DNA of 64,000 nt from an uncultured Dehalococcoidaceae bacterium (lineage in GTDB: Bacteria > Chloroflexota > Dehalococcoidia > Dehalococcoidales > RBG-16-60-22): positions 3,182-67,181 of the forward strand of contig CAZBMB010000005.1 in the NCBI GenBank assembly GCA_964493435.1. Reading direction: 5' to 3'. The notes under the pieces are model-generated. The model was not told the DNA's origin. It was given only the letters and a program-made list of their open reading frames with translations, and did not search any database. Positions within the stretch are counted from its first letter, which is position 1, and every line of letters begins with the position of its first letter. The translations under genes and the position numbers were made by a program. Of the stretch, positions 1-64,000 are shown piece after piece.

Positions 1-7
1 CGCCTGT

Positions 8-36
8 TTGTTTGAAATTTAAGTATAAGTATTATT
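8..36 (+). promoter_or_regulatory. sigma70-type promoter of the mrp operon
   Basis: TTGTTT (8-13), 17-bp spacer, TATTAT (31-36) in AT-rich DNA upstream of mrpE. Confidence 0.5.
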
Positions 37-108
37 ACCAGCAATTATAGGTAATGCAACGGATGCTTGAATTCTGGCTCGGAGTCTAAACTGGCAGCAA
101 GGAAATCC

Positions 109-774
109 ATGTCTTTTGATGAGCGGAACCAGGACGGTGTAATCGGTACAGAAGTGTCGGCGTCAGATGGGGACATATTAGACGTTTCTCGAATCACGAT
201 TCGCAGCCCGCATCGTCTGTTAAGCATTATCTTACAGTTCATAGTACTGTTCGCCTTCTGGCTTTTACTGTCCGGTCGGTATCAGGCGAAATACATCATC
301 ATCGGCGCTCTTGCGGCCGCACTGGTAACTTTCCTTAGCAATGACCTATTTTACGCGGTGCTCCAGCGTGATGAGCGGATTGGTATTAAGGCGGGACAGG
401 TTCTGCGGCAAATTTGGCATTTTCTACTTTATATCCCCTGGCTGTTGGTACAGATAGTCCTGGCTAACGTGCAGGTTGCTTATCTTGTTCTCCACCCCAG
501 AATGCCGATTGAGCCGGCCCTGCTTCTCTTTCGCACCCGGATGCGCAAGGGCATGGCGCGGGTGACGCTGGCCAATTCCATTACCCTGACGCCCGGAACC
601 ATAACCGCCAGTCTGGAAGGAAGCAACTACATTATTCACAACCTGAAGCCGCCTCTGGCTTCAAGCCTCGTTGACGGGACAATGCAGAACAAGGTCGCCC
701 ATGTGTACCTGGAAGAGGAATACCCAAAACCAGAGGTCCGCTGGGTGTACTCGCTGGAGGATATTAAGCAATGA
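109..774 (+). CDS. mrpE: Na+/H+ antiporter subunit E (Mrp/Mnh)
   Basis: LANSITLTPGT motif of MrpE; first gene of the mrp operon. Start placed at ATG 109 behind AAGGA; the ORF track opens at 67. Confidence 0.9.
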   Translation: MSFDERNQDGVIGTEVSASDGDILDVSRITIRSPHRLLSIILQFIVLFAFWLLLSGRYQAKYIIIGALAAALVTFLSNDLFYAVLQRDERIGIKAGQVLRQIWHFLLYIPWLLVQIVLANVQVAYLVLHPRMPIEPALLLFRTRMRKGMARVTLANSITLTPGTITASLEGSNYIIHNLKPPLASSLVDGTMQNKVAHVYLEEEYPKPEVRWVYSLEDIKQ

Positions 775-1040
775 GCTCTTTCCTGCTCGTTATTACGGTA
801 TTCATTGCTGTTCTCACCGCTGTTTCAATGTACCGGGTGGCGGTGGGGAAAACCATTTTTGACCGGATTATCGCCGCTGGCCTGGTGGGAACCAACGGCT
901 TCATCATACTGGTCCTGATAGGCTTTCTCTTTGAGCGCATCAACATGTTTATCGATATCGCCATTGCCTACGCCCTGCTCAACTTTGTCATCGTTATCGT
1001 GCTGGGCAAGTACTTTGACCGGGGAGGGGAGCGACTCTGA
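771..1040 (+). CDS. mrpF: Na+/H+ antiporter subunit F
   Basis: 89 aa, three TM segments, G.TIFDRIIA and DIAIAYALLNF motifs; ATGA overlap with mrpE. Confidence 0.9.
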   Translation: MSSFLLVITVFIAVLTAVSMYRVAVGKTIFDRIIAAGLVGTNGFIILVLIGFLFERINMFIDIAIAYALLNFVIVIVLGKYFDRGGERL

Positions 1041-1363
1041 TGGTGGCAACGATTATAGCCATGGTGCTGATTGTGGCCGGCGTTTTCTTCCTGGCGGTGA
1101 GCGCCCTGGGACTGCTCCGCCTGCCCGATTTCTACGCCAGGACTCACGCCGTGGGCAAGTCTGAGACACTGGGCTCGATACTGGTGCTGAGCGGCCTCGC
1201 CGTCTACAATGGATGGGAACTGAGCACGGCGAAGATACTGTTCATTCTCCTCTTTGTCTTGATTGCCAACCCGACCGCCACGCACGCTATCGCCCGGGCG
1301 GCTCTGCGCACCGGCCTTCAGCCCTGGACACTTCAGCAAGGAACCAAAAAGGAAAAGGACTGA
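1040..1363 (+). CDS. mrpG: Na+/H+ antiporter subunit G
   Basis: GLLRLPDFYARTHA and NPTATHAIARAA motifs. Confidence 0.92.
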   Translation: MVATIIAMVLIVAGVFFLAVSALGLLRLPDFYARTHAVGKSETLGSILVLSGLAVYNGWELSTAKILFILLFVLIANPTATHAIARAALRTGLQPWTLQQGTKKEKD

Positions 1364-1369
1364 ACAGCT

Positions 1370-1615
1370 ATGGTCTGGCAGTTGGATTTCTGGTTGCTGG
1401 TGATACTGATAATAACCGCTCTTATCGCGCTATCGCTTAAAGACCTTCTGGCCGCTGTGGCGACCCTGGCGGCTTACAGCTTCTTTGTGGCGCTGCTTTT
1501 CAGCCAGATGGGAGCCATTGACGTCGCCTTTGTTGAGGCGACGCTGGGTGCGGGGATAAGTGGGGTGCTCTTCATCGTGGCGCTATTTCTCACGAAGCGG
1601 AGGTCGGAAGATTGA
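1370..1615 (+). CDS. Mrp subunit B-related small membrane protein (DUF4040-like, corresponds to part of the MrpA C-terminus)
   Basis: 81 aa hydrophobic; GAIDVAFVEATLGAGIS resembles the APDVALTEA..GAG motif; operon position. Confidence 0.8.
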   Translation: MVWQLDFWLLVILIITALIALSLKDLLAAVATLAAYSFFVALLFSQMGAIDVAFVEATLGAGISGVLFIVALFLTKRRSED

Positions 1616-1929
1616 GGTGGCTTAATTTATTCATCATGCTTTCGTTCGTGGCATTGATGCTGTATGCTACGGCTGGCCTGCCTGGCCATGCCGACCCGCA
1701 GGCTCCGGCAAGTGTCCACGTTTCCCCAACGTATCTTGAAGACTCGGTTGAAGACACCCATACTCCCAATGTCGTCACCGCCGTGCTCGCCGACTACCGG
1801 GGCTATGATACCCTGGGCGAGACAATAGTGATTTTCACCGCCGGGATGGCCTGCGTCCTTATCCTCATGAAGAGAAAGGCGAATGATAAAACAGCATTAC
1901 CAAAGCATCATCGTTCAGACCGTATGTAG
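1612..1929 (+). CDS. Mrp subunit B N-terminal-like protein (MbhE-like)
   Basis: NVVTAVLADYRGYDTLGE motif; GTG start overlaps the previous stop. Confidence 0.82.
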   Translation: MRWLNLFIMLSFVALMLYATAGLPGHADPQAPASVHVSPTYLEDSVEDTHTPNVVTAVLADYRGYDTLGETIVIFTAGMACVLILMKRKANDKTALPKHHRSDRM

Positions 1930-2320
1930 CCTGCTGATACCGTTTATTCAGCTCTTTGCGCTGTACGTTATCATACACGGACATTACGGGCCGGGCGGGG
2001 GATTCCAGGGTGGAGTCCTGCTGGCGGTGAGCGTCATACTGCAGCGGCTTTATCTGGGCCATAAAATATCCTACCAGAAATTCCCGCCCAAGATGGCACT
2101 GGCCTTTGGCGCTATAGGCATGCTCATATTTGGCCTGGCGGGCCTAATTCCCATGGCGTTCGGTGGGGCTTTTCTGGACTACGGATACCTGCCTCTCTTC
2201 TGGGTTCATGGCGCCGAACTGAGAGCACTTGGTATCTTAATCGTAGAGATAGGCATCGGGCTGGCCGTTTTCGGCACGCTGGTGCTGATTTTCGATAACC
2301 TGGTTGGTGAAAGATGGTAG
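1883..2320 (+). CDS. mrpB: Na+/H+ antiporter subunit B (MnhB domain)
   Basis: HGHYGPGGGFQGG motif. Confidence 0.9.
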   Translation: MIKQHYQSIIVQTVCSLLIPFIQLFALYVIIHGHYGPGGGFQGGVLLAVSVILQRLYLGHKISYQKFPPKMALAFGAIGMLIFGLAGLIPMAFGGAFLDYGYLPLFWVHGAELRALGILIVEIGIGLAVFGTLVLIFDNLVGERW

Positions 2321-2697
2321 TTATTGATTTGTTTATGTCTCGCTACGTATATTTTCTTGTCGTCATCCTGCTGGCCATCGGTCTGTACGGGATGCTGGGC
2401 AAGCGCAACCTGCTGAAGAAACTCATCGGCATGAATATCTTCCAGACCGCCATCTTTCTTTTCTTTATTGAAGGTGCCACCAAGCTCGGTGGTTCGGTGC
2501 CGGTCATCAATGAACTGCTCGGTGTGGAGGCAGCCAGGTACGTCAACCCTCTGCCACACGTGCTTATACTTACCGGGATAGTGGTGGGGCTTTCCCTTAC
2601 CGGTGTGGCGCTGGCCTTTCTTCTCGTTCTCTACCGTGCCTATAAGACTCTGGATGACCGGGCGATAATGGCTAATATGAAAGAGAATTCGGAGTAG
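2314..2697 (+). CDS. mrpC: Na+/H+ antiporter subunit C
   Basis: NLLKKLIG and NPLPHVLILTGIVVG motifs. Confidence 0.92.
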   Translation: MVVIDLFMSRYVYFLVVILLAIGLYGMLGKRNLLKKLIGMNIFQTAIFLFFIEGATKLGGSVPVINELLGVEAARYVNPLPHVLILTGIVVGLSLTGVALAFLLVLYRAYKTLDDRAIMANMKENSE

Positions 2698-4170
2698 ATG
2701 TCCAGTTTATCGGTTCTTACCCTGGCCCCGTTACTGCTGTTTTGTTTCCTATCTGCCCTGGTGGGGATATGGCGGCTGAGGTGGGCCTATGCCCTGGCCG
2801 TGATTGGCATGGTGCTGGCACTGGCAGCCGCCGGTGCTGGACTGTACCGCGTCCTTGCTGATGGGAAACTGCACTACTTCCTTGGTGGCTGGCCGCCGCC
2901 CTTTGGTATCGAATATGTCCTCGACCACCTCTCGGCGTTCATGGCGGTTATCATCGTGTTCATTGGCCTGATTACGATAATCTATCCGCCGCAGGCAGGA
3001 CTGTACCAGACACCCCGCCGTGTTATCCCCACTTACGGGCTGCTCCTTCTGCTTATCGGAGGGCTGGTGGGCGTGGTGATTACTGGCGACCTCTTCAACC
3101 TCTTCGTCTTTCTGGAGATATATTCTCTGGCCAGTTACGCATTAATAACGCTGGGCGGGGACAAAGCGGTAATGGCCAGCTTCCGTTACCTGATTCTGGG
3201 GACAATCGCCGGCAGCTTCTACCTGCTGGGGGTCGGTTTCATTTATTTCTCCACCGGCACGCTCAATATGGCCGATGCCGCCCAGCGCCTGACACCCTTA
3301 TACGGCTCACCAGCCGTCATGGCGGCCGTGGCACTGATTCTGGTCGGCATGGGAATCAAGATGGCGCTTTTCCCGCTGCATGTCTGGCTCCCCGACGCCC
3401 ACAGCTATGCGCCTCCGGTGGTGGCGGCAATCCTGGCGGCCATACAGATTGAGGTCGCTGCCTATGTCATCGTGCGCTTTATGCTCACTGTATTCCAGCC
3501 CGGGTACTTCATTGACATCATGCCAGTGGCCACCATTATTGGCTGGGTAGCGGCGGCGGGCATTATTTTTGGCTCGGTGATGGCCATAGCCCAGAAAGAC
3601 TTCAAGCGTATGCTAGCCTACAGTACCGTGGCCCAGGTGGCTTACATTGGCCTGGGTATTGGTCTAGCCAACCCGCTGGGCCTGATTGGAGCCCTGCTGC
3701 ATATTCTGAACCACGCCTTCATGAAGAGCTGCCTCTTTTTAATCGCTGGCGGCATCCGTTACCAGACCGGACTGCATGCCATACCGCAGTTCGCCGGACT
3801 GGGGCGCAAGATGCCGTTGATGATGAGTGCTTTTACCGTGGCGGCGCTGTCCATGGTCGGCATCCCGCCCACGGCGGGCTTTTTCAGCAAGTGGTATCTG
3901 GTGCTGGGTGGTATAGAGGCCGGCAACTGGGTATTTGTTGCCGTGATTTTGGCGAGCAGCCTGCTGACGGCAGTTTACTTCTTCCGCATGATTGAAAAAC
4001 TCTTCGCCACGCCTTCCGCTGACGACCCGGCAGTGGAGCAGGCTAGGGAGCCATCAGCCAGAATTCTGGCGCCAATCATGACACTGGCGGTGGGAATTAT
4101 CGTGCTGGGGCTGATTAACGTGCTCATCGTTTCGTACGTGCTGCAACCGGTGGTGGCGCTTTTACCATAA
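2698..4170 (+). CDS. mrpD: Na+/H+ antiporter subunit D (copy 1; NuoL/M/N-like)
   Basis: GDLFNLFVFLEI, KMALFPLHVWLPDAH and GIPPTAGFFSKW motifs; 490 aa, multi-TM. Confidence 0.92.
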   Translation: MSSLSVLTLAPLLLFCFLSALVGIWRLRWAYALAVIGMVLALAAAGAGLYRVLADGKLHYFLGGWPPPFGIEYVLDHLSAFMAVIIVFIGLITIIYPPQAGLYQTPRRVIPTYGLLLLLIGGLVGVVITGDLFNLFVFLEIYSLASYALITLGGDKAVMASFRYLILGTIAGSFYLLGVGFIYFSTGTLNMADAAQRLTPLYGSPAVMAAVALILVGMGIKMALFPLHVWLPDAHSYAPPVVAAILAAIQIEVAAYVIVRFMLTVFQPGYFIDIMPVATIIGWVAAAGIIFGSVMAIAQKDFKRMLAYSTVAQVAYIGLGIGLANPLGLIGALLHILNHAFMKSCLFLIAGGIRYQTGLHAIPQFAGLGRKMPLMMSAFTVAALSMVGIPPTAGFFSKWYLVLGGIEAGNWVFVAVILASSLLTAVYFFRMIEKLFATPSADDPAVEQAREPSARILAPIMTLAVGIIVLGLINVLIVSYVLQPVVALLP

Positions 4171-4194
4171 AGAAAAGGGCAAATATTTGAATTG

Positions 4195-5685
4195 ATGGAA
4201 ACAGTCTACTCGCTGAAACCGCTACTGGCAGTAATGGCCTCGCTGGTCGCTGTTTTTTTAATTGTCATACCCAACCAGCGGCCCAACGTCCGCGAGTCCT
4301 GGACGATTCTGGCCGCGCTGGCCAAGTTTGCTTTAGTGGCCTCAATGCTACCTCTCGTTCTCCAGGGCAAGGCCCCGGCGATAACCCTCTTTGCCATTTC
4401 CCCTGGCATATCGCTGGCGCTGAGGGTGGACTATCTGGGCATTATTTTCGGACTCTCCGCCTCTTTTCTCTGGATAGTAACTTCATTCTTCTCCATAGGC
4501 TACGTGCGCGGTATTCCAGAACACAAGCAGACGCGTTATTTCGCCAGTTTCGCCGTCTGCCTTTCCGCGACCATGGGCATCGCCTTCGCCGCCAATCTTT
4601 TAACTCTGGTCATCTTCTATGAAATACTGACCATCGCCACCTACCCGCTCGTCCTGCACCGGGAGACCCCGGAGGCGATTTTCGGCGGCCGCAAGTACTT
4701 GGTCTACCTGCTTACCGGCGGCGTGTTCCTCCTCTTCGCCCTCGCTTTCACCTATCAACTGAGTGGCACGGTTGATTTTCAGGCTGGTGGTATCCTGCCC
4801 GCGCAGGTAGCCAAGAGCAATGTCATCATGCTCTTCATTCTCTTCCTGCTCAGCTTTGGCGTGAAATCGGCCATCATGCCTATGCACAGCTGGCTACCGA
4901 CGGCCATGGTGGCACCAACGCCGGTTAGCGCACTGCTCCATGCCGTGGCCGTGGTCAAGGCCGGGGTATTTGGTTTCGCCAGAGCCATTGGCTTCATAAT
5001 TGGCCCGGCGGTGTTAAATGAGAGCGGCGCTGCCGGTTTTCTGGCGGCGCTAACGGCCGCCACGATACTGATAGCTTCACTTATCGCCTTGCGCCAGGAT
5101 AATTTGAAAGCACGGCTGGCCTACTCAACCGTGGGGCACCTTTCTTATATTGTCCTCGGCTTATCGCTGCTCTCGCCGAGCGCCTGGGTAGGGGCGCTGC
5201 TCCATATCGTCAACCACGCCATGATGAAGATAACGCTCTTCTTCTGCGCCGGAGCCATTCACGTCAGGACACACTGTGAGAACGTCAGCCAGCTCAATGG
5301 CATTGGCCGTCAGATGCCGGTCACCATGGCCGCCTTTGCCATCGCCTCAATAGGTCTGGCCGGGATACCGCCGGTAAACGGTTTTATAAGCAAATGGTAT
5401 CTCGTTCAGGGCTCGTATGACGTCGGGCAGATGGTCTTTGTTGTCACCTTCCTGCTCAGCGGGCTGCTCAATGCCGGCTATTTCTTCAGCATCGTGGTAC
5501 GCGCCTTTTTCGCTCCGTCACAAAAATTCATTAAGTTTGGCGAGGCGTCACCGCTGATGGTGGTGCCGCTGGTGATAACCGCCGCACTTTCACTGCTGAT
5601 GGGGCTTTTCCCGGACCGGATTCCTTATTTCTTCCAGATGGCTTCAAGCGTGGCGCGGAGCGTTCTTGGTGGAGGTGGACTGTGA
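4195..5685 (+). CDS. mrpD: Na+/H+ antiporter subunit D-family protein (copy 2)
   Basis: FYEILT, KSAIMPMHSWLPTAM and GIPPVNGFISKW motifs; ATG 4195 follows TTG 4192. Confidence 0.9.
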   Translation: METVYSLKPLLAVMASLVAVFLIVIPNQRPNVRESWTILAALAKFALVASMLPLVLQGKAPAITLFAISPGISLALRVDYLGIIFGLSASFLWIVTSFFSIGYVRGIPEHKQTRYFASFAVCLSATMGIAFAANLLTLVIFYEILTIATYPLVLHRETPEAIFGGRKYLVYLLTGGVFLLFALAFTYQLSGTVDFQAGGILPAQVAKSNVIMLFILFLLSFGVKSAIMPMHSWLPTAMVAPTPVSALLHAVAVVKAGVFGFARAIGFIIGPAVLNESGAAGFLAALTAATILIASLIALRQDNLKARLAYSTVGHLSYIVLGLSLLSPSAWVGALLHIVNHAMMKITLFFCAGAIHVRTHCENVSQLNGIGRQMPVTMAAFAIASIGLAGIPPVNGFISKWYLVQGSYDVGQMVFVVTFLLSGLLNAGYFFSIVVRAFFAPSQKFIKFGEASPLMVVPLVITAALSLLMGLFPDRIPYFFQMASSVARSVLGGGGL

Positions 5686-5918
5686 AGCGCAATTTCTTAA
5701 TTACATCCATTGCCATATTTATTGTCGCTATCATACTTGATGTTCTGGTGGTAAGCGGACACTTGCATGTGGAGCTCCCATGGTCGAAAATACCCGGTTT
5801 CTTTTCCTTTTTTGGATTTCTTGGCTGCCTGGCGATAATCTACGGCGCTAAACTACTCGGCCACCACTGGCTGCAGCGAGACGAGGACTACTACAACAAA
5901 GATGATGAGCATGAGTAA
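5682..5918 (+). CDS. small two-TM membrane protein within the mrp operon
   Basis: 78 aa, two hydrophobic segments, C-terminal LQRDEDYY; overlaps both neighbours. Confidence 0.75.
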   Translation: MKRNFLITSIAIFIVAIILDVLVVSGHLHVELPWSKIPGFFSFFGFLGCLAIIYGAKLLGHHWLQRDEDYYNKDDEHE

Positions 5919-7662
5919 CTTCCCTCTGGCTATAATATACGTTGCCGGGGCAGCGGTGCTGCCAGTACTGCCACGTCAGCTACGGTCCGCTTTCTGCCTG
6001 CTGATTTCAGCGGCGGCTTTTCTTTTCTTAATCAGTCTGGAAACAGGCGCCAGCCTGACCTTTCCCTTCTTAAATTATGAACTCATGGTCTGCCGGGTGG
6101 ACCAGCTGAGCCTGGCATTCGGCTATGTCTTCGTCATCATGGGCTTCCTGGGCGGCGTTTACGGCTACCATGTGAAGGATACTCTCCAGCAGGTTACGGC
6201 GTTGCTCTACGTGGGGAGTTCGCTGGGGGTGGTCTTCGCCGGCGACCTGTTCACGCTGCTCTTCTTCTGGGAAATCATGGCTGTATCCTCGCTGTTCCTC
6301 ATCTGGGCACGGCGGACGCGGGAGGCCAGAAAAGCTGGCTTCCGCTACCTGCTGGTGCACGCCTTCGGCGGCAGCGCCCTGATGGCAGGCATCTTGCTGC
6401 ACTTACAACAGACCGGCTCCCTACTGTTCACCCACTTTGATGGCGGGGCTGCTTCCTACCTCATTCTGCTCGCCTTTGCTCTCAACGCTGCCGTACCGCC
6501 GTTGAACGGATGGCTTCCCGACTCGTATCCCGAAGGCACCGTTACCGGCAGCGTTTTCCTCAGCGCCTTCACTACCAAGGTGGCTGTCTATGCGCTCGCT
6601 CGCGGCTTCGCTGGCCTGGAGCTGCTCATGTGGTCGGGCGCCGTCATGGCCGTCTACGGCGTGGTCTTCGCCTTCCTGGCCAACGACGGCCGGCGGCTAC
6701 TTTCCTACCACATCATCAGTCAGGTTGGCTACATGGTCTGCGGGGTAGGTATCGGCACCGAGATGGCGGTCAACGGCGCCACCGCTCATGCTTTCGCCCA
6801 TATACTTTATAAAGGTCTGCTGTTTATGGGCATGGGCACCGTCCTCTACGCCACCGGCCGCAACAAGATGACCGAGCTGGGTGGCCTGTTCAAGAAAATG
6901 TGGCCCACGCTGATATTTTTCATGGTCGGCGCCTTTTCAATATCCGGCGTCCCGCTGTTCAGCGGTTTTGTAAGCAAGTCAATGGTAATATACGCTGCGG
7001 AACTGGAGCACTTTGGCCTCGTTGTCCTCCTGCTCAACCTGGCTTCCATCGGCACTTTCCTCTCCATTGGCCTGAAGCTGCCTTACTTCACCTGGTTCAG
7101 CACTGACCGTAACCTCAAGCCGGAACCGGTGCCACCGGGAATGTACATAGGTATGGGGCTGACGTCAGCAATCTGTATCGCCATCGGTGTGTACCCGGCG
7201 CTGCTCTACAACCTCCTGCCCTTTGAAGTGCATTACCAGCCTTATACCGCCTCGCACCTAATCGAATCGATGCAGTTGCTCATATTTACCGGCCTCGCCT
7301 TCTGGCTGGTCCTGAAAAAACTGTACGTCAAAGACACGATTACGCTGGACACGGACTGGTTCTACCGCCGGCCATCGCGCTTCGCTTTCAACATCTTTAG
7401 CGTGTCTGTCTGTGAGCTATTTGGCGCTATTGAACGCCTCTCGCTCCGATTCGTTCGGTATCTGGTCAGAGTAGGAGGTAATCCCGCCGGATATGCCGTC
7501 GAGGCGACGAAGAATGCCGGTCACATTCTGCTGCACATGGAAAAACCAACCGGTGAGCCTTCAGATTTCAGCCCTGACCGCTATCGGATACCGCTTAGTA
7601 TCATGGTGCTGGTGGTGCTACTATCACTGATAGTAATACTTGCCTGGGACTTCTTGTTCTAG
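5902..7662 (+). CDS. mrpD: Na+/H+ antiporter subunit D-family protein (copy 3, long)
   Basis: FWEIMA, PPLNGWLPDSYP, GVPLFSGFVSK and LDTDWFYR motifs; true start may be ATG 5911. Confidence 0.88.
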   Translation: MMSMSNFPLAIIYVAGAAVLPVLPRQLRSAFCLLISAAAFLFLISLETGASLTFPFLNYELMVCRVDQLSLAFGYVFVIMGFLGGVYGYHVKDTLQQVTALLYVGSSLGVVFAGDLFTLLFFWEIMAVSSLFLIWARRTREARKAGFRYLLVHAFGGSALMAGILLHLQQTGSLLFTHFDGGAASYLILLAFALNAAVPPLNGWLPDSYPEGTVTGSVFLSAFTTKVAVYALARGFAGLELLMWSGAVMAVYGVVFAFLANDGRRLLSYHIISQVGYMVCGVGIGTEMAVNGATAHAFAHILYKGLLFMGMGTVLYATGRNKMTELGGLFKKMWPTLIFFMVGAFSISGVPLFSGFVSKSMVIYAAELEHFGLVVLLLNLASIGTFLSIGLKLPYFTWFSTDRNLKPEPVPPGMYIGMGLTSAICIAIGVYPALLYNLLPFEVHYQPYTASHLIESMQLLIFTGLAFWLVLKKLYVKDTITLDTDWFYRRPSRFAFNIFSVSVCELFGAIERLSLRFVRYLVRVGGNPAGYAVEATKNAGHILLHMEKPTGEPSDFSPDRYRIPLSIMVLVVLLSLIVILAWDFLF

Positions 7663-7671
7663 CGGTTCTAA

Positions 7672-8658
7672 TTAGGCCAGTTGAAAGCTGTAGTAAGCAC
7701 CGAGGATGAAGAGCACAATCAGGGTGATATTCCACCAACTCAGCCGTAAAATTCGCTGGTGTTTATGGCTCAATCCGATGATGAATACAATGGTCATGAG
7801 CATCACCGTAAAAGCGGTAACCAAGTGGGTCTCGGAGACTGCAGCCAGTATCGGCCCCTTGGCATAGAGCAAGTCATCAAGGGGGATAATGGTCAGGTTG
7901 AACAGATTGCTGCCTATCAGGTTGGCGACGGCCAAATCTTTGGCACCGATTCTCATGGCAGCAAAGGAAACGGTTATTTCGGGCAGGGTGGTGCTGAAGG
8001 CAAGGAAAAGGCTGCCCACAAAACTTTGCCCCCATCCGTAGACCGCGGCGATTTCATCGCCGATAAAAGCCAGCCAGATACCGGCGCCGATGATAAAGGC
8101 AGCGGCTATTGAGAAATAGAGATAGACGTGCCTCAAAGACTTATCGGCATACTCAAATTCCGTCTGCTTCAGAGATGGATGGCGCTGCTCGTAGTGGTAT
8201 AAGGTTCGGACGAAGACAAAATACAGCAGGAAAATGAACGGTGTGTACCAGCCAATCCAGCCCAGGCCCATCGGGTGGAGCCGGCTGCTTACCAGTAGGA
8301 AGACGGCAACAAAGAGGACCATAATCAGGCTGAAGATACCGGTCAGGCGATGGGTCTTGCTCACGACAGACAGAATGGAACCATTGCGGTGAAAAAGGTC
8401 GAGAAGAGCCAGGTTGAGCAGGTTGAACATGTTGGCGCCGAGAACGTTGCCGATGGTCAGGCCGGGAGCATTGACCAGAGTGACGGCACTGACGCCATTG
8501 AAAAGTTCGGGCAGCGAGGTCAGCGCCGCGATGAGGACGAGTCCTATCCAGATACCACCGAGTCCGGTTTTTTCGGCAATGATATCGCCATATCGCGCTA
8601 CTTTCCTGCCAGAGATAAAAATGACAATAACGCAGACGATGAATTTGAGCCAGACCAA
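7672..8658 (-). CDS. sodium:calcium antiporter (CaCA/YrbG family)
   Basis: alpha-repeats LTSLPELF..GNVLGAN and STTLPEIT..NLIGSN; 10-TM pattern. Confidence 0.9.
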   Translation of the reverse strand: MVWLKFIVCVIVIFISGRKVARYGDIIAEKTGLGGIWIGLVLIAALTSLPELFNGVSAVTLVNAPGLTIGNVLGANMFNLLNLALLDLFHRNGSILSVVSKTHRLTGIFSLIMVLFVAVFLLVSSRLHPMGLGWIGWYTPFIFLLYFVFVRTLYHYEQRHPSLKQTEFEYADKSLRHVYLYFSIAAAFIIGAGIWLAFIGDEIAAVYGWGQSFVGSLFLAFSTTLPEITVSFAAMRIGAKDLAVANLIGSNLFNLTIIPLDDLLYAKGPILAAVSETHLVTAFTVMLMTIVFIIGLSHKHQRILRLSWWNITLIVLFILGAYYSFQLA

Positions 8659-8682
8659 TCAATGTCTCCTTTTACTTATTTC

Positions 8683-8711
8683 ACTTTATTGACCACATGG
8701 CTAAATGTCAA
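8683..8711 (-). promoter_or_regulatory. sigma70-type promoter of the CaCA gene
   Basis: minus strand TTGACA, 17 bp, TAAAGT, 25 bp upstream of the start. Confidence 0.55.
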
Positions 8712-8714
8712 TAC

Positions 8715-8743
8715 TTGCGTTATTTGTATTTGATGGTTATAAT
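8715..8743 (+). promoter_or_regulatory. sigma70-type promoter P1 (tRNA-Arg/por)
   Basis: TTGCGT, 17 bp, TATAAT. Confidence 0.6.
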
Positions 8744-8842
8744 AGGTCGGCTCTTGGGGTGCCAAAATTTATGTTTTTCAACTGGAAACCACTGGCAGCA
8801 TCAGCGCCTGCTTTACCACCTTTCAACGATAGCTTATCTACC

Positions 8843-8871
8843 TTGTTCATTATCAGCCTCAAGGATATAAT
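8843..8871 (+). promoter_or_regulatory. sigma70-type promoter P2 (tRNA-Arg/por)
   Basis: TTGTTC, 17 bp, TATAAT, ending 8 nt before the tRNA. Confidence 0.55.
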
Positions 8872-8879
8872 AATAAGTA

Positions 8880-8952
8880 GCCCCTGTAGCTCAGGTGGAC
8901 AGAGCACCAGCCTCCGGAGCTGGGTGCGGGCGTTCAAGTCGCCCCAGGGGCG
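8880..8952 (+). tRNA. tRNA-Arg(CCG)
   Basis: cloverleaf: acceptor GCCCCTG/CAGGGGC, anticodon arm CCAGC-CTCCGGA-GCTGG, T-loop GTTCAAG; CCA not encoded. Confidence 0.95.
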
Positions 8953-8976
8953 CTTTAATTTGTTCAGGAGAGTGCG

Positions 8977-9543
8977 ATGACGAAAAATAAACTCACCGAA
9001 ATCAGATGGCATGGCCGCGGTGGCCAGGGTGCCGTTACCTCGGCGGAGCTGGTGGCCCAGGCGGCTATCGGCGAAGGCAAATATGCCCAGGCGTTTCCCA
9101 GCTTCACCCCGGAGAGAAGAGGCGCGCCGGTTCTGGCCTTCAACCGCATCAATCCCGATGCGCCCATACGAACCAGAGCTGAGGTTGATCAGCCTGATGT
9201 GGTCCTGATTATGGACCCCAGTCTGCTATCAATTCTGGACGCAACCTCCGGACTAAAAGAAGGCGGCACGGTCATCATCAATACCAAGAAATCAACGGCC
9301 CAGGTAAGAAAAGAGCTCGGCATTAAGGCCAGGCTGGCCCTCGTTGATGCCGATACCATAGCTCAGGAAACACTGGGCGTGAATATCGTCAACACAACCA
9401 TGATCGGTGCCATGATAAAAGCGACCGGCGTAATTTCTTCCGAATCGGTGAAGGAGCCTCTGGAAAAGCGCTTTGGACGCCTGGGAGAGCGCAATTTCAA
9501 AGCAATGGAACGAGCGGTTAAGGAAACCAGAATAGGAGAGTAG
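8977..9543 (+). CDS. porC: pyruvate/2-oxoacid:ferredoxin oxidoreductase gamma subunit
   Basis: EIRWHGRGGQGAVT and ERRGAPV motifs. Confidence 0.92.
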   Translation: MTKNKLTEIRWHGRGGQGAVTSAELVAQAAIGEGKYAQAFPSFTPERRGAPVLAFNRINPDAPIRTRAEVDQPDVVLIMDPSLLSILDATSGLKEGGTVIINTKKSTAQVRKELGIKARLALVDADTIAQETLGVNIVNTTMIGAMIKATGVISSESVKEPLEKRFGRLGERNFKAMERAVKETRIGE

Positions 9544-9548
9544 CGGGA

Positions 9549-9866
9549 ATGGCAAAGGCAAAAACGAAAGAGAAGCCACGAGCAAAAGGTGAACTGGGCT
9601 GGAAAGAAGTAGAAATCGGCTGCTTCATTACCGAACCGGGTAACTCGACTGAGGTAAGAACCGGTGACTGGAAGTCGCGCCGACCAGTAGTTGACTTTGA
9701 TAAATGCAATAAATGTACCCTGTGTTACTTCTTCTGTCCCGAGGGGTGTATCGCTAAAAACAAGGACGGATTCTTTGAAGCCGACCTATTTTACTGTAAG
9801 GGCTGTGGGATTTGCGCCACGGAATGTCCCAAAGATGCAATCACCATGGCTGAGGAGGCGAAGTAA
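9549..9866 (+). CDS. porD: pyruvate/2-oxoacid:ferredoxin oxidoreductase delta subunit (2x[4Fe-4S])
   Basis: RTGDWK.RRP, CNKCTLCYFFCP and CKGCGICATECP motifs. Confidence 0.93.
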   Translation: MAKAKTKEKPRAKGELGWKEVEIGCFITEPGNSTEVRTGDWKSRRPVVDFDKCNKCTLCYFFCPEGCIAKNKDGFFEADLFYCKGCGICATECPKDAITMAEEAK

Positions 9867-11041
9867 TGGCGAAACGTGAAGGCCTGGAAGTATCGGTTGC
9901 CGTCGGTGATGCCGCCATGCTGTCCGATGTTGATGTTGTATCCGCTTACCCGATAACTCCACAGACACATATCGTGGAGCACCTGGCAGAGCTGGTCGCC
10001 AATGGCGAATTGAAAGCTGCCTATATTCCGGTGGAATCGGAACACTCGGCGATGAGCGCCTGCCTCGGCGCGGCCGCAGTGGGCGCCAGAACCTTTACCG
10101 CCACCGCCTCTCAGGGGCTGGAACTGATGCATGAGGTGCTCTATGTTGCCTCGGCCATGCGGTTCCCCATAGTTATGACAGTGGCCAACCGCGCCCTGTC
10201 CGCACCCATCAGCATCTGGGGCGACCATTCCGATGTCATGGCAACGCGAGATTGCGGCTGGATACAGATATTCGTGGAAAACGGGCAGGAGGCGGTGGAT
10301 AACGTCATCTGCGCTTTCCGCATGGGTGAAGATAAGAGAGTCCTGCTCCCGGTGATGATACATCTCGACGGGTTTGCCCTGACCCACGTCATTGAACCGA
10401 TTGAACTTCCAGACAAAAAGGACGTGGACCGATTTCTACCGCCTTTCAAATACCCTCTGCCGCTGGACCCGAAAAAGCCCGTCACCATGGGCGCTCTGGG
10501 CTCGCCATTTATCTACACCGAAGTGAAATGGGCGCAGGAAATAAATCTGGAAAAAGCCAAGGATGTGGTGCTGGAAACCTGGCAGGAATTCGGCAAGGCC
10601 TTCGGTCGTACCTATTCGCCGATGGAACAATACCGGACCGAGGGTGCCAAAGTCCTGCTGCTGACGATGGGCAGTTACAGCGAAACGGCCATGGTGGCCG
10701 TGGACAAGATGAGGGGTGACGGCAAGGAGGTGGGGCTGCTTAAGCTCCGCCTGTGGCGTCCGTTCCCATACCAGGAACTGCGAAAGGCGGCGAAGAACGC
10801 CGATGCGCTCATCGTGCTGGATAGAGCCATATCCTTCGGCGGGCCGGGCGGCCCGGTCTGTTCCGAGGTAAAGGCAGCCCTGTATGCAGAAGCGAAGAGG
10901 CCAAAAGTAATCGGCTTTGTGGGCGGTCTGGGCGGCAGGGACATTTCCATGGCCGGCTTTGAGGAAATGGTGGGGCGCGGCATTGAAATCGCCCGGACAG
11001 GAAGCAAGCGCGAATTTGAAATCTACGGAGTGAGGGAATAG
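9866..11041 (+). CDS. porA: pyruvate/2-oxoacid:ferredoxin oxidoreductase alpha subunit
   Basis: AYPITPQT, ESEHSAMS and TATASQGL motifs. Confidence 0.93.
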   Translation: MAKREGLEVSVAVGDAAMLSDVDVVSAYPITPQTHIVEHLAELVANGELKAAYIPVESEHSAMSACLGAAAVGARTFTATASQGLELMHEVLYVASAMRFPIVMTVANRALSAPISIWGDHSDVMATRDCGWIQIFVENGQEAVDNVICAFRMGEDKRVLLPVMIHLDGFALTHVIEPIELPDKKDVDRFLPPFKYPLPLDPKKPVTMGALGSPFIYTEVKWAQEINLEKAKDVVLETWQEFGKAFGRTYSPMEQYRTEGAKVLLLTMGSYSETAMVAVDKMRGDGKEVGLLKLRLWRPFPYQELRKAAKNADALIVLDRAISFGGPGGPVCSEVKAALYAEAKRPKVIGFVGGLGGRDISMAGFEEMVGRGIEIARTGSKREFEIYGVRE

Positions 11042-11043
11042 AG

Positions 11044-11988
11044 ATGGCAACAGCAGTACATGGACCCGGCATAATTACCGAGTTGGAGCCTTTTGCCCCT
11101 GGACACCGTGCCTGCAGCGGTTGCGGCGAGGCGCTGGCAGTTAGGCTGGTGGCCAAAGCCATTGGCGATAACGCCATCATCGTGAACGCGACCGGATGTA
11201 TGGAAGTAATCGCCTCGCCGTTCCCTTATACTTCCTGGCGTTTTCCCTGGATTCATACCCTGTTTGAAAACGCAGCCGCCGTAGCTTCTGGTGCCGAAGC
11301 TGGCATCAAGTCTATGGTGAAAAAAGGTAAAATGACGGAACGCAATATCAAAATCGTGGCGCTGGCCGGCGACGGCGGCACCAGCGACATTGGCCTGCAG
11401 GCCCTGTCCGGCGCCCTGGAAAGAGGACACGACTTCGTTTATGTCTGTCTGGACAACGAGGCCTATATGAATACCGGTATCCAGCGGTCTTCGGCCACGC
11501 CGTACGGAGCTTCAACCACCACTTCGCCCGCGGGCAAAGAAAGCCTGGGCCAGATAACCTGGAAGAAGAATATGTCGGCGATTGCGGTGGCGCATGACAT
11601 ACCATATGTAGCCACCGCCTGTCCCAGTTACCACCGTGATTTGATGAGAAAGGTCGCCAAGGCGGTGACAACCCCCGGCGCAGCCTATGTCCACATTTTG
11701 TCTGTCTGCCCCACGGGCTGGCGGTGCCCGACCGACGATGCCATAAAAGTCGGCCGGCTGGCGGTACGGACGGGGATTTTCCCGCTGTATGAGGTGGAAA
11801 ACGGTCAGTACAAGCTGAGCCTGAGCCTGAGCAAGCTGGAGCCGGTGGAAACTTACCTGAAAACGCAGGGCCGATTCCGCCACCTGACAGAAGGTACCAT
11901 AAAAGAAATACAGGAGAGAGTGACCCGGGAATACAACAAGTTGGTGGAACTGGCCGGCAAATCAGGTGGGGAAGCTGCCTCCGAATAG
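11044..11988 (+). CDS. porB: pyruvate/2-oxoacid:ferredoxin oxidoreductase beta subunit
   Basis: GHRACSGCG, GDGGT.DIG and DNEAYMNTGIQRS (TPP-binding) motifs. Confidence 0.93.
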   Translation: MATAVHGPGIITELEPFAPGHRACSGCGEALAVRLVAKAIGDNAIIVNATGCMEVIASPFPYTSWRFPWIHTLFENAAAVASGAEAGIKSMVKKGKMTERNIKIVALAGDGGTSDIGLQALSGALERGHDFVYVCLDNEAYMNTGIQRSSATPYGASTTTSPAGKESLGQITWKKNMSAIAVAHDIPYVATACPSYHRDLMRKVAKAVTTPGAAYVHILSVCPTGWRCPTDDAIKVGRLAVRTGIFPLYEVENGQYKLSLSLSKLEPVETYLKTQGRFRHLTEGTIKEIQERVTREYNKLVELAGKSGGEAASE

Positions 11989-12012
11989 CCAGTTATGGTA
12001 ATATCATAGTGG

Positions 12013-12090
12013 CGGGGTGTGGCGCAGTCCGGTTAGCGCGCATGGTTTGGGACCATGAGGTCGGAGGTTCAAATCCTCTCACCCCGACCA
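12013..12090 (+). tRNA. tRNA-Pro(TGG)
   Basis: CGGGGTG/CACCCCG acceptor, CATGG-TTTGGGA-CCATG anticodon arm, encoded CCA. Confidence 0.96.
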
Positions 12091-12095
12091 TTCGC

Positions 12096-13004
12096 TTATA
12101 GTGCAATATTCAGCAGGGACGGCAGGATATAGATGCGGGCTGGTAGCCCTCCGAGCAGCTCACCATCAGCTTGAATAGAGACCGACTCGTCCGACCTTAT
12201 CTCTATCTCTCTGGCCCTTTTCAATGTTACCTTTGGATGTGTCAGATGAGTCCCCCGGTACACTCTTGGCAGAGACCAGAGCAGGTCTGGCTTGCTCAGG
12301 TCACCAATGATGAGCACATCAAGCAGGCCATCGGTGATATCTGCCTCGGGTGCGGCGAACATGCCACCGCCGCCGTACTTACCGTTGCTCAACAGGACAG
12401 AGCAGACCTTCTGTTCAATAGCTTCACCATCGACATTTAGTGTCACCATTTTGTTTTTATAGAACATAAGGGCGGAGAGCAGTCCGGCAAGATAAGAGAC
12501 AGTAGCGTTCATTTTTTTATATTTCAATGTCGTCGTTCTCACGATTTCGGCATCAAATCCCACACCGGCAAAATTGACAAACAATTGTCTTATCGTCTCG
12601 CCGCCGTCAAGATATTCAACCACACCAACATCCACGGCAACTTTCCGCGGGTCTTTCAGGCGCTGGCAAGCTTCCAAGTGTGACCTGGGTACCCCGATGG
12701 TACGAATATAATCGCCGCCGGTACCGGTGCCAATAATGCCGAACATGACATCGCCAATACTGCCGGCATCGTACAGGCCATTAACCACCTCATTGATAGT
12801 GCCGTCGCCTCCCACGGAAACCACCAGCTCATAGCCTCCCGCCACCGCATGTTTTGCCAACTCTCGGGCATGACCTGGCGCCTCGGTGATATCGTAGTCA
12901 AACCGCAGGTCAATGCTCTGCAGGCGGGCCATAATATCAGGCCATTTCTGGGCTGTCTTGCCGGCCCCGGCAGCAGGGTTAACAATCATTCTGGCGTAGG
13001 TCAA
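12096..13004 (-). CDS. diacylglycerol kinase-family lipid kinase (YegS/BmrU-like)
   Basis: IVNPAAG, SVGGDGTINEV, GTGGDY and QADGE motifs; TTG start. Confidence 0.9.
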   Translation of the reverse strand: MTYARMIVNPAAGAGKTAQKWPDIMARLQSIDLRFDYDITEAPGHARELAKHAVAGGYELVVSVGGDGTINEVVNGLYDAGSIGDVMFGIIGTGTGGDYIRTIGVPRSHLEACQRLKDPRKVAVDVGVVEYLDGGETIRQLFVNFAGVGFDAEIVRTTTLKYKKMNATVSYLAGLLSALMFYKNKMVTLNVDGEAIEQKVCSVLLSNGKYGGGGMFAAPEADITDGLLDVLIIGDLSKPDLLWSLPRVYRGTHLTHPKVTLKRAREIEIRSDESVSIQADGELLGGLPARIYILPSLLNIAL

Positions 13005-13091
13005 TCTCCCCCCTCACGGCAAGATAAACGTGTGGTAACAACAGTATACCATAGGGCAGACGGGGGCGAAGCAGTTTACATAAATACGTTA

Positions 13092-13120
13092 TTGACAGTA
13101 ACTGTCGAAGCTGCTAGAAT
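13092..13120 (+). promoter_or_regulatory. sigma70 promoter of the hisF / glutamate synthase-like operon
   Basis: TTGACA, 17 bp, TAGAAT with TG extended -10. Confidence 0.75.
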
Positions 13121-13184
13121 GGCTCGGTTTATTTACTACGGCAAGCGGTTGCCATGTGCCACATTTTTATTCCGAGGTTTAAGA

Positions 13185-13952
13185 ATGGAAGCAGTCAGAG
13201 TTATACCCTGCCTAGATGTAAAAGAGGGCAGGGTGGTCAAGGGAGTGAACTTCGTCAACCTGCGTGATGCCCGTGACCCGGTGGAAGCTGCCGAGGCGTA
13301 CTGTCGGGAGGGGGCTGATGAACTCGTTTTCCTGGACATCATGGCCACGGTAGAGAATCGTGGCACCATGCGGGAGTGGGTGAAAAAAGTAGCCGAAAGG
13401 GTGACTATACCCTTCGCGGTTGGCGGCGGCATTAGAAATACCCAGGACATGAAAGAGCTGTTTGAGCTTGGGGTTGCCAAGGTCTCCATCAACACCGCGG
13501 CGGTAAAGAATCCGGAGCTTATCCGGCAGGCTGTTGCCGAATTCGGAAAAGATAAGCTGGTGGTGGCCATTGATGGTCGAAAAAATGCCGAAGGCAGCAA
13601 TCTACCCAGGCTGGAGGTCGTTGTTAAAAGCGGCGAAGAGGCGACGGGGATGGACATTGTCGCCTGGGCCAAAAAAGTTGCCGAGCTTGGAGCGGGTGAA
13701 ATCCTGCTCACCAGCAAGGACACCGACGGCACCAAAGAGGGCTATGACCTGGAGATGACCAGGGCAGTGGCCGAGGCCGTCGCCATACCGGTTATCGCCT
13801 CAGGAGGCGCGGGAAAGCTGGAACATCTCTATCAAGCCGTAACTACTGGGAAGGCTGCCGCTGTTCTGGCGGCCTCAATTTTTCACTTTGGCGAGATAAC
13901 CATATCGGAAGCAAAGAGGTATCTCCACGACAGGGGAATACCGGTCAAGTAA
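13185..13952 (+). CDS. hisF: imidazole glycerol phosphate synthase cyclase subunit
   Basis: VIPCLDV..GRVVKG, ADELVFLDI, PFAVGGGIR, VAIDG, GYDLE, IASGGAG and ASIFH motifs. Start set at ATG 13185; the ORF-track extension to 12849 overlaps the opposite-strand gene and the promoter. Confidence 0.92.
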   Translation: MEAVRVIPCLDVKEGRVVKGVNFVNLRDARDPVEAAEAYCREGADELVFLDIMATVENRGTMREWVKKVAERVTIPFAVGGGIRNTQDMKELFELGVAKVSINTAAVKNPELIRQAVAEFGKDKLVVAIDGRKNAEGSNLPRLEVVVKSGEEATGMDIVAWAKKVAELGAGEILLTSKDTDGTKEGYDLEMTRAVAEAVAIPVIASGGAGKLEHLYQAVTTGKAAAVLAASIFHFGEITISEAKRYLHDRGIPVK

Positions 13953-13979
13953 TAAAAATATTACAAAGGAGTCCTGAAA

Positions 13980-15569
13980 ATGAACCTGCAAAGACCAAAT
14001 GCCAATGATGCCACCAGATCAGCAAATCGCTCCCGAAGCGTGGCGCCGATGAGCGGACTATGTAGTCGGTGTCTTGACGGATGTACCGGAAACTGCGAGG
14101 TATTCCGGGCGACCTTCAGGGGACGGGAGCTTATCTACCCCGGTCCATTCGGCGACGTTACCGCTGGCGCTGATAAGGAGTATCCGGTTGATTACTCCCA
14201 CCTGAATATTCAGGGGTACGCCCTAGGTGCAAAAGGTCTGCCTTCCGGGGTTGAAGGTAATCCAGATACGGCCATCTTCCCCGCGGTGGACACGGAGACG
14301 GCATATGGCTGGGATATCAAAGTCAAAATGAAACTGCCAGCCTTTACTGGCGCGCTCGGTTCCACCGAGATTGCGCGCAAGAACTGGGAGCATTTTGCCA
14401 TAGGCGCTGCCATCGGTGGCGTCACACTGGTCTGTGGCGAGAATGTATGCGGTATTGACCCCAAGCTTGAACTTGATGCGAAAGGCAAAGTGACCTCAGC
14501 ACCGGATATGGACCGCCGCATTGAAACCTACCGCCGCTATCACCAGGGTTACGGTGAAATACTGGTCCAGATGAACGTGGAAGATACCCGGCTTGGCGTT
14601 GCCGAGTACGTAAACAAAAAACATGGTCTGGAGACAATTGAGTTGAAATGGGGACAGGGTGCCAAGTGCATTGGTGGTGAAATCAAAGTTGACAGCCTGG
14701 AGCGGGCACAGGAGCTGCAGAAACGCGGCTATATAGTAACTCCTGACCCTTCCAACCCGGTAACACAGGCAGCCTATAAAGATGGCGCCCTCAAAGAATT
14801 CGAGCGCCACAGTCGACTCGGATTTGTTGATGAGGAAAATTTTCATGCTGAAATCAAACGATTGAGAGAAGTGGGATTCAAGCGCATCACCCTCAAGACC
14901 GGCGCCTACAGCCTGCGTGAGCTGGCTATGGCCATAAAATGGGGCGCCGATGCTAAGATTGACCTGCTCACCATTGATGGCGCTTCCGGCGGCACTGGTA
15001 TGAGCCCCTGGCGCATGATGGAAGAGTGGGGCATCCCGAGCCTTTACCTGCACGCCGCTGCCTATGAGTTCTGCAAGAAGCTGGCAGATAAAGGCCAGCG
15101 CGTGCCCGATATCGCCTTCGCCGGTGGCTTCAGCAGTGAAGACGGCATATTCAAAGCACTTGCTCTCGGCTCACCGTTCGTGAAGGCGGTATGTATCGGG
15201 CGGGCGATGATGATACCGGGCATGGTCGGCAAGAACATCGCCAACTGGATTAAGGAAGGCAAGCTGCCCAACACCGTAAGCCAATTTGGCTCCACACCAG
15301 AGGAAATCTTCATCAATTACGAAGATGTCATGGACATCGTCGGAGCCGGCGAAATGAAGAATATCCCACTGGGCGCGGTGGGCATATACAGCTACTGCGA
15401 AAAATTGCGGACCGGACTCCAGCAAATAATGGCTGGAGCAAGATGCTTCAGCGTGCCTGCGATCACCCGACGCGAACTCATGTCGCTGACTGAGGAGTGC
15501 GCCAAAGTAACCGGGATTCCCTATCTGATGGAAGCATACCGGGAAGAGGCCATGAAAATCCTCGGCTAA
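13980..15569 (+). CDS. stand-alone FMN-binding glutamate synthase-family protein (GltB domain 2-like)
   Basis: IELKWGQGAK..GG, LKTGAY, LTIDGASGGTG and AFAGG motifs of the GltB FMN barrel; N-terminal CxxCxxxCxxxC; no amidotransferase domain. Confidence 0.85.
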   Translation: MNLQRPNANDATRSANRSRSVAPMSGLCSRCLDGCTGNCEVFRATFRGRELIYPGPFGDVTAGADKEYPVDYSHLNIQGYALGAKGLPSGVEGNPDTAIFPAVDTETAYGWDIKVKMKLPAFTGALGSTEIARKNWEHFAIGAAIGGVTLVCGENVCGIDPKLELDAKGKVTSAPDMDRRIETYRRYHQGYGEILVQMNVEDTRLGVAEYVNKKHGLETIELKWGQGAKCIGGEIKVDSLERAQELQKRGYIVTPDPSNPVTQAAYKDGALKEFERHSRLGFVDEENFHAEIKRLREVGFKRITLKTGAYSLRELAMAIKWGADAKIDLLTIDGASGGTGMSPWRMMEEWGIPSLYLHAAAYEFCKKLADKGQRVPDIAFAGGFSSEDGIFKALALGSPFVKAVCIGRAMMIPGMVGKNIANWIKEGKLPNTVSQFGSTPEEIFINYEDVMDIVGAGEMKNIPLGAVGIYSYCEKLRTGLQQIMAGARCFSVPAITRRELMSLTEECAKVTGIPYLMEAYREEAMKILG

Positions 15570-15585
15570 AAATAACTATCCGGCG

Positions 15586-15621
15586 GCGGGCTTCGCAGTA
15601 GGCGAAGCCCGCTTTATTTTT
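15586..15621 (+). terminator. intrinsic terminator
   Basis: perfect 11-bp stem GCGGGCTTCGC/GCGAAGCCCGC, 5-nt loop, followed by TTTATTTTT. Confidence 0.9.
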
Positions 15622-15726
15622 GCAGCGCGCTTTCGCAATCCGAAACACACAACCCAAAAACCGACTTGCACTTACTTCTTGTTTATGGGAAACCTTCCAT
15701 AGTAAAATCTCCTGAAGGGAACTGCC

Positions 15727-16716
15727 ATGGAACCATACCAGCGCTTTATACGCATTGGTTTGCTGCTTTTACTGGTCATTATCGCCGGTACCATCGGTTA
15801 CACGGTGATTGAACGCTGGCCATTTCTTGATGCCGTCTATATGACCATTATCACCATAAGCACCGTTGGCTATAATGAAATACATCCTCTCTCCACTACG
15901 GGAAGAGTGTTCAGCAGTGCGCTGATTGTTGGGGGGGTGGGGGTTATGCTGTACAGCGCCACCGCTCTTGTTCAATACGTCATTGAAGGTCATTTTCCGA
16001 ATATCTTCGGGAGGCACAGAATGAAAGAGAAAATTGAGAAATTAAGTGAGCATATTATCCTGTGCGGCTACGGAAGGGTCGGGCAGGAAGTAGCTCAGGT
16101 GTTTGACAATGAAGGCGCGGCTTTTGTGGTCATTGATGAAAATGAAGCGGCAACCGCCAAGGCAGTTGAAAATGGCCACCTGTGTTTGCAGGGAGATGCA
16201 ACCAGTGATGACATCCTGGAACAGGCGGGTATCCGCGGAGCAAAAGGGCTGGTGGCAGCACTGGACAGCGATGCTGATAATATCTACCTGACTCTTTCGG
16301 CGAAGGCGTTGCGGCCCAAGCTATTCGTGGTGGCGCGTGGCAGCACCGATGAATCGGAGGCCAAATTGAAAAGAGCCGGTGCCGACCGGGTTATTTTGCC
16401 CTACAGTATCGGAGGTCGGCACATGGCAATGCTCACACTGAGACCACTTGTCGTCGACTTTATCGACACGACCATGCACAGTCGCGGCCGGGAACTGATA
16501 TTGGAAAATGTGAGAGTTACTCCTGAATCACCACTCGCTGATGTAACGGTGAAAGAGGGATTAGGCCGTTGCGGCGCCACGGCTATTTTAGCGGTCAGGA
16601 AAAAGAGCGGCAGGTTAATCCCCAACCCACCGGATGATACACCCCTTGAAATCGATGATGAGCTGGTCATTATCGGCACGCGGGAGCAACTGCGCGTGGT
16701 GGAGGGTTCGGTATAG
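15727..16716 (+). CDS. two-TM potassium channel with RCK (TrkA-N/TrkA-C) domains
   Basis: pore helix DAVYMTIITISTVGY, GYGRVG Rossmann motif, C-terminal TrkA-C (IPNPPDDTPLEIDDELVIIG). Confidence 0.88.
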   Translation: MEPYQRFIRIGLLLLLVIIAGTIGYTVIERWPFLDAVYMTIITISTVGYNEIHPLSTTGRVFSSALIVGGVGVMLYSATALVQYVIEGHFPNIFGRHRMKEKIEKLSEHIILCGYGRVGQEVAQVFDNEGAAFVVIDENEAATAKAVENGHLCLQGDATSDDILEQAGIRGAKGLVAALDSDADNIYLTLSAKALRPKLFVVARGSTDESEAKLKRAGADRVILPYSIGGRHMAMLTLRPLVVDFIDTTMHSRGRELILENVRVTPESPLADVTVKEGLGRCGATAILAVRKKSGRLIPNPPDDTPLEIDDELVIIGTREQLRVVEGSV

Positions 16717-16759
16717 CGAATTTAACTGAGGTTGAGTTGAAACAGGAGGGAAATTAACA

Positions 16760-16921
16760 ATGGCGCGCTACGAGTGTTCGGTCTGCGGTTATATCTATGA
16801 CCCGGCACAGGGAGACCCTGATAACAACGTTCCAGCTGGAACGCCCTTTGAAAAATTACCCGATGACTGGGTCTGCCCTGTCTGCGGTGCCGAAAAGGAC
16901 CAGTTCAATAAAATAGACTGA
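16760..16921 (+). CDS. rub: rubredoxin (53 aa; below the ORF-track size cutoff)
   Basis: hand translation [53 protein letters not shown]; RBS AGGAGG. Confidence 0.96.
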
Positions 16922-16933
16922 ATATATTAAAAA

Positions 16934-18052
16934 TTATCTGAGCACCTTTTGGTAACAGTCCAGAACCCGCTTGGCCACACTCTCCCAGCTGTACTCCCGG
17001 GCTGTAACGATTCCTTTTTGTCCCATCTGCTGTCGCCGGGATTTATCATTGGCCAGGGACAATAGCGCCTCTGCCAGCTGAGGAACATTTTTCGGTGGCA
17101 CCAGCAGTCCTTCAGCATCGTGGGTAAGCACGCTGGCATATCCTGCTATATTTGAGGCCACCACTGCCGTGCCCACTGCCATCGCTTCAATTAAGATGAT
17201 GCCGAAGCTCTCCCATCCGGTAGCCGGACAGCAGACGATATCCGCTGTCCTGTAATACCTGGGCAGGTCACTGTAGGTAGCGTAGCCAATAAAAACGACG
17301 TCCTTTATGCCATCCCGTGCCACCCGTTTTTCGTACTTTTTCCTGAGCCGTATACCCGGCCCAACAACGATGAGCCGTGAGTCAGGTATAGTGCGTTTGA
17401 CCTGCTGGTATGCCTTCAGCAGGTAATCTAGGCCCTTACGCTTCTCCAGACGCCCGATAAACATGATGTTCAGCTTTCCGTCACTATATTCCTCAAGTGG
17501 CTCGACATCGGGCCTGAAGTGGTCGGTGTCAACCCCGTTGGGTATGATGCTGTATTCATCAGGGAAGAATTTGTTCACGTACTCCATGGCTGGTGGAGAG
17601 ACGGCGATTTTATAGTCCAGCTTTCGGAACCACTTTTTGAGGATAAGTTTGCCTATAGGCGTGCCGAAGTCATACCAGGGCTTGCCACCTGAGGCATGGA
17701 AGGTGCCGATGTTAGGAACATTGGACAGGCGCAGCACGGTGGTACAGAGCATTGGCATAAGAGGCTCGTGGAGGTGGACGATTTCAAATTTCTCCCGCTC
17801 CAGCACCCTCTTAATCCGTGATGAAAGCCATGGCGAAAGGGTAATGCGAGCCACTGAACCGCTTACCGGGACTGGCCTGGGACTGCCAATTGGTATAAAG
17901 CGCTCACCCAGAGTGGAAACCGCTTTTGAGGCGGGGGCAATGATTTTCACGTCATGCCCCATTCTGGTCAGTTGCTGTTCTAAATTTGTTATATGATTTA
18001 AGACTCCCCCGGGATAAGCGAAGTCGTAGGGGGAAATCAGGGCTATTTTCAT
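16934..18052 (-). CDS. GT4 glycosyltransferase, PimA-like N-terminus
   Basis: SPYDFAYPGGV, IPNGVD, IGRLEKRKG and ESFGIILIEAMA motifs. Confidence 0.9.
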   Translation of the reverse strand: MKIALISPYDFAYPGGVLNHITNLEQQLTRMGHDVKIIAPASKAVSTLGERFIPIGSPRPVPVSGSVARITLSPWLSSRIKRVLEREKFEIVHLHEPLMPMLCTTVLRLSNVPNIGTFHASGGKPWYDFGTPIGKLILKKWFRKLDYKIAVSPPAMEYVNKFFPDEYSIIPNGVDTDHFRPDVEPLEEYSDGKLNIMFIGRLEKRKGLDYLLKAYQQVKRTIPDSRLIVVGPGIRLRKKYEKRVARDGIKDVVFIGYATYSDLPRYYRTADIVCCPATGWESFGIILIEAMAVGTAVVASNIAGYASVLTHDAEGLLVPPKNVPQLAEALLSLANDKSRRQQMGQKGIVTAREYSWESVAKRVLDCYQKVLR

Positions 18053-18061
18053 ATTACTATT

Positions 18062-20239
18062 TTACACCAATTCCTTCAGCAGGGCACGCACCTCATCCGG
18101 TGAATCTAGGCTGAATTTGGCCGCCGAAACGCCGGGCCTGACCTTGATGGACCAAGCATTTTCCGGTATAACTTTGAACAGGTCTTCATCGGTGACATCA
18201 TCGCCGATGGCCAGGACAAAGTCCCAGCCCTGTCGAGAGAGCCACTGCTGCGCCGTTGTCCCTTTATTCAGGTTGGCACTTTTTACCTCAATAACCTTGC
18301 TTCCCTCCAGTACCCTCAGATTGGAGTTGGCAGTTAGATTGAAAAGGTCGTTGGCTATCTCCCGGATGTGCCGTTCGCTTATCCTCGGGTCCGCCTGGCG
18401 GTAATGCCAGGCGATAGAGTAGTCTTTCTCCTCAATGAGTGAACCTTCAATACGGTCCACCGCCAGTTGCAGGATAGCACGTGCTTCGTCCTTCCATTTG
18501 TTCGAGAGACCAGCCATCATATTCCAGTCACCATTTTTAGCCTTCATCCATGCACCATGCTCGGCTACCATGCCCGTCTTCAGGCTGCCAAACCACTTGT
18601 CCAGCGTGTTTTTATCCCGACCGCTGATGAGCACGACCTCATTTTTAGCATTGTTATTCAGCCCACCCAGCAGCTTCAGTAACTCCGCGTCTGGTTTGGC
18701 CTCTTGCGGTGTTTTGGCGAAAGGCACCAGCGTACCATCATAGTCCAGCAAAAACAACCTTTTCCGGGCTTTCTGGAATTGATTCACCAGCGCATTTTTC
18801 GCTTTGTTAGACATTGCTCCCGGAATAGTGCCGGCTTCCGCTTTTACCGTCTCATACAGCTTATCAATAAAGTCGCCGGCCCAGCGGCTGACGTCGTAGC
18901 GCTTTATTATCTCCTGCATGGCCCGGTTGCGCTCAATCTGCTCTTTTTCTGGCATCGCCAGGGCGTCAGCAAAGGCCTGGGCGATTTCCCCAATGTTATT
19001 GGGGTTTATCATGATGGCGTCCCCCAGCTCCCGGGCAGCGCCGGTCGTCTCACTGAGAATGAGGACACCTTTGCCATCCACCTTTGTCGCCAGAAACTCT
19101 TTCGCCACTAAATTCATGCCGTCTCGCACCGGAGTTATAGGACAGACGTCCGCCATCTTATACATGCCCAGCAGTGCGTGATAGGGTATCGGATTGTAAA
19201 TATACACCAGAGGCGTCCAGCCAATGATGCCAAACCGCCCGTTTATAGTGCCAACCGTCTCCTCTATCTGCCGCTTCAAATCGGCGTACCGCTGCACCTG
19301 GATACGGGAAGGCCCGATAACCAGAATGAATACCACTTTTTCGCGATACTCGGGGTGTTTTTCCAGAAAGAGCCCGTATGCCTCCAGTCGATTTGGAATG
19401 CCTTTGCTGTAGTCCAGGCGATCCACCGAAACAATTACCTTACGGTCGCCCAGTTTCTGCTTGAATTTTTTTACTTCCGCATCCACTTCCGGGCTCTTGG
19501 CGATGCTGGAGTAATACTCATAGCCAATGCCGATGGGGAAAACATCCGCTTTGGACACGTGGTCGGGGGTTTTGACCCAGCCCATGGAACTGTCATAGCC
19601 CAGCAGGTTCCGGGTACTGTCCAGAAAATGCCAGACATAGTCGTGGGTATGAAAGCCGACCAGATTGGCGCCGAGCAATCCCTCTAGTATTTCCCGCCCC
19701 CAAGGCAGCAGACGGTAGACCTCGTATGACGGGAATGGTATATGAAGGAAAAAGCCAATGGCTGCTTTGGGCAGCCGTTCCCGTAACAGCTTGGGGAGGA
19801 GCATGAAGTGGTAGTCCTGCACCCAGATAATATCATCTTCTTTGGCCACACCAACGATGGCATCGGCAAAAATCTCGTTAACGCGCTGATATGCCTGCCA
19901 CAGGCTGGGGTCATACTCCACGTATTGCGGGAAGTAATGGAAGAGAGGCCAGATAGACTGGTTGCAGAATCCGAAATAAAAATCGTCCACGTCTTTTCCC
20001 GAGAGGAACACCGGATAGCATTTTTCCTCAGCTAGTTTATCTTCAATCTCTTTCTCTTCGCCTTTTTGCAATTTCTCCTGCTCTATGCCTGGCCACCCAA
20101 TCCAGAGGCTTGGGCGCGATTTGTAGAACACGCCCAGTGCGGTCGCCAGCCCACCAAGGCTTGGCTGGAAATTCAACTTGCCATCTTTCCTCTCAGCATT
20201 CAGGGGTAAACGATTGGAAATAATCAACAGTCTTGACAT
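18062..20239 (-). CDS. otsAB: bifunctional trehalose-6-phosphate synthase/phosphatase (OtsA-OtsB fusion)
   Basis: GT20 motifs QDYH, VDRLDYSKGI and DGMNLVAKE plus HAD motifs DYDGT and GDDVTDED. Confidence 0.95.
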   Translation of the reverse strand: MSRLLIISNRLPLNAERKDGKLNFQPSLGGLATALGVFYKSRPSLWIGWPGIEQEKLQKGEEKEIEDKLAEEKCYPVFLSGKDVDDFYFGFCNQSIWPLFHYFPQYVEYDPSLWQAYQRVNEIFADAIVGVAKEDDIIWVQDYHFMLLPKLLRERLPKAAIGFFLHIPFPSYEVYRLLPWGREILEGLLGANLVGFHTHDYVWHFLDSTRNLLGYDSSMGWVKTPDHVSKADVFPIGIGYEYYSSIAKSPEVDAEVKKFKQKLGDRKVIVSVDRLDYSKGIPNRLEAYGLFLEKHPEYREKVVFILVIGPSRIQVQRYADLKRQIEETVGTINGRFGIIGWTPLVYIYNPIPYHALLGMYKMADVCPITPVRDGMNLVAKEFLATKVDGKGVLILSETTGAARELGDAIMINPNNIGEIAQAFADALAMPEKEQIERNRAMQEIIKRYDVSRWAGDFIDKLYETVKAEAGTIPGAMSNKAKNALVNQFQKARKRLFLLDYDGTLVPFAKTPQEAKPDAELLKLLGGLNNNAKNEVVLISGRDKNTLDKWFGSLKTGMVAEHGAWMKAKNGDWNMMAGLSNKWKDEARAILQLAVDRIEGSLIEEKDYSIAWHYRQADPRISERHIREIANDLFNLTANSNLRVLEGSKVIEVKSANLNKGTTAQQWLSRQGWDFVLAIGDDVTDEDLFKVIPENAWSIKVRPGVSAAKFSLDSPDEVRALLKELV

Positions 20240-20407
20240 GGAGTCCCTCCCTCAGCGTCTTTAATCAAATATTAATAGCATAATCCGACCGATTTTACAA
20301 TGGAAAGCCAGTTCGGAATCCTTGAATTCTGCTGGCTATCAATCCAGATTGACAGAACTCACGCTATGGTTGAAAATTAAATAGAAAAAGAACTGAAGTA
20401 GGGGAAG

Positions 20408-20926
20408 ATGAATACGAAAGCTTTACATAAAATTAGCTACGGGCTTTATGTGGTAACCTCAATAAAGGGCGCTCGCTTGAACGGCCAGATTGCCAATACG
20501 GTAGTTCAAGTCACCTCTGAACCACCGGCCATTGCTGTGAGCATCAACCACAGCAATTTGACCTGGGAATACATCAAATCAAGTCGGTTATTTGCCGTGT
20601 CGGTTCTCTGCGAGGATACACCGATGATATTTATCGGGCGTTTCGGTTTCCGCTCGGGCAGGGATACGGATAAATTCAAAGGGATTGATTACCGGATAGG
20701 CATCACCGGCGCCCCGATTGTTTTGGAAAATGCTGTTGTCTTTATGGAAGTCAGGGTAACCCAGGAGATAGATGTAGGCACGCATACTATTTTCGTTGGC
20801 GAACTGGTTGATGCCGATATCGTTGCCGATAAGACCTGCCTGACTTATGAGCACTACCACCAGATAAAAGGTGGCAAGACACCTAAGGCGGCAGCAACAT
20901 ACATTGCAGGGACGAAAGGTGAGTAA
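20408..20926 (+). CDS. flavin reductase-family protein (Hrb N-terminal-domain-like)
   Basis: SYGLYVVT, VTSEPP, FGFRSGRDTDKF and GTHTIFVGE motifs. Confidence 0.88.
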   Translation: MNTKALHKISYGLYVVTSIKGARLNGQIANTVVQVTSEPPAIAVSINHSNLTWEYIKSSRLFAVSVLCEDTPMIFIGRFGFRSGRDTDKFKGIDYRIGITGAPIVLENAVVFMEVRVTQEIDVGTHTIFVGELVDADIVADKTCLTYEHYHQIKGGKTPKAAATYIAGTKGE

Positions 20927-21923
20927 AGGCAAATCAATCACCAAAGCGCCTCTGGTACTCGGAGTTGACCTGGGTGGGAGCAAGATATTAACCGCCGTAG
21001 TCAATAGGCAAGGCAAAATAGTGTCGCGCGACCACAGCATCACGCCGGCGGCCAGAGGGCCGGATGCCGTAATCAAGGCCATGCTTGAATCCATAGCCAG
21101 AGCGCTGAGCCAGGCCAGCTTAACGGCGACTCAACTTGAAGCCATAAGCATTGGAGCCCCCGGTCTTTCCAATCCGGAAACGGGAGTTGTTTTCACCTCG
21201 CCGCACCTGCCTGGGTGGAAGGGCGTTCCGCTGAAGCAGATAATAGAAGATGAAATGGGCGTGAAAACACTGCTTATTAATGACGCCAATGCCGCCGCCC
21301 TGGGCGAAATGTACTTCGGGGCGGCGAAAGGCGCCCGCAACTTCATTTACGTCACCCTCAGCACCGGCATCGGCGGGGGTATAATGGTTGACGGGGAGAT
21401 ATATGCTGGTTCCCTGGGGACCGCTGGCGAAATCGGCCACATGACCATTGATACCAACGGCCCCAGATGCAGCTGCGGCAACACCGGCTGCTGGGAAACG
21501 CTGGCTTCAGGCACGGCGCTGGCCAGAGAAACCAGGCAGCGAATTGCCGCCGGCGCTAAGACATCGATTCTGGAACACACCGATGGCGATATTGATAAAG
21601 TGGATGCCGAGGCGGTGCATGAAGCGGCCCAACGGGGAGATGCGCTGGCAAAGGAGCTTATCGCCCAAATCAGCTATTATGTCGGGGTTGGTTTAACCAA
21701 CCTGATAAATATCTTCAACCCCGAGATGATTGTTGTCGGCGGCGGCCTGTCCAATATTGGCGATATGCTGCTTGAACCTGCGTACAGGCTGGCCGGAGAG
21801 AGGGCATACCAGGCATCTTTTGATTCCGTCAGGTTTGCCCGTGCCGAATTGGGTAGAGACTCGGGAGTTATCGGCGCTGCCGCTTATGCCTTTCGGGAAA
21901 TAGAGAGGGCAAAAAGGAACTGA
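20919..21923 (+). CDS. glk: ROK-family glucokinase
   Basis: GVDLGGSK, NDANAAALGE, TGIGGG and EIGH..CSCGNTGCWE motifs; GTG start at 20919. Confidence 0.88.
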   Translation: MSKGKSITKAPLVLGVDLGGSKILTAVVNRQGKIVSRDHSITPAARGPDAVIKAMLESIARALSQASLTATQLEAISIGAPGLSNPETGVVFTSPHLPGWKGVPLKQIIEDEMGVKTLLINDANAAALGEMYFGAAKGARNFIYVTLSTGIGGGIMVDGEIYAGSLGTAGEIGHMTIDTNGPRCSCGNTGCWETLASGTALARETRQRIAAGAKTSILEHTDGDIDKVDAEAVHEAAQRGDALAKELIAQISYYVGVGLTNLINIFNPEMIVVGGGLSNIGDMLLEPAYRLAGERAYQASFDSVRFARAELGRDSGVIGAAAYAFREIERAKRN

Positions 21924-21925
21924 AA

Positions 21926-23362
21926 ATGAAACGTACCGCACCTTCCAAGCGACGTACCAAAATAGTATGCACCATCGGGCCATCAACAGGTACGGCATTG
22001 GCCATCGAGCGCCTTATCCTTGCCGGCATGAATATCGCCCGCCTTAACCTGTCTCATGGCACACGCCGCGAACACAGTCGGTATATTCAGACAATCAGGC
22101 GGATAAGCCAGCGACTGGGCACGGATGTCGCCATTCTTATGGACCTGCCCGGGCCCAAATACCGTACCGGCAAACTAAAAGATGGCCAGGTCCTGTTAAA
22201 AAATCGGTCGCAGGTGCTGCTGACCACAAGACAGGTAACGGGGGGTGCGGGGCTAGTACCGGTAAACCTGCCCGGTCTTTCTAGAGATGTAAAAAAGGGA
22301 GACTTGGTGCTGCTTGATGACGGTGCCATGCAGCTTAAAGTGCTGGAGATAAAAGACACCGATGTTATATGTCGGGTTATCGCCGGTGGGATGCTCACCG
22401 AGGGGAGGGGGGTGGTGGTCCCCGGCATGCGGACTGCAGGACCATTCGTTACCGACTCGCTGCAGGATAACCTTCTCTTCGCTATCAGTAAGCAGCCCGA
22501 TTATCTGGCCCTTTCCTTTGTCAGCAGCGCTGACGACGTGAAGGCGGTCAAAGACATACTGCGTAAAAACAATGCTGATATTCCGATTATCGCCAAGATA
22601 GAACGGGGAGATGCTGTCAGCGCATTCGACAATATACTGGCGGAAAGTGACAGTATTATGGTGGCACGCGGTGACCTGGGGGTGGACATACCACTGGAGC
22701 GCGTGCCAATGGTGCAGAAGGAGACCATCCGGAAGTGCAACCTTGCCGGCAAGCCGGTTATTATCGCCACACAGATGCTTGAATCGATGATAAACACGGC
22801 ACGCCCCACCAGAGCCGAAGTGACCGACATCGCCAACGCCATTTTTGATGGCGCTGACGCCACCATGCTCTCTGCGGAAACTTCAATCGGTAGGTATCCG
22901 ATACCGGCAATCACCATCATGGCCAGAATCGCTGTGGAAGCGGAAAGTAAATTGCCCTATGACCAGATACTGCTGGAAAGAGGCCAGCATCTGGAACACA
23001 AGACCGATGAGCTTATCAGCTACAGTGCCTGCCATACCGCTTACAGCCTGAAAGCCAGGGCCATCGTCGCTTTTACCCGGTCGGGCAGCACCGCGGGAAG
23101 AGTCTCCAAGTATCGCCCCAGAACGCCCATCCTGGCGATTACTCCGGACAGCAATGTATGCCGCCGGCTGCTGCTGCGCTGGGGCGTTCACCCCATAAAG
23201 ATACCGGAACAGAAATCCATAGATGAGCTTTTCGCCAGTGGAGTGCGGCTGGTCAAAGAACTGAAACTGGCCAGAGCTGGCGACCTAGTTGTCATCACGG
23301 GGGGCATACCGATAGGCGTGGCTGGCTCCACCAACCTGCTCAAGGTGGAAAAAGTAACCTGA
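21926..23362 (+). CDS. pyk: pyruvate kinase
   Basis: TKIVCTIGPS, ARLNLSHG, IIAKIE, MVARGDLG and ATQMLESM motifs. Confidence 0.96.
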   Translation: MKRTAPSKRRTKIVCTIGPSTGTALAIERLILAGMNIARLNLSHGTRREHSRYIQTIRRISQRLGTDVAILMDLPGPKYRTGKLKDGQVLLKNRSQVLLTTRQVTGGAGLVPVNLPGLSRDVKKGDLVLLDDGAMQLKVLEIKDTDVICRVIAGGMLTEGRGVVVPGMRTAGPFVTDSLQDNLLFAISKQPDYLALSFVSSADDVKAVKDILRKNNADIPIIAKIERGDAVSAFDNILAESDSIMVARGDLGVDIPLERVPMVQKETIRKCNLAGKPVIIATQMLESMINTARPTRAEVTDIANAIFDGADATMLSAETSIGRYPIPAITIMARIAVEAESKLPYDQILLERGQHLEHKTDELISYSACHTAYSLKARAIVAFTRSGSTAGRVSKYRPRTPILAITPDSNVCRRLLLRWGVHPIKIPEQKSIDELFASGVRLVKELKLARAGDLVVITGGIPIGVAGSTNLLKVEKVT

Positions 23363-23387
23363 AACCTGAACACACCTGCTTTGCCGT

Positions 23388-24137
23388 TCAGGATTTGGCC
23401 TTCCCCTGCCTGGCTACCGCATCCATAGCCTTTGCCACCTCTGCTGGGTCTCCCAGATAGTAGTTTTTAAGCGGCTTCAAGTCTTCGTCCAGTTCATAGA
23501 CAAGCGGTATGCCGGTGGGAATATTCAGCCTGACAATTTCGTCATCGCTGATATGATCAAGGTATTTGACCAGTGCCCGCAGGCTGTTGCCATGGGCCGA
23601 TATAATCGTCCGCCGCCCTGATTTGACCATCGGTGCCAGCACCTCGTGCCAGTAGGGGAGAAAACGCTCAACCGTGTCTTTCAGGCACTCCGTGAGCGGT
23701 ATATCTTTCTCATTCAGGCCAGCGTATATCGGGTCGTTTCCAGGATAACGTGGGTCCGTTTTTTTCAAACCCGGTGGTCTGACATCGTAGCTCCGTCGCC
23801 ATATCAGGACCTGTGCCTCGCTGTATTTAGCCGCCGTTTCCGCTTTATTCAGGCCCTGAAGGGCACCGTAATGCCTCTCGTTGAGTCTCCAGGAGCGGTA
23901 CACCGGTATCCACATCAGGTCCATCTCGTCAAGGACGAGCCACAGCGTGCGTATGGCCCGTTTCAGCACTGAGGTAAAGGCAACATCAAAAGTGAAACCC
24001 TTCTCCTTGAGGAGACGGCCAGCTTTTCTGGCTTCCTCAATGCCCTTTCGGGAAAGGTCGACGTCCGTCCAGCCGGTGAACCGGTTTTCCTTGTTCCAGG
24101 TGCTCTCACCATGTCGCAGGAGCACGAGTTTAATCAC
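23388..24137 (-). CDS. gpmA: 2,3-bisphosphoglycerate-dependent phosphoglycerate mutase
   Basis: [22 protein letters not shown] and AHGNSLR motifs. Confidence 0.97.
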
Positions 24138-24209
24138 GTGACATACCTCCTGAAAAGGCGCCTCTTTATTATATCACACGTGAGCCCAGCAAAATTACGG
24201 CCACGCCTT

Positions 24210-25316
24210 TTATTTCAGCACCCTGGTCTGTTTGTTTTTCACCAGCTTCCAGTCAATCTCATAGCCAAGCCCGGGTTTCTCCGGGGCGTGCACCAGGCCC
24301 TGACGGTCAACCTCAATGTCCTGAACCAGCCCGTATTTCTGGGCCATCGCCGGGAGCAGAACTTCAAAGTACTCGCAATTGTTCACTGCCATGGTCACAT
24401 GCAGGTTAGCCACGTTATTCATCGAATTGCCACCGTGATGAATCTCGCAGTTCATGCGGAAAGCCTCGGCCAGATGGCAGATTTTCACCAGCGCCGTGAT
24501 ACCGCCCTTGACCTTGACGTCGCCGCGCAGCATATCGGTTGCCCCCTGAAGGACGAACTGCGCCAGCCCGTAGAGTCCCCCCGGCGTGTATTCCGTGGCG
24601 AGAATGGGGATATCCAGTTTCTGTCTGAGCTTGGCGAGGTTATAAATGTCATCCTCGGGCAGCGGGTCCTCATACCAGTAGAAGCCTAGCTCCTCGATGG
24701 CACGCCCCACCCTTACCGCGTCCTCGTACCCGTAGGACCAGCAGGAATCAAGCATGAGCACCATATCATCCCCGACAGCTTTGCGGACGGCCCGGCTGAT
24801 TCCAATATCCTCATCAGGCTTGGCATGTGGATGAATCTTGTAGGCCTTCCATCCCTGCGATTTATAGTACTTCGCCTCCTCGGCATAGCCTTGGGCATCA
24901 GGCATAAAGGCAGAGCTGGCATATGCCGGCACGCTCTCGCGGCAGGTGCCAAGCAGGCGGTGTATCGGCAGGTTAGCTACCTTGCCAGCTATATCCCAGA
25001 GGGCGATATCCAGGGCACCGATAGCGGCAAGAGAGGCAAACCGATTGCAGCGCCATAATGCGTGCCAGAGGCGGCCAATATCCAGGGGGTTCTGACCGAT
25101 GAGAACTGGCTTCAGGAAGGTGAGCAATGGCCCGGCGAAATCAGCGGCGCTGCTCATGGTTGAACCCAGGAAAGAGTAGCCTTCTACTCCTTCGTCGGTG
25201 CTGACGGTGACGACGGCAAGCTCCTTGTCACCACCGAAAGCCACCGGCTGCCCGGGATAGCTGCCTTTTGATATGCTCCATGCTACCATGGTCAGAGTTA
25301 CATCGGTAATTTTCAT
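24210..25316 (-). CDS. mandelate racemase/muconate lactonising enzyme-family protein (enolase superfamily)
   Basis: AIGALDIALWDIAGK, YKIH, metal ligands MLD/WYEDP/ATEY and EIHH. Confidence 0.88.
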   Translation of the reverse strand: MKITDVTLTMVAWSISKGSYPGQPVAFGGDKELAVVTVSTDEGVEGYSFLGSTMSSAADFAGPLLTFLKPVLIGQNPLDIGRLWHALWRCNRFASLAAIGALDIALWDIAGKVANLPIHRLLGTCRESVPAYASSAFMPDAQGYAEEAKYYKSQGWKAYKIHPHAKPDEDIGISRAVRKAVGDDMVLMLDSCWSYGYEDAVRVGRAIEELGFYWYEDPLPEDDIYNLAKLRQKLDIPILATEYTPGGLYGLAQFVLQGATDMLRGDVKVKGGITALVKICHLAEAFRMNCEIHHGGNSMNNVANLHVTMAVNNCEYFEVLLPAMAQKYGLVQDIEVDRQGLVHAPEKPGLGYEIDWKLVKNKQTRVLK

Positions 25317-25329
25317 CCAATCCTCCTTA

Positions 25330-25358
25330 TAGACGCCTTTCAGCGATTATAGTATAAT
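25330..25358 (+). promoter_or_regulatory. sigma70-type promoter of tRNA-Gly
   Basis: TAGACG, 17 bp, TATAAT. Confidence 0.6.
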
Positions 25359-25369
25359 CAGACCGATAT

Positions 25370-25445
25370 GCGGGAGTAACTCAGCTGGCAGAGTCCCTGC
25401 CTTCCAAGCAGGTTGTCGCGGGTTCGAGTCCCGTCTCCCGCTCCA
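25370..25445 (+). tRNA. tRNA-Gly(TCC)
   Basis: GCGGGAG/CTCCCGC acceptor, CCTGC-CTTCCAA-GCAGG anticodon arm, encoded CCA. Confidence 0.96.
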
Positions 25446-25457
25446 CAAAATCTCTGG

Positions 25458-25892
25458 TTAATACCAGCTTTTAATGTCACCGCAGTTAAAGCATTTTTTA
25501 TTGTGTATAGATATCAGGTCGCCGCAGCGCTGGCAAACATATTTCTGGTGTTGCTTTTTGAGAAATACATCCAGACCGTTTTCTCTGATTTCAATCAGGT
25601 TCTCAATCATGCTCATATTGAATCCACGCCGGTAGCGATTATCAAGGCGCTCTAGCGATTCACAGGGGAAACAATCGCATTCAAAGCAGAAATTCACCTC
25701 ACCGCGTAATAACTTCAGATTATCGACACAGCGCTTTTTCAGAAAGGCACATTGCTTGTTTCTGGGCCTACAGCCCCGGCAGTGTGCCATCATCCCTTTG
25801 AATCGGGGCTGGTTCTTGTGCGCCAGATAACCGCTGCATATAGCGCAGTTCATACCGCAGGGAGCGATCAGCTGAGGGTCAATCATCTGCAT
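25458..25892 (-). CDS. cysteine-rich protein, DUF3795-like
   Basis: APCGMNCAIC, CRGCR, FCFECDCFPC and C-terminal CQRC...CFNC. Confidence 0.8.
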   Translation of the reverse strand: MQMIDPQLIAPCGMNCAICSGYLAHKNQPRFKGMMAHCRGCRPRNKQCAFLKKRCVDNLKLLRGEVNFCFECDCFPCESLERLDNRYRRGFNMSMIENLIEIRENGLDVFLKKQHQKYVCQRCGDLISIHNKKCFNCGDIKSWY

Positions 25893-25894
25893 GC

Positions 25895-26650
25895 TTATTT
25901 AGGTCGGCGAACCGAGGTTGATACCCCGAACAAAGGGTTGCTGCGTCCGAAGGCGTCAATAGCGGTGCCAGTTACGGCCCGGCTCTCATCAGAAGCCAGG
26001 AATACCGCCACCGCAGCGATATCTGACGGAGGCATCATGTGTTCTGGCAGTTTACCCTCGGTGATTTCGCGGAGCATATCTGTTTCCACCGCCCCGGGGC
26101 ATATTGCATTCACGTCGATGTTAAGGTCTTTTACCTCCGCGGCAAGACAATAAGTGAAGTTAATGACAGCTGCTTTAGAAGGCCTATAAGGAGTCCTGCC
26201 GGCAGCGCCAATCCGCCCGCCGATTGAGGCGATATTGATTATTTTACCCGACCGCCGTGTCATCATCTGTGGCAGCACGGCACGGCAGCAAAGAAACGTG
26301 CCCGTTAAGTTAACCCCGATTATCCAGTTCCATTCGTCCAGGCTCAACTCAGTTACTGCCCGGTAGGGCAGGTTTACCGCAGCGCTGTTGACCAGGATAT
26401 CCACGCGTTGAAACTTGTCGGTCGCTAGTTTCACCATTCTGGTAACATCGGCTTCGCTGGCCACATCAGCCTGAATACTGAGCGCCGAGCCACCACCTTT
26501 TGAAATCTGGGTCGCTACCTCTTCGCAGCGGTCTTTGTTTCTGCCGGCGATGGCGACTTTGGCGCCCTCTTCGGCAAACGCCAAGGCAATCGCTCGTCCT
26601 ATACCCCGGCTCCCTCCCGCTACCAGAGCAACCTTATCAGCTAATCTCAT
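25895..26650 (-). CDS. short-chain dehydrogenase/reductase
   Basis: GGSRGIG, NIAS and YRPSK (YxxxK) motifs. Confidence 0.92.
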   Translation of the reverse strand: MRLADKVALVAGGSRGIGRAIALAFAEEGAKVAIAGRNKDRCEEVATQISKGGGSALSIQADVASEADVTRMVKLATDKFQRVDILVNSAAVNLPYRAVTELSLDEWNWIIGVNLTGTFLCCRAVLPQMMTRRSGKIINIASIGGRIGAAGRTPYRPSKAAVINFTYCLAAEVKDLNIDVNAICPGAVETDMLREITEGKLPEHMMPPSDIAAVAVFLASDESRAVTGTAIDAFGRSNPLFGVSTSVRRPK

Positions 26651-26698
26651 TATTGACCTCCTTTTCTATTATATGTTTTTCTTGTCGTTCAACTATCG

Positions 26699-27757
26699 TT
26701 ACCCGGTTGAATCTGTACAGTGAGGAGGCACCACGCGGTCAATCACTCGCTCCCTGGGTTGAATTTCAGTGTCATTGCCGACCACGCATTTCCGGAGCAC
26801 GGCACCTTTTCCAATCGTTACACCATGCCAGAGCACCGCGTCTTCCAGAATCGCTCCGTCGCCAATAGAGCAATCCGTGCCGATAACAACAGGGCCCTTT
26901 AAGCGCACCTGCTGGCCGATATGGCTTCCGCTGGCAACAACCGCGGGGCCGCTTATCTGTGCCGAGGGGTCGATGGCGGCGTCTTCTGCGCAATAGAGTC
27001 CGTTTTCGCCCGGTGTGCCAATGAAGGCTGGTTTATCATCTGATAGTAAGAGGTCGCAGTTCAGGTATAGATACTTCTCCGGCGTTCCCATATCAAGCCA
27101 CCGGCCGCGAAACTGGTATCCACACAGATTTCTTCCAAGCTCATGAAGGTGTGGGAAAAGTCCTCTTTCAAACATATAATGTGTCTTCGCCGGCACCTGC
27201 TCCAGGACTTCCGGTTCAAGAAGATAAACACCAGCATTAATCCAGTTGGTGGTCACCTCATCCGGCGCGGGCTTTTCAATAAACCGCTGTACCTTGCCAT
27301 CCTCGGTCGTTTCTACGACGCCAAAGGCACAGGGGTTATCCACCCAGGTGAGTGCAATCGTTGCCGTTGCCTTTTTCTCCCGGTGGAAGGCTAACATAGC
27401 TGCCATATCAAGGTCGGTGAAAATATCACCATTGAGGACGGCAAACGTACTATCCAGATATTGTTCAGTATTTTTCACCGCCCCGGCAGTGCCCAGCGGG
27501 CTGTCTTCGATAGTGTAGTGCAATCGCACGCCAAACAGTCGGCCATCGCCGAAATAGTCTTTAATGGCGTCCGGCAAGTAACTTAAGGCCAGTATTATCT
27601 CTGTGATGCCGTACTTTGCAAGGTAGTTTATGGTGTGCTCCAGGAATGGCCGATTCAGCACCGGCAGCATTGGCTTGGGCATACCGTTGGTGAGCGGTCT
27701 CAGCCTTGTCCCCTCACCGCCAACGAGGATAACCGCTTTGCGTAGTGGTTTTTGCAA
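26699..27757 (-). CDS. NDP-sugar pyrophosphorylase (mannose-1-phosphate guanylyltransferase-like)
   Basis: AVILVGGEGTRLRPLT, PLGTAG, LNGD, FIEKP and DMGTP motifs, C-terminal hexapeptide region. Start uncertain (TTG 27757 chosen; the ORF track extends to 27952). Confidence 0.85.
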   Translation of the reverse strand: MQKPLRKAVILVGGEGTRLRPLTNGMPKPMLPVLNRPFLEHTINYLAKYGITEIILALSYLPDAIKDYFGDGRLFGVRLHYTIEDSPLGTAGAVKNTEQYLDSTFAVLNGDIFTDLDMAAMLAFHREKKATATIALTWVDNPCAFGVVETTEDGKVQRFIEKPAPDEVTTNWINAGVYLLEPEVLEQVPAKTHYMFERGLFPHLHELGRNLCGYQFRGRWLDMGTPEKYLYLNCDLLLSDDKPAFIGTPGENGLYCAEDAAIDPSAQISGPAVVASGSHIGQQVRLKGPVVIGTDCSIGDGAILEDAVLWHGVTIGKGAVLRKCVVGNDTEIQPRERVIDRVVPPHCTDSTG

Positions 27758-27850
27758 CTCAGTAGCATCCGGCTGATATTTTCCCTTTAGATTACTATGA
27801 GACGCAACGCCAGTCAAGTTGATTCCAAAATATAACCACAGGGGTTTGCC

Positions 27851-27880
27851 TTGACAGTCAGCGAAAAGGCGACTTAAAAT
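27851..27880 (+). promoter_or_regulatory. sigma70-type promoter of tRNA(CAT)
   Basis: TTGACA, 18 bp, TAAAAT. Confidence 0.55.
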
Positions 27881-27983
27881 AAACCTAGCGTTGTCGGCTA
27901 TTTCAGCCTGTGAAATATAGAGCCGAATCATTTGTTGAGGCCGGGTGTTCAATATCTCGGATATCGGATAAAAAATTTACCAC

Positions 27984-28058
27984 GGGCTCGTAGCTCAGTG
28001 GCAGAGCTGGCGGCTCATAACCGCTCGGTCGCAGGTTCGAATCCTGCCGAGCCCACCA
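27984..28058 (+). tRNA. tRNA with CAT anticodon, probably tRNA-Ile2 (lysidine) rather than Met
   Basis: GGGCTCG/CGAGCCC acceptor (paired G1-C72, so not initiator), arm GGCGG-CTCATAA-CCGCT resembling Ile2 tRNAs, encoded CCA. Ile versus Met identity is inference. Confidence 0.9.
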
Positions 28059-28187
28059 GAAATGTCATAATAAGCTACGTCAGCTCGTTATGCCTGAAGC
28101 AGTTATCATTACCTAGAATGTTTTCAAATTGAACCTGCACAGACGGAGCCAGCGTCTATATAATACAGAAGGGGTATAAAAGGCTAT

Positions 28188-29384
28188 ATGAAGCAGAATC
28201 AATGTCAGTTTTTGATTGTGGGGGCGGGTATTACCGGCCTGGCCATTGCCCGCGAGCTGGTCAATAGGGGAGTGGGGGATATCATGATCCTGGAAAAGGA
28301 GAATGAACTTGGCCGGCACGCCAGCGGACGGAACAGTGGTGTGCTGCATGCCGGGATGTACTACACACCTGACACGCTGAAGGCCAAATATTGCGTGGAC
28401 GGCAACCGCCTGATGAAGGAGTTCTGCCGGCAGAAGAAGCTCACCCTGCACGAGACCGGCAAAGTTATCCTGGCAGCCGGGCCTTCTCAGATTGAAGCGT
28501 TGTATGAATTGAAACGCCGTGCCGATTTATGCGGCGCCCGTGCTCATATTATCGATAATAAAAAGCTGCATGAGCTCGAGCCATATGCCGCAGACAGCGA
28601 TGAAGCACTTCATTCACCGGACACCGCCGTAATCAAACCAGTGGAGGTGCTGCAGGCGCTTGAAGCGGAGCTGGTGGCATCGGGGAAGGTTACCGTTTAC
28701 TATGGAGCGACCTTCCGCAACCGGGCCGGGGATAACCGGGCGGAGACCTCGCGGGGGGTTATCAAATTTGAAAAACTGCTCAATGCTGCCGGCGCCTATG
28801 CTGACCGCATCGCGCACCAGTTTGGCCTGGCGAAGGAATACCGGCTGTTGCCCTTTAAAGGAACTTACAAGCAACTAGCGCACGACCGCTCATTCCTTGT
28901 TCGCAGCAACATCTACCCAGTTCCCGACCTGCGGACTCCTTTTCTGGGCGTTCATTTTACCCGTAGCGCCGACGGCGAGGTGCTGGTCGGACCGACAGCC
29001 ATGCCCGCGTTTGGACGGGAAAATTATGGTATTCTAAGCGGCTTTGACCGGGAGTCATTATCTATCCTGATGCGTGATGCATTGCTACTCCTTGTAAACC
29101 CCTCATTCCGCCAGGTTGCCCGGACCGAGCCCAAGAAATATCTGAAGAGGTTCGTTTACAAAGAGGCCAGGAAGCTGATGCCGGAGCTGAAACCTCAGGA
29201 CATTACCGAATCAGGCCACGTTGGTGTGCGCCCTCAGCTAATCCATTGGCCCAGCAAGCAACTGGTCATGGATTTCATCGTGCTGGATGAAGCCGATTCC
29301 CTGCATATATTGAACCCGATATCACCGGCGTTTACAACGTCTCTGGCATTTGCCAGGGATATGACCGATAAACTGCTGGGGTAG
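28188..29384 (+). CDS. lhgO: L-2-hydroxyglutarate oxidase-like FAD oxidoreductase
   Basis: IVGAGITG, HASGRNSGVLHAG, IYPVPD..PFLGVHFT, GVRPQ and NPISPAFT motifs. Confidence 0.85.
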   Translation: MKQNQCQFLIVGAGITGLAIARELVNRGVGDIMILEKENELGRHASGRNSGVLHAGMYYTPDTLKAKYCVDGNRLMKEFCRQKKLTLHETGKVILAAGPSQIEALYELKRRADLCGARAHIIDNKKLHELEPYAADSDEALHSPDTAVIKPVEVLQALEAELVASGKVTVYYGATFRNRAGDNRAETSRGVIKFEKLLNAAGAYADRIAHQFGLAKEYRLLPFKGTYKQLAHDRSFLVRSNIYPVPDLRTPFLGVHFTRSADGEVLVGPTAMPAFGRENYGILSGFDRESLSILMRDALLLLVNPSFRQVARTEPKKYLKRFVYKEARKLMPELKPQDITESGHVGVRPQLIHWPSKQLVMDFIVLDEADSLHILNPISPAFTTSLAFARDMTDKLLG

Positions 29385-29425
29385 AAGTTTACATAATAAT
29401 TGATATTTACAGGTGGAGGTGAACC

Positions 29426-29752
29426 ATGAACAAAGCATTGGTAATCTGGAACATAGTAATCACCATAGCTCTGGCCGCGGCAGTATTCAGCGGCTGCACC
29501 AGCCTTGACCCGCAGTTAGCCAGCGCGGTCAAAGGGGTGAAAGACAACCGGGCATTGATAGAGCAGGTGGTCAACCTGGCCAACCAGAACAGGGAAGCGA
29601 TCAGCAACATGAATAACGAAATTACCAAGAACACGTTAACTGTTGCCAGTCTGCAGACCACCACCGAAGCGGCAATCGCTGCGGTACAGACATCATTCCA
29701 GCAATACGTGCAGCAGTATGTTCAGGCATATGTCGCCGAAGCTGTGCAGTAG
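29426..29752 (+). CDS. hypothetical lipoprotein with coiled-coil
   Basis: signal peptide ending in lipobox FSGC; RBS GGAGGT; heptad-like N/Q-rich body. Confidence 0.7.
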   Translation: MNKALVIWNIVITIALAAAVFSGCTSLDPQLASAVKGVKDNRALIEQVVNLANQNREAISNMNNEITKNTLTVASLQTTTEAAIAAVQTSFQQYVQQYVQAYVAEAVQ

Positions 29753-29764
29753 ATAGCAATATAT

Positions 29765-29995
29765 TTACGCCGGCAGACCTTCTATATGTTCCCAGACGTC
29801 CCTCTGCCCGGCCAGCGCGTTCTGGTATTCATACCAGTAATTGAGCATTTTTTCGTTTTCCGGGTTGAACCGGTCTATCTTGGCCGGGTCTTCAAGGCTG
29901 CGGTCAACGTAACGGCGCCACCGCTTGGCCCATTTCTCCACCTCGGCGTTGGCTTTGGCCAGCTCTTTGAATAATTCCTCTCTGTCTCCCATCAC
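29765..29995 (-). CDS. hypothetical protein (76 aa, charged, helical)
   Basis: RBS GGGAGG before GTG/ATG; plausible protein composition; converges on the lipoprotein gene. Confidence 0.55.
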   Translation of the reverse strand: MMGDREELFKELAKANAEVEKWAKRWRRYVDRSLEDPAKIDRFNPENEKMLNYWYEYQNALAGQRDVWEHIEGLPA

Positions 29996-30203
29996 GCCCT
30001 CCCGTTATGCCCGCTTTGTAATACAGTAGGGGAGCAAGCCGCATAAACAGAGACATCCTGTTATCAGCGGCTTTTCCAGTAATATTTTATTCAATAACTT
30101 GGGAAATAGCTATCCCGGGAAAATAAACTTCAGATGGGAAACCCCGCGGGCTAAAAGTTTTTTGATACCGTAAAGAAACTTTTTATGTAATCGGGAGGGC
30201 GTG
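29993..30203. repeat. 12-bp perfect inverted repeat pair enclosing 187 bp
   Basis: CACGCCCTCCCG (29993-30004) and CGGGAGGGCGTG (30192-30203). Confidence 0.8.
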
Positions 30204-30230
30204 GTGTAATTATGTTAATCTATACGTGTG

Positions 30231-30258
30231 GCATTACATAACATATATAGTGCGCCCC
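30231..30258 (-). other. candidate dif (XerC/D recombination) site
   Basis: minus strand GGGGCGCACTA-TATATG-TTATGTAATGC; 19/28 identical to E. coli dif as recalled (GGTGCGCATAA-TGTATA-TTATGTTAAAT); intergenic, at a gene-orientation convergence. Confidence 0.5.
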
Positions 30259-30338
30259 ATAATAATGCGGGTAAGAGGGTTTACATAAATTACCACGGCG
30301 GTGAGGAAAAACAAAATTACATGTATCTACGGAGGGTA

Positions 30339-31007
30339 TTATCTGGAGTTCATTCTACTGTAACTAATTATATGCTGCACGACCGCAGTTAGAAAGACCA
30401 AGGTAAACATTAATTGAGTGGACAAAATCAAATATCCGCAAAGATTTGTCGGTTCAAAGTCAGAGCCTATGGCTATAGCATTTCCAATGCTATATCGCAA
30501 GGCATCTTTAAGACAACTGATACTATTGAAAGAGCGGCTATAAATGTAGGCGAGCAAAGCGTAAGCTATGATTATTTCCATATATCCCATAAAGACTAAA
30601 ACCAATGATCTGTCGGTATCAACAGGTTTCCATTTATACGGAACACCACCGAGGACAAATTGGCTGAACCATGATTGGAATATTTCGGCTAATCTAATAC
30701 TTACCAGCCAAACTACCCAACCAGCCGGAATAAGTAAAAATTTAGAGAAATGGAATGTATTGTTAATGAATACAAACAAAAAGGTCATTAGCCATAACAA
30801 AACCCATATATCGACAAAGATATATCCTAATTTTTTACGCCATTCTTGTAAAAGAAACGAAATAAATCTGCTAGGGCTAATAACGCTAAAGAAACCAAAT
30901 ATACATTTAAGGAATTCAATGATAAAGCCCCTATTCCAACATCTAGGTTTATATCTGTTTTCTAACCAATATTCTCTTAATAATTGTCTAAAAGTCGAGC
31001 AACACAT
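30339..31007 (-). CDS. AT-rich hypothetical membrane protein with a degenerate ion-channel-like C-terminus
   Basis: several TM segments; DALRYSIGNAIAIGSDFEP sits between two TM helices like a pore loop; visibly more AT-rich than flanking genes. Confidence 0.65.
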   Translation of the reverse strand: MCCSTFRQLLREYWLENRYKPRCWNRGFIIEFLKCIFGFFSVISPSRFISFLLQEWRKKLGYIFVDIWVLLWLMTFLFVFINNTFHFSKFLLIPAGWVVWLVSIRLAEIFQSWFSQFVLGGVPYKWKPVDTDRSLVLVFMGYMEIIIAYALLAYIYSRSFNSISCLKDALRYSIGNAIAIGSDFEPTNLCGYLILSTQLMFTLVFLTAVVQHIISYSRMNSR

Positions 31008-31042
31008 ATATGATTTTCCTTAATGCACTTGATTATATCACA

Positions 31043-31062
31043 GAAAATGTGCGCACATTTTC
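31043..31062. repeat. perfect 20-bp palindrome
   Basis: GAAAATGTGC|GCACATTTTC. Confidence 0.85.
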
Positions 31063-31081
31063 AAAGTCATCGGGGCGTTTA

Positions 31082-31152
31082 AGAGGGGCGCAGCCCCTCT
31101 CCCTAAAAATTCCCCCTCCCTTGCCAAGGGAGGGGGATTAAGGGGGTGGGTT
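31082..31152. repeat. twin-hairpin REP-like element, copy 1
   Basis: AGAGGGGC-GCA-GCCCCTCT; TCCCCCTCCCTT-GCC-AAGGGAGGGGGA; tail AGGGGGTGGGTT. Confidence 0.75.
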
Positions 31153-31322
31153 GTAAAGAAAAACTTCCAATAACCCCCAAAACAGGAAAACCCGCCCTGA
31201 CCCGAAATATCCCGAAACCTGCCCAGAAATCCAGCCCCTGAAGTCCTTATAAATAGCAAACCATTCAAAAAGAATTTAAGGGGCCTAGATTTTGATTACA
31301 GAGCGTCATTTTTAGAGGGGGT

Positions 31323-32426
31323 CTAAAAGGTGGTTGCCGGGGTGGTAATTTCCTGCCCGATAAGGGCCAGCAGTTGGTCCAGACCCCATTTTCGTGCCGC
31401 GGACACCAGCACCGTCTTTTCGCCGGCGGACTGGTCAGCCAGAAACTCGGCGGCATCCGTTTCGTCCCATTCCCGGTCATCCGGCAACAAAAGGTCTATC
31501 TTGTTCAGGACAGTAATGCAGGGCTTACCGGCCAGGGCAAGGTCGGACAATATCTCCTCAACCGTCTGGCATTGCTCGGCGGCGTCCGGCGATGACAGGT
31601 CGACGACATGCAGCAGCAATGAGGCCTCATCCAGTTCCTCCAGTGTTGCCCGGAAGGCGGTAACGATTTCCGGCGGCAGCTTGTGGATGAAGCCGACGGT
31701 GTCCGTCATCAATATCGTCCTGCCGTCGGCAAGTTTCAGCCGCCGGGTGGTGGGGTCAAGGGTAGCAAAGAGCTTATCCTCGGTGAAGACACCGGCCTGG
31801 CAGAGGGCATTGAGCAAGGTGCTCTTACCGGAGTTGGTATAGCCCACTATTGATACCACCGGTATCCCGCTTTTGAGTCGCTTCTGGCGATAGAGGGCGC
31901 GGTGTTTTCTCACCTCTTCAATCTGCCCTTTCAGGCGCTGTATCTTACGCCTTATGAGCCGCCGGTCGGTCTCAAGCTGCGATTCACCGGGACCCCTGGT
32001 GCCAATACCGGCTCCCAGCCTCTCCAGATGGCTCCACTGCCCGGCAAGCCGGGGCAACAGGTACTGGTGCTGCGCCAGCTCCACCTGCAGCTGGCCTTCG
32101 CGGGTGCGGGCACGCCGGGCAAAAATGTCCAGAATCAGCGCCACGCGGTCAATGACCTTCACCTGCAACGCCTCTTCCAGGTTGCGCTGCTGCCGCGGCG
32201 TCAGCTCATCGTCAAAGATGACAACGTCGTAGCCGACCTGTTCTTTCTGGGCTGTTAATTCCTCGAGTTTCCCTCTGCCGACGTAATGCGTGTTTGAAGG
32301 CGCCGGCAGTTTCTGAATTGTTTTGCCGACCACGCTGGCGCCGGCAGTGCTGGACAGCAGTGATAGTTCCTCAATTGATGCCCTGGCCGACCACCTGCCC
32401 GTGGTCTCTCTTGACTCCACCGCCAC
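31323..32426 (-). CDS. hflX: ribosome-splitting GTPase HflX
   Basis: ELTPRQQRNLE, QVELAQ, GTRGPGE, VGYTNSGKST, LFATLDPT, TDTVGFI and NKID motifs; start may lie upstream at ATT 32477. Confidence 0.95.
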   Translation of the reverse strand: MAVESRETTGRWSARASIEELSLLSSTAGASVVGKTIQKLPAPSNTHYVGRGKLEELTAQKEQVGYDVVIFDDELTPRQQRNLEEALQVKVIDRVALILDIFARRARTREGQLQVELAQHQYLLPRLAGQWSHLERLGAGIGTRGPGESQLETDRRLIRRKIQRLKGQIEEVRKHRALYRQKRLKSGIPVVSIVGYTNSGKSTLLNALCQAGVFTEDKLFATLDPTTRRLKLADGRTILMTDTVGFIHKLPPEIVTAFRATLEELDEASLLLHVVDLSSPDAAEQCQTVEEILSDLALAGKPCITVLNKIDLLLPDDREWDETDAAEFLADQSAGEKTVLVSAARKWGLDQLLALIGQEITTPATTF

Positions 32427-32497
32427 CAGAAAGGCTCGTTCCGGTCCGTTTCTGGTAAGAACCGTTCTCCTCGTAATCTGCGCCTCTTTATGTCAAC

Positions 32498-33685
32498 TTA
32501 CTTTTTCTTCGCTGTCCGCTGCCGGGTATTCCGCCAGTCGGATAACCGCGACAGCCCCTTAACCAGCAGCGCATCCGGTATGGTCATGGATAAACGTACG
32601 TAGCCTTCTCCGCTCTTGCCGTACCCTATCCCCGGAGTAACCGCCACCCCCACCTGGTCCAGTAAATCAGCGGTGAAGTCCATCGAGTTGTAGCCTTCCG
32701 GGACTCTGGCCCAGATATAGAGACTTGCCTTGGGCGGTTTTGCCTTCAGCCCGATATTGTTCAAAACCTCAATAATCAGGTCACGGCGCCGCTCATAGAT
32801 GTCATTATGCTCCTTAATACAGTCCTGCGGTCCGTTTAATGCCTCTATGGCAGCATATTGAATCGCCTGCGGGATTCCCGAGTCCAGGTTCGACTTCAGC
32901 CTCATCAGCGCATTTATCATGGTGGCATTGCCCACCGCCATCCCGATGCGCCAGCCGGTCATATTGTAGCTCTTGGAAAGCGAGTGAAACTCCACACCTA
33001 TGTCCATGGCCCCGTCCGCCTGCATGAAGCTCACCGGCCGATACCCGTCATAAGCGACCTCGGTATAGGGGCCATCGTGGCACACCACCAGGTCGTGCCG
33101 CTTGGCAAACTGCACGACTTTGTTGAAGAAGCTAAGGTCGGCAACAGCGGCGGTGGGGTTGTTGGGATAGTTAATCCACAGCAGCCGTGCCCTATCGAGA
33201 ACGTTACTGGGAATGGAGGCGAGGTCAGGCAACCAGTTGTTTGCCTCTTTGAGCGGCAGGTAATACGGCTCGCCATCCGCCAGCATGGCGCTCACCGAGT
33301 AGACCGGGTATCCCGGGTCAGGCACCAGGGCAATATCGCCATGACCGATGAAGCAGAAAGAGATATGCCCGATGCCCTCTTTGGAGCCTATCAAAGGCAG
33401 CACTTCCTTGTCGGGGTCAAAAGACAGGCCAAACCGTCTTTTATACCATTCCGCCACCGCTCGGCGCAGCTCGGGAAGACTGTCTGTTTCAGGATAACGG
33501 TGGTTGGCCGGGTCGCGGGCCGCCTCACACAGCCGGTCGATAACGTGCTGCGGTGTGGGTATATCAGGGTCGCCGATGGCGAAGCTGATGACCTCTTCGC
33601 CCTTGGCTTTTTTCTCGGCTATCTTACGGCTGATTTCAACGAAAAGATATGGCGGTAGTTTTTCAACACGCTTGGCTAATCTCAT
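32498..33685 (-). CDS. dapL: LL-diaminopimelate aminotransferase
   Basis: LPPYLF, IGDPD, GSKEGI, NYPNNPT and SLSKSYNMTGWRIG motifs; adjacent to dapF. Confidence 0.9.
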   Translation of the reverse strand: MRLAKRVEKLPPYLFVEISRKIAEKKAKGEEVISFAIGDPDIPTPQHVIDRLCEAARDPANHRYPETDSLPELRRAVAEWYKRRFGLSFDPDKEVLPLIGSKEGIGHISFCFIGHGDIALVPDPGYPVYSVSAMLADGEPYYLPLKEANNWLPDLASIPSNVLDRARLLWINYPNNPTAAVADLSFFNKVVQFAKRHDLVVCHDGPYTEVAYDGYRPVSFMQADGAMDIGVEFHSLSKSYNMTGWRIGMAVGNATMINALMRLKSNLDSGIPQAIQYAAIEALNGPQDCIKEHNDIYERRRDLIIEVLNNIGLKAKPPKASLYIWARVPEGYNSMDFTADLLDQVGVAVTPGIGYGKSGEGYVRLSMTIPDALLVKGLSRLSDWRNTRQRTAKKK

Positions 33686-33695
33686 TCTTCACTCC

Positions 33696-34556
33696 TTAAT
33701 CTGGCCATTCGCCCTCAAATACGGTTTCTGCCGGGCCGGTCATCAACACTTCACCGAAACCGTCCCACTCCAGCTGCAATGTGCCGCCCAGCAATTTTAT
33801 GTTAACTTTATTGCCCGCGTATCCATATAATCGGGCGGCCGCGGCCACGGCACAAGCGCCACTGCCGCATGCCAGCGTTTCCCCGGCACCACGCTCCCAG
33901 GTGCGGACTTCTATCTCTTTTTCATCTATCACGCGGGCAACCTCAAAATTGGTCCGCCGTGGGAAAATGGCCGAATGCTCCACCTCCGGCCCGACCCGTG
34001 ATAGCGGGAAATCGGCTACCGGCTTTCCCTGAAAATAAACCGCGTGCGGATTGCCCATTGAGACAAGGTTAAGGAGCATATCAACGCCAGCTATATTGGC
34101 CGGATAGCCAATCATGTTTTTAGTATAGATTATCTGCCCCCTGCCCTGTTCAATCTTCACCGGTATCTCTTCAGCCTTAAACTTGGGCTCGCCCATGCCA
34201 GCCTGAATACTTATGAGCTTGTCAGCTTCTTTATTCAGCTTGAGCTGTCTCACACCGACAATCGTTTCCACGGATATCCGGTCGGCACCTGCCGGTATCA
34301 TGCCCCGGTCGTACACATAGCGGGCCAGACACCTGATGCCGTTGCCGCAGGCCTCCGCCTCGGAACCATCCGGGTCAAACATGCGCATGCGGAAGTCCGC
34401 GCTTTTAGACGGCAGCAGCAGCAGCAAACCGTCGCTGCCAATACCAAAGTGACGCTCGCACATGGCTAACGTCAGCTTTGCCCAGTCTCGTACTTCATCG
34501 CTGGTTTCCACCAGTACGAAGTCATTTCCGGTGCCTTGCAATTTGGTGAACTTCAT
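33696..34556 (-). CDS. dapF: diaminopimelate epimerase
   Basis: KLQGTGNDF, ACGNG, MGNPH and ERGAGETLACGSG motifs. Confidence 0.96.
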   Translation of the reverse strand: MKFTKLQGTGNDFVLVETSDEVRDWAKLTLAMCERHFGIGSDGLLLLLPSKSADFRMRMFDPDGSEAEACGNGIRCLARYVYDRGMIPAGADRISVETIVGVRQLKLNKEADKLISIQAGMGEPKFKAEEIPVKIEQGRGQIIYTKNMIGYPANIAGVDMLLNLVSMGNPHAVYFQGKPVADFPLSRVGPEVEHSAIFPRRTNFEVARVIDEKEIEVRTWERGAGETLACGSGACAVAAAARLYGYAGNKVNIKLLGGTLQLEWDGFGEVLMTGPAETVFEGEWPD

Positions 34557-35479
34557 TTTCCTTCGCTCTTCAAAAATCCGGAGACAAGCTCTTCTATTTC
34601 CGCTTCCGGACTCTGCAACACGTCAAACCAGTGAATTCGCTCATCATTCGGTCGAAACCAGGCATACTGGTGACGAATAAACCGGTGCGTCTCATATTTT
34701 ATCTGCTGTGCCGCCATCTTCAGGCTTATTTCGCCCCTGAGAAACATGGCTACCTGTTTGTAGCCGATACTGTTCATGCTTGGTAAGTAACTATCATAAC
34801 CCATATCAGCCAATTTTTCCACCTCGGCGACCAACCCCTGCTCTATCATCTCGTCCACCCTCCGGTCGACCCGTCGGTAAAGTTCTTTCCGCTCCACAGT
34901 CAGGCCGATTATCAGCACGTGGCTAGACACCAGTTTTTTAATTCTAATCCGGGATGAGGCCTGAGCGGTCTGGTGGCGTACCTCCAGGGCCCTTATCACT
35001 CGTCGTACATTGCGCGGGTCAATTCTCTGTGCGGCAGTCGGGTCTATATTCAACAATTCGGCATAGAGACTTTCATATCCTGTATCGGCAGCCTGTTTTT
35101 CCAGACGGCGTCTCAGTTCAAGGTCAGGTTTCGCTTCTGGAAGTTGCCATCCTTCCAGAAGAGCCCACACGTATAGCCCGCTGCCGCCGGTTAAAATCGG
35201 CAATTTATGGCGCTGGTGTATATCATTGATGGCGCTGAGTGCCAGCTTCTGGAACTGTGCCAGGCTGAAGTCCTGACCTGGCTCAACAATATCTACGAGG
35301 TGGTGCCGGACCTGTTCCCGCTCCTGCCGGCTGGGCTTAGCGGTGCCGATATCCATGTGCCGATATACTTGGCGGCTATCGGCACTGACGATTTCGCCAT
35401 TGAATATCCGGGCAAGATGGAGGGCCAGTCTGCTTTTACCGATACCGGTCGGGCCGACGATTGCAACCAGAGGATTCAT
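34553..35479 (-). CDS. miaA: tRNA dimethylallyltransferase
   Basis: GPTGIGKS, SADSRQVYR.MDIGTAKP and GGSGLY motifs. Confidence 0.96.
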   Translation of the reverse strand: MNPLVAIVGPTGIGKSRLALHLARIFNGEIVSADSRQVYRHMDIGTAKPSRQEREQVRHHLVDIVEPGQDFSLAQFQKLALSAINDIHQRHKLPILTGGSGLYVWALLEGWQLPEAKPDLELRRRLEKQAADTGYESLYAELLNIDPTAAQRIDPRNVRRVIRALEVRHQTAQASSRIRIKKLVSSHVLIIGLTVERKELYRRVDRRVDEMIEQGLVAEVEKLADMGYDSYLPSMNSIGYKQVAMFLRGEISLKMAAQQIKYETHRFIRHQYAWFRPNDERIHWFDVLQSPEAEIEELVSGFLKSEGK

Positions 35480-36240
35480 TTCCCTTGTTTGATTACGGAT
35501 GTCTGATTGACAATGCTCAGGAATTCACTGGCCTTGAGGCTGGCCCCACCGACCAGCGCCCCGTCGATTTCGGGCTGCCGCATGAACTCGGCAGCGTTAT
35601 CCGAGTTAACGCTGCCACCATAGAGTATGCGCATCTCCTGAGCCACCTTTTCCCCGTATAGCCGGGCGACATTCCGGCGAATAAAGGCAATGGTGCCGTT
35701 GGCCTGTTCACCGGTGGCTGGTTTCCCGGTGCCGATTGCCCATACCGGTTCATAGGCAATGGTCAGACCGTCAGGTTCTACCACACCCGCTAAGGCATAG
35801 TTCAACTGGTTGGCCACTATCTTTTCTGTTTCGCCTGCCTCATTCTCTTCCAATCGCTCGCCAACGCACAATATCGGCGTCAGGCTAGTTTGTAAGGCCG
35901 CGATAACCTTTTTATTGACCACGTCTCCGGTCTCATGGAAGTGCTGCCTTCGCTCCGAGTGCCCGATAATAACATATTCACAGAGGTCAGCCACCATCGC
36001 GGGCGAAATCTCGCCGGTGTAGGCGCCTTTCTCGACAAAGAACAGGTTCTGTGCACCCAGTTTAATGGTGCTGTCTTTGAGCACCTCTTTTACCGGCGCC
36101 AGAGAAACAAACGGCGGACATATTACCTTCTCCACGCTGGCAATTTCCTCCAGCTCGCCTTTCATTGCCCGGACCAGTTCCAGAGCCTCAGGGACCGTGG
36201 TATTCATCTTCCAGTTGCCAGCGATCAATGGTATGCGCAT
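35476..36240 (-). CDS. tpiA: triosephosphate isomerase
   Basis: AGNWKMN, GHSERR, AYEPVWAIGTG, YGGSV and VGGASL motifs. Confidence 0.97.
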   Translation of the reverse strand: MRIPLIAGNWKMNTTVPEALELVRAMKGELEEIASVEKVICPPFVSLAPVKEVLKDSTIKLGAQNLFFVEKGAYTGEISPAMVADLCEYVIIGHSERRQHFHETGDVVNKKVIAALQTSLTPILCVGERLEENEAGETEKIVANQLNYALAGVVEPDGLTIAYEPVWAIGTGKPATGEQANGTIAFIRRNVARLYGEKVAQEMRILYGGSVNSDNAAEFMRQPEIDGALVGGASLKASEFLSIVNQTSVIKQGK

Positions 36241-36264
36241 TCTTGTCTCCTCAATCAGCTTCTT

Positions 36265-37455
36265 CTATTCTCTATCCTGCAACGCCTCCACGCCGGGCAG
36301 TTTTTCCCCGCTTAGAAACTCCAAGGAAGCCCCGCCTCCCGTGGAAACAAAGGTCATTTTATCGGCCAGGCCCATATCTATGACTGCTTCCGCGGTGGAG
36401 CCCCCGCCAATGACCGTCATGGCGTCAAGCCCGGCCAGCAATCTGGCCAGTTCCTGCGTTCCCCGGGCAAAACGCGGGATTTCAAATATCCCCATCGGCC
36501 CGTTCCAGAAAATCGTCCGGCACTTCTCCAATTCCCGACTGAAGGCGCCTATCGTCTGCGGCCCTACATCCATAATTCTCCTGTCCTTCGGTATCTTCTC
36601 GGCAGGAACAGTTTCAACCTGAGCTTCGTTGCTGATTTCATCAGCGACCACGGCATCAACCGGCAGCATCAGGTTCACCTTCTCGCTTTGCGCCATCTCC
36701 ATTAAACGACCGGCTGTCTCCAGCATATCCTCCTCAAGCAGAGACCTGCCAACCTCGCGTGATTTAGCTTTCAAAAACGTCGCCGCCATGCCGCCGCCAA
36801 CCATGACATAGTCCACCCGACCCATTATGTTTTCCAGCATACCAACCTTATCGCTTATCTTGGCCCCGCCCAGCAGAGCGGCGAACGGCCGGGCCGGACT
36901 TTGCAGTATCTTGCTCAGGTTGGCCACTTCCTTTTCCATCAGAAAGCCGGCCACCGCCGGCAGGTACTCGGTGATAACCGATATCGAAGCATGGGCCCTA
37001 TGTGCCGCCCCAAAGGCGTCATTGACCAAGACATCGCCCAGGCGGGCCAGAGCCTGGGCAAACGACGCGTCTCCCGCTTCCTCCCCGGCATGAAAGCGCA
37101 GGTTCTCCAGCATGAGAATATCACCCGATTTCATCTCGGCCACCATATTTTCCACACCGGGGCCAACACAATCCGGGGCCATGGCGACCTTCCGGCCGAG
37201 GATCTGGGAGAGGCGCCTGGCAGCTATGTCCAGCCCCATTCCTTCAACCACCTTCCCTTTGGGTCGGCCCAGATGAGACATCAATATAGCTTTGGCGCCG
37301 TGCTCGATTAGATATTTAATGGTGGGAAGAGCGGCGCGGATGCGGTTATCATCGGTTATCGCCCCCGTTTTTTCATCCAGTGGCACGTTGAAGTCAACAC
37401 GCACCAGCACCCGTTTGTCCTTTACCTCTATATCCCTGACCGTCATTTTGGGCAT
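36265..37455 (-). CDS. pgk: phosphoglycerate kinase
   Basis: RVDFNVP, SHLGRP, LENLRF, NDAFG and STGGGASLE motifs. Confidence 0.97.
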   Translation of the reverse strand: MPKMTVRDIEVKDKRVLVRVDFNVPLDEKTGAITDDNRIRAALPTIKYLIEHGAKAILMSHLGRPKGKVVEGMGLDIAARRLSQILGRKVAMAPDCVGPGVENMVAEMKSGDILMLENLRFHAGEEAGDASFAQALARLGDVLVNDAFGAAHRAHASISVITEYLPAVAGFLMEKEVANLSKILQSPARPFAALLGGAKISDKVGMLENIMGRVDYVMVGGGMAATFLKAKSREVGRSLLEEDMLETAGRLMEMAQSEKVNLMLPVDAVVADEISNEAQVETVPAEKIPKDRRIMDVGPQTIGAFSRELEKCRTIFWNGPMGIFEIPRFARGTQELARLLAGLDAMTVIGGGSTAEAVIDMGLADKMTFVSTGGGASLEFLSGEKLPGVEALQDRE

Positions 37456-37541
37456 CTTTTACATCAAACTAGTAAAAATACTTTTCGGGGATATAAATAC
37501 ATGGCGCCACCGCCACTTCTGCACAGCCAACTCCAATTAAC

Positions 37542-39443
37542 TCACCGACTTGATTTGGTTTTCTTGGGTTTACGGCTTTTTTCTTTATGGCCGGGGATGA
37601 ACGATAAGACTTGTCGGGCTATGCCATTTGCGTCCAGGCCGTACTTGGCGCGAATCTCAGCCTGCGTCCCCTGCTCAACATACTCGTCTGGTATGCCGAT
37701 GGTTTTCAGCGGTATTCCATCAACACCCATATCCTGCAGCAATTTGGCCACACTGCTGCCAAAGCCGCCACTCAATGTGTTTTCTTCAACCGTCACCAGT
37801 CGCGGCATATACCGCACCAGACTCGCCATCGATGCAGAATCGAGTGGCTTGACGAAGCGAGCGTTTATCACGGCGGCACTGACCCCGTTTGCCGCCAGCT
37901 CATGCGCCGCCTCAAGGGCTGGGGCCACGGTAACACCGACCGCCAGTATGGCGACATCGCTCCCCTCACGCATTACTTCCCATTCGCCAATCTGTATTTT
38001 ATGTAAAACAGTGTCCAGCGGCACCCCTAACCCCTGCCCGCGGGGGTATCGTATGGCCATGGCCTGGCCTGAGTTTACCGCCGTATAAAGCAGGTGCTGC
38101 AGCTCGTTTTCATCTCTCGGGGCGGCGACGCTCAGATGAGGGATAAGGGTCAGGTAGGAGAGGTCGAAAGTCCCCTGATGCGTTTTGCCATCGTCGCCAA
38201 CAATGCCGCCGCGGTCAATGGCGAAAACAACGGGCAGGTTCTGCAGGCAGACGTCATGTATAACCTGGTCGAAAGCACGTTGTAAAAAGGTGGAGTAAAT
38301 GGCGACAATGGGCACTAGGCCCTGAGTGGCCAGCCCGGCAGCCAGGGTGACCGCATGCTGCTCGCAGATGCCGACATCAAAGACGCGGTTTGGGAATTCG
38401 GCAGCCACAATGCCCAGTCGGTTGCCTTCCGGCATGGCCGGAGTTATGGTGACTATTCTGGGGTCGTCACGGGTCAAGCGAAGCACTGTCTGGGCAAATA
38501 CTTCGCTGTACGTCGGTATATTTTGCCTGCTGATGCGCATGGCTGGCACGCCATGAAAATAAACAGCGTTATCCTCGGCAGGACGATACCCTTTGCCCTT
38601 GGTGGTCAGAACATGAACCAAAGTTGGCTTCTGATTATATTCTATGGCCTGGCGCAGCGCCTTTTCAATTTCTGCGGTATCATGTCCGTTGATAGGCCCG
38701 ATATAGGTAAAGCCCAGTTCCTCCCAGATCATGGTTGGTAGCAGCAACCCTTTAAACCGGCCCCGGGCCTGCCGACCTACCTCCCAGACCACGTTTCCGA
38801 ATGGCAAAGCCTTGAGCAGGCGATGGCTCTCTTCTTTAGCCCAGCGATAGCGACGGTCGAATCGCACCCGATTTAGCATTCTGGCCAGACTGCCTACCGT
38901 AGGCGATATCGACATGCCATTATCATTGAGAACGACCGTCAATCTGGGGCCCAGATGGCCGGCGTGATTCAGTGCTTCCAAAGCCATGCCGCCCGTTATG
39001 GCGCCATCACCGATTACCGCCACCACATTGTAGTCATCACCGCGAAGGTCACGGGCGATAGCCATCCCCAGCGCCGCCGAAATCGATGTGCTGGCATGAC
39101 CGGTACCAAACGGATCGTGTGGGCTTTCCTCAGGGTCAGTGAAGCCCGAGAGACCGCCATACTGACGCAGTGAAGCAAAACGCTCTTTCCTTCCGGTTAG
39201 CAGTTTATGCACGTAGCTCTGATGGCCGACATCCCAGATTATCTTATCCTTCGGGCTATTAAAAATACGGTGCAGAGCGATGGTTAGTTCCACTACCCCT
39301 AGGTTTGAGGCCAGATGGCCGCCAGTAGTGGTGGTGGTAGCAACCAGAACCTGCCTGAGCTCGTCAGCCAGCTGCTTGAGTTCATGTTCGCTTAGCTTCC
39401 TTAAATCGGCAGGACTTTCAATCCGGTCAAGTAAACTAGGCAT
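37542..39443 (-). CDS. dxs: 1-deoxy-D-xylulose-5-phosphate synthase
   Basis: GGHLASNLG, WDVGHQ, GDGAITGG, NDNGMSI and DVGICEQH motifs. Confidence 0.97.
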   Translation of the reverse strand: MPSLLDRIESPADLRKLSEHELKQLADELRQVLVATTTTTGGHLASNLGVVELTIALHRIFNSPKDKIIWDVGHQSYVHKLLTGRKERFASLRQYGGLSGFTDPEESPHDPFGTGHASTSISAALGMAIARDLRGDDYNVVAVIGDGAITGGMALEALNHAGHLGPRLTVVLNDNGMSISPTVGSLARMLNRVRFDRRYRWAKEESHRLLKALPFGNVVWEVGRQARGRFKGLLLPTMIWEELGFTYIGPINGHDTAEIEKALRQAIEYNQKPTLVHVLTTKGKGYRPAEDNAVYFHGVPAMRISRQNIPTYSEVFAQTVLRLTRDDPRIVTITPAMPEGNRLGIVAAEFPNRVFDVGICEQHAVTLAAGLATQGLVPIVAIYSTFLQRAFDQVIHDVCLQNLPVVFAIDRGGIVGDDGKTHQGTFDLSYLTLIPHLSVAAPRDENELQHLLYTAVNSGQAMAIRYPRGQGLGVPLDTVLHKIQIGEWEVMREGSDVAILAVGVTVAPALEAAHELAANGVSAAVINARFVKPLDSASMASLVRYMPRLVTVEENTLSGGFGSSVAKLLQDMGVDGIPLKTIGIPDEYVEQGTQAEIRAKYGLDANGIARQVLSFIPGHKEKSRKPKKTKSSR

Positions 39444-39579
39444 ATTTTACTCTTCGTATCGAAAACGTTGATTATCTCCATTTAACAATGCGTGGAGGCT
39501 ATTGTCAAGAAAATTGAACTCAGCATGCCATTCTTGACCAGCTTTTCCCTTTCGTGATACATTTGATTGGTAGCAGAAC

Positions 39580-39653
39580 GTCCCTGTAGCTCAGATGGAC
39601 AGAGCGGCTGCCTTCTAAGCAGCGGGTCGTGGGTTCGAATCCCGCCAGGGACG
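39580..39653 (+). tRNA. tRNA-Arg(TCT)
   Basis: GTCCCTG/CAGGGAC acceptor, GCTGC-CTTCTAA-GCAGC anticodon arm, GTTCGAA T-loop. Confidence 0.95.
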
Positions 39654-39685
39654 CTTATTAATGTTTATTTTGGAGGTATTTTATC

Positions 39686-41320
39686 TTGAAAGTCAGTGAT
39701 GCCATCGCGGAGATTCTCAAACTTGAAGGCGCCGAGTTTCTTAGCTGCTATCCAACTACATCCATTATAGATGCTTCGGCCAAAGCCGGACTGCGACCCA
39801 TCGTCTGCCGACAGGAGCGAGTAGGGATGGGAATCGCTGACGGCTACAGCCGCGTCACTAACGGGAAGCGTCTTGGTGTGTTTGCTATGCAGTACGGCCC
39901 TGGAACAGAGAACGCCTTTTCCGGAGTGGCTACAGCCTACTCCGACTCAGTGCCGGTACTTGTCCTACCCCTGGGCCAAGCCCGTGACCGGGCGTGGATA
40001 AAACCCTACTTCAGTTCAGTCCGCAGCTACGAGGCCATAACCAAATGGATAGAGCAGGTTAATATAGCCGAAAAGATACCTGAAGTCATGCGGCGTGCCA
40101 TCTCCATGCTGCGAATGGGCAAGACAGGTCCGGTAATGCTGGAAATACCGGCCGACGTTGCCAATGAGGAAATAGAGCCTTTCGATTATCGGCCGACAAA
40201 ATCCTCTCGGGCTTCCGGCGACCCGCGCGATATTGATGAAGCTGCCCGGGTGCTGGTGGAAGCCGCCTGTCCGGTTATCCATGCCGGCCAGGGAGTGCTC
40301 TATGCTGAAGCATGGGATGAACTCGTAGAGCTTGCCGAGCTGTTACAGGTGCCGGTAATGACCACTCTGCTGGGAAAAAGTGCCTTCCCGGAAAACCACC
40401 CCCTCTCCCTGGGAACAGGTGCCCGAGTCATGACCAAACCGGTGCATCATTTTCTGAACAAAGCTGATGTAATCCTTGGCATCGGTTGCAGCTTTTCCAC
40501 TCACACCATGTCCACGAAGATACCTTCAGGAAAGGTAATCATTCAGGCCATTGCCGATGCCGGAGATATCAATAAATATTATTATACTGACTACCCCATC
40601 ATCGGTGATGCCAAACTGGTGCTCCGGCAGTTCATTGAGGCAGTCAAAGAGCGGCTGGGCAAACAGAGTCGAAAAGGCGATGGCAATATCGCCCAAGAGA
40701 TAAAAAAGATAAAAGAGGGCTGGATAAAAGAATGGCTGGCCAAACTCACCTCGGATGCGGTGCCGATTAATCCCTACCGGGTTATATGGGAGCTCATGCA
40801 CACCCTTGATTCCAAGGATGCCATAGTTACCCATGACGCCGGCAGTCCGCGTGACCAGCTGGTGCCTTTTTATTCGGCGAATGCCCCCCGCAGCTATCTT
40901 GGCTGGGGCAAGTCTCACGGACTGGGCACCGGCCTTGGCCTGGCCATGGGTGCCAAAATGGCGAAACCTGACAAAGTGGCTATAAACTTCATGGGTGACG
41001 CTGCCTTCGGCATGGTAGGGCTTGATTTTGAAACTGCGGCACGGAATAACATCCCGATTATTACCATAGTCCTGAATAACTTCACCATGGCGATTGAAAC
41101 GGGCCACATGACTACTTCACATGAACGCTACCGCGCCCGTGATATCAGCGGCAACTACGCTGATATGGGCCGAGCCATGAATGGCTACGGCGAGAGGGTG
41201 GAAAAACCAGCCGATATCAAGCCGGCCATCCAGCGGGCTATCCACGCCAATCGGGAGGAAGGAAAGCCAGCACTGCTTGAGTTCATTACCGGCGAGGAGA
41301 TTACCTTTCCCAGCTTTTAG
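39686..41320 (+). CDS. thiamine pyrophosphate-requiring enzyme (ALS/decarboxylase family), substrate unknown
   Basis: RQER...IADG, QYGPG and GDAAFGM...NN (TPP-binding) motifs; TTG start. Confidence 0.88.
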   Translation: MKVSDAIAEILKLEGAEFLSCYPTTSIIDASAKAGLRPIVCRQERVGMGIADGYSRVTNGKRLGVFAMQYGPGTENAFSGVATAYSDSVPVLVLPLGQARDRAWIKPYFSSVRSYEAITKWIEQVNIAEKIPEVMRRAISMLRMGKTGPVMLEIPADVANEEIEPFDYRPTKSSRASGDPRDIDEAARVLVEAACPVIHAGQGVLYAEAWDELVELAELLQVPVMTTLLGKSAFPENHPLSLGTGARVMTKPVHHFLNKADVILGIGCSFSTHTMSTKIPSGKVIIQAIADAGDINKYYYTDYPIIGDAKLVLRQFIEAVKERLGKQSRKGDGNIAQEIKKIKEGWIKEWLAKLTSDAVPINPYRVIWELMHTLDSKDAIVTHDAGSPRDQLVPFYSANAPRSYLGWGKSHGLGTGLGLAMGAKMAKPDKVAINFMGDAAFGMVGLDFETAARNNIPIITIVLNNFTMAIETGHMTTSHERYRARDISGNYADMGRAMNGYGERVEKPADIKPAIQRAIHANREEGKPALLEFITGEEITFPSF

Positions 41321-41827
41321 TCAGTGCTTATTGATGTGCCCGGCTTCCAGCTCAAGAAGTGCCTGTTTGCGATGCAGCCCGCCACCATATCCCACCAGTC
41401 CACCGCTGGTGCCGATAACGCGGTGACAGGGCACGATAATAGCAATCGGATTGGTGCCAACAGCCTGACCAACAGCACGACTGGCTTCAGGGCGACCTAT
41501 GGCGCTGGCAATCTGTCCATATGACCTAGTCTCGCCGTAAGGTATGCTCAAAAGGAGTTCCCAGATCTGACGCTGGAACTCAGTACCACGAAGGTCAAGG
41601 GGAACACTGAATTTTTGTAAATCACCAGTGAAGTAGGCCTCTAATTCCGCGATTATTTCATCATTTTGACCGATGGTGTTTTTGATTTCAATGCCCTGCC
41701 GACGCCAGCGTGCCATCAATGATGACGTACGGGACTCGGTCTTGATAAATACAACGCCGCGGGAAGAACTGCCAATAATATAGGTGCCAAGCGGACTTTT
41801 ATACTGGCTTAAGAAGATATTTTCCAC
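41321..41827 (-). CDS. ogt: methylated-DNA--protein-cysteine methyltransferase
   Basis: GTEFQRQIW, IPYGETRSY, RAVG and PCHRV active-site motif. Confidence 0.93.
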   Translation of the reverse strand: MENIFLSQYKSPLGTYIIGSSSRGVVFIKTESRTSSLMARWRRQGIEIKNTIGQNDEIIAELEAYFTGDLQKFSVPLDLRGTEFQRQIWELLLSIPYGETRSYGQIASAIGRPEASRAVGQAVGTNPIAIIVPCHRVIGTSGGLVGYGGGLHRKQALLELEAGHINKH

Positions 41828-41892
41828 GTCGCTGATTCCTGCATATCCAGAAAGCGTTGAAGGCTCGGGTTTATCAGTATACCATAAATGTT

Positions 41893-43122
41893 TTATTTAA
41901 TTCTTTCCTGCAGTTCCTCGCGGCTGGTTATTGAAGATACCGTATCCAGAAATTCTTTCAGTGAGGCGCTCTGGCTTCTCAGCTGTTTCAGCTCATCGCC
42001 AATCGGGTTGATGGAGCTTGGCCTGTCGGCATATGCCCCATAAAAAGCAAAATAAGCCTGGTTCAGCTTTCTTATTTTATATCCCTTTGCCGCAAGATAT
42101 TGCCGCTTTTCTTCCATGAATGCCTCAGCCTGCCCTATTTCACCTTTTTCCAGGTATACATCCACCGATTTTCTTATCTCATGCATCTCACGGTCAAAAT
42201 CAAATCCCGACTTTTTCTCCGGCTGTTCGCTCGCATCGCTTTTTGAATCGGGGTAGTAACTCTCTGTAACCATGCTGCCAATCTCCTTGCTGACCAGACC
42301 GGCCACGGTCTCATTTAGAATGGCAATTTCATAATTGCGTTTCACCCCGAGCACATCCAACGCATAACGAAATCCCAGAGGTTTGAAGAAAAGGTACTGG
42401 TGCAGCCACTCCTCTGTTGCCGATGTTACGGTAAACTGCAAGCTCGCCTCACTGGTCACAAATGCCGGATAAGTCCCTCCAAAACCGCCAAGCTCAACCA
42501 CTACAGAAGACACGCCCAGCACATCTACTGCGGCCTCTACCTGCTCCATCTCTTCAACCTTCATTTCCTGCTGGAGCAAGATTTCCCTCATGCTTTCTAT
42601 CTTCTCGCGGGGAGAAATTACCAGCAGATGGGGCGGCTTTTCCAGTTTGAAATTCAGCGGCGGGAAATTAACCTTTAACTTCACGTATTTATCCACCGGA
42701 TGATAGATACCCTGCTGAAAAAGCGCCTCTTTTATCTGTCCGCTGATGACCGCTTCCGCCTGGTCTACCAGAGAGCTCCTCTGCTGCTGTAGCTCGCCCA
42801 GTTCCTCTTCAAGAGCAGCTATGTCTCCAATCCTATGGCCCGCCTTTATCGCCTCTACCTCATATATCAGCGATTTAATCCGCTCCACGCTGGCAAAATA
42901 TTCCTTCACCTCTGCCGCTTTACCACCAGATGCGCCACCGCGGTTAACAGTTGCACCCTTTATCCCTTCGGCAATGGCGCTTGCCTCCCACCGGGCGATG
43001 TTGAAACGATAAGGACGGGCGATATGGCTCAGGCTTTTATTGAAATTCTTGGTGGCAGCACATCCAGCACCGAGCAAACAAAATGAGATTATACCTGCCA
43101 TCACTGCAAGCTCTAGCTTCAT
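41893..43122 (-). CDS. conserved hypothetical lipoprotein (possible aminopeptidase-like fold)
   Basis: lipobox-like GAGC; EEWLHQY and NET..G and IRKLNQAYFAFYGAY segments; fold assignment is weak. Confidence 0.75.
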   Translation of the reverse strand: MKLELAVMAGIISFCLLGAGCAATKNFNKSLSHIARPYRFNIARWEASAIAEGIKGATVNRGGASGGKAAEVKEYFASVERIKSLIYEVEAIKAGHRIGDIAALEEELGELQQQRSSLVDQAEAVISGQIKEALFQQGIYHPVDKYVKLKVNFPPLNFKLEKPPHLLVISPREKIESMREILLQQEMKVEEMEQVEAAVDVLGVSSVVVELGGFGGTYPAFVTSEASLQFTVTSATEEWLHQYLFFKPLGFRYALDVLGVKRNYEIAILNETVAGLVSKEIGSMVTESYYPDSKSDASEQPEKKSGFDFDREMHEIRKSVDVYLEKGEIGQAEAFMEEKRQYLAAKGYKIRKLNQAYFAFYGAYADRPSSINPIGDELKQLRSQSASLKEFLDTVSSITSREELQERIK

Positions 43123-43766
43123 TCCATCCTGACCGCAATTTTGGCCAGTTCCCAGGAGTACTCATAGAGATGCAGGCCCTTGCTCATCGCAATTATTTCT
43201 CCGTCCTCAACCCCGATTTCACTGGCTATATATTCCTTGAGCAGTTGAATCGCTGCCAGATTTGAGGGAAAGCCCGCCCAGAGGTCCCAGGAACGGAAAT
43301 AGACCACAAAATTGAGTTTGTTATCCCTTACCCGCGTGTCTATCGCCCTCAGACAGGGAGGATCGGCAAGAAAGATGGACTGGGCATCGCCCACCGCCAT
43401 AAAGGCCTGGTTGGTGTTGAAGCCGTCTTCCTGATACATCCTGACTATCTCGGCAATCTGCGTTTCCAGGTACTGGCCATAGGTGTACTGCTCACCTTGC
43501 TTACGGTGTGCCGTCATCAGATATGGCAGGTATTCCTCCACGTAGTCCATAGTGCTCGGCGGCGGCACTCCCTGGGGCACGTCCGGTATAAGCGGCCTCG
43601 TTCCGGGATATTTAATCTGAACGACAGCAAAGTCGAGCTCCTTCCGCCTCTGCCCGGCGTAACTGCCGCGATCAATTATATATTCATAACCATCAGTGAG
43701 GGCCTTACAGACACACTGGAACCAAGCTTCGGAAAGGTCACGCGCTTCAATGAAAGCAATGTTCAT
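43119..43766 (-). CDS. thyA: short (archaeal-length) thymidylate synthase
   Basis: YTYG, PPCL (catalytic Cys), FRSWD, PSN and GLHLYE motifs; 215 aa. Confidence 0.85.
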   Translation of the reverse strand: MNIAFIEARDLSEAWFQCVCKALTDGYEYIIDRGSYAGQRRKELDFAVVQIKYPGTRPLIPDVPQGVPPPSTMDYVEEYLPYLMTAHRKQGEQYTYGQYLETQIAEIVRMYQEDGFNTNQAFMAVGDAQSIFLADPPCLRAIDTRVRDNKLNFVVYFRSWDLWAGFPSNLAAIQLLKEYIASEIGVEDGEIIAMSKGLHLYEYSWELAKIAVRME

Positions 43767-43770
43767 CTAC

Positions 43771-44472
43771 TTACCTCTTCTTGAAAATGGCGAGAAATCT
43801 GTCTTCATACTCGGTGAAAAGATTCCAGCGGTCAAGCTCCTTTTTAAGTTCAGCCGGGTCAAACTCGCCGGCCATTACGCGACGGAACATCTCCTCGATT
43901 CTCAACCGGGCATCCATGGGTATACCGCTGACATCTATATCCAGCAGTCCCCTCGCCCCCATCTGCGAAACGTGGTGCGGCAGTGCGCCTCTGGCCACTT
44001 CATAGATAAATTTGAGCAGCGAAACGTCCCATAATTCATCTTCGCCTTTGATGATTGCCGCCAGAGTGTCGCCGCGCTTATCAATCTCGGCATTCAGCCT
44101 GTCAACCACCGTCCGCCAGTTCTCCGAGACAATGGTGAGCTCTTTCGATTCATTGCGGTAGGTGTAAAAGAGGCCGGGGGCATCAGGTCCGTAGGTTTTG
44201 ATGAGCGCATCCAAGTAACGATGGGCTTCATGGCTGAATCCTTCCAGATGGGAAAGATAGTAAGGAGTGACAATCCTCGGCTTTTCCGCGATTACCTTTC
44301 CCTCCCTCACCACCGTCTCATTCGTCTCTTTGGTCAGCTCCCTATATGCCGGCTCGGTGAGCAGATAGTAGTGGATATTGGTCGTGCCGAAGGTGGCCAG
44401 CTTCTGCTTCGGCGGCCTTATTACCTCGGTACGCCAGACGGCATATTCAATTCGGTCATCGTTGGCAGTCAT
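43771..44472 (-). CDS. hypothetical protein
   Basis: 233-aa ORF tightly packed in the operon (4- and 9-bp gaps); no recognised motif. Confidence 0.8.
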   Translation of the reverse strand: MTANDDRIEYAVWRTEVIRPPKQKLATFGTTNIHYYLLTEPAYRELTKETNETVVREGKVIAEKPRIVTPYYLSHLEGFSHEAHRYLDALIKTYGPDAPGLFYTYRNESKELTIVSENWRTVVDRLNAEIDKRGDTLAAIIKGEDELWDVSLLKFIYEVARGALPHHVSQMGARGLLDIDVSGIPMDARLRIEEMFRRVMAGEFDPAELKKELDRWNLFTEYEDRFLAIFKKR

Positions 44473-44481
44473 CTGATACCT

Positions 44482-45075
44482 CTATGATATGGCTGTCAGC
44501 TCCTGCTTGCACTCGTCAATAATGGTGTTATACTGCGCATCCATCTGCGCCAGCGCGCGGCGCCATTCCTCCTGAAACTGCGGCTGGCTCTCCACATCTA
44601 TTCTGACATTGGCCAATGTACCCACCTGCTGTTTCACCGCCTGCTGTATCTTCGCTTCCACATCGGCTTTCAATGACTCGTAGACCTGCTGCCGCTGCTG
44701 TTCGCCCTGCTCAGCGTAATGGTCAAAGACACGCCTCAGCTTGCTGAATACGTTTTCCACACTTACTTTATCGTTTTTCAGCAGCTTTATCCCTTCCATC
44801 ACCCGTTTGTTTTTCTTACGCAGAAAATCATTCCGGGGCAGGTCAATATTCCGTACCAGCACGCCCTGAATCCCTTCAATGACATACTTTTTCTCTTTTT
44901 CCTCGTACTTACCCAGCTCGGATAGCAAATTCAGGTTCTGCTTCAAGTATCGCGCGGCCAGTTTCTCCCCCTCTGGAACGTGCTTCCAGTGCAGCCGTTC
45001 CTCTTCGGTTATCTCCCCCAGCTTCGCCACCTTCTCCATAGCTATTTCCAGAGCGCTCTTTATTTCTTCTCCCAT
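44482..45075 (-). CDS. hypothetical helical protein
   Basis: 197 aa, charged coiled-coil character, starts MGEEIKSALEIAMEK; first gene of the operon. Confidence 0.8.
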   Translation of the reverse strand: MGEEIKSALEIAMEKVAKLGEITEEERLHWKHVPEGEKLAARYLKQNLNLLSELGKYEEKEKKYVIEGIQGVLVRNIDLPRNDFLRKKNKRVMEGIKLLKNDKVSVENVFSKLRRVFDHYAEQGEQQRQQVYESLKADVEAKIQQAVKQQVGTLANVRIDVESQPQFQEEWRRALAQMDAQYNTIIDECKQELTAIS

Positions 45076-45194
45076 CCTTGCTTTCCCCGCTTCATCACGT
45101 TAAACTCAACTTGCCAAAGATTCCCTTTTTTAAGTATTATACAAAATGCTCACCAAAGCTTAAAGGTGGGACGCCCGCGAAGGAGGCTTTTATT

Positions 45195-45644
45195 ATGCAT
45201 CAGAACTGGAAATTCCACCACGTCTCGGTGGTGGTCAGGGACATGACAAAGGCGATGAAGTTCTATGAAGCCCTGGGGATGGGGCCTTTCCCTCCCCTGC
45301 TCGGGCCGCAGGGCAAAGTGAAACTGGAGAATAAAACCCTGCATGGTCAACCATCCGAATGGGAGCTGGATTTGCGGCACGCCGAGGGTGGCCTGGGCGA
45401 TATAACCTTCGAGCTGATACAACCGCTGGAAGGCGACACACCGGTCAAGGAGTTCCTGGAGAAAAAAGGAGAGGGTGTCCAGCACATCGGCTTTTTCGTC
45501 GACGATATTGATGCCGAAACAGCCAAGCTGGCCGCGAAAGGCTTCAAGCTGACCCAGGGCGCTGAGACACCGACAGTGAAGTGGGCCTATTACGGCACCG
45601 ATGAAGTGGGCGGCTTCTCAATCGAACTCATGCAGAAGAAATAA
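45195..45644 (+). CDS. VOC/glyoxalase-family protein (methylmalonyl-CoA epimerase-like)
   Basis: FHHVSVVV, FELIQP, VQHIGF and IELMQ metal-ligand pattern; ATG 45195 behind AGGAGG. Confidence 0.85.
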   Translation: MHQNWKFHHVSVVVRDMTKAMKFYEALGMGPFPPLLGPQGKVKLENKTLHGQPSEWELDLRHAEGGLGDITFELIQPLEGDTPVKEFLEKKGEGVQHIGFFVDDIDAETAKLAAKGFKLTQGAETPTVKWAYYGTDEVGGFSIELMQKK

Positions 45645-45656
45645 GATTACTTCTTC

Positions 45657-46745
45657 TTATATTTTCCCAGCAATGAGCTCGCCCATCTCCTTGGTACCGA
45701 CCTTGTTCATGCCTTCATCCATGATGTCGTAGGTGCGGTGGCCATCATTCAATACGTCAAGGACGGCTTTCTCCACTGCCCGTGCTTCTTTTTCTAACCC
45801 GCAGGAATAGCGGAGCATCATGGCCATACTGAGTATGGTGGCGATTGGGTTGGCCATATTCAGACCGGCACGTCGGGGAGCGCTGCCATGTATCGGCTCG
45901 TAAAGCCCTAGCGTTCTGACGCCCTCCTGAGGCACCCCGGCCAAGCTGGCAGAGGGCAGCATGCCCATTGAGCCGGCCAGCATGGAGGCCTCATCGGTCA
46001 GAATATCGCCAAACGTATTCTCGGAGACAACAACATCAAAATGCTTCGGGTTCTGTATCAGACGCATAGAGGCAGCGTCCACCAGCATGTGCTCCAGCTC
46101 TATATCGGGATAACTTTTGGCCAGTTCCGTCGCCACCTGCCGCCATAAGCGTGAGCATTCCAGCACGTTGGCCTTATCAATCGAGATGAGCTTCTTCTTT
46201 CTTCCCCGGGCAAGCTCGAAACCTACCCTGACAACGCGCTCAATCTCCGGTTCCGAGTAAGTCATGGTGTCCACGGCCCGCCATCCCTTGTCCGTCTGCC
46301 AGCGCTTTTTCGGTCGGCCGAAGTAGAGCCCGCCGGTAAGCTCACGTACAAAGATAAAGTCAACCCCTTCAACAACCTCGGTTTTCAGATTGGAGGCATG
46401 AACCAGCATGGGCAGTGCCTTTACCGGACGCAGGTTGGCGAACAGGTCCAGCTTCTTGCGCAGCGCCAGCATCCCGTCTTCCGGTCGGACCTTCGTCCCG
46501 GGTGTATCAAACTTGGGGTCGCCGACGGCGCCCATGAGCACGGCATCGCTTTTCCGGCTCATCTTCAGCACCTCCGGTGGCAGCGGCACGCCGGTAGCAT
46601 CAATCGCTGCCCCACCGATAAGGCCGTCATACATATCGAATATATGACCGTACTTCTTGCCCACGGCCTGCAGCACGTTGACCGCTGCCGTCGTTATCTC
46701 TGGGCCGATGCCATCGCCTGGCAGAACCGCTATGTGAAACTTCAT
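45657..46745 (-). CDS. leuB: 3-isopropylmalate dehydrogenase
   Basis: [30 protein letters not shown] and EPIHGSAP motifs. Confidence 0.96.
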
Positions 46746-46746
46746 T

Positions 46747-47247
46747 TTAAACCCTCCTGTTCACCAAACGCTTCCTGGTATATTCAATCAGCCCGCCCGA
46801 GTCTATAATCTCGGTCATGAAGTCGGGATACGGGCTGGCGGTAAAGGTCTTATTCTTGGTCAGGCTTTTTATCTCCCCTTTGGCGAGGTCTACTTCCAGA
46901 ACATCGCCGGGTTCGGTGTTCCCCACGGCGTCATCGCTCTCCAGCAGCGGCAACCCGATGTTGATGGCATTGCGAAAAAAGATACGGGCGAAGCTCTTGG
47001 CGATGACGCAGGATACGCCGGCCGCTTTTATCGCCATGGGGGCGTGTTCCCGCGATGACCCGCAGCCGAAATTGGTGGTCGCCATTATGATATCGCCCGG
47101 CTGCACCCTTTTCAGGAAGTCCTGGTCAATGTCCTCCATGCAGTGCTTGGCCAGCTCCGCAGGGTCGTAGATATTCAGATAGCGCGCCGGAATGATGACA
47201 TCGGTGTTCACATCGGCGCCGTATTTATGTACCTTGCCTTTGAGCAT
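46747..47247 (-). CDS. leuD: 3-isopropylmalate dehydratase small subunit
   Basis: [20 protein letters not shown] and SFARIFFRN motifs. Confidence 0.95.
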
Positions 47248-47277
47248 CAGGAACGTTCCTCCTTACCGCAATGAATA

Positions 47278-47757
47278 TTAAATCTCCACCAGCGCCTTCT
47301 CAAAATTCTGCACCCGCCGGGGCTTGCCGCTCCGGTCAGGCTCGATGGTGTGCCCTTCGGCCTGCAGACGTTTCGCCTGCGCCTCCAATCCCCCCGGGTA
47401 CTTCTCGTTAAGCTCCCCTTTTGATTTTATGGTCCGCCAGTATGGGGTGATGTCCGCTTTACCATCGCTGGCATCTTCCTCGGCGGCACGGGCGGCAATG
47501 TTGCTGAAAATCCCGGTGGTGATGGGGCAGCCGATACTGGCACCGTGTTTTCGCGCCAGAAACTCCCGTATCTGATTGATGGTAATCACCTTGCCCGGAG
47601 GCACCTGCCGCATCACCTCGTCCACCTCCACAGGGGCTGGGATGACACACGTCCCGGTTCCCCACCGCTGGCTCATTTTATCGTCAATCACGACGACTCT
47701 GGGCAGATCCTTGCTATCGTGCAACTTTTCGCGCCAGCTTTTTCGCATCTTCACCAT
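47278..47757 (-). CDS. MGMT-family / alkyltransferase-like DNA-binding protein
   Basis: VPPGKVIT..QI helix-turn-helix and PYWR in place of PCHR. Confidence 0.75.
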   Translation of the reverse strand: MVKMRKSWREKLHDSKDLPRVVVIDDKMSQRWGTGTCVIPAPVEVDEVMRQVPPGKVITINQIREFLARKHGASIGCPITTGIFSNIAARAAEEDASDGKADITPYWRTIKSKGELNEKYPGGLEAQAKRLQAEGHTIEPDRSGKPRRVQNFEKALVEI

Positions 47758-47772
47758 CGCTCCCTCCCCTTC

Positions 47773-48231
47773 TCAATAGCCTGACTTTTTGCCGGTAATA
47801 TGTTCAATATCAATTCTCACCACCGCGACGTGGTCAGCCTTTTCAAATACTAGGTCCGACCTCTTCTCACCAAACTGCCGCATAAGCACCGTCAAGCCAT
47901 GAATTTTAGCTTCTTCATCCTCCAGGATATGCGCCCGTCCCACGCCTATCACACTCCGATATTTTGTTGACCAGCCACAGGGTTTTTCGGCGCCGGTAAT
48001 CACTACATCAGTGTCGATTTCAAAACAGACACGATTGTTTCTCCTGATGAGGTCAATCTTACGCCCTTCAGGGGCGCTGTGGAAATACAGCGCCCTGCCT
48101 TCATAGCCAAAGCAGACGGGCACGATATACGGTTCGTCATCATCGACCAGCCCAATCCGGCATACTTCTGCTTTTTTAATTATCGCCTCTATCTCTGTGA
48201 TATCAGCGATTTCTTTTTCTTTTCTGCGCAT
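47773..48231 (-). CDS. pyridoxamine 5'-phosphate oxidase-family (NimA-like) flavin-binding protein
   Basis: MRRKEKEI, PYIVP, YFHSA.EGRK, VCFE and YRSVIG motifs. Confidence 0.88.
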   Translation of the reverse strand: MRRKEKEIADITEIEAIIKKAEVCRIGLVDDDEPYIVPVCFGYEGRALYFHSAPEGRKIDLIRRNNRVCFEIDTDVVITGAEKPCGWSTKYRSVIGVGRAHILEDEEAKIHGLTVLMRQFGEKRSDLVFEKADHVAVVRIDIEHITGKKSGY

Positions 48232-48239
48232 TCGACCGC

Positions 48240-49502
48240 TTACTTCACCACTTCGTCCGGGTGGATTATTCTACCGGCCACGGCACTGGCTGCAGCCACC
48301 GCTGGATTGGCCAGATACACCTCGGATTTGGGATGTCCCATTCTACCAACGAAATTACGATTGGTAGTGGATACACATCTCTCCCCTTCTGCCAGCACGC
48401 CTGTGTGGCCGCCGAAACACGGACCACAGGTAGGAGTACTCACCACAGCACCAGCTTCAATGAATATCTCAATAAGCCTTTCTTTCAAAGCGTCAGAATA
48501 CACCTGCTGGGAACCCGGAATAACGATACAGCGCACGCTGTCATGCACTTTCTTACCCTTCAGTATCTGAGCCGCGACTTTTAAATCATCCAGTCGGCCG
48601 TTGGTGCAACTGCCGATAATCACCTGGTTGATTTCAATGTCGCCGGCCTGGTTTACTGGCTTGACATTGGCTGGTGAGTGTGGAAATGCCACCTGTGGCT
48701 CCAGCCCCGCGACGTCATATTCTATAACCCTGGCATACTCAGCATCAGGGTCAGGTTCATAAACATTGTAAGGATGATTTGCTCTTGATTTTATGTAAAG
48801 TTGTGTTTTATTGTCCACCCGGAAAAGCCCGGCCTTGCCACCGGCCTCGATGGCCATATTGGCCATGGTGAATCGTCCGTCCATGGATAGAGCATCTATC
48901 GCCTCACCGGTGAACTCCATGGCCGAATAGAGCGCACCGTCAACGCCAATATCACCGATGGTATACAGGATAAGGTCTTTCCCCCCTGCCCACTTGCCCA
49001 GATTACCATGGTAAATAAATTTTATCGTCGGGGGCACTTTCATCCAGAGGTCACCGGTCGCCATAGCCGCCGCCAGGTCGGTTGAGCCCACCCCGGTAGC
49101 AAAGGCGCCCACGGCGCCGTAGGTGCAGGTGTGCGAATCACCGCCTATAACCACCTGACCGGGAAGCACAATGCCCTGCTCCGGCAGCAGAACGTGCTCG
49201 ATGCCGGCTTTGCCTATCTCAAAGAACACCGCTCCCTGTTCCTGGCAGAATTCTCGCATCATCTTGGCAATCTCAGCGGAAGCGATGTCCCTGTTGGGCA
49301 TGAAATGGTCGAGCACCATCACGATTTTCCGAGGGTCGAAGACACGGCTTAAGCCGAGTTTCTGGAACTCTTTGATAGCAATAGGGGCGGTGATATCGTT
49401 ACCCAGAACCACGTCCACCCTGGCATTGACAAATTCACCGGGACTTACCTTTTTCTGCTCCGTATGCGCCGCCAGAATTTTCTCTGCCAGATTCATTGCC
49501 AC
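48240..49502 (-). CDS. leuC: 3-isopropylmalate dehydratase large subunit
   Basis: GGDSHTCTYG, IGSCTNGR, CGPCFG and STTNRNF motifs. Confidence 0.95.
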   Translation of the reverse strand: MAMNLAEKILAAHTEQKKVSPGEFVNARVDVVLGNDITAPIAIKEFQKLGLSRVFDPRKIVMVLDHFMPNRDIASAEIAKMMREFCQEQGAVFFEIGKAGIEHVLLPEQGIVLPGQVVIGGDSHTCTYGAVGAFATGVGSTDLAAAMATGDLWMKVPPTIKFIYHGNLGKWAGGKDLILYTIGDIGVDGALYSAMEFTGEAIDALSMDGRFTMANMAIEAGGKAGLFRVDNKTQLYIKSRANHPYNVYEPDPDAEYARVIEYDVAGLEPQVAFPHSPANVKPVNQAGDIEINQVIIGSCTNGRLDDLKVAAQILKGKKVHDSVRCIVIPGSQQVYSDALKERLIEIFIEAGAVVSTPTCGPCFGGHTGVLAEGERCVSTTNRNFVGRMGHPKSEVYLANPAVAAASAVAGRIIHPDEVVK

Positions 49503-49541
49503 TTCCTTCCTTCGGTGTCTACTATCTGTTCGTGTTTAAGT

Positions 49542-49943
49542 TTACCCTCTCCAGTGCGGCATGATAAGCACGCCGAGAACAATAGCCGCGGCTACGACAG
49601 CCATAATATACAGGCCAGCACCAGCCGCCAAACCAATCCCCGCCACCACCCAGATGGTAGCGGCCGTGGTAAGGCCAGCAACAATGCCTCCTTCACGGTG
49701 CAGGATAACACCGGCGCCCAGAAAACCAACGCCAACCACCACGCCAGCAGCTACCCTGGCCGGGTCACCGATACCACCAAATCCGTAGATAGAAATGAGG
49801 GCGATAAGTGCCGCCCCGACTGAAATCAGAACATGTGTCCTCAGCCCGGCCTGTTTTCCAGCCCTTTCTCTCTGGTAGCCAATAGCCGCTCCCAGAGCCG
49901 TGGCCAGCAGGAGACGAAGCGCCATTTCCAGTGCAATAGGCAT
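49542..49943 (-). CDS. mgtC: MgtC/SapB-family membrane protein
   Basis: IGYQRE, AGLRTH, DPARVAAGVV.GVGFLGAG and GLTTAATIW motifs. Confidence 0.9.
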   Translation of the reverse strand: MPIALEMALRLLLATALGAAIGYQRERAGKQAGLRTHVLISVGAALIALISIYGFGGIGDPARVAAGVVVGVGFLGAGVILHREGGIVAGLTTAATIWVVAGIGLAAGAGLYIMAVVAAAIVLGVLIMPHWRG

Positions 49944-49955
49944 CTCAGGCTCTAC

Positions 49956-51473
49956 TCAGTTTCCTCTTTTCCCCGCCAGCAATCGATTGAGGGCATTCAT
50001 GTAAGCCTTGGCGCTCGACACCACGATGTCAGTGTCGGCCCCTCGGCCGGTGTAAGTGACGCCATCACTCTCAATCCGGCACAATACCTCACCAATAGCA
50101 TCAATGCCCTCGGTAAGTGATTTGATACTGAATTCGATGAGCGTATTGGGCACTTTCACTATCCTATCGATTGCCTTGAAGGCGGCATCAACCGGACCGC
50201 TGCCCAGCGCGGCATCGGACTGCGCCTGTCCTTCAGAGTCGATTAGCACCACCGATGCCGTCGGAATGCCACGGTCGCCGCAGGATATCTGAATGCGGTC
50301 CAGGTGATAGACTTCCGAGACCGTGCGTTGCTCTTCGGCAACCAGTGATTCTACATCCCGGTCGGTTACTTCCTTTTTCTTATCTGCCAGCTCCTTAAAG
50401 GCCTGAAAGACACGGCTGAAATCTTCATCTTTAAGGCTGTAGCCCAGTTCCGCCAGCCTCTCGCGGAGGGCATGACGACCGCTCAATTTACCCAGCACTA
50501 GGCTGCTCGCTGGCAAGCCTACGGTTTTGGGGTCCATTATCTCAAAAGTGATGGGCATCTTGATAACCCCGTCCTGGTGTATGCCGGACTCGTGCCGGAA
50601 AGCATTGGCGCCAACGATAGCTTTATTCGGCTGCACGGAAAAGCCGGTCAATTCGCTTACCATCCGGCTCGTCTGATATATTTGCCGGGTATCAATATTG
50701 GTGGTGAGGTTAAAAAGGTCGCTGCGGGTCTTGATGGTCATTACGATTTCCTCAAGCGAAGCGTTGCCCGCCCGCTCACCGATGCCGTTGATGGTGCACT
50801 CCACCTGCCGGCACCCGTGTCTGACCGCCTCCAGGCTGTTGGCCACCGCCAGGCCAAGGTCATTGTGGCAGTGCATACTGACCACGGTCTTTTCAATACC
50901 GGGCACTTTCTGGAAAATACCGTCAATCAGGCGGCCAAACTCTTCCGGTATGGAATAGCCCACCGTATCCGGAATATTAAGCGTGGTAGCGCCGGCCTCA
51001 ATAGCCGCCTGGAGAATTTGATAGAGGTAGGCCGGTTCGGTACGGCTGGCATCCATCGGTGAGAACTCAATATCACTGGTATAACCCTTCGCCCGGGCCA
51101 CCATTTCGCCCGCCAATTGCAGGATTTCCTCACGGGTCTTCTTCATCCCGTGCATGAGGTGGATATCTGATGACGATACGAAGACATGGATGCGGGGGTG
51201 CGCCGCGCTTTTCACCGCTTCCCAGGCCCGGTCAACGTCATCGGGCTTAGCCCGCGCCAAGCCACAGATGACGCTGCCCCGCACCTCCTGAGCAATGAGT
51301 TTCACCGACTCGAAATCTCCCGGTGAACTGATGGGGAAGCCAGCTTCAATGACATCCACACCGAGCTTCTCAAGCTGCCGGGCGATTTCCAGCTTCTCAT
51401 TAAGGTTCAGGCTGCCACCGGCCGCTTGTTCACCATCACGCAGTGTGGTGTCAAAGACAATAACTTTGTCCAT
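49956..51473 (-). CDS. leuA: 2-isopropylmalate synthase
   Basis: [34 protein letters not shown] and GSGPVDA motifs. Confidence 0.96.
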
Positions 51474-51520
51474 CTCACTCCCCCGTTTCTATTACAACAC
51501 GGAATTATCCGCAAGGTTTA

Positions 51521-52513
51521 TTACTTGGCCAGCCAGGGCATCATCTTGCGCAGTTCAGCCCCAACTTTCTCAATCGGGTGCTCTCTGTCCTTGCGCGTGA
51601 GCGCATTGAATACCGGCAGACCGGCCTGGTTCTCCAGAATCCACTCCCGGGCAAAGGTGCCGTCCTGAATCTCGCCCAGTATCTCCCATAAATTCTCTCT
51701 CACTCCGTCATCAATCACCCTTGGCCCTCTGGTTATATCACCGTACCGAGCGGTATGGCTGACCGAGTCGCGCATGAAGCTGATGCCACCCTTATAGATA
51801 AGATCGACAATAAGCTTGAGCTCGTTAAGGCACTCGAAGTAAGCCAGTTCCGGCTGATAGCCAGCTTCCACCAGTGTTTCAAAGGTCGCCTTGAGGAGAG
51901 CCGTCACGCCGCCGCAGAGTATCGTCTGCTCGCCAAAGAGGTCGGTCTCGGTTTCCTCGGCAAAAGTAGTCTCCAGAACTCCAGCACGAGCACAACCGAT
52001 AGCCGCCGAGTAGGCCAGGGCTTTATCCTTCGCCTGGCCGGAAGCATCCTGATATACCGCTATCAGCGCGGGTACGCCCTGCCCCTGGGTAAAGAACTCG
52101 CGGAGCAGATTTCCGGGGCTCTTGGGCGCTATCATGGTGACATCGATATCTGGTGATGGCACAACCTGACTGTAGTGGATGGTGAAGCCGTGGGAAACCA
52201 TGAGCATATTGCCCTTGGACATTCCCGGTGCGATATGCTGGTTGTAGATTTTCTGGTGCATGTTATCCGGGGCCAGCAGCATGACGATATCAGCCGCCTT
52301 TGCCGCCTCCGCCACTGAAACCACCTTAACGCCGTCAGCCTCAGCCCTCGCCTTGCTCTTGCTGCCTTCCTGAAGTCCCACAACCACGTCAAAGCCACTA
52401 TCTTTAAGGTTCAGTGACTGACCACGCCCCTGGTTGCCGTAGCCGATAACGGCAATCACCTTGCCTTTCAACAGATCCAGCTTCGCGTCCTTGTCGTAAT
52501 AAACTTTGGCCAT
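51521..52513 (-). CDS. ilvC: ketol-acid reductoisomerase
   Basis: IGYGNQG, SHGF, APKSPG and [10 protein letters not shown] motifs; ATG 52513 behind AAGGAGGT. Confidence 0.96.
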
Positions 52514-52581
52514 GTTTTTTACCTCCTTTATCATTTCTTGGCCGGTATTTAATCCGTATCAATTCTATCGGAACCTGAGAT

Positions 52582-53136
52582 TTATAATAACTTGTACCCT
52601 TCCTTTCTAGTTCTTGATGGTTTTTCTTCAAGGCGTAGCTGGCTGGCACTCCCTCTCAGCATGGCGATGCATCCCGTCCTAGCCACTTCTTTTACCCCGA
52701 AGCTGCGCAGCAGGTTCAACAGGGAGTCCACCTTGTCCTCATCTCCGGTTATCTCAATGGTCAGCGAATCAGCCGCCACATCGACAATACTAGCACGGAA
52801 AATATCGGCAATCTCAATTATCTCGCTGCGGGTTGAGGAGTTTGCCCTTACCTTTATCAATGCCAGCTCCCTTACGGTGATATTGTCATCGGTAACATCT
52901 GTAATTTTCACCACGTTAACCACCTTGCCCAACTGCTTCCTCACCTGCTCCAGAATACCCGCCGTACCGTTAACCACGATGGTCATACGGGATAGATTGG
53001 GCAATTCGCTGTGCCCCACCGCAATACTATCGATATTGAAGCCCCGCCTTCGAAAAAGGCTCGCCATACGGGTCAATACGCCGGGCTTGTCCTCGACCAG
53101 GGCCACCAGGGTGTGCCTCATCTTGGTAATTGCCAT
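52582..53136 (-). CDS. ilvN: acetolactate synthase small (regulatory) subunit, full length
   Basis: ACT domain EDKPGVL..RRGFNI plus C-terminal RELALIKV and EVARTG; start ATG 53136. Confidence 0.93.
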   Translation of the reverse strand: MAITKMRHTLVALVEDKPGVLTRMASLFRRRGFNIDSIAVGHSELPNLSRMTIVVNGTAGILEQVRKQLGKVVNVVKITDVTDDNITVRELALIKVRANSSTRSEIIEIADIFRASIVDVAADSLTIEITGDEDKVDSLLNLLRSFGVKEVARTGCIAMLRGSASQLRLEEKPSRTRKEGYKLL

Positions 53137-53173
53137 CTCCGAATCTAGTCCCGCAAAATATTTGCCCCTCGCC

Positions 53174-53449
53174 CTAATCCAGGTCTTTCGTAGTGATATC
53201 AAGAACTTTTACGACGTCGACTATTTTTTCCAGCTGTCTTCGAACCTGACCCAGAATCACCGCCGAGCCAGATACGACAATGGCAACTCTGGTCAGGCCG
53301 GGCCGCCCGCTGTCTTCGACCTCAATGGTCTCCAGCACGTTTACACTGTGGATATTGAAACCACGTCTGCGGAATACGTTTGACATCCGATTCAAAACGC
53401 CGGGTTTATCCTCTACCAGTGCCAGCAATATATGCTTCGTCGGTGTCAT
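53174..53449 (-). CDS. second acetolactate synthase small-subunit-like protein, ACT domain only
   Basis: LVEDKPGVLNRMSNVFRRRGFNI and LEKIVDVVKV; 91 aa, lacks the C-terminal domain. Confidence 0.85.
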   Translation of the reverse strand: MTPTKHILLALVEDKPGVLNRMSNVFRRRGFNIHSVNVLETIEVEDSGRPGLTRVAIVVSGSAVILGQVRRQLEKIVDVVKVLDITTKDLD

Positions 53450-53469
53450 ATTGCCACCTTTTTCGGCCC

Positions 53470-55194
53470 TTATATGTTGCTTACCTGCAGGCTCTTGGAG
53501 TCGGAAATGGTCTTTACCGGTTTCTTGGGCTCTTCCATAATTTCGGCAACCGTGGCTCCAGGCGGAATCATCGGGTAAACGTTCTCTTCCTGCTCCACCA
53601 TGAAATCTATCAGGAACGGACCATCATGCGCCATTGCCTGTTCAATTGCCGGCGCCACTTCCTCGCGTTGCTTGACCCGCAACGCTGACATACCATACCC
53701 TTCGGCGATTTTGACAAAGTCGGGGCAGGATATAGGTGTGGCTACATACCGTCTCTTGTAAAACAGCTCCTGCCACTGCCTTACCATCCCGAGATATCCA
53801 TTATTGATAATGGCTATTTTTACCGGTATCTGCTCCTGGACGATGGTGGCCAGTTCCTGAATGGTCATCTGGAAACTGCCGTCGCCATCAATGCACCAGA
53901 CCGTCGTATCGGGACAACCAATCTGAGCCCCAATTGCCGCCGGCAGACCAAAACCCATCGCTCCAAGACCTCCAGATGAAACCAGCGTATTGGGCTTATT
54001 GAACCAGTAGTGCTGTGCCGCCCACATCTGGTGCTGCCCGACTCCGGTCACAATTATCGCTTCGCCCTTGGTTATTTCATATATCTGGCGAACCACATAC
54101 TGAGGCAACAATCCATCATCATCCCTGATATCAATTGAAGGGTGGTCCCGCCGCCAATCATCCATCTGGTTGACCCAGTCAAGATGGCTGGTCTTAGCTA
54201 CCTGCTTGTTCAGCGCCTGTAAAACCATCTTGACATCGCCCACGATGGGAACATCAACACGAACGTTCTTGCCGATTTCAGCCGGGTCAATATCAATGTG
54301 CACGATATGGGCATGCGGGGCAAAGGCGCTTATCTTTCCGGTTACTCTATCATCAAATCTCATGCCGATGGCGATGAGCACATCAGCGTTCTCAATGGCA
54401 TAATTGGCGTAGACCATGCCGTGCATACCCGCCATGCCATAGCTGAGGGCATGATTCTCCGGAAAGCAGCCGACACCCAGCAAAGTGGTCAGCACCGGTA
54501 TCTGCACCGTTTCCGCCAGCTGTTTCAACTCATCGTAAGCTCCAGATATATTGACTCCCCGGCCGGCAATGATGGCAGGGCGCTTGGCTTCATTTATCAT
54601 TTTGGCGGCTTTCTTGACCTGTGCGGGATGACCCTGGAGCGTTGGCTTGTAGCCGGGCAATTCTATTTTTTCCGGGTAGCTAAACTCGGCCTGCTCCAGA
54701 AACACGTCGCGCGGTATATCAATTAATATGGGCCCGGGACGCCCGGTGCGGGCCAGATGGAAAGCCTCTTTAATCACGATGGCCAGATGATTTACGTCCA
54801 TTACCAGATAGTTATTCTTGGTGATGGGCAGCGTTATACCGGTAATATCGGTTTCCTGAAAGGCATCACGCCCGATAAAGTCCCGACGCACCTGACCGGT
54901 TATGGCGATTATCGGCACGGAATCAAGATAGGCATTGGCGATACCGGTAACCAGATTGGTGGCACCGGGGCCGGACGTGGCAAAACATACCCCCACTTTC
55001 CCCGTGGTTCGGGCATAGCCATCGGCGGCATGGGCCGCTCCCTGTTCGTGGCGTACCAGAATGTGCCGGAGCTGTGAGTAGTGCGGCAGGGTATCATAAA
55101 GCGGAATGACCGCCCCACCGGGAAAGCCAAAAATAATATCCACCCCCTCTTTAACCAAGCCTTCACACAATATTTGAGCACCCGTCAGCTTCAT
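53470..55194 (-). CDS. ilvB: acetolactate synthase large subunit
   Basis: FGFPGG, RHEQGA, TSGPGATN, GVGQHQMW and GDGSFQM motifs. Confidence 0.96.
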   Translation of the reverse strand: MKLTGAQILCEGLVKEGVDIIFGFPGGAVIPLYDTLPHYSQLRHILVRHEQGAAHAADGYARTTGKVGVCFATSGPGATNLVTGIANAYLDSVPIIAITGQVRRDFIGRDAFQETDITGITLPITKNNYLVMDVNHLAIVIKEAFHLARTGRPGPILIDIPRDVFLEQAEFSYPEKIELPGYKPTLQGHPAQVKKAAKMINEAKRPAIIAGRGVNISGAYDELKQLAETVQIPVLTTLLGVGCFPENHALSYGMAGMHGMVYANYAIENADVLIAIGMRFDDRVTGKISAFAPHAHIVHIDIDPAEIGKNVRVDVPIVGDVKMVLQALNKQVAKTSHLDWVNQMDDWRRDHPSIDIRDDDGLLPQYVVRQIYEITKGEAIIVTGVGQHQMWAAQHYWFNKPNTLVSSGGLGAMGFGLPAAIGAQIGCPDTTVWCIDGDGSFQMTIQELATIVQEQIPVKIAIINNGYLGMVRQWQELFYKRRYVATPISCPDFVKIAEGYGMSALRVKQREEVAPAIEQAMAHDGPFLIDFMVEQEENVYPMIPPGATVAEIMEEPKKPVKTISDSKSLQVSNI

Positions 55195-55206
55195 GGCTAG
55201 CCTCCT

Positions 55207-56883
55207 CTAACCTCCGAATACAGCGCCGACACTCGCCGAGCATACTTTTTCCGTGTAATATTTGAGATAACCGGATTTTACCTTCGGTTCAAATGCGGGC
55301 AATTGTGCCAGGCGACGTTTTATCTCTTCATCGGTGAGTTCCACTTCCAGTTTGTAATCTGGAATATTAATAGCGATGATGTCGCCGTCTTTCAGAGCGG
55401 CAATCGGGCCTCGGCCCGCTGCCTCAGGAGAAACATGCCCAATAGCAGCACCGCGAGAACCGCCGGAAAAGCGGCCATCGGTTATGAGAGCAACCTTGTT
55501 ATCTATACCCAGACCGCTCAGAATAGAGGTGGGGGTAAGCATTTCTCTCATGCCTGGGCCACCTTTTGGCCCCTCGTAACGGATAACGATTACGTCACCC
55601 TTCTTTATGCCGCCGCCCATAATGGCCTTGGTGGCTGCCTCCTCCGAATCAAACACCCTGGCCGGGCCACGGTGCGACAACATTTCCGGCGCTACTGCTG
55701 ACCGGCGCACAACGGCGCCTTCCGGGGCCAGGTTCCCAAAGAGTATGGCCAGGCCACCGGTCTTGCTGAACGCATTATCAACCGGCCGAATTACCTCCCT
55801 ATCCAGGACTTTGCTGTCGGCGATGTTCTCGGCCAGCGTCTTGCCGGTGGCAGATTTCAGGTTCAGCTTCAGCAGACCTTTTATTTCCTTCATCACCGCG
55901 GAAATACCACCGGCGCGGTCCAGGTCTTCAATATGATACTTGGTATCTTTATCCACATATGCCGGCGACAGCTTGCATAGGCAGGGTGTTTTCTGACTTA
56001 TCTCATTGACCAGCGACAGCGGAAAAGCAACGCCCGCTTCATGGGCAACGGCCATCAGGTGCAGCACGGAGTTAGTGCTGGCGCCAAGCGCCATATCGAC
56101 AGTTAAGGCATTGTAAATGGATTCCTGATTGATAAAGTCGCGGGGCCGGACATTTTTCGCCAGCAGATTCATCACAGCACGCCCGGCCTCTTTGGCCAGG
56201 CCCTGCCGCCTGGCATCGACCGCAGGAATGGTGCCGTTTCCCGGCAGCCCCATACCGAGTACCTCAATCAGGCAGTTCATGGTATTGGCGGTGAACATGC
56301 CGGAGCAGCTACCGCAGCCGGGGCAGGCGACCTGCTCCAGGCGTTCCAGCTCCTCCTGGCTCATTTTACCGCTCAGGACTTCGCCCACGCCCTCAAATAC
56401 TGAAATAAGGTCGACCTTTGGCCTGTCACTGCTCAGGCGAGTGGCCAGCATGGGGCCACCGCTGATGAAAATCGACGGCACGTTCAACCTCGCTGCCGCC
56501 ATGAGCATTCCGGGGACAATTTTGTCGCAGTTCGGGATGAAGACGAGGGCATCAAAGGCATGTGCCTCGGCCACCGTCTCCGCGGAATCGGCGATTAACT
56601 GACGACTGGGCAGGCTGTATTTCATGCCGGGATGGTTCATAACGATGCCGTCGCACACGGCGATGGTGTTTACCTCAAAGGGAACGCCGCCGCCTTCCCG
56701 CACCCCTTCCTTCACTGACTGGGCAATGTCACGCAGATGGATATGCCCGGGGACAATCTCGCTGTAGCTATTGATAATGCCGATAAACGGCTTGTCCATG
56801 TCGGAGCGTGTGCAGCCCAGAGCATAAAGCAGCGAGCGATGTGGGGCTCTCTCTATCCCTTTCTTGACAACGTCACTTTTCAA
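55207..56883 (-). CDS. ilvD: dihydroxy-acid dehydratase
   Basis: [36 protein letters not shown] and TDGRFSG motifs; TTG start. Confidence 0.96.
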
Positions 56884-56969
56884 AACAAATTCCCCATCCT
56901 AAGTAAATTAAAAAAATAATGGCTACATACGGACCGGATATACGGCAAACTCGCAGCAGCCCGTATCAC

Positions 56970-56999
56970 AAAATAGCATATAATAAATCCGGTTGTCAA
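56970..56999 (-). promoter_or_regulatory. sigma70-type promoter of the ilv/leu cluster
   Basis: minus strand TTGACA, 18 bp, TATTTT with TG extension. Confidence 0.5.
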
Positions 57000-57045
57000 A
57001 CTTGGACAGGCGTGGGGGATTAATGGCCCCTCAGGCCGGGAAGTT

Positions 57046-57693
57046 TCAGAGCGCCCGCAGAACCTGACGTACCTCCAGCCAGCTGACCAATCCCTGCCTC
57101 AAAAGCTGAGGAGGGCTGACGGTTAAATCAACAATCGTGGACAGCCCGCGTGATGGTATCAAACCCTGGTCCAGTATCAGGGCGACCTGTTCCGTCGCCT
57201 CGCCGAGCAGACTGACCACTTCCGACACTGAATAAGGCGTCGGCTGCCCGCTGACATTGGCACTGGTCGCGGTAATGGGGAGGTCAGTTAAGGCAACCAG
57301 AGCCAGTATCACCTTGTTATCAGGTATTCTGATGCCAACGGTATCGCCCCCGGCAACCAGCAGGGACGGAACCACATCTTTTTTCGGCAGCACCATCGTT
57401 AAAGCACCGGGCAAAAAATGCTGCGCCAGTTGCTCTGCCTCCGGGCTGATGCAGGCATATCTTTCCGCCATCTCCAGCGAGTTGACTGATACATGTATCG
57501 GATTGGAATAAGCGCGCCCTTTCAGGTTGAAGACCTTGACAACGGCTTTGGTATCAAGGGCATTGGCCGCCAGCGCATAGCCGGTGTCGGTGGGGCAAAC
57601 GATTACCGCCCCCTTGCGGATCAGACGCGCCGCGCGCTTTAATACCTGCTTTGATGGTCTCTTTGGGTTGACTTCTTGAATCTCAGCCCGCAT
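57046..57693 (-). CDS. tsaC: L-threonylcarbamoyladenylate synthase (YrdC domain)
   Basis: PTDTGYAL, KGR...NP, PGALT, GIRIP and TSANVSG motifs; ATG 57693. Confidence 0.93.
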   Translation of the reverse strand: MRAEIQEVNPKRPSKQVLKRAARLIRKGAVIVCPTDTGYALAANALDTKAVVKVFNLKGRAYSNPIHVSVNSLEMAERYACISPEAEQLAQHFLPGALTMVLPKKDVVPSLLVAGGDTVGIRIPDNKVILALVALTDLPITATSANVSGQPTPYSVSEVVSLLGEATEQVALILDQGLIPSRGLSTIVDLTVSPPQLLRQGLVSWLEVRQVLRAL

Positions 57694-58702
57694 GCTGCAC
57701 CTCAAGTGGCACGTTAGGGATTACATCAAGTGACATGTCATCAGCCGGACCATATGCCAGTCTGGCACGGCCAGCGGCCGCAATCATAGCCGCGTTATCC
57801 GTACACAGCGAAAGGGCCGGGAAATACACGTTGATGCCCTCCCGGTTACAGGTGTCCGAAAACACCTCCCTCAAGCGGCGATTGGCCGAGACACCGCCGG
57901 TAACGCTGATGGCGGGTACCTCACATTGTCTGGCGGCGTGTATCGTCTTTGCCACCAGCACATCCACCACGGCTTCCTGAAAGCTGGCGGCAATATCCTC
58001 AAGAGGCAGTGCTTTACCATCGGCAAGCTGGTCTTTAAAGGCATTTATGACGGCTGTTTTCAGACCACTGAAGCTGAAATAATTGGCTTTCGCCTTTAAC
58101 AGTGGACGCGGAAAGTGAAAGGCTTTCCGGTCGCCCTGGGCGGCCAGGCGGTCAATCACCGGGCCGCCGGGAAAACCAAGGTCAAGGAACTTGGCAATCT
58201 TGTCAAAGGCTTCACCGGCGGCATCATCGACTGTCCCGCCGAGCAGTTCATACTGACAGTGGTCTCTCACGTGGACAAGCAAAGTGTGGCCGCCGGACAC
58301 CGTCAGGCAGACATGGGGCAGCGGTAATTCTGGATTACTCAACATATTGGCGAAGATGTGGCCCTCTATGTGGTGTACTCCGATTAGCGGCACCCGCAGC
58401 ACGTAGCTCAGCGTCTTGGCCGCCGCCACCCCGACCAGCAGCGAGCCCACCAGCCCCTGCTTCGCCGTTACCGCTACCGCCTCCACGTCACGCAGAGTCT
58501 TGCCACCAACACCAAGCGCCTCGTTGATAACGTAGCCGATGAGTTCAGTATGCCGCCGCGCGGCAATCTCCGGTACCACACCGCCATATTTGCGGTGCAG
58601 CTCCAGTTGATTGGCGATTATATTGGAGAGCACGGTTTTGCCGTCGGCCACCAGTGCCGCCGATGTCTCGTCACAGGAAGTCTCGATACCCAGTACCAGC
58701 AT
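57683..58702 (-). CDS. tsaD: tRNA N6-threonylcarbamoyltransferase
   Basis: GIETSCDET, YGGVVPE, HHIEGH, SGGHT and DDAAGEAFDK motifs. Confidence 0.96.
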   Translation of the reverse strand: MLVLGIETSCDETSAALVADGKTVLSNIIANQLELHRKYGGVVPEIAARRHTELIGYVINEALGVGGKTLRDVEAVAVTAKQGLVGSLLVGVAAAKTLSYVLRVPLIGVHHIEGHIFANMLSNPELPLPHVCLTVSGGHTLLVHVRDHCQYELLGGTVDDAAGEAFDKIAKFLDLGFPGGPVIDRLAAQGDRKAFHFPRPLLKAKANYFSFSGLKTAVINAFKDQLADGKALPLEDIAASFQEAVVDVLVAKTIHAARQCEVPAISVTGGVSANRRLREVFSDTCNREGINVYFPALSLCTDNAAMIAAAGRARLAYGPADDMSLDVIPNVPLEVQHAG

Positions 58703-58708
58703 TTTCAA

Positions 58709-59422
58709 TTATCCTTGTTGCGCCGCCTGGACTTGCTTCTTGTACTTGTTCACAAAAGCCCTGGCCGTCGATTCTTTCAGGTATAAAGGTGCCAGAGCCA
58801 GCGTATCATTATGCTCTCCGCTTTCAAGATGCGCTGCTGCCAGCAGCGCCGCCGCCGCCCCGCTGGGGGTGCCTTGCATCGCTTCAATGGTATTCGTCGG
58901 TATATAATGAAGCATCATATCCCGGTACTTTGGCGCCTCATCCGCCACCAGAACGGTGGGCTCTTTTATCAGCCCCGCCAGGCCGGGAATATCACCAACG
59001 TAGTAATCACCTATCTGGTGTACCTCACCATTACCAAGACGGTAGAAAGCTGCGTAAACCGCCCCCCCGGCACCAGCGTCTATAATCGGGCAGACGAGTT
59101 TCTGTGAATCGCGGGCGCGATAAGCAAGCACTTCAAGCGTGGAAATACCTTTTATTGGCCTGCCAGTGCAGTATGCCAGCATCTTGCCCACCGTCACCCC
59201 TATCCGTATGCCTGTCCAGGAACCCGGCCCCAAGCCGACGCCAAATCCTTCGATATCTTCAAGGCTGAGTCCGTTCTCCTTGAGTACGCTATCCACATTG
59301 AGCATGATTTTGGCCAGCGACTCGTTTCTGGTCTCGAGAACAAAATCGGCCAGAATGCGCTCGCCACCCACCACGCCAATGGCATTGGCATAACCTGAAG
59401 TATCAATGCCCAGTACCAGCAT
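58709..59422 (-). CDS. tsaB: t6A biosynthesis protein TsaB
   Basis: LGIDTS, GPGSWTGIRIG and PLYL motifs; lies between tsaE and tsaD. Confidence 0.9.
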   Translation of the reverse strand: MLVLGIDTSGYANAIGVVGGERILADFVLETRNESLAKIMLNVDSVLKENGLSLEDIEGFGVGLGPGSWTGIRIGVTVGKMLAYCTGRPIKGISTLEVLAYRARDSQKLVCPIIDAGAGGAVYAAFYRLGNGEVHQIGDYYVGDIPGLAGLIKEPTVLVADEAPKYRDMMLHYIPTNTIEAMQGTPSGAAAALLAAAHLESGEHNDTLALAPLYLKESTARAFVNKYKKQVQAAQQG

Positions 59423-59913
59423 CAGCCCTCAAGCCCCCTGATTAGCGCGTTTGACTTCTCGCCAGAACCGGTCAGTTTCAGGCGGCGCTCCCGGGGTGAA
59501 AGCACCTCAAACTGCACCCGCAGATAGTCATCGGGCAGCAGGGAAAGCACTTTCTCCGCCCACTCCAGCACAACAACGCTGTTCTCAGCCCTGGACAGAT
59601 AGTCAAGCATGCCTATTTCAAACCCGTCTTCTATATTATTAATGCGGTAGAGGTCAACGTGACAGATGGGAAGTCGCCCCCGGTACTCATTGACAAAGGC
59701 AAAGGTGGGGCTGTTAACCTCTCTCTCCGGAACACCCAGGCCAATACATAAACCGCGGGTGAAAAGCGTTTTACCGCAACCAAGTTCGCCCACCAGGGCA
59801 ATAACGCTCCCTCCAGCGATTTTCCCACCTAACCGTTTACCAAAACGAAGTGTGGCCGCCGGGCTGTCGCTTAAAAAAACATGTGCCGTTCTGGCGATTT
59901 TTGAGGCTGACAT
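59422..59913 (-). CDS. tsaE: t6A biosynthesis ATPase TsaE
   Basis: GELGCGKT, VNSPTF, HVDLYRI and LEWAE motifs. Confidence 0.94.
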   Translation of the reverse strand: MSASKIARTAHVFLSDSPAATLRFGKRLGGKIAGGSVIALVGELGCGKTLFTRGLCIGLGVPEREVNSPTFAFVNEYRGRLPICHVDLYRINNIEDGFEIGMLDYLSRAENSVVVLEWAEKVLSLLPDDYLRVQFEVLSPRERRLKLTGSGEKSNALIRGLEG

Positions 59914-59939
59914 TCTGAAAGAGCAGCTCGTTATTCCCC

Positions 59940-59968
59940 TTGACGGTAGTATATCATAATGGTAATCT
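59940..59968 (+). promoter_or_regulatory. sigma70-type promoter of guaA
   Basis: TTGACG, 17 bp, TAATCT. Confidence 0.5.
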
Positions 59969-59981
59969 GTGTTCTATAAAC

Positions 59982-61667
59982 ATGGTGAAGAGGAAGGCCA
60001 AACCATCCGCCGACAGAAGCCTCCGCATTGCCACGACCGATGATATTGAAGTCTCCACTTATCTGGAAATCGCCAAGAAGATAGGCGGGGAACAGCCGTC
60101 GGTAGCCGAGGAAGCGGTCTCTGGGGCAGAACGTGAAGCGGTCATCGTTATTGACTTTGGCTCACAATACAGCTTGCTTATCGCCCGCCGCGTCCGTGAA
60201 TGCCAGGTCTACTGCGAACTGGTGCCCCATGACGCCCCCTGGGAAAAGATAGCCCCGCTCAATCCCCGGGGCTTTATTCTTTCCGGCGGACCGAGAAGCG
60301 TATATGAGCCAAACGCACCACTGGCACCATCTTATATCTATGAAAGTGGCCTCCCGGTGCTTGGTATATGCTACGGAATGGGAGTTATCGCCAAGCAGCT
60401 GGGCGGAAAGGTGGCGCCGGGAACAAAGCGCGAGTATGGCCACGCCGTCCTTCACCTGAGCAATCTGGACTCGTCACTGTTTGCCGACCTGCCCGAGTCG
60501 ATACCGGTCTGGATGAGCCATGGCGACCGTATTGAAGAGCTGCCGCCCGGTTTTGCTGCCATCGCCTACACGGAAAACTCGCCGGTGGCGGTCATGGGCA
60601 ATGGCGCCGGAGTCTTTGGCCTTCAGTTCCACCCCGAGGTCGTTCATACCCCGGAAGGCAAAACGATACTGCGCAATTTTGTCTACCGGGTATGCGGCTG
60701 CAAGGGCAACTGGACCATAGGCAGCTTCATCAGTGACAGCATCGCCCGGATTAGGGAGAGCGTTGGCGATGGCAAGGTCATCTGCGCGCTCTCCGGTGGC
60801 GTTGACTCGGCAGTGGTAGCCACGTTAATCCATCGCGCCATCGGCGACCAGCTAACCTGCATTTTCGTCAACAATGGCTTACTGCGCCGCGAGGAGGTAG
60901 AAAGAACCCTCAAGGTATTCCGGGAAAACCTGGGGATGAATATCCGTTATGTTGACGCCAGCGAACGATTCCTCGCCCGCCTGAAAGGCGTCATTGACCC
61001 CGAGGTGAAACGCAAGGCCATCGGCGAGGAGTTTATACACGTCTTTGAAGAGGAAGCAAAAAAAGCGGGCAAGGTTGATTTTCTGGCTCAGGGAACCCTG
61101 TATCCGGATGTCATCGAGAGCGTATCTTCAGTGAGCAACGTCTCCGCCAAGATAAAGACCCATCACAACGTTGGCGGTCTGCCGGCCAGAATGACATTGA
61201 AACTTCTTGAGCCGTTGCGCTATCTCTTCAAAGATGAGGTGCGCCACGTCGGACTGGAACTGGGCATGCCCGAAGAAATGGTCTGGCGACAGCCTTTCCC
61301 CGGCCCCGGCCTGGCCATCCGCATCATCGGCGAGGTGACAAAGGAAAAACTTGAGATTTTGCGCAGCGCCGACTTCATCGTCATGAACGAAATCAAGAAG
61401 GCGAAGCTTTATCGCCAGCTCTGGCAGAGTTTCGCCATCCTGCCCGATATTCACAGCGTGGGCGTGATGGGCGACTACCGCACCTACGGCCATGTGATTG
61501 CCATCCGTGCCGTGACCAGCGAAGATGCCATGACGGCGGACTGGGCGCGCATGCCCTATGACCTTATGGCCCGCATCTCCAACCGCATTGTTAATGAAGT
61601 GCCCGAGGTTAACCGCGTCGTCTTAGATATAACCTCCAAACCCCCCTCAACCATAGAGTGGGAGTGA
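59982..61667 (+). CDS. guaA: GMP synthase (glutamine-hydrolysing)
   Basis: [32 protein letters not shown] and KPPSTIEWE motifs; start uncertain (ATG 59982 chosen). Confidence 0.95.
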
Positions 61668-61792
61668 GAGAAAATCCGGAGGAGTTAAAGGAGCAAAGCC
61701 CGTCTTTATAATATTCCCGAGAAGTGTAAGGGGCAGAAGTTGATAGCGGGGTATTCAAGAAGGGCGAAATCCCTGAAAAAATATGGGTAGTT

Positions 61793-61866
61793 TGAAGGGG
61801 TTCACCCCTTCATTATATCTTTTCCCCCTCTCCTTCAAAAGGAGAGGGGGACACAGGGGGTGAGGT
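61793..61866. repeat. twin-hairpin REP-like element, copy 2
   Basis: TGAAGGGG-TTCA-CCCCTTCA; TCCCCCTCTCCTT-CAA-AAGGAGAGGGGGA; tail AGGGGGTGAGGT. Confidence 0.75.
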
Positions 61867-61868
61867 AG

Positions 61869-63134
61869 ATAAAGGTACTGGTCGTCGGTAGTGGGGCGCG
61901 GGAGCACACGCTGGTCTGGAAGCTCGCCCGGAGCCCGAAAGTCAAAGAGCTTTTCGCGGCGCCGGGAAACGCCGGTACTGCCCAGCAGGCCCATAACCTG
62001 CCCGTAAGCCCTACCGACATTGAGGCGCTGCTCAGGGCAGTAAAAGACAATAAAATTGACCTGACGCTAGTCGGCCCAGAGGCGCCGCTGGCAAAGGGTA
62101 TCGTGGACATATTTAATAAGGAAGGCCTGTCCATCTTTGGCCCGACCAGTGCCGCCGCCCAGATTGAGACCAGCAAGGTGTTTGCCAAGTGGCTGATGCA
62201 GAAATACGGTATCCCCTGTGCGCGCAGCGCCAGCTTCTCCGATTATGCACAGGCGAAAGAATATGTCAGAAAGCAGGCCCCACCGGTGGTCATCAAAGCC
62301 GATGGGCTGGCGGCGGGGAAGGGCGTGGTCGTTGCCGAGTCGACCGGGCAGGCCCTTGATGCCCTCAGCAGCTTCATGGAAGCGAAAACACTGGGCACCG
62401 CGGGAGAGCAGATAGTAGTGGAGGAGCACCTCTCCGGCCGGGAGATGAGCGCTTTCGCCTTCACCGATGGCACCTCAGTCGTCCCCATGGTACCTGCCTG
62501 CGACTACAAACGCATTTTTGACGGCAACCGCGGGCCCAATACCGGCGGCATGGGCAGCTACAGCCCGCCCTACTTCCTCAGCCCCCAACTGGAAAAGACA
62601 GCCAGAGAAACCGTCATGGAGCCAGCCGTAAAGGCTCTGCAAAAGGAGGGGCGACCTTACAAAGGTGTGCTCTATGGCGGTCTTATGGTTACCAAAAACG
62701 GGCCAAAAGTGTTAGAATTTAATGCCCGATTTGGCGACCCGGAAACGCAAGTGGTGCTGCCAAGGCTAAAGAGTGACCTGGTAGACATTATCATGGCCGT
62801 CGTGGATAACAAACTTGACCGGGTGCAGGCACAATGGAGCGAAGACGCCTGCGTCGGCGTGGTGATGGCCTCGGCCGGGTATCCGGGGAACTATCAGACC
62901 GGCTTTCCCATTTCCGGGCTTGACGAGGTCGATAAAGATATTATGGTTTTCCATGCCGGCACAAAGACAGGTTCAGCGCCAGGTGAGGTGGTGACCAGCG
63001 GTGGCAGGGTCCTGACCGTAACCGCTACCGGCAAAGACCTCACCAAGGCAAGGAAGAAAGTATATAATAATATCGTACGGATACGATTTGAAGGCTGTCA
63101 GTACCGCAAAGATATTGCGGAAATAAAGAATTAA
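61869..63134 (+). CDS. purD: phosphoribosylamine--glycine ligase (non-canonical ATA start inferred)
   Basis: frame reads [19 protein letters not shown]...APGNAG...VGPEAPL from ATA 61869, 78 codons upstream of the ORF-track start; [11 protein letters not shown] and [10 protein letters not shown] motifs. Confidence 0.92.
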
Positions 63135-63145
63135 GGGAGCGCAAT

Positions 63146-63610
63146 ATGCCTTTGGTCGGCGTGGTCATGGGTTCCAAGTCGGACACGGAAGCGCTCAAAC
63201 CGACTCTGGAGATACTGGAGCAGCTTGGCATTGACTACGAGGTCAATGTCATCTCCGCCCATCGCACGCCAGAGAAGGCCCGGCAGTACGGGATGACAGC
63301 CCACGAGCGCGGCATTGAGGTCATCATCGCTGCTGCCGGAGGTGCGGCACACCTGCCCGGGGTCCTGGCCAGCTGGTCTACCCTGCCGCTTATTGGCGTG
63401 CCGGTAGCCGCCGGAGAACTGAAAGGTGTTGACGCCCTTTACTCTATTGTCCAGATGCCAGCAGGGATACCAGTTGCCTGCGTGGCCATTGGCACCGCCG
63501 GGGCCAAGAATGCCGCCTATCTGGCTGCTGAAATTCTGGGTATCAAGCATAAGGATATCCATGAGGCTTATGCCAAATATCGGCGTAACCTGCAAGGAGA
63601 ATTAAAATGA
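63146..63610 (+). CDS. purE: N5-carboxyaminoimidazole ribonucleotide mutase
   Basis: [33 protein letters not shown] motifs. Confidence 0.96.
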
Positions 63611-64000
63611 TTGAACGCTATTCCCGCCCGCAGATGAAACGGGTGTGGTCTGAAGATAATAAATTCAATAAGTGGCTGGAGGTGGAGATAGCTGTCTGCG
63701 ATGCCTGGGCGGAAATAGGAGCCGTGCCCCGCGAGGTCATCCCGAAAATTAAGATGGCCAAATGCAACCTCAAGCGCATGGAAGAGATTTTAAAGGAAAC
63801 CCGCCATGATATGACCGCGTTCCTCGGTTCCGTGGCAGAGAGCCTGGGAGAGGAATCACGTTTTATCCATCTCGGTCTGACCTCGTCCGATGTCATGGAC
63901 ACGGCGCTCAGCCTGCAGCTGGTTGAAGCCACGGAACTGCTCACCGAAGACGTGAAAGAGTTCATCACCGTGCTGGCGCAAAAGGCCATGGAGCATAAAT
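63607..64000 (+). CDS. purB: adenylosuccinate lyase (5' part; runs off the window)
   Basis: hand translation [27 protein letters not shown]...ETRHDMTAF...[13 protein letters not shown]; ATGA overlap with purE; absent from the ORF track. Confidence 0.95.

Follow-up and report, generated by a model that had tools for sequence, protein, structure and literature searches.

The closest described counterparts of the locus reported here are the XerC/XerD-dif systems, the IMEX elements, the pdif modules and the sites known as XDS. In E. coli, the XerC arm of dif is GGTGCGCATAA. IMEX elements, such as CTXphi, TLCphi, VGJphi and the gonococcal genetic island, have a dif-like site at either end and contain replication or phage genes. 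The dif sites of E. coli and of B. subtilis, which in the latter are served by CodV and RipX, are 28 bp long with an 11-6-11 layout (Kono et al., 2011; PMC3025954). Their inner arms are fixed, whereas the central region and the outer arm bases vary (PMC9226527). In the pdif modules of Acinetobacter, which are found on plasmids and chromosomes, full XerC/D sites in inverted orientation lie on both sides (PMC5790767; PMC12907356). Finally, the XDS of B. subtilis and S. aureus, as summarised in PMC9226527 from Karaboja 2021, unload SMC, and are described in that summary as a XerD arm, a spacer of 5-6 bp and an inverted inner XerD arm.

In the window, by which we mean the whole stretch of 64,000 nucleotides that was analysed, a first-pass annotation had proposed a chromosomal dif site, whose parts are as follows.

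30231-30258, minus strand: candidate 28-bp dif, GGGGCGCACTA-TATATG-TTATGTAATGC, with an 11-6-11 layout
30248-30258, minus strand: XerC-type arm, GGGGCGCACTA
30242-30247, minus strand: central region, TATATG
30231-30241, minus strand: XerD-type arm, TTATGTAATGC
30222-30229, minus strand: semi-conserved motif ACACGTAT, abutting the XerD arm

The 28-mer was found exactly as annotated and, also as annotated, it is intergenic and in the most AT-rich part of the window: ORFs at 29765-29995 and 30339-31007, both on the minus strand, lie on either side of it, and the kilobase 30001-31000 has a GC content of 0.37, compared with 0.47-0.58 in the rest of the window. It occurs once in the window when up to three mismatches are allowed, and none of 100 shuffles contained such a match. 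In most Dehalococcoidales-type loci the XerD arm is directly followed by ACACGTG or ACGAGTG. Rfam gave no match at the site, and a search of the literature for its sequence found no published report.

The likenesses of the arms, on which the first-pass annotation was built, could be confirmed as well, since the XerC arm is identical to that of E. coli at 8 of 11 positions and the XerD arm starts with TTATGTAA. In the sites listed by Kono et al. (2011; PMC3025954, supplement), GCGCAC of the XerC arm is common to the Shewanella and Citrobacter rows, and TTATGTAA opens the XerD arm in Firmicute and Chlorobi rows. A dif matrix made from 60 distinct sites of this supplement (Proteobacteria, Firmicutes, Chlorobi and Elusimicrobia, with the Dehalococcoides rows left out) gave the site the best score in the window, namely 9.7 bits, a value reached by 8.7% of window shuffles (p ~0.09); the lowest-scoring training site has 21.7 bits. 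In addition, TTATGTAA occurs eight times in the window against 1.2 expected, with four of the copies inside 29389-30288. Given this frequency of equal scores among shuffles and the local enrichment of TTATGTAA, the original argument was a fair lead rather than evidence: by itself, the likeness of the window site to known dif sites is within chance and not convincing.

Judged from sequence conservation, the 28-mer is nevertheless very probably the chromosomal Xer recombination site (dif) of the class Dehalococcoidia, a reading that stands because of comparison, namely an exact core, a discrete block and a canonical SAR202 form, and not because of resemblance. First, the 22-nt core GCGCACTATATATGTTATGTAA is exact in 14 loci from 13 GTDB species-representative MAGs, all labelled Dehalococcoidia, Dehalococcoidales, SAR202 or Chloroflexota, compared with about 0.07 matches expected by chance in the 596 Gb of this search, and it is exact in 92 metagenome contigs. 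These 106 further loci belong to Dehalococcoidia wherever named and have one core per contig throughout. Second, when 102 distinct flank strings are compared, the information content peaks at the core and decays within 3-4 nt on either side, giving a conserved block of about 28 nt that, like known dif sites, has T at position 28; beyond this block the flanks are unalignable, even among relatives. In two sister samples, other community members align to the window over the site only. Third, the SAR202-type form, ATTGCGCACTA-TATATG-TTATGTAAAGT, from a subgroup with a GC content of 0.36-0.43, scores 24.9 bits on the matrix of 60 sites, inside the training range, and it shares an identical XerD arm with Chlorobium tepidum and Lactobacillus acidophilus. 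For the commonest Dehalococcoidales form the score is 14.4 bits. With an exact core found once per contig in 106 loci, a discrete block of about 28 bp and distant members that are canonical, the annotation's proposal of a dif for this lineage is strongly supported.

An independent sample was provided by seven loci retrieved through HflX protein homologs and not through the motif; the homologs retrieved with HflX, or with the family0 proteins described below, come from MAGs and metagenome contigs only. Six of the seven have the site, with exact cores in four, and no recombinase gene was found near it in these loci. One variant has TATACG as its central hexamer, and the other reads GGGGCGCACTA TAGTTG TTATGTCAGAT, with a change in the XerD arm given as TTATGTCA. 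Thus, the changes are confined to the central hexamer and position 7 of the XerD arm, and the inner arms are fixed, while the outer arm bases vary across all loci. The seventh locus, a 325-kb contig (L113, from ERZ909605) with a 73% identical HflX and PAC2 genes after hflX, has no dif-like site within 10 kb of hflX, and the link between hflX and dif is therefore not universal. The sole variant of the XerC arm was found by a slot-gene search, beside a homolog of the 222-aa gene introduced below (L140, 1003-1030, GGCGTACTACT TATATG TTATGTAAGGT); its XerD arm and central region are intact and its XerC arm is shifted by 2 nt, such that it may be a decayed site or a site with an 8-bp spacer.

Of the 13 MAGs, 12 have a single core and one, H23_307, has two. 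In H23_307 the copies are on two contigs (L008 and L009), which share the 15 nt to the right of the site but differ to its left, and four contigs (L002, L008, L015 and L141) end within 60 nt of the site or within a slot. Together, the assembly ends at the site and the double copy in H23_307 point to strain heterogeneity or to a repeat at dif.

The place of the site is defined by the following gene.

31323-32426, minus strand: hflX, last gene of the conserved row dxs-pgk-tpiA-miaA-dapF-aminotransferase-hflX

The site is 3' of hflX in each of the 61 loci whose left flank is long enough, with hflX on the XerC side, and along the hflX strand the XerC arm comes first, followed by the XerD arm. In the window its neighbours are housekeeping genes, with the row from dxs to hflX on one side and a FAD oxidoreductase (DAO) gene plus a 108-aa ORF on the other. 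In 14 SAR202-like loci the 28-mer follows the hflX stop after 0-21 nt and is itself followed, after 2-12 nt, by the end of a convergent gene, and the gap of about 35-60 nt between the two convergent stops is filled by the site, which, being placed between the ends of convergent genes, is neither promoter nor leader in these loci. Over 23 lineages, the coding bases that point at the site amount to 93% on the hflX side and 61% on the other side. In Dehalococcoidales, the distance from hflX to the site is 205-2568 nt, with a GC content of 0.36-0.46 versus 0.45-0.63 for hflX, and a further 200-4586 nt separate the site from the next conserved gene. These spaces, or slots, and their surroundings contain the following genes in the window.

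30339-31007, minus strand: gene for a 222-aa protein in the XerC-side slot, a predicted membrane protein with five TM segments; GC content 0.35, pointing at dif
29765-29995, minus strand: 76-aa ORF in the XerD-side slot, GC content 0.55
29426-29752, plus strand: 108-aa lipoprotein gene, with a signal peptide and an FSGC lipobox

That the site is flanked by orphan genes, as previously annotated, holds for the first two, with six homologs of the 222-aa protein in 5.8 billion (5.8e9) proteins and none of the 76-aa ORF in 107 loci; neither of these slot ORFs has a Pfam, PADLOC (defence) or PHROG (phage) match above threshold. It does not hold for the conserved lipoprotein gene, which has syntenic homologs in at least 12 loci (51-75% identity), followed by the DAO oxidoreductase gene (28188-29384), and which, because of this synteny, is core genome and not cargo. 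Homologs of the 222-aa protein in L137-L140 are on the XerD side of dif, again pointing at it. An AF2 model of this protein has a pLDDT of 68.7, and its top Foldseek matches, all of them P-loop channel transmembrane domains with E values of 0.04 or worse, weakly suggest a pore-loop-channel-like fold for the C-terminal M1-P-M2 part.

Turnover of the slots is evident among close relatives. In three of them (L002, L003 and L014) HflX is 94-96% identical, yet the bodies of the slot ORFs are wholly different in two and absent in the third. In their alignment, about 330 nt after hflX are kept, including a hairpin equivalent to the terminator of the window, followed by the promoter, and past the slot body similarity returns at a TTATGTAAA element and the site. 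The slot genes thus have a conserved external promoter in common and completely different bodies. The XerD-side slot of relatives holds other genes or is empty. Replaced or empty in close relatives, and deviant in composition, as is characteristic of IMEX elements and islands, the slots beside dif are real hot spots of gene turnover.

In 42 loci, to which the window does not belong, the space between hflX and dif is occupied by one slot family, termed family0 (e.g. L002, 7321-7866; L003, 2052-2579). Among 5.8 billion proteins, 125 belong to it, every one of them hypothetical and from this clade, with no Pfam match and a median pairwise identity of 34%. They combine an N-terminal transmembrane helix and a conserved RERLLNEIIEWA motif with a hypervariable middle and a EEATKIKTRDIS tail. 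The family0 promoter, GTTAACATAA-N19-TGGTATAAT-N6-ATG, is of the extended -10 type, and a leaderless mRNA is predicted from it.

Several short elements accompany the site and the slots in the window.

30281-30288, minus strand: direct XerD-arm-like half-site TTATGTAA, 33 nt upstream of the core, on the XerC side
30183-30190, plus strand: inverted XerD-arm-like half-site TTATGTAA, on the XerD side
30210-30218, plus strand: inverted XerD-arm-like half-site TTATGTTAA, on the XerD side
29386-29396: half-site or -10-like element TTATGTAAACT upstream of the 108-aa gene, kept in L004 and L014
31030-31061, minus strand: promoter of the 222-aa gene, with an extended -10 box TGATATAAT (31032-31040)
31044-31061, minus strand: perfect 18-bp palindrome AAAATGTGCGCACATTTT, just upstream of this -10 box
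31111-31137, minus strand: G/C-rich intrinsic terminator hairpin of the hflX operon, TCCCCCTCCCTTGGCAAGGGAGGGGGA, a 12-bp stem followed by a T run

The direct half-site recurs as TTATGT[AT]A at -35 to -31 in 64 of 77 unique Dehalococcoidales-type loci, with eight other direct copies in about 1 kb per locus. An inverted half-site is present at +22 to +152 in 16 of 70 relatives, versus about one expected, and an inverted copy is also found upstream of the family0 promoter. On the opposite strand TTATGTAA reads TTACATAA, a -10-like sequence that recurs upstream of genes, and the octamers correspond to -10-like TTACATAAT. The XerD-arm-like octamers may be promoter elements or extra XerD sites comparable with XDS; inspection of the half-sites found no XDS-like palindromic structure. 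The second-best match to the dif matrix in the window, at 29386-29413 on the minus strand (CCTGTAAATATCAATTATTATGTAAACT, 8.0-15.1 bits), has a perfect Firmicute-type XerD arm without a XerC arm; it precedes the lipoprotein gene by about 30 nt and also reads as -10-like TACATAAT.

As for the promoter of the 222-aa gene, relatives have a TGGTATAAT promoter at the equivalent place and GTTAACATAA where the window has the palindrome, which may be an operator. The segment 31006-31172 is multi-copy in the source and sister metagenomes, with a depth of 71-151 versus 21 and many loose ends, which suggests that the hairpin region is a dispersed REP- or MITE-like element.

The first-pass annotation went on to read 29.4-31.3 kb as Xer-acquired cargo, and in that form this part finds no support. 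Both 29426-29752 and about 31040-31322 are conserved core DNA, and no second site, recombinase or phage gene was found. Since the 108-aa gene is not cargo, the variable DNA amounts to about 0.8 kb on the XerC side (~30259-31040) and about 0.45 kb on the XerD side (~29765-30230), and not to 1.9 kb. None of the contigs of the 106 loci has two cores, nor do relatives have a consistent second site. As a second dif or IMEX junction, 31030-31057 was rejected: it scores -9.5 bits, consists of the -10 box plus the palindrome and has no counterpart in relatives. Also rejected was a read joint from 30259 to 31672, considered as an excision product, which turned out to be a split alignment of a relative's contig; its shorter side is 25 nt of the conserved core, it is gone when the site alone is the reference, and similar piecewise joints come from another divergent contig. 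The five tRNA genes of the window, all on the plus strand, are Arg-CCG (8880-8953), Pro-TGG (12013-12090), Gly-TCC (25370-25445), Met-CAT (27984-28058) and Arg-TCT (39580-39654), and none adjoins the variable DNA.

Among 2.9 million viral contigs of IMG/VR, the exact core has no match, and matches to degenerate arms number 23, approximately the chance level, with most of them in one unrelated low-GC phage family. As one weak lead, a tailed-phage contig that encodes a large terminase (L130, IMGVR_UViG_3300033145_000309, 40 kb) has GGGGCGCACTA TTGTTA TTATGTAAAAA at 12008-12029, within a 2.4-kb stretch without long ORFs, and this sequence could be a dif-like attP or a product of chance. Xer-mediated capture of the slot genes is possible but unproven.

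It is doubtful, though worth stating, that the dif-side spaces of Dehalococcoidales form an order-wide system of integron-like cassette slots that draws on the machinery of dimer resolution. The cassettes would be small, promoter-less or leaderless genes with a XerD-arm-like half-site at the end, and a Xer-dependent reaction, which might involve XerD only, would take them up or swap them next to dif, with those of the two sides in mirror orientation. That the 28-mer would primarily be the attachment site of an integron-like or dif-module-like cassette capture through the half-sites, with dimer resolution secondary or absent, we regard as improbable. The AT-rich, rare and mutually unrelated genes of both flanks would suit such a role, as would the fact that one rare family is found both to the left and to the right of the site and in every case points towards it, but SAR202-like genomes retain an identical site without any cassettes. 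Half-sites at a fixed spacing, unrelated gene bodies behind a conserved external promoter and assemblies that break at the site also agree with capture; against this, there is no recombinase gene nearby and no contig with two full sites, and the 42 slot genes between hflX and dif are one diverging family with conserved end motifs, which fits diversification in place.

A dif of the class would be expected at the replication terminus, and the terminus location of the site would follow from what dif sites are. In the window, the cumulative GC skew goes up over 8-17 kb, peaks at 17-22 kb and stays on a plateau to 31 kb, after which it goes down. The plateau ends at the site, and the skew goes from plus to minus over the window, which is the sign expected for a terminus, yet it mostly tracks the coding strand and does not place a switch at the site. 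In a regression on 62 genes (GC3, GC or AT skew) the replication term has the right sign, with F ~5-6, and break points at 4-19 kb fit at least as well as the site. No xerC, xerD or other tyrosine recombinase gene and no ftsK was found among the approximately 45 window ORFs scanned, which is a statement about the neighbourhood, as these genes need not be near.

The regression, which places no break at the site, would allow the 28-mer to be a Xer-type site other than the main dif, either a secondary one or what remains of an element integrated long ago by hflX, and Kono et al. (2011; PMC3025954) predicted another dif sequence for Dehalococcoides, near mid-genome. We consider this quite improbable. 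A remnant would be unlikely to stay identical at 22 of 22 positions across a class whose proteins are 40-60% identical, and the three Dehalococcoides predictions (e.g. TTTTTTAATTCTGTAAATTATTTAAATC) score 3.4, -2.4 and 1.8 bits on the dif matrix, compared with 9.7-24.9 bits for the forms reported here, which are present in one copy per contig. These published predictions differ from the class-wide site and may need revisiting.

Highly improbable, in turn, is that the conserved sequence is another kind of signal, namely an operator, a promoter, a Ter-like replication terminator or a 3' element of the hflX mRNA. The constant position after hflX in the 61 loci with enough flank would be natural for such an element; the 11-6-11 layout with an exact canonical XerD arm would not, nor would the lack of an Rfam match, nor the fact that hflX-linked variants alter the central hexamer and position 7 of the XerD arm. 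For a promoter speak the -10-like reading of the TTACATAA strand, found again upstream of genes, and a weak promoter-like match that overlaps the site, but the count of promoter-like matches is not above that of shuffles, and in SAR202 the site is between two gene ends. Lastly, chance resemblance in AT-rich intergenic DNA, to which the matrix score taken alone would lend itself, is refuted by the 106 independent exact cores in one bacterial class.

If the 28-mer is the dif of Dehalococcoidia, what is known of the family predicts that the left arm, GGGGCGCACTA, would be the binding site of a XerC-type recombinase and the right arm, TTATGTAATGC, that of a XerD-type one, and that strand exchange across the 6-bp TATATG would resolve chromosome dimers at division. 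The site appears to be locked to one place in the class, directly 3' of the hflX operon and between converging transcription units. In SAR202-like members nothing else would be placed beside it, and in Dehalococcoidales the two short spaces would have become gene slots, which seem to take small, AT-rich, fast-evolving or replaceable genes that are oriented towards the site and mostly encode putative membrane proteins. In the window these would be the 222-aa gene on one side and the 76-aa ORF on the other. The slots would turn over for the most part through recombination that uses the conserved flanks as anchors, and now and then through non-homologous replacement.

These results provide a well-supported dif consensus, GCGCACTA-TATATG-TTATGTAA, for a large and mostly uncultured class that takes in relatives of organohalide respirers and marine SAR202, and for which the sole published predictions (Kono et al., 2011; PMC3025954) are different and weaker. 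In MAGs, the site may serve as a marker of the replication terminus, for replichore assignment, growth-rate estimates and assembly finishing, and it would explain the breaks of assemblies at this locus. Moreover, the link with hflX, together with hypervariable, inward-pointing genes and XerD-like half-sites, makes it a tractable place to study terminus-proximal gene turnover.

Compared with known systems, the locus shares with IMEX elements the strain-variable and compositionally deviant DNA beside dif; unlike them, it has one site, single genes of 76-300 aa without phage genes, and variable DNA on both sides that points inward. As in pdif modules, one or a few genes are tied to Xer sites and exchanged between replicons or strains, but here the slot gene is flanked by XerD-arm-like half-sites of 8-9 nt only, beside one full site. 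Extra XerD-arm sequences near dif without a XerC arm are reminiscent of XDS, with the difference that the half-sites have no inverted partner and coincide with -10-like sequences. From known dif sites, the one described here departs in that its XerC arm ends in CTA and not in TAA, and in that the Dehalococcoidales form has GGGG and variable outer bases, which is the reason why this form scores below the published range; it is also fixed beside one gene, hflX, class-wide, has a half-site at -33 and is known from sequence alone. What it has in common with them is the length of 28 bp and the 11-6-11 layout, a XerD arm, TTATGTAA(A)GT, that is the same as in Chlorobi and Lactobacillus, a XerC core, GCGCA(C), as in Proteobacteria, fixed inner and variable outer arm bases, and an intergenic location on which genes converge, with one copy on each contig.
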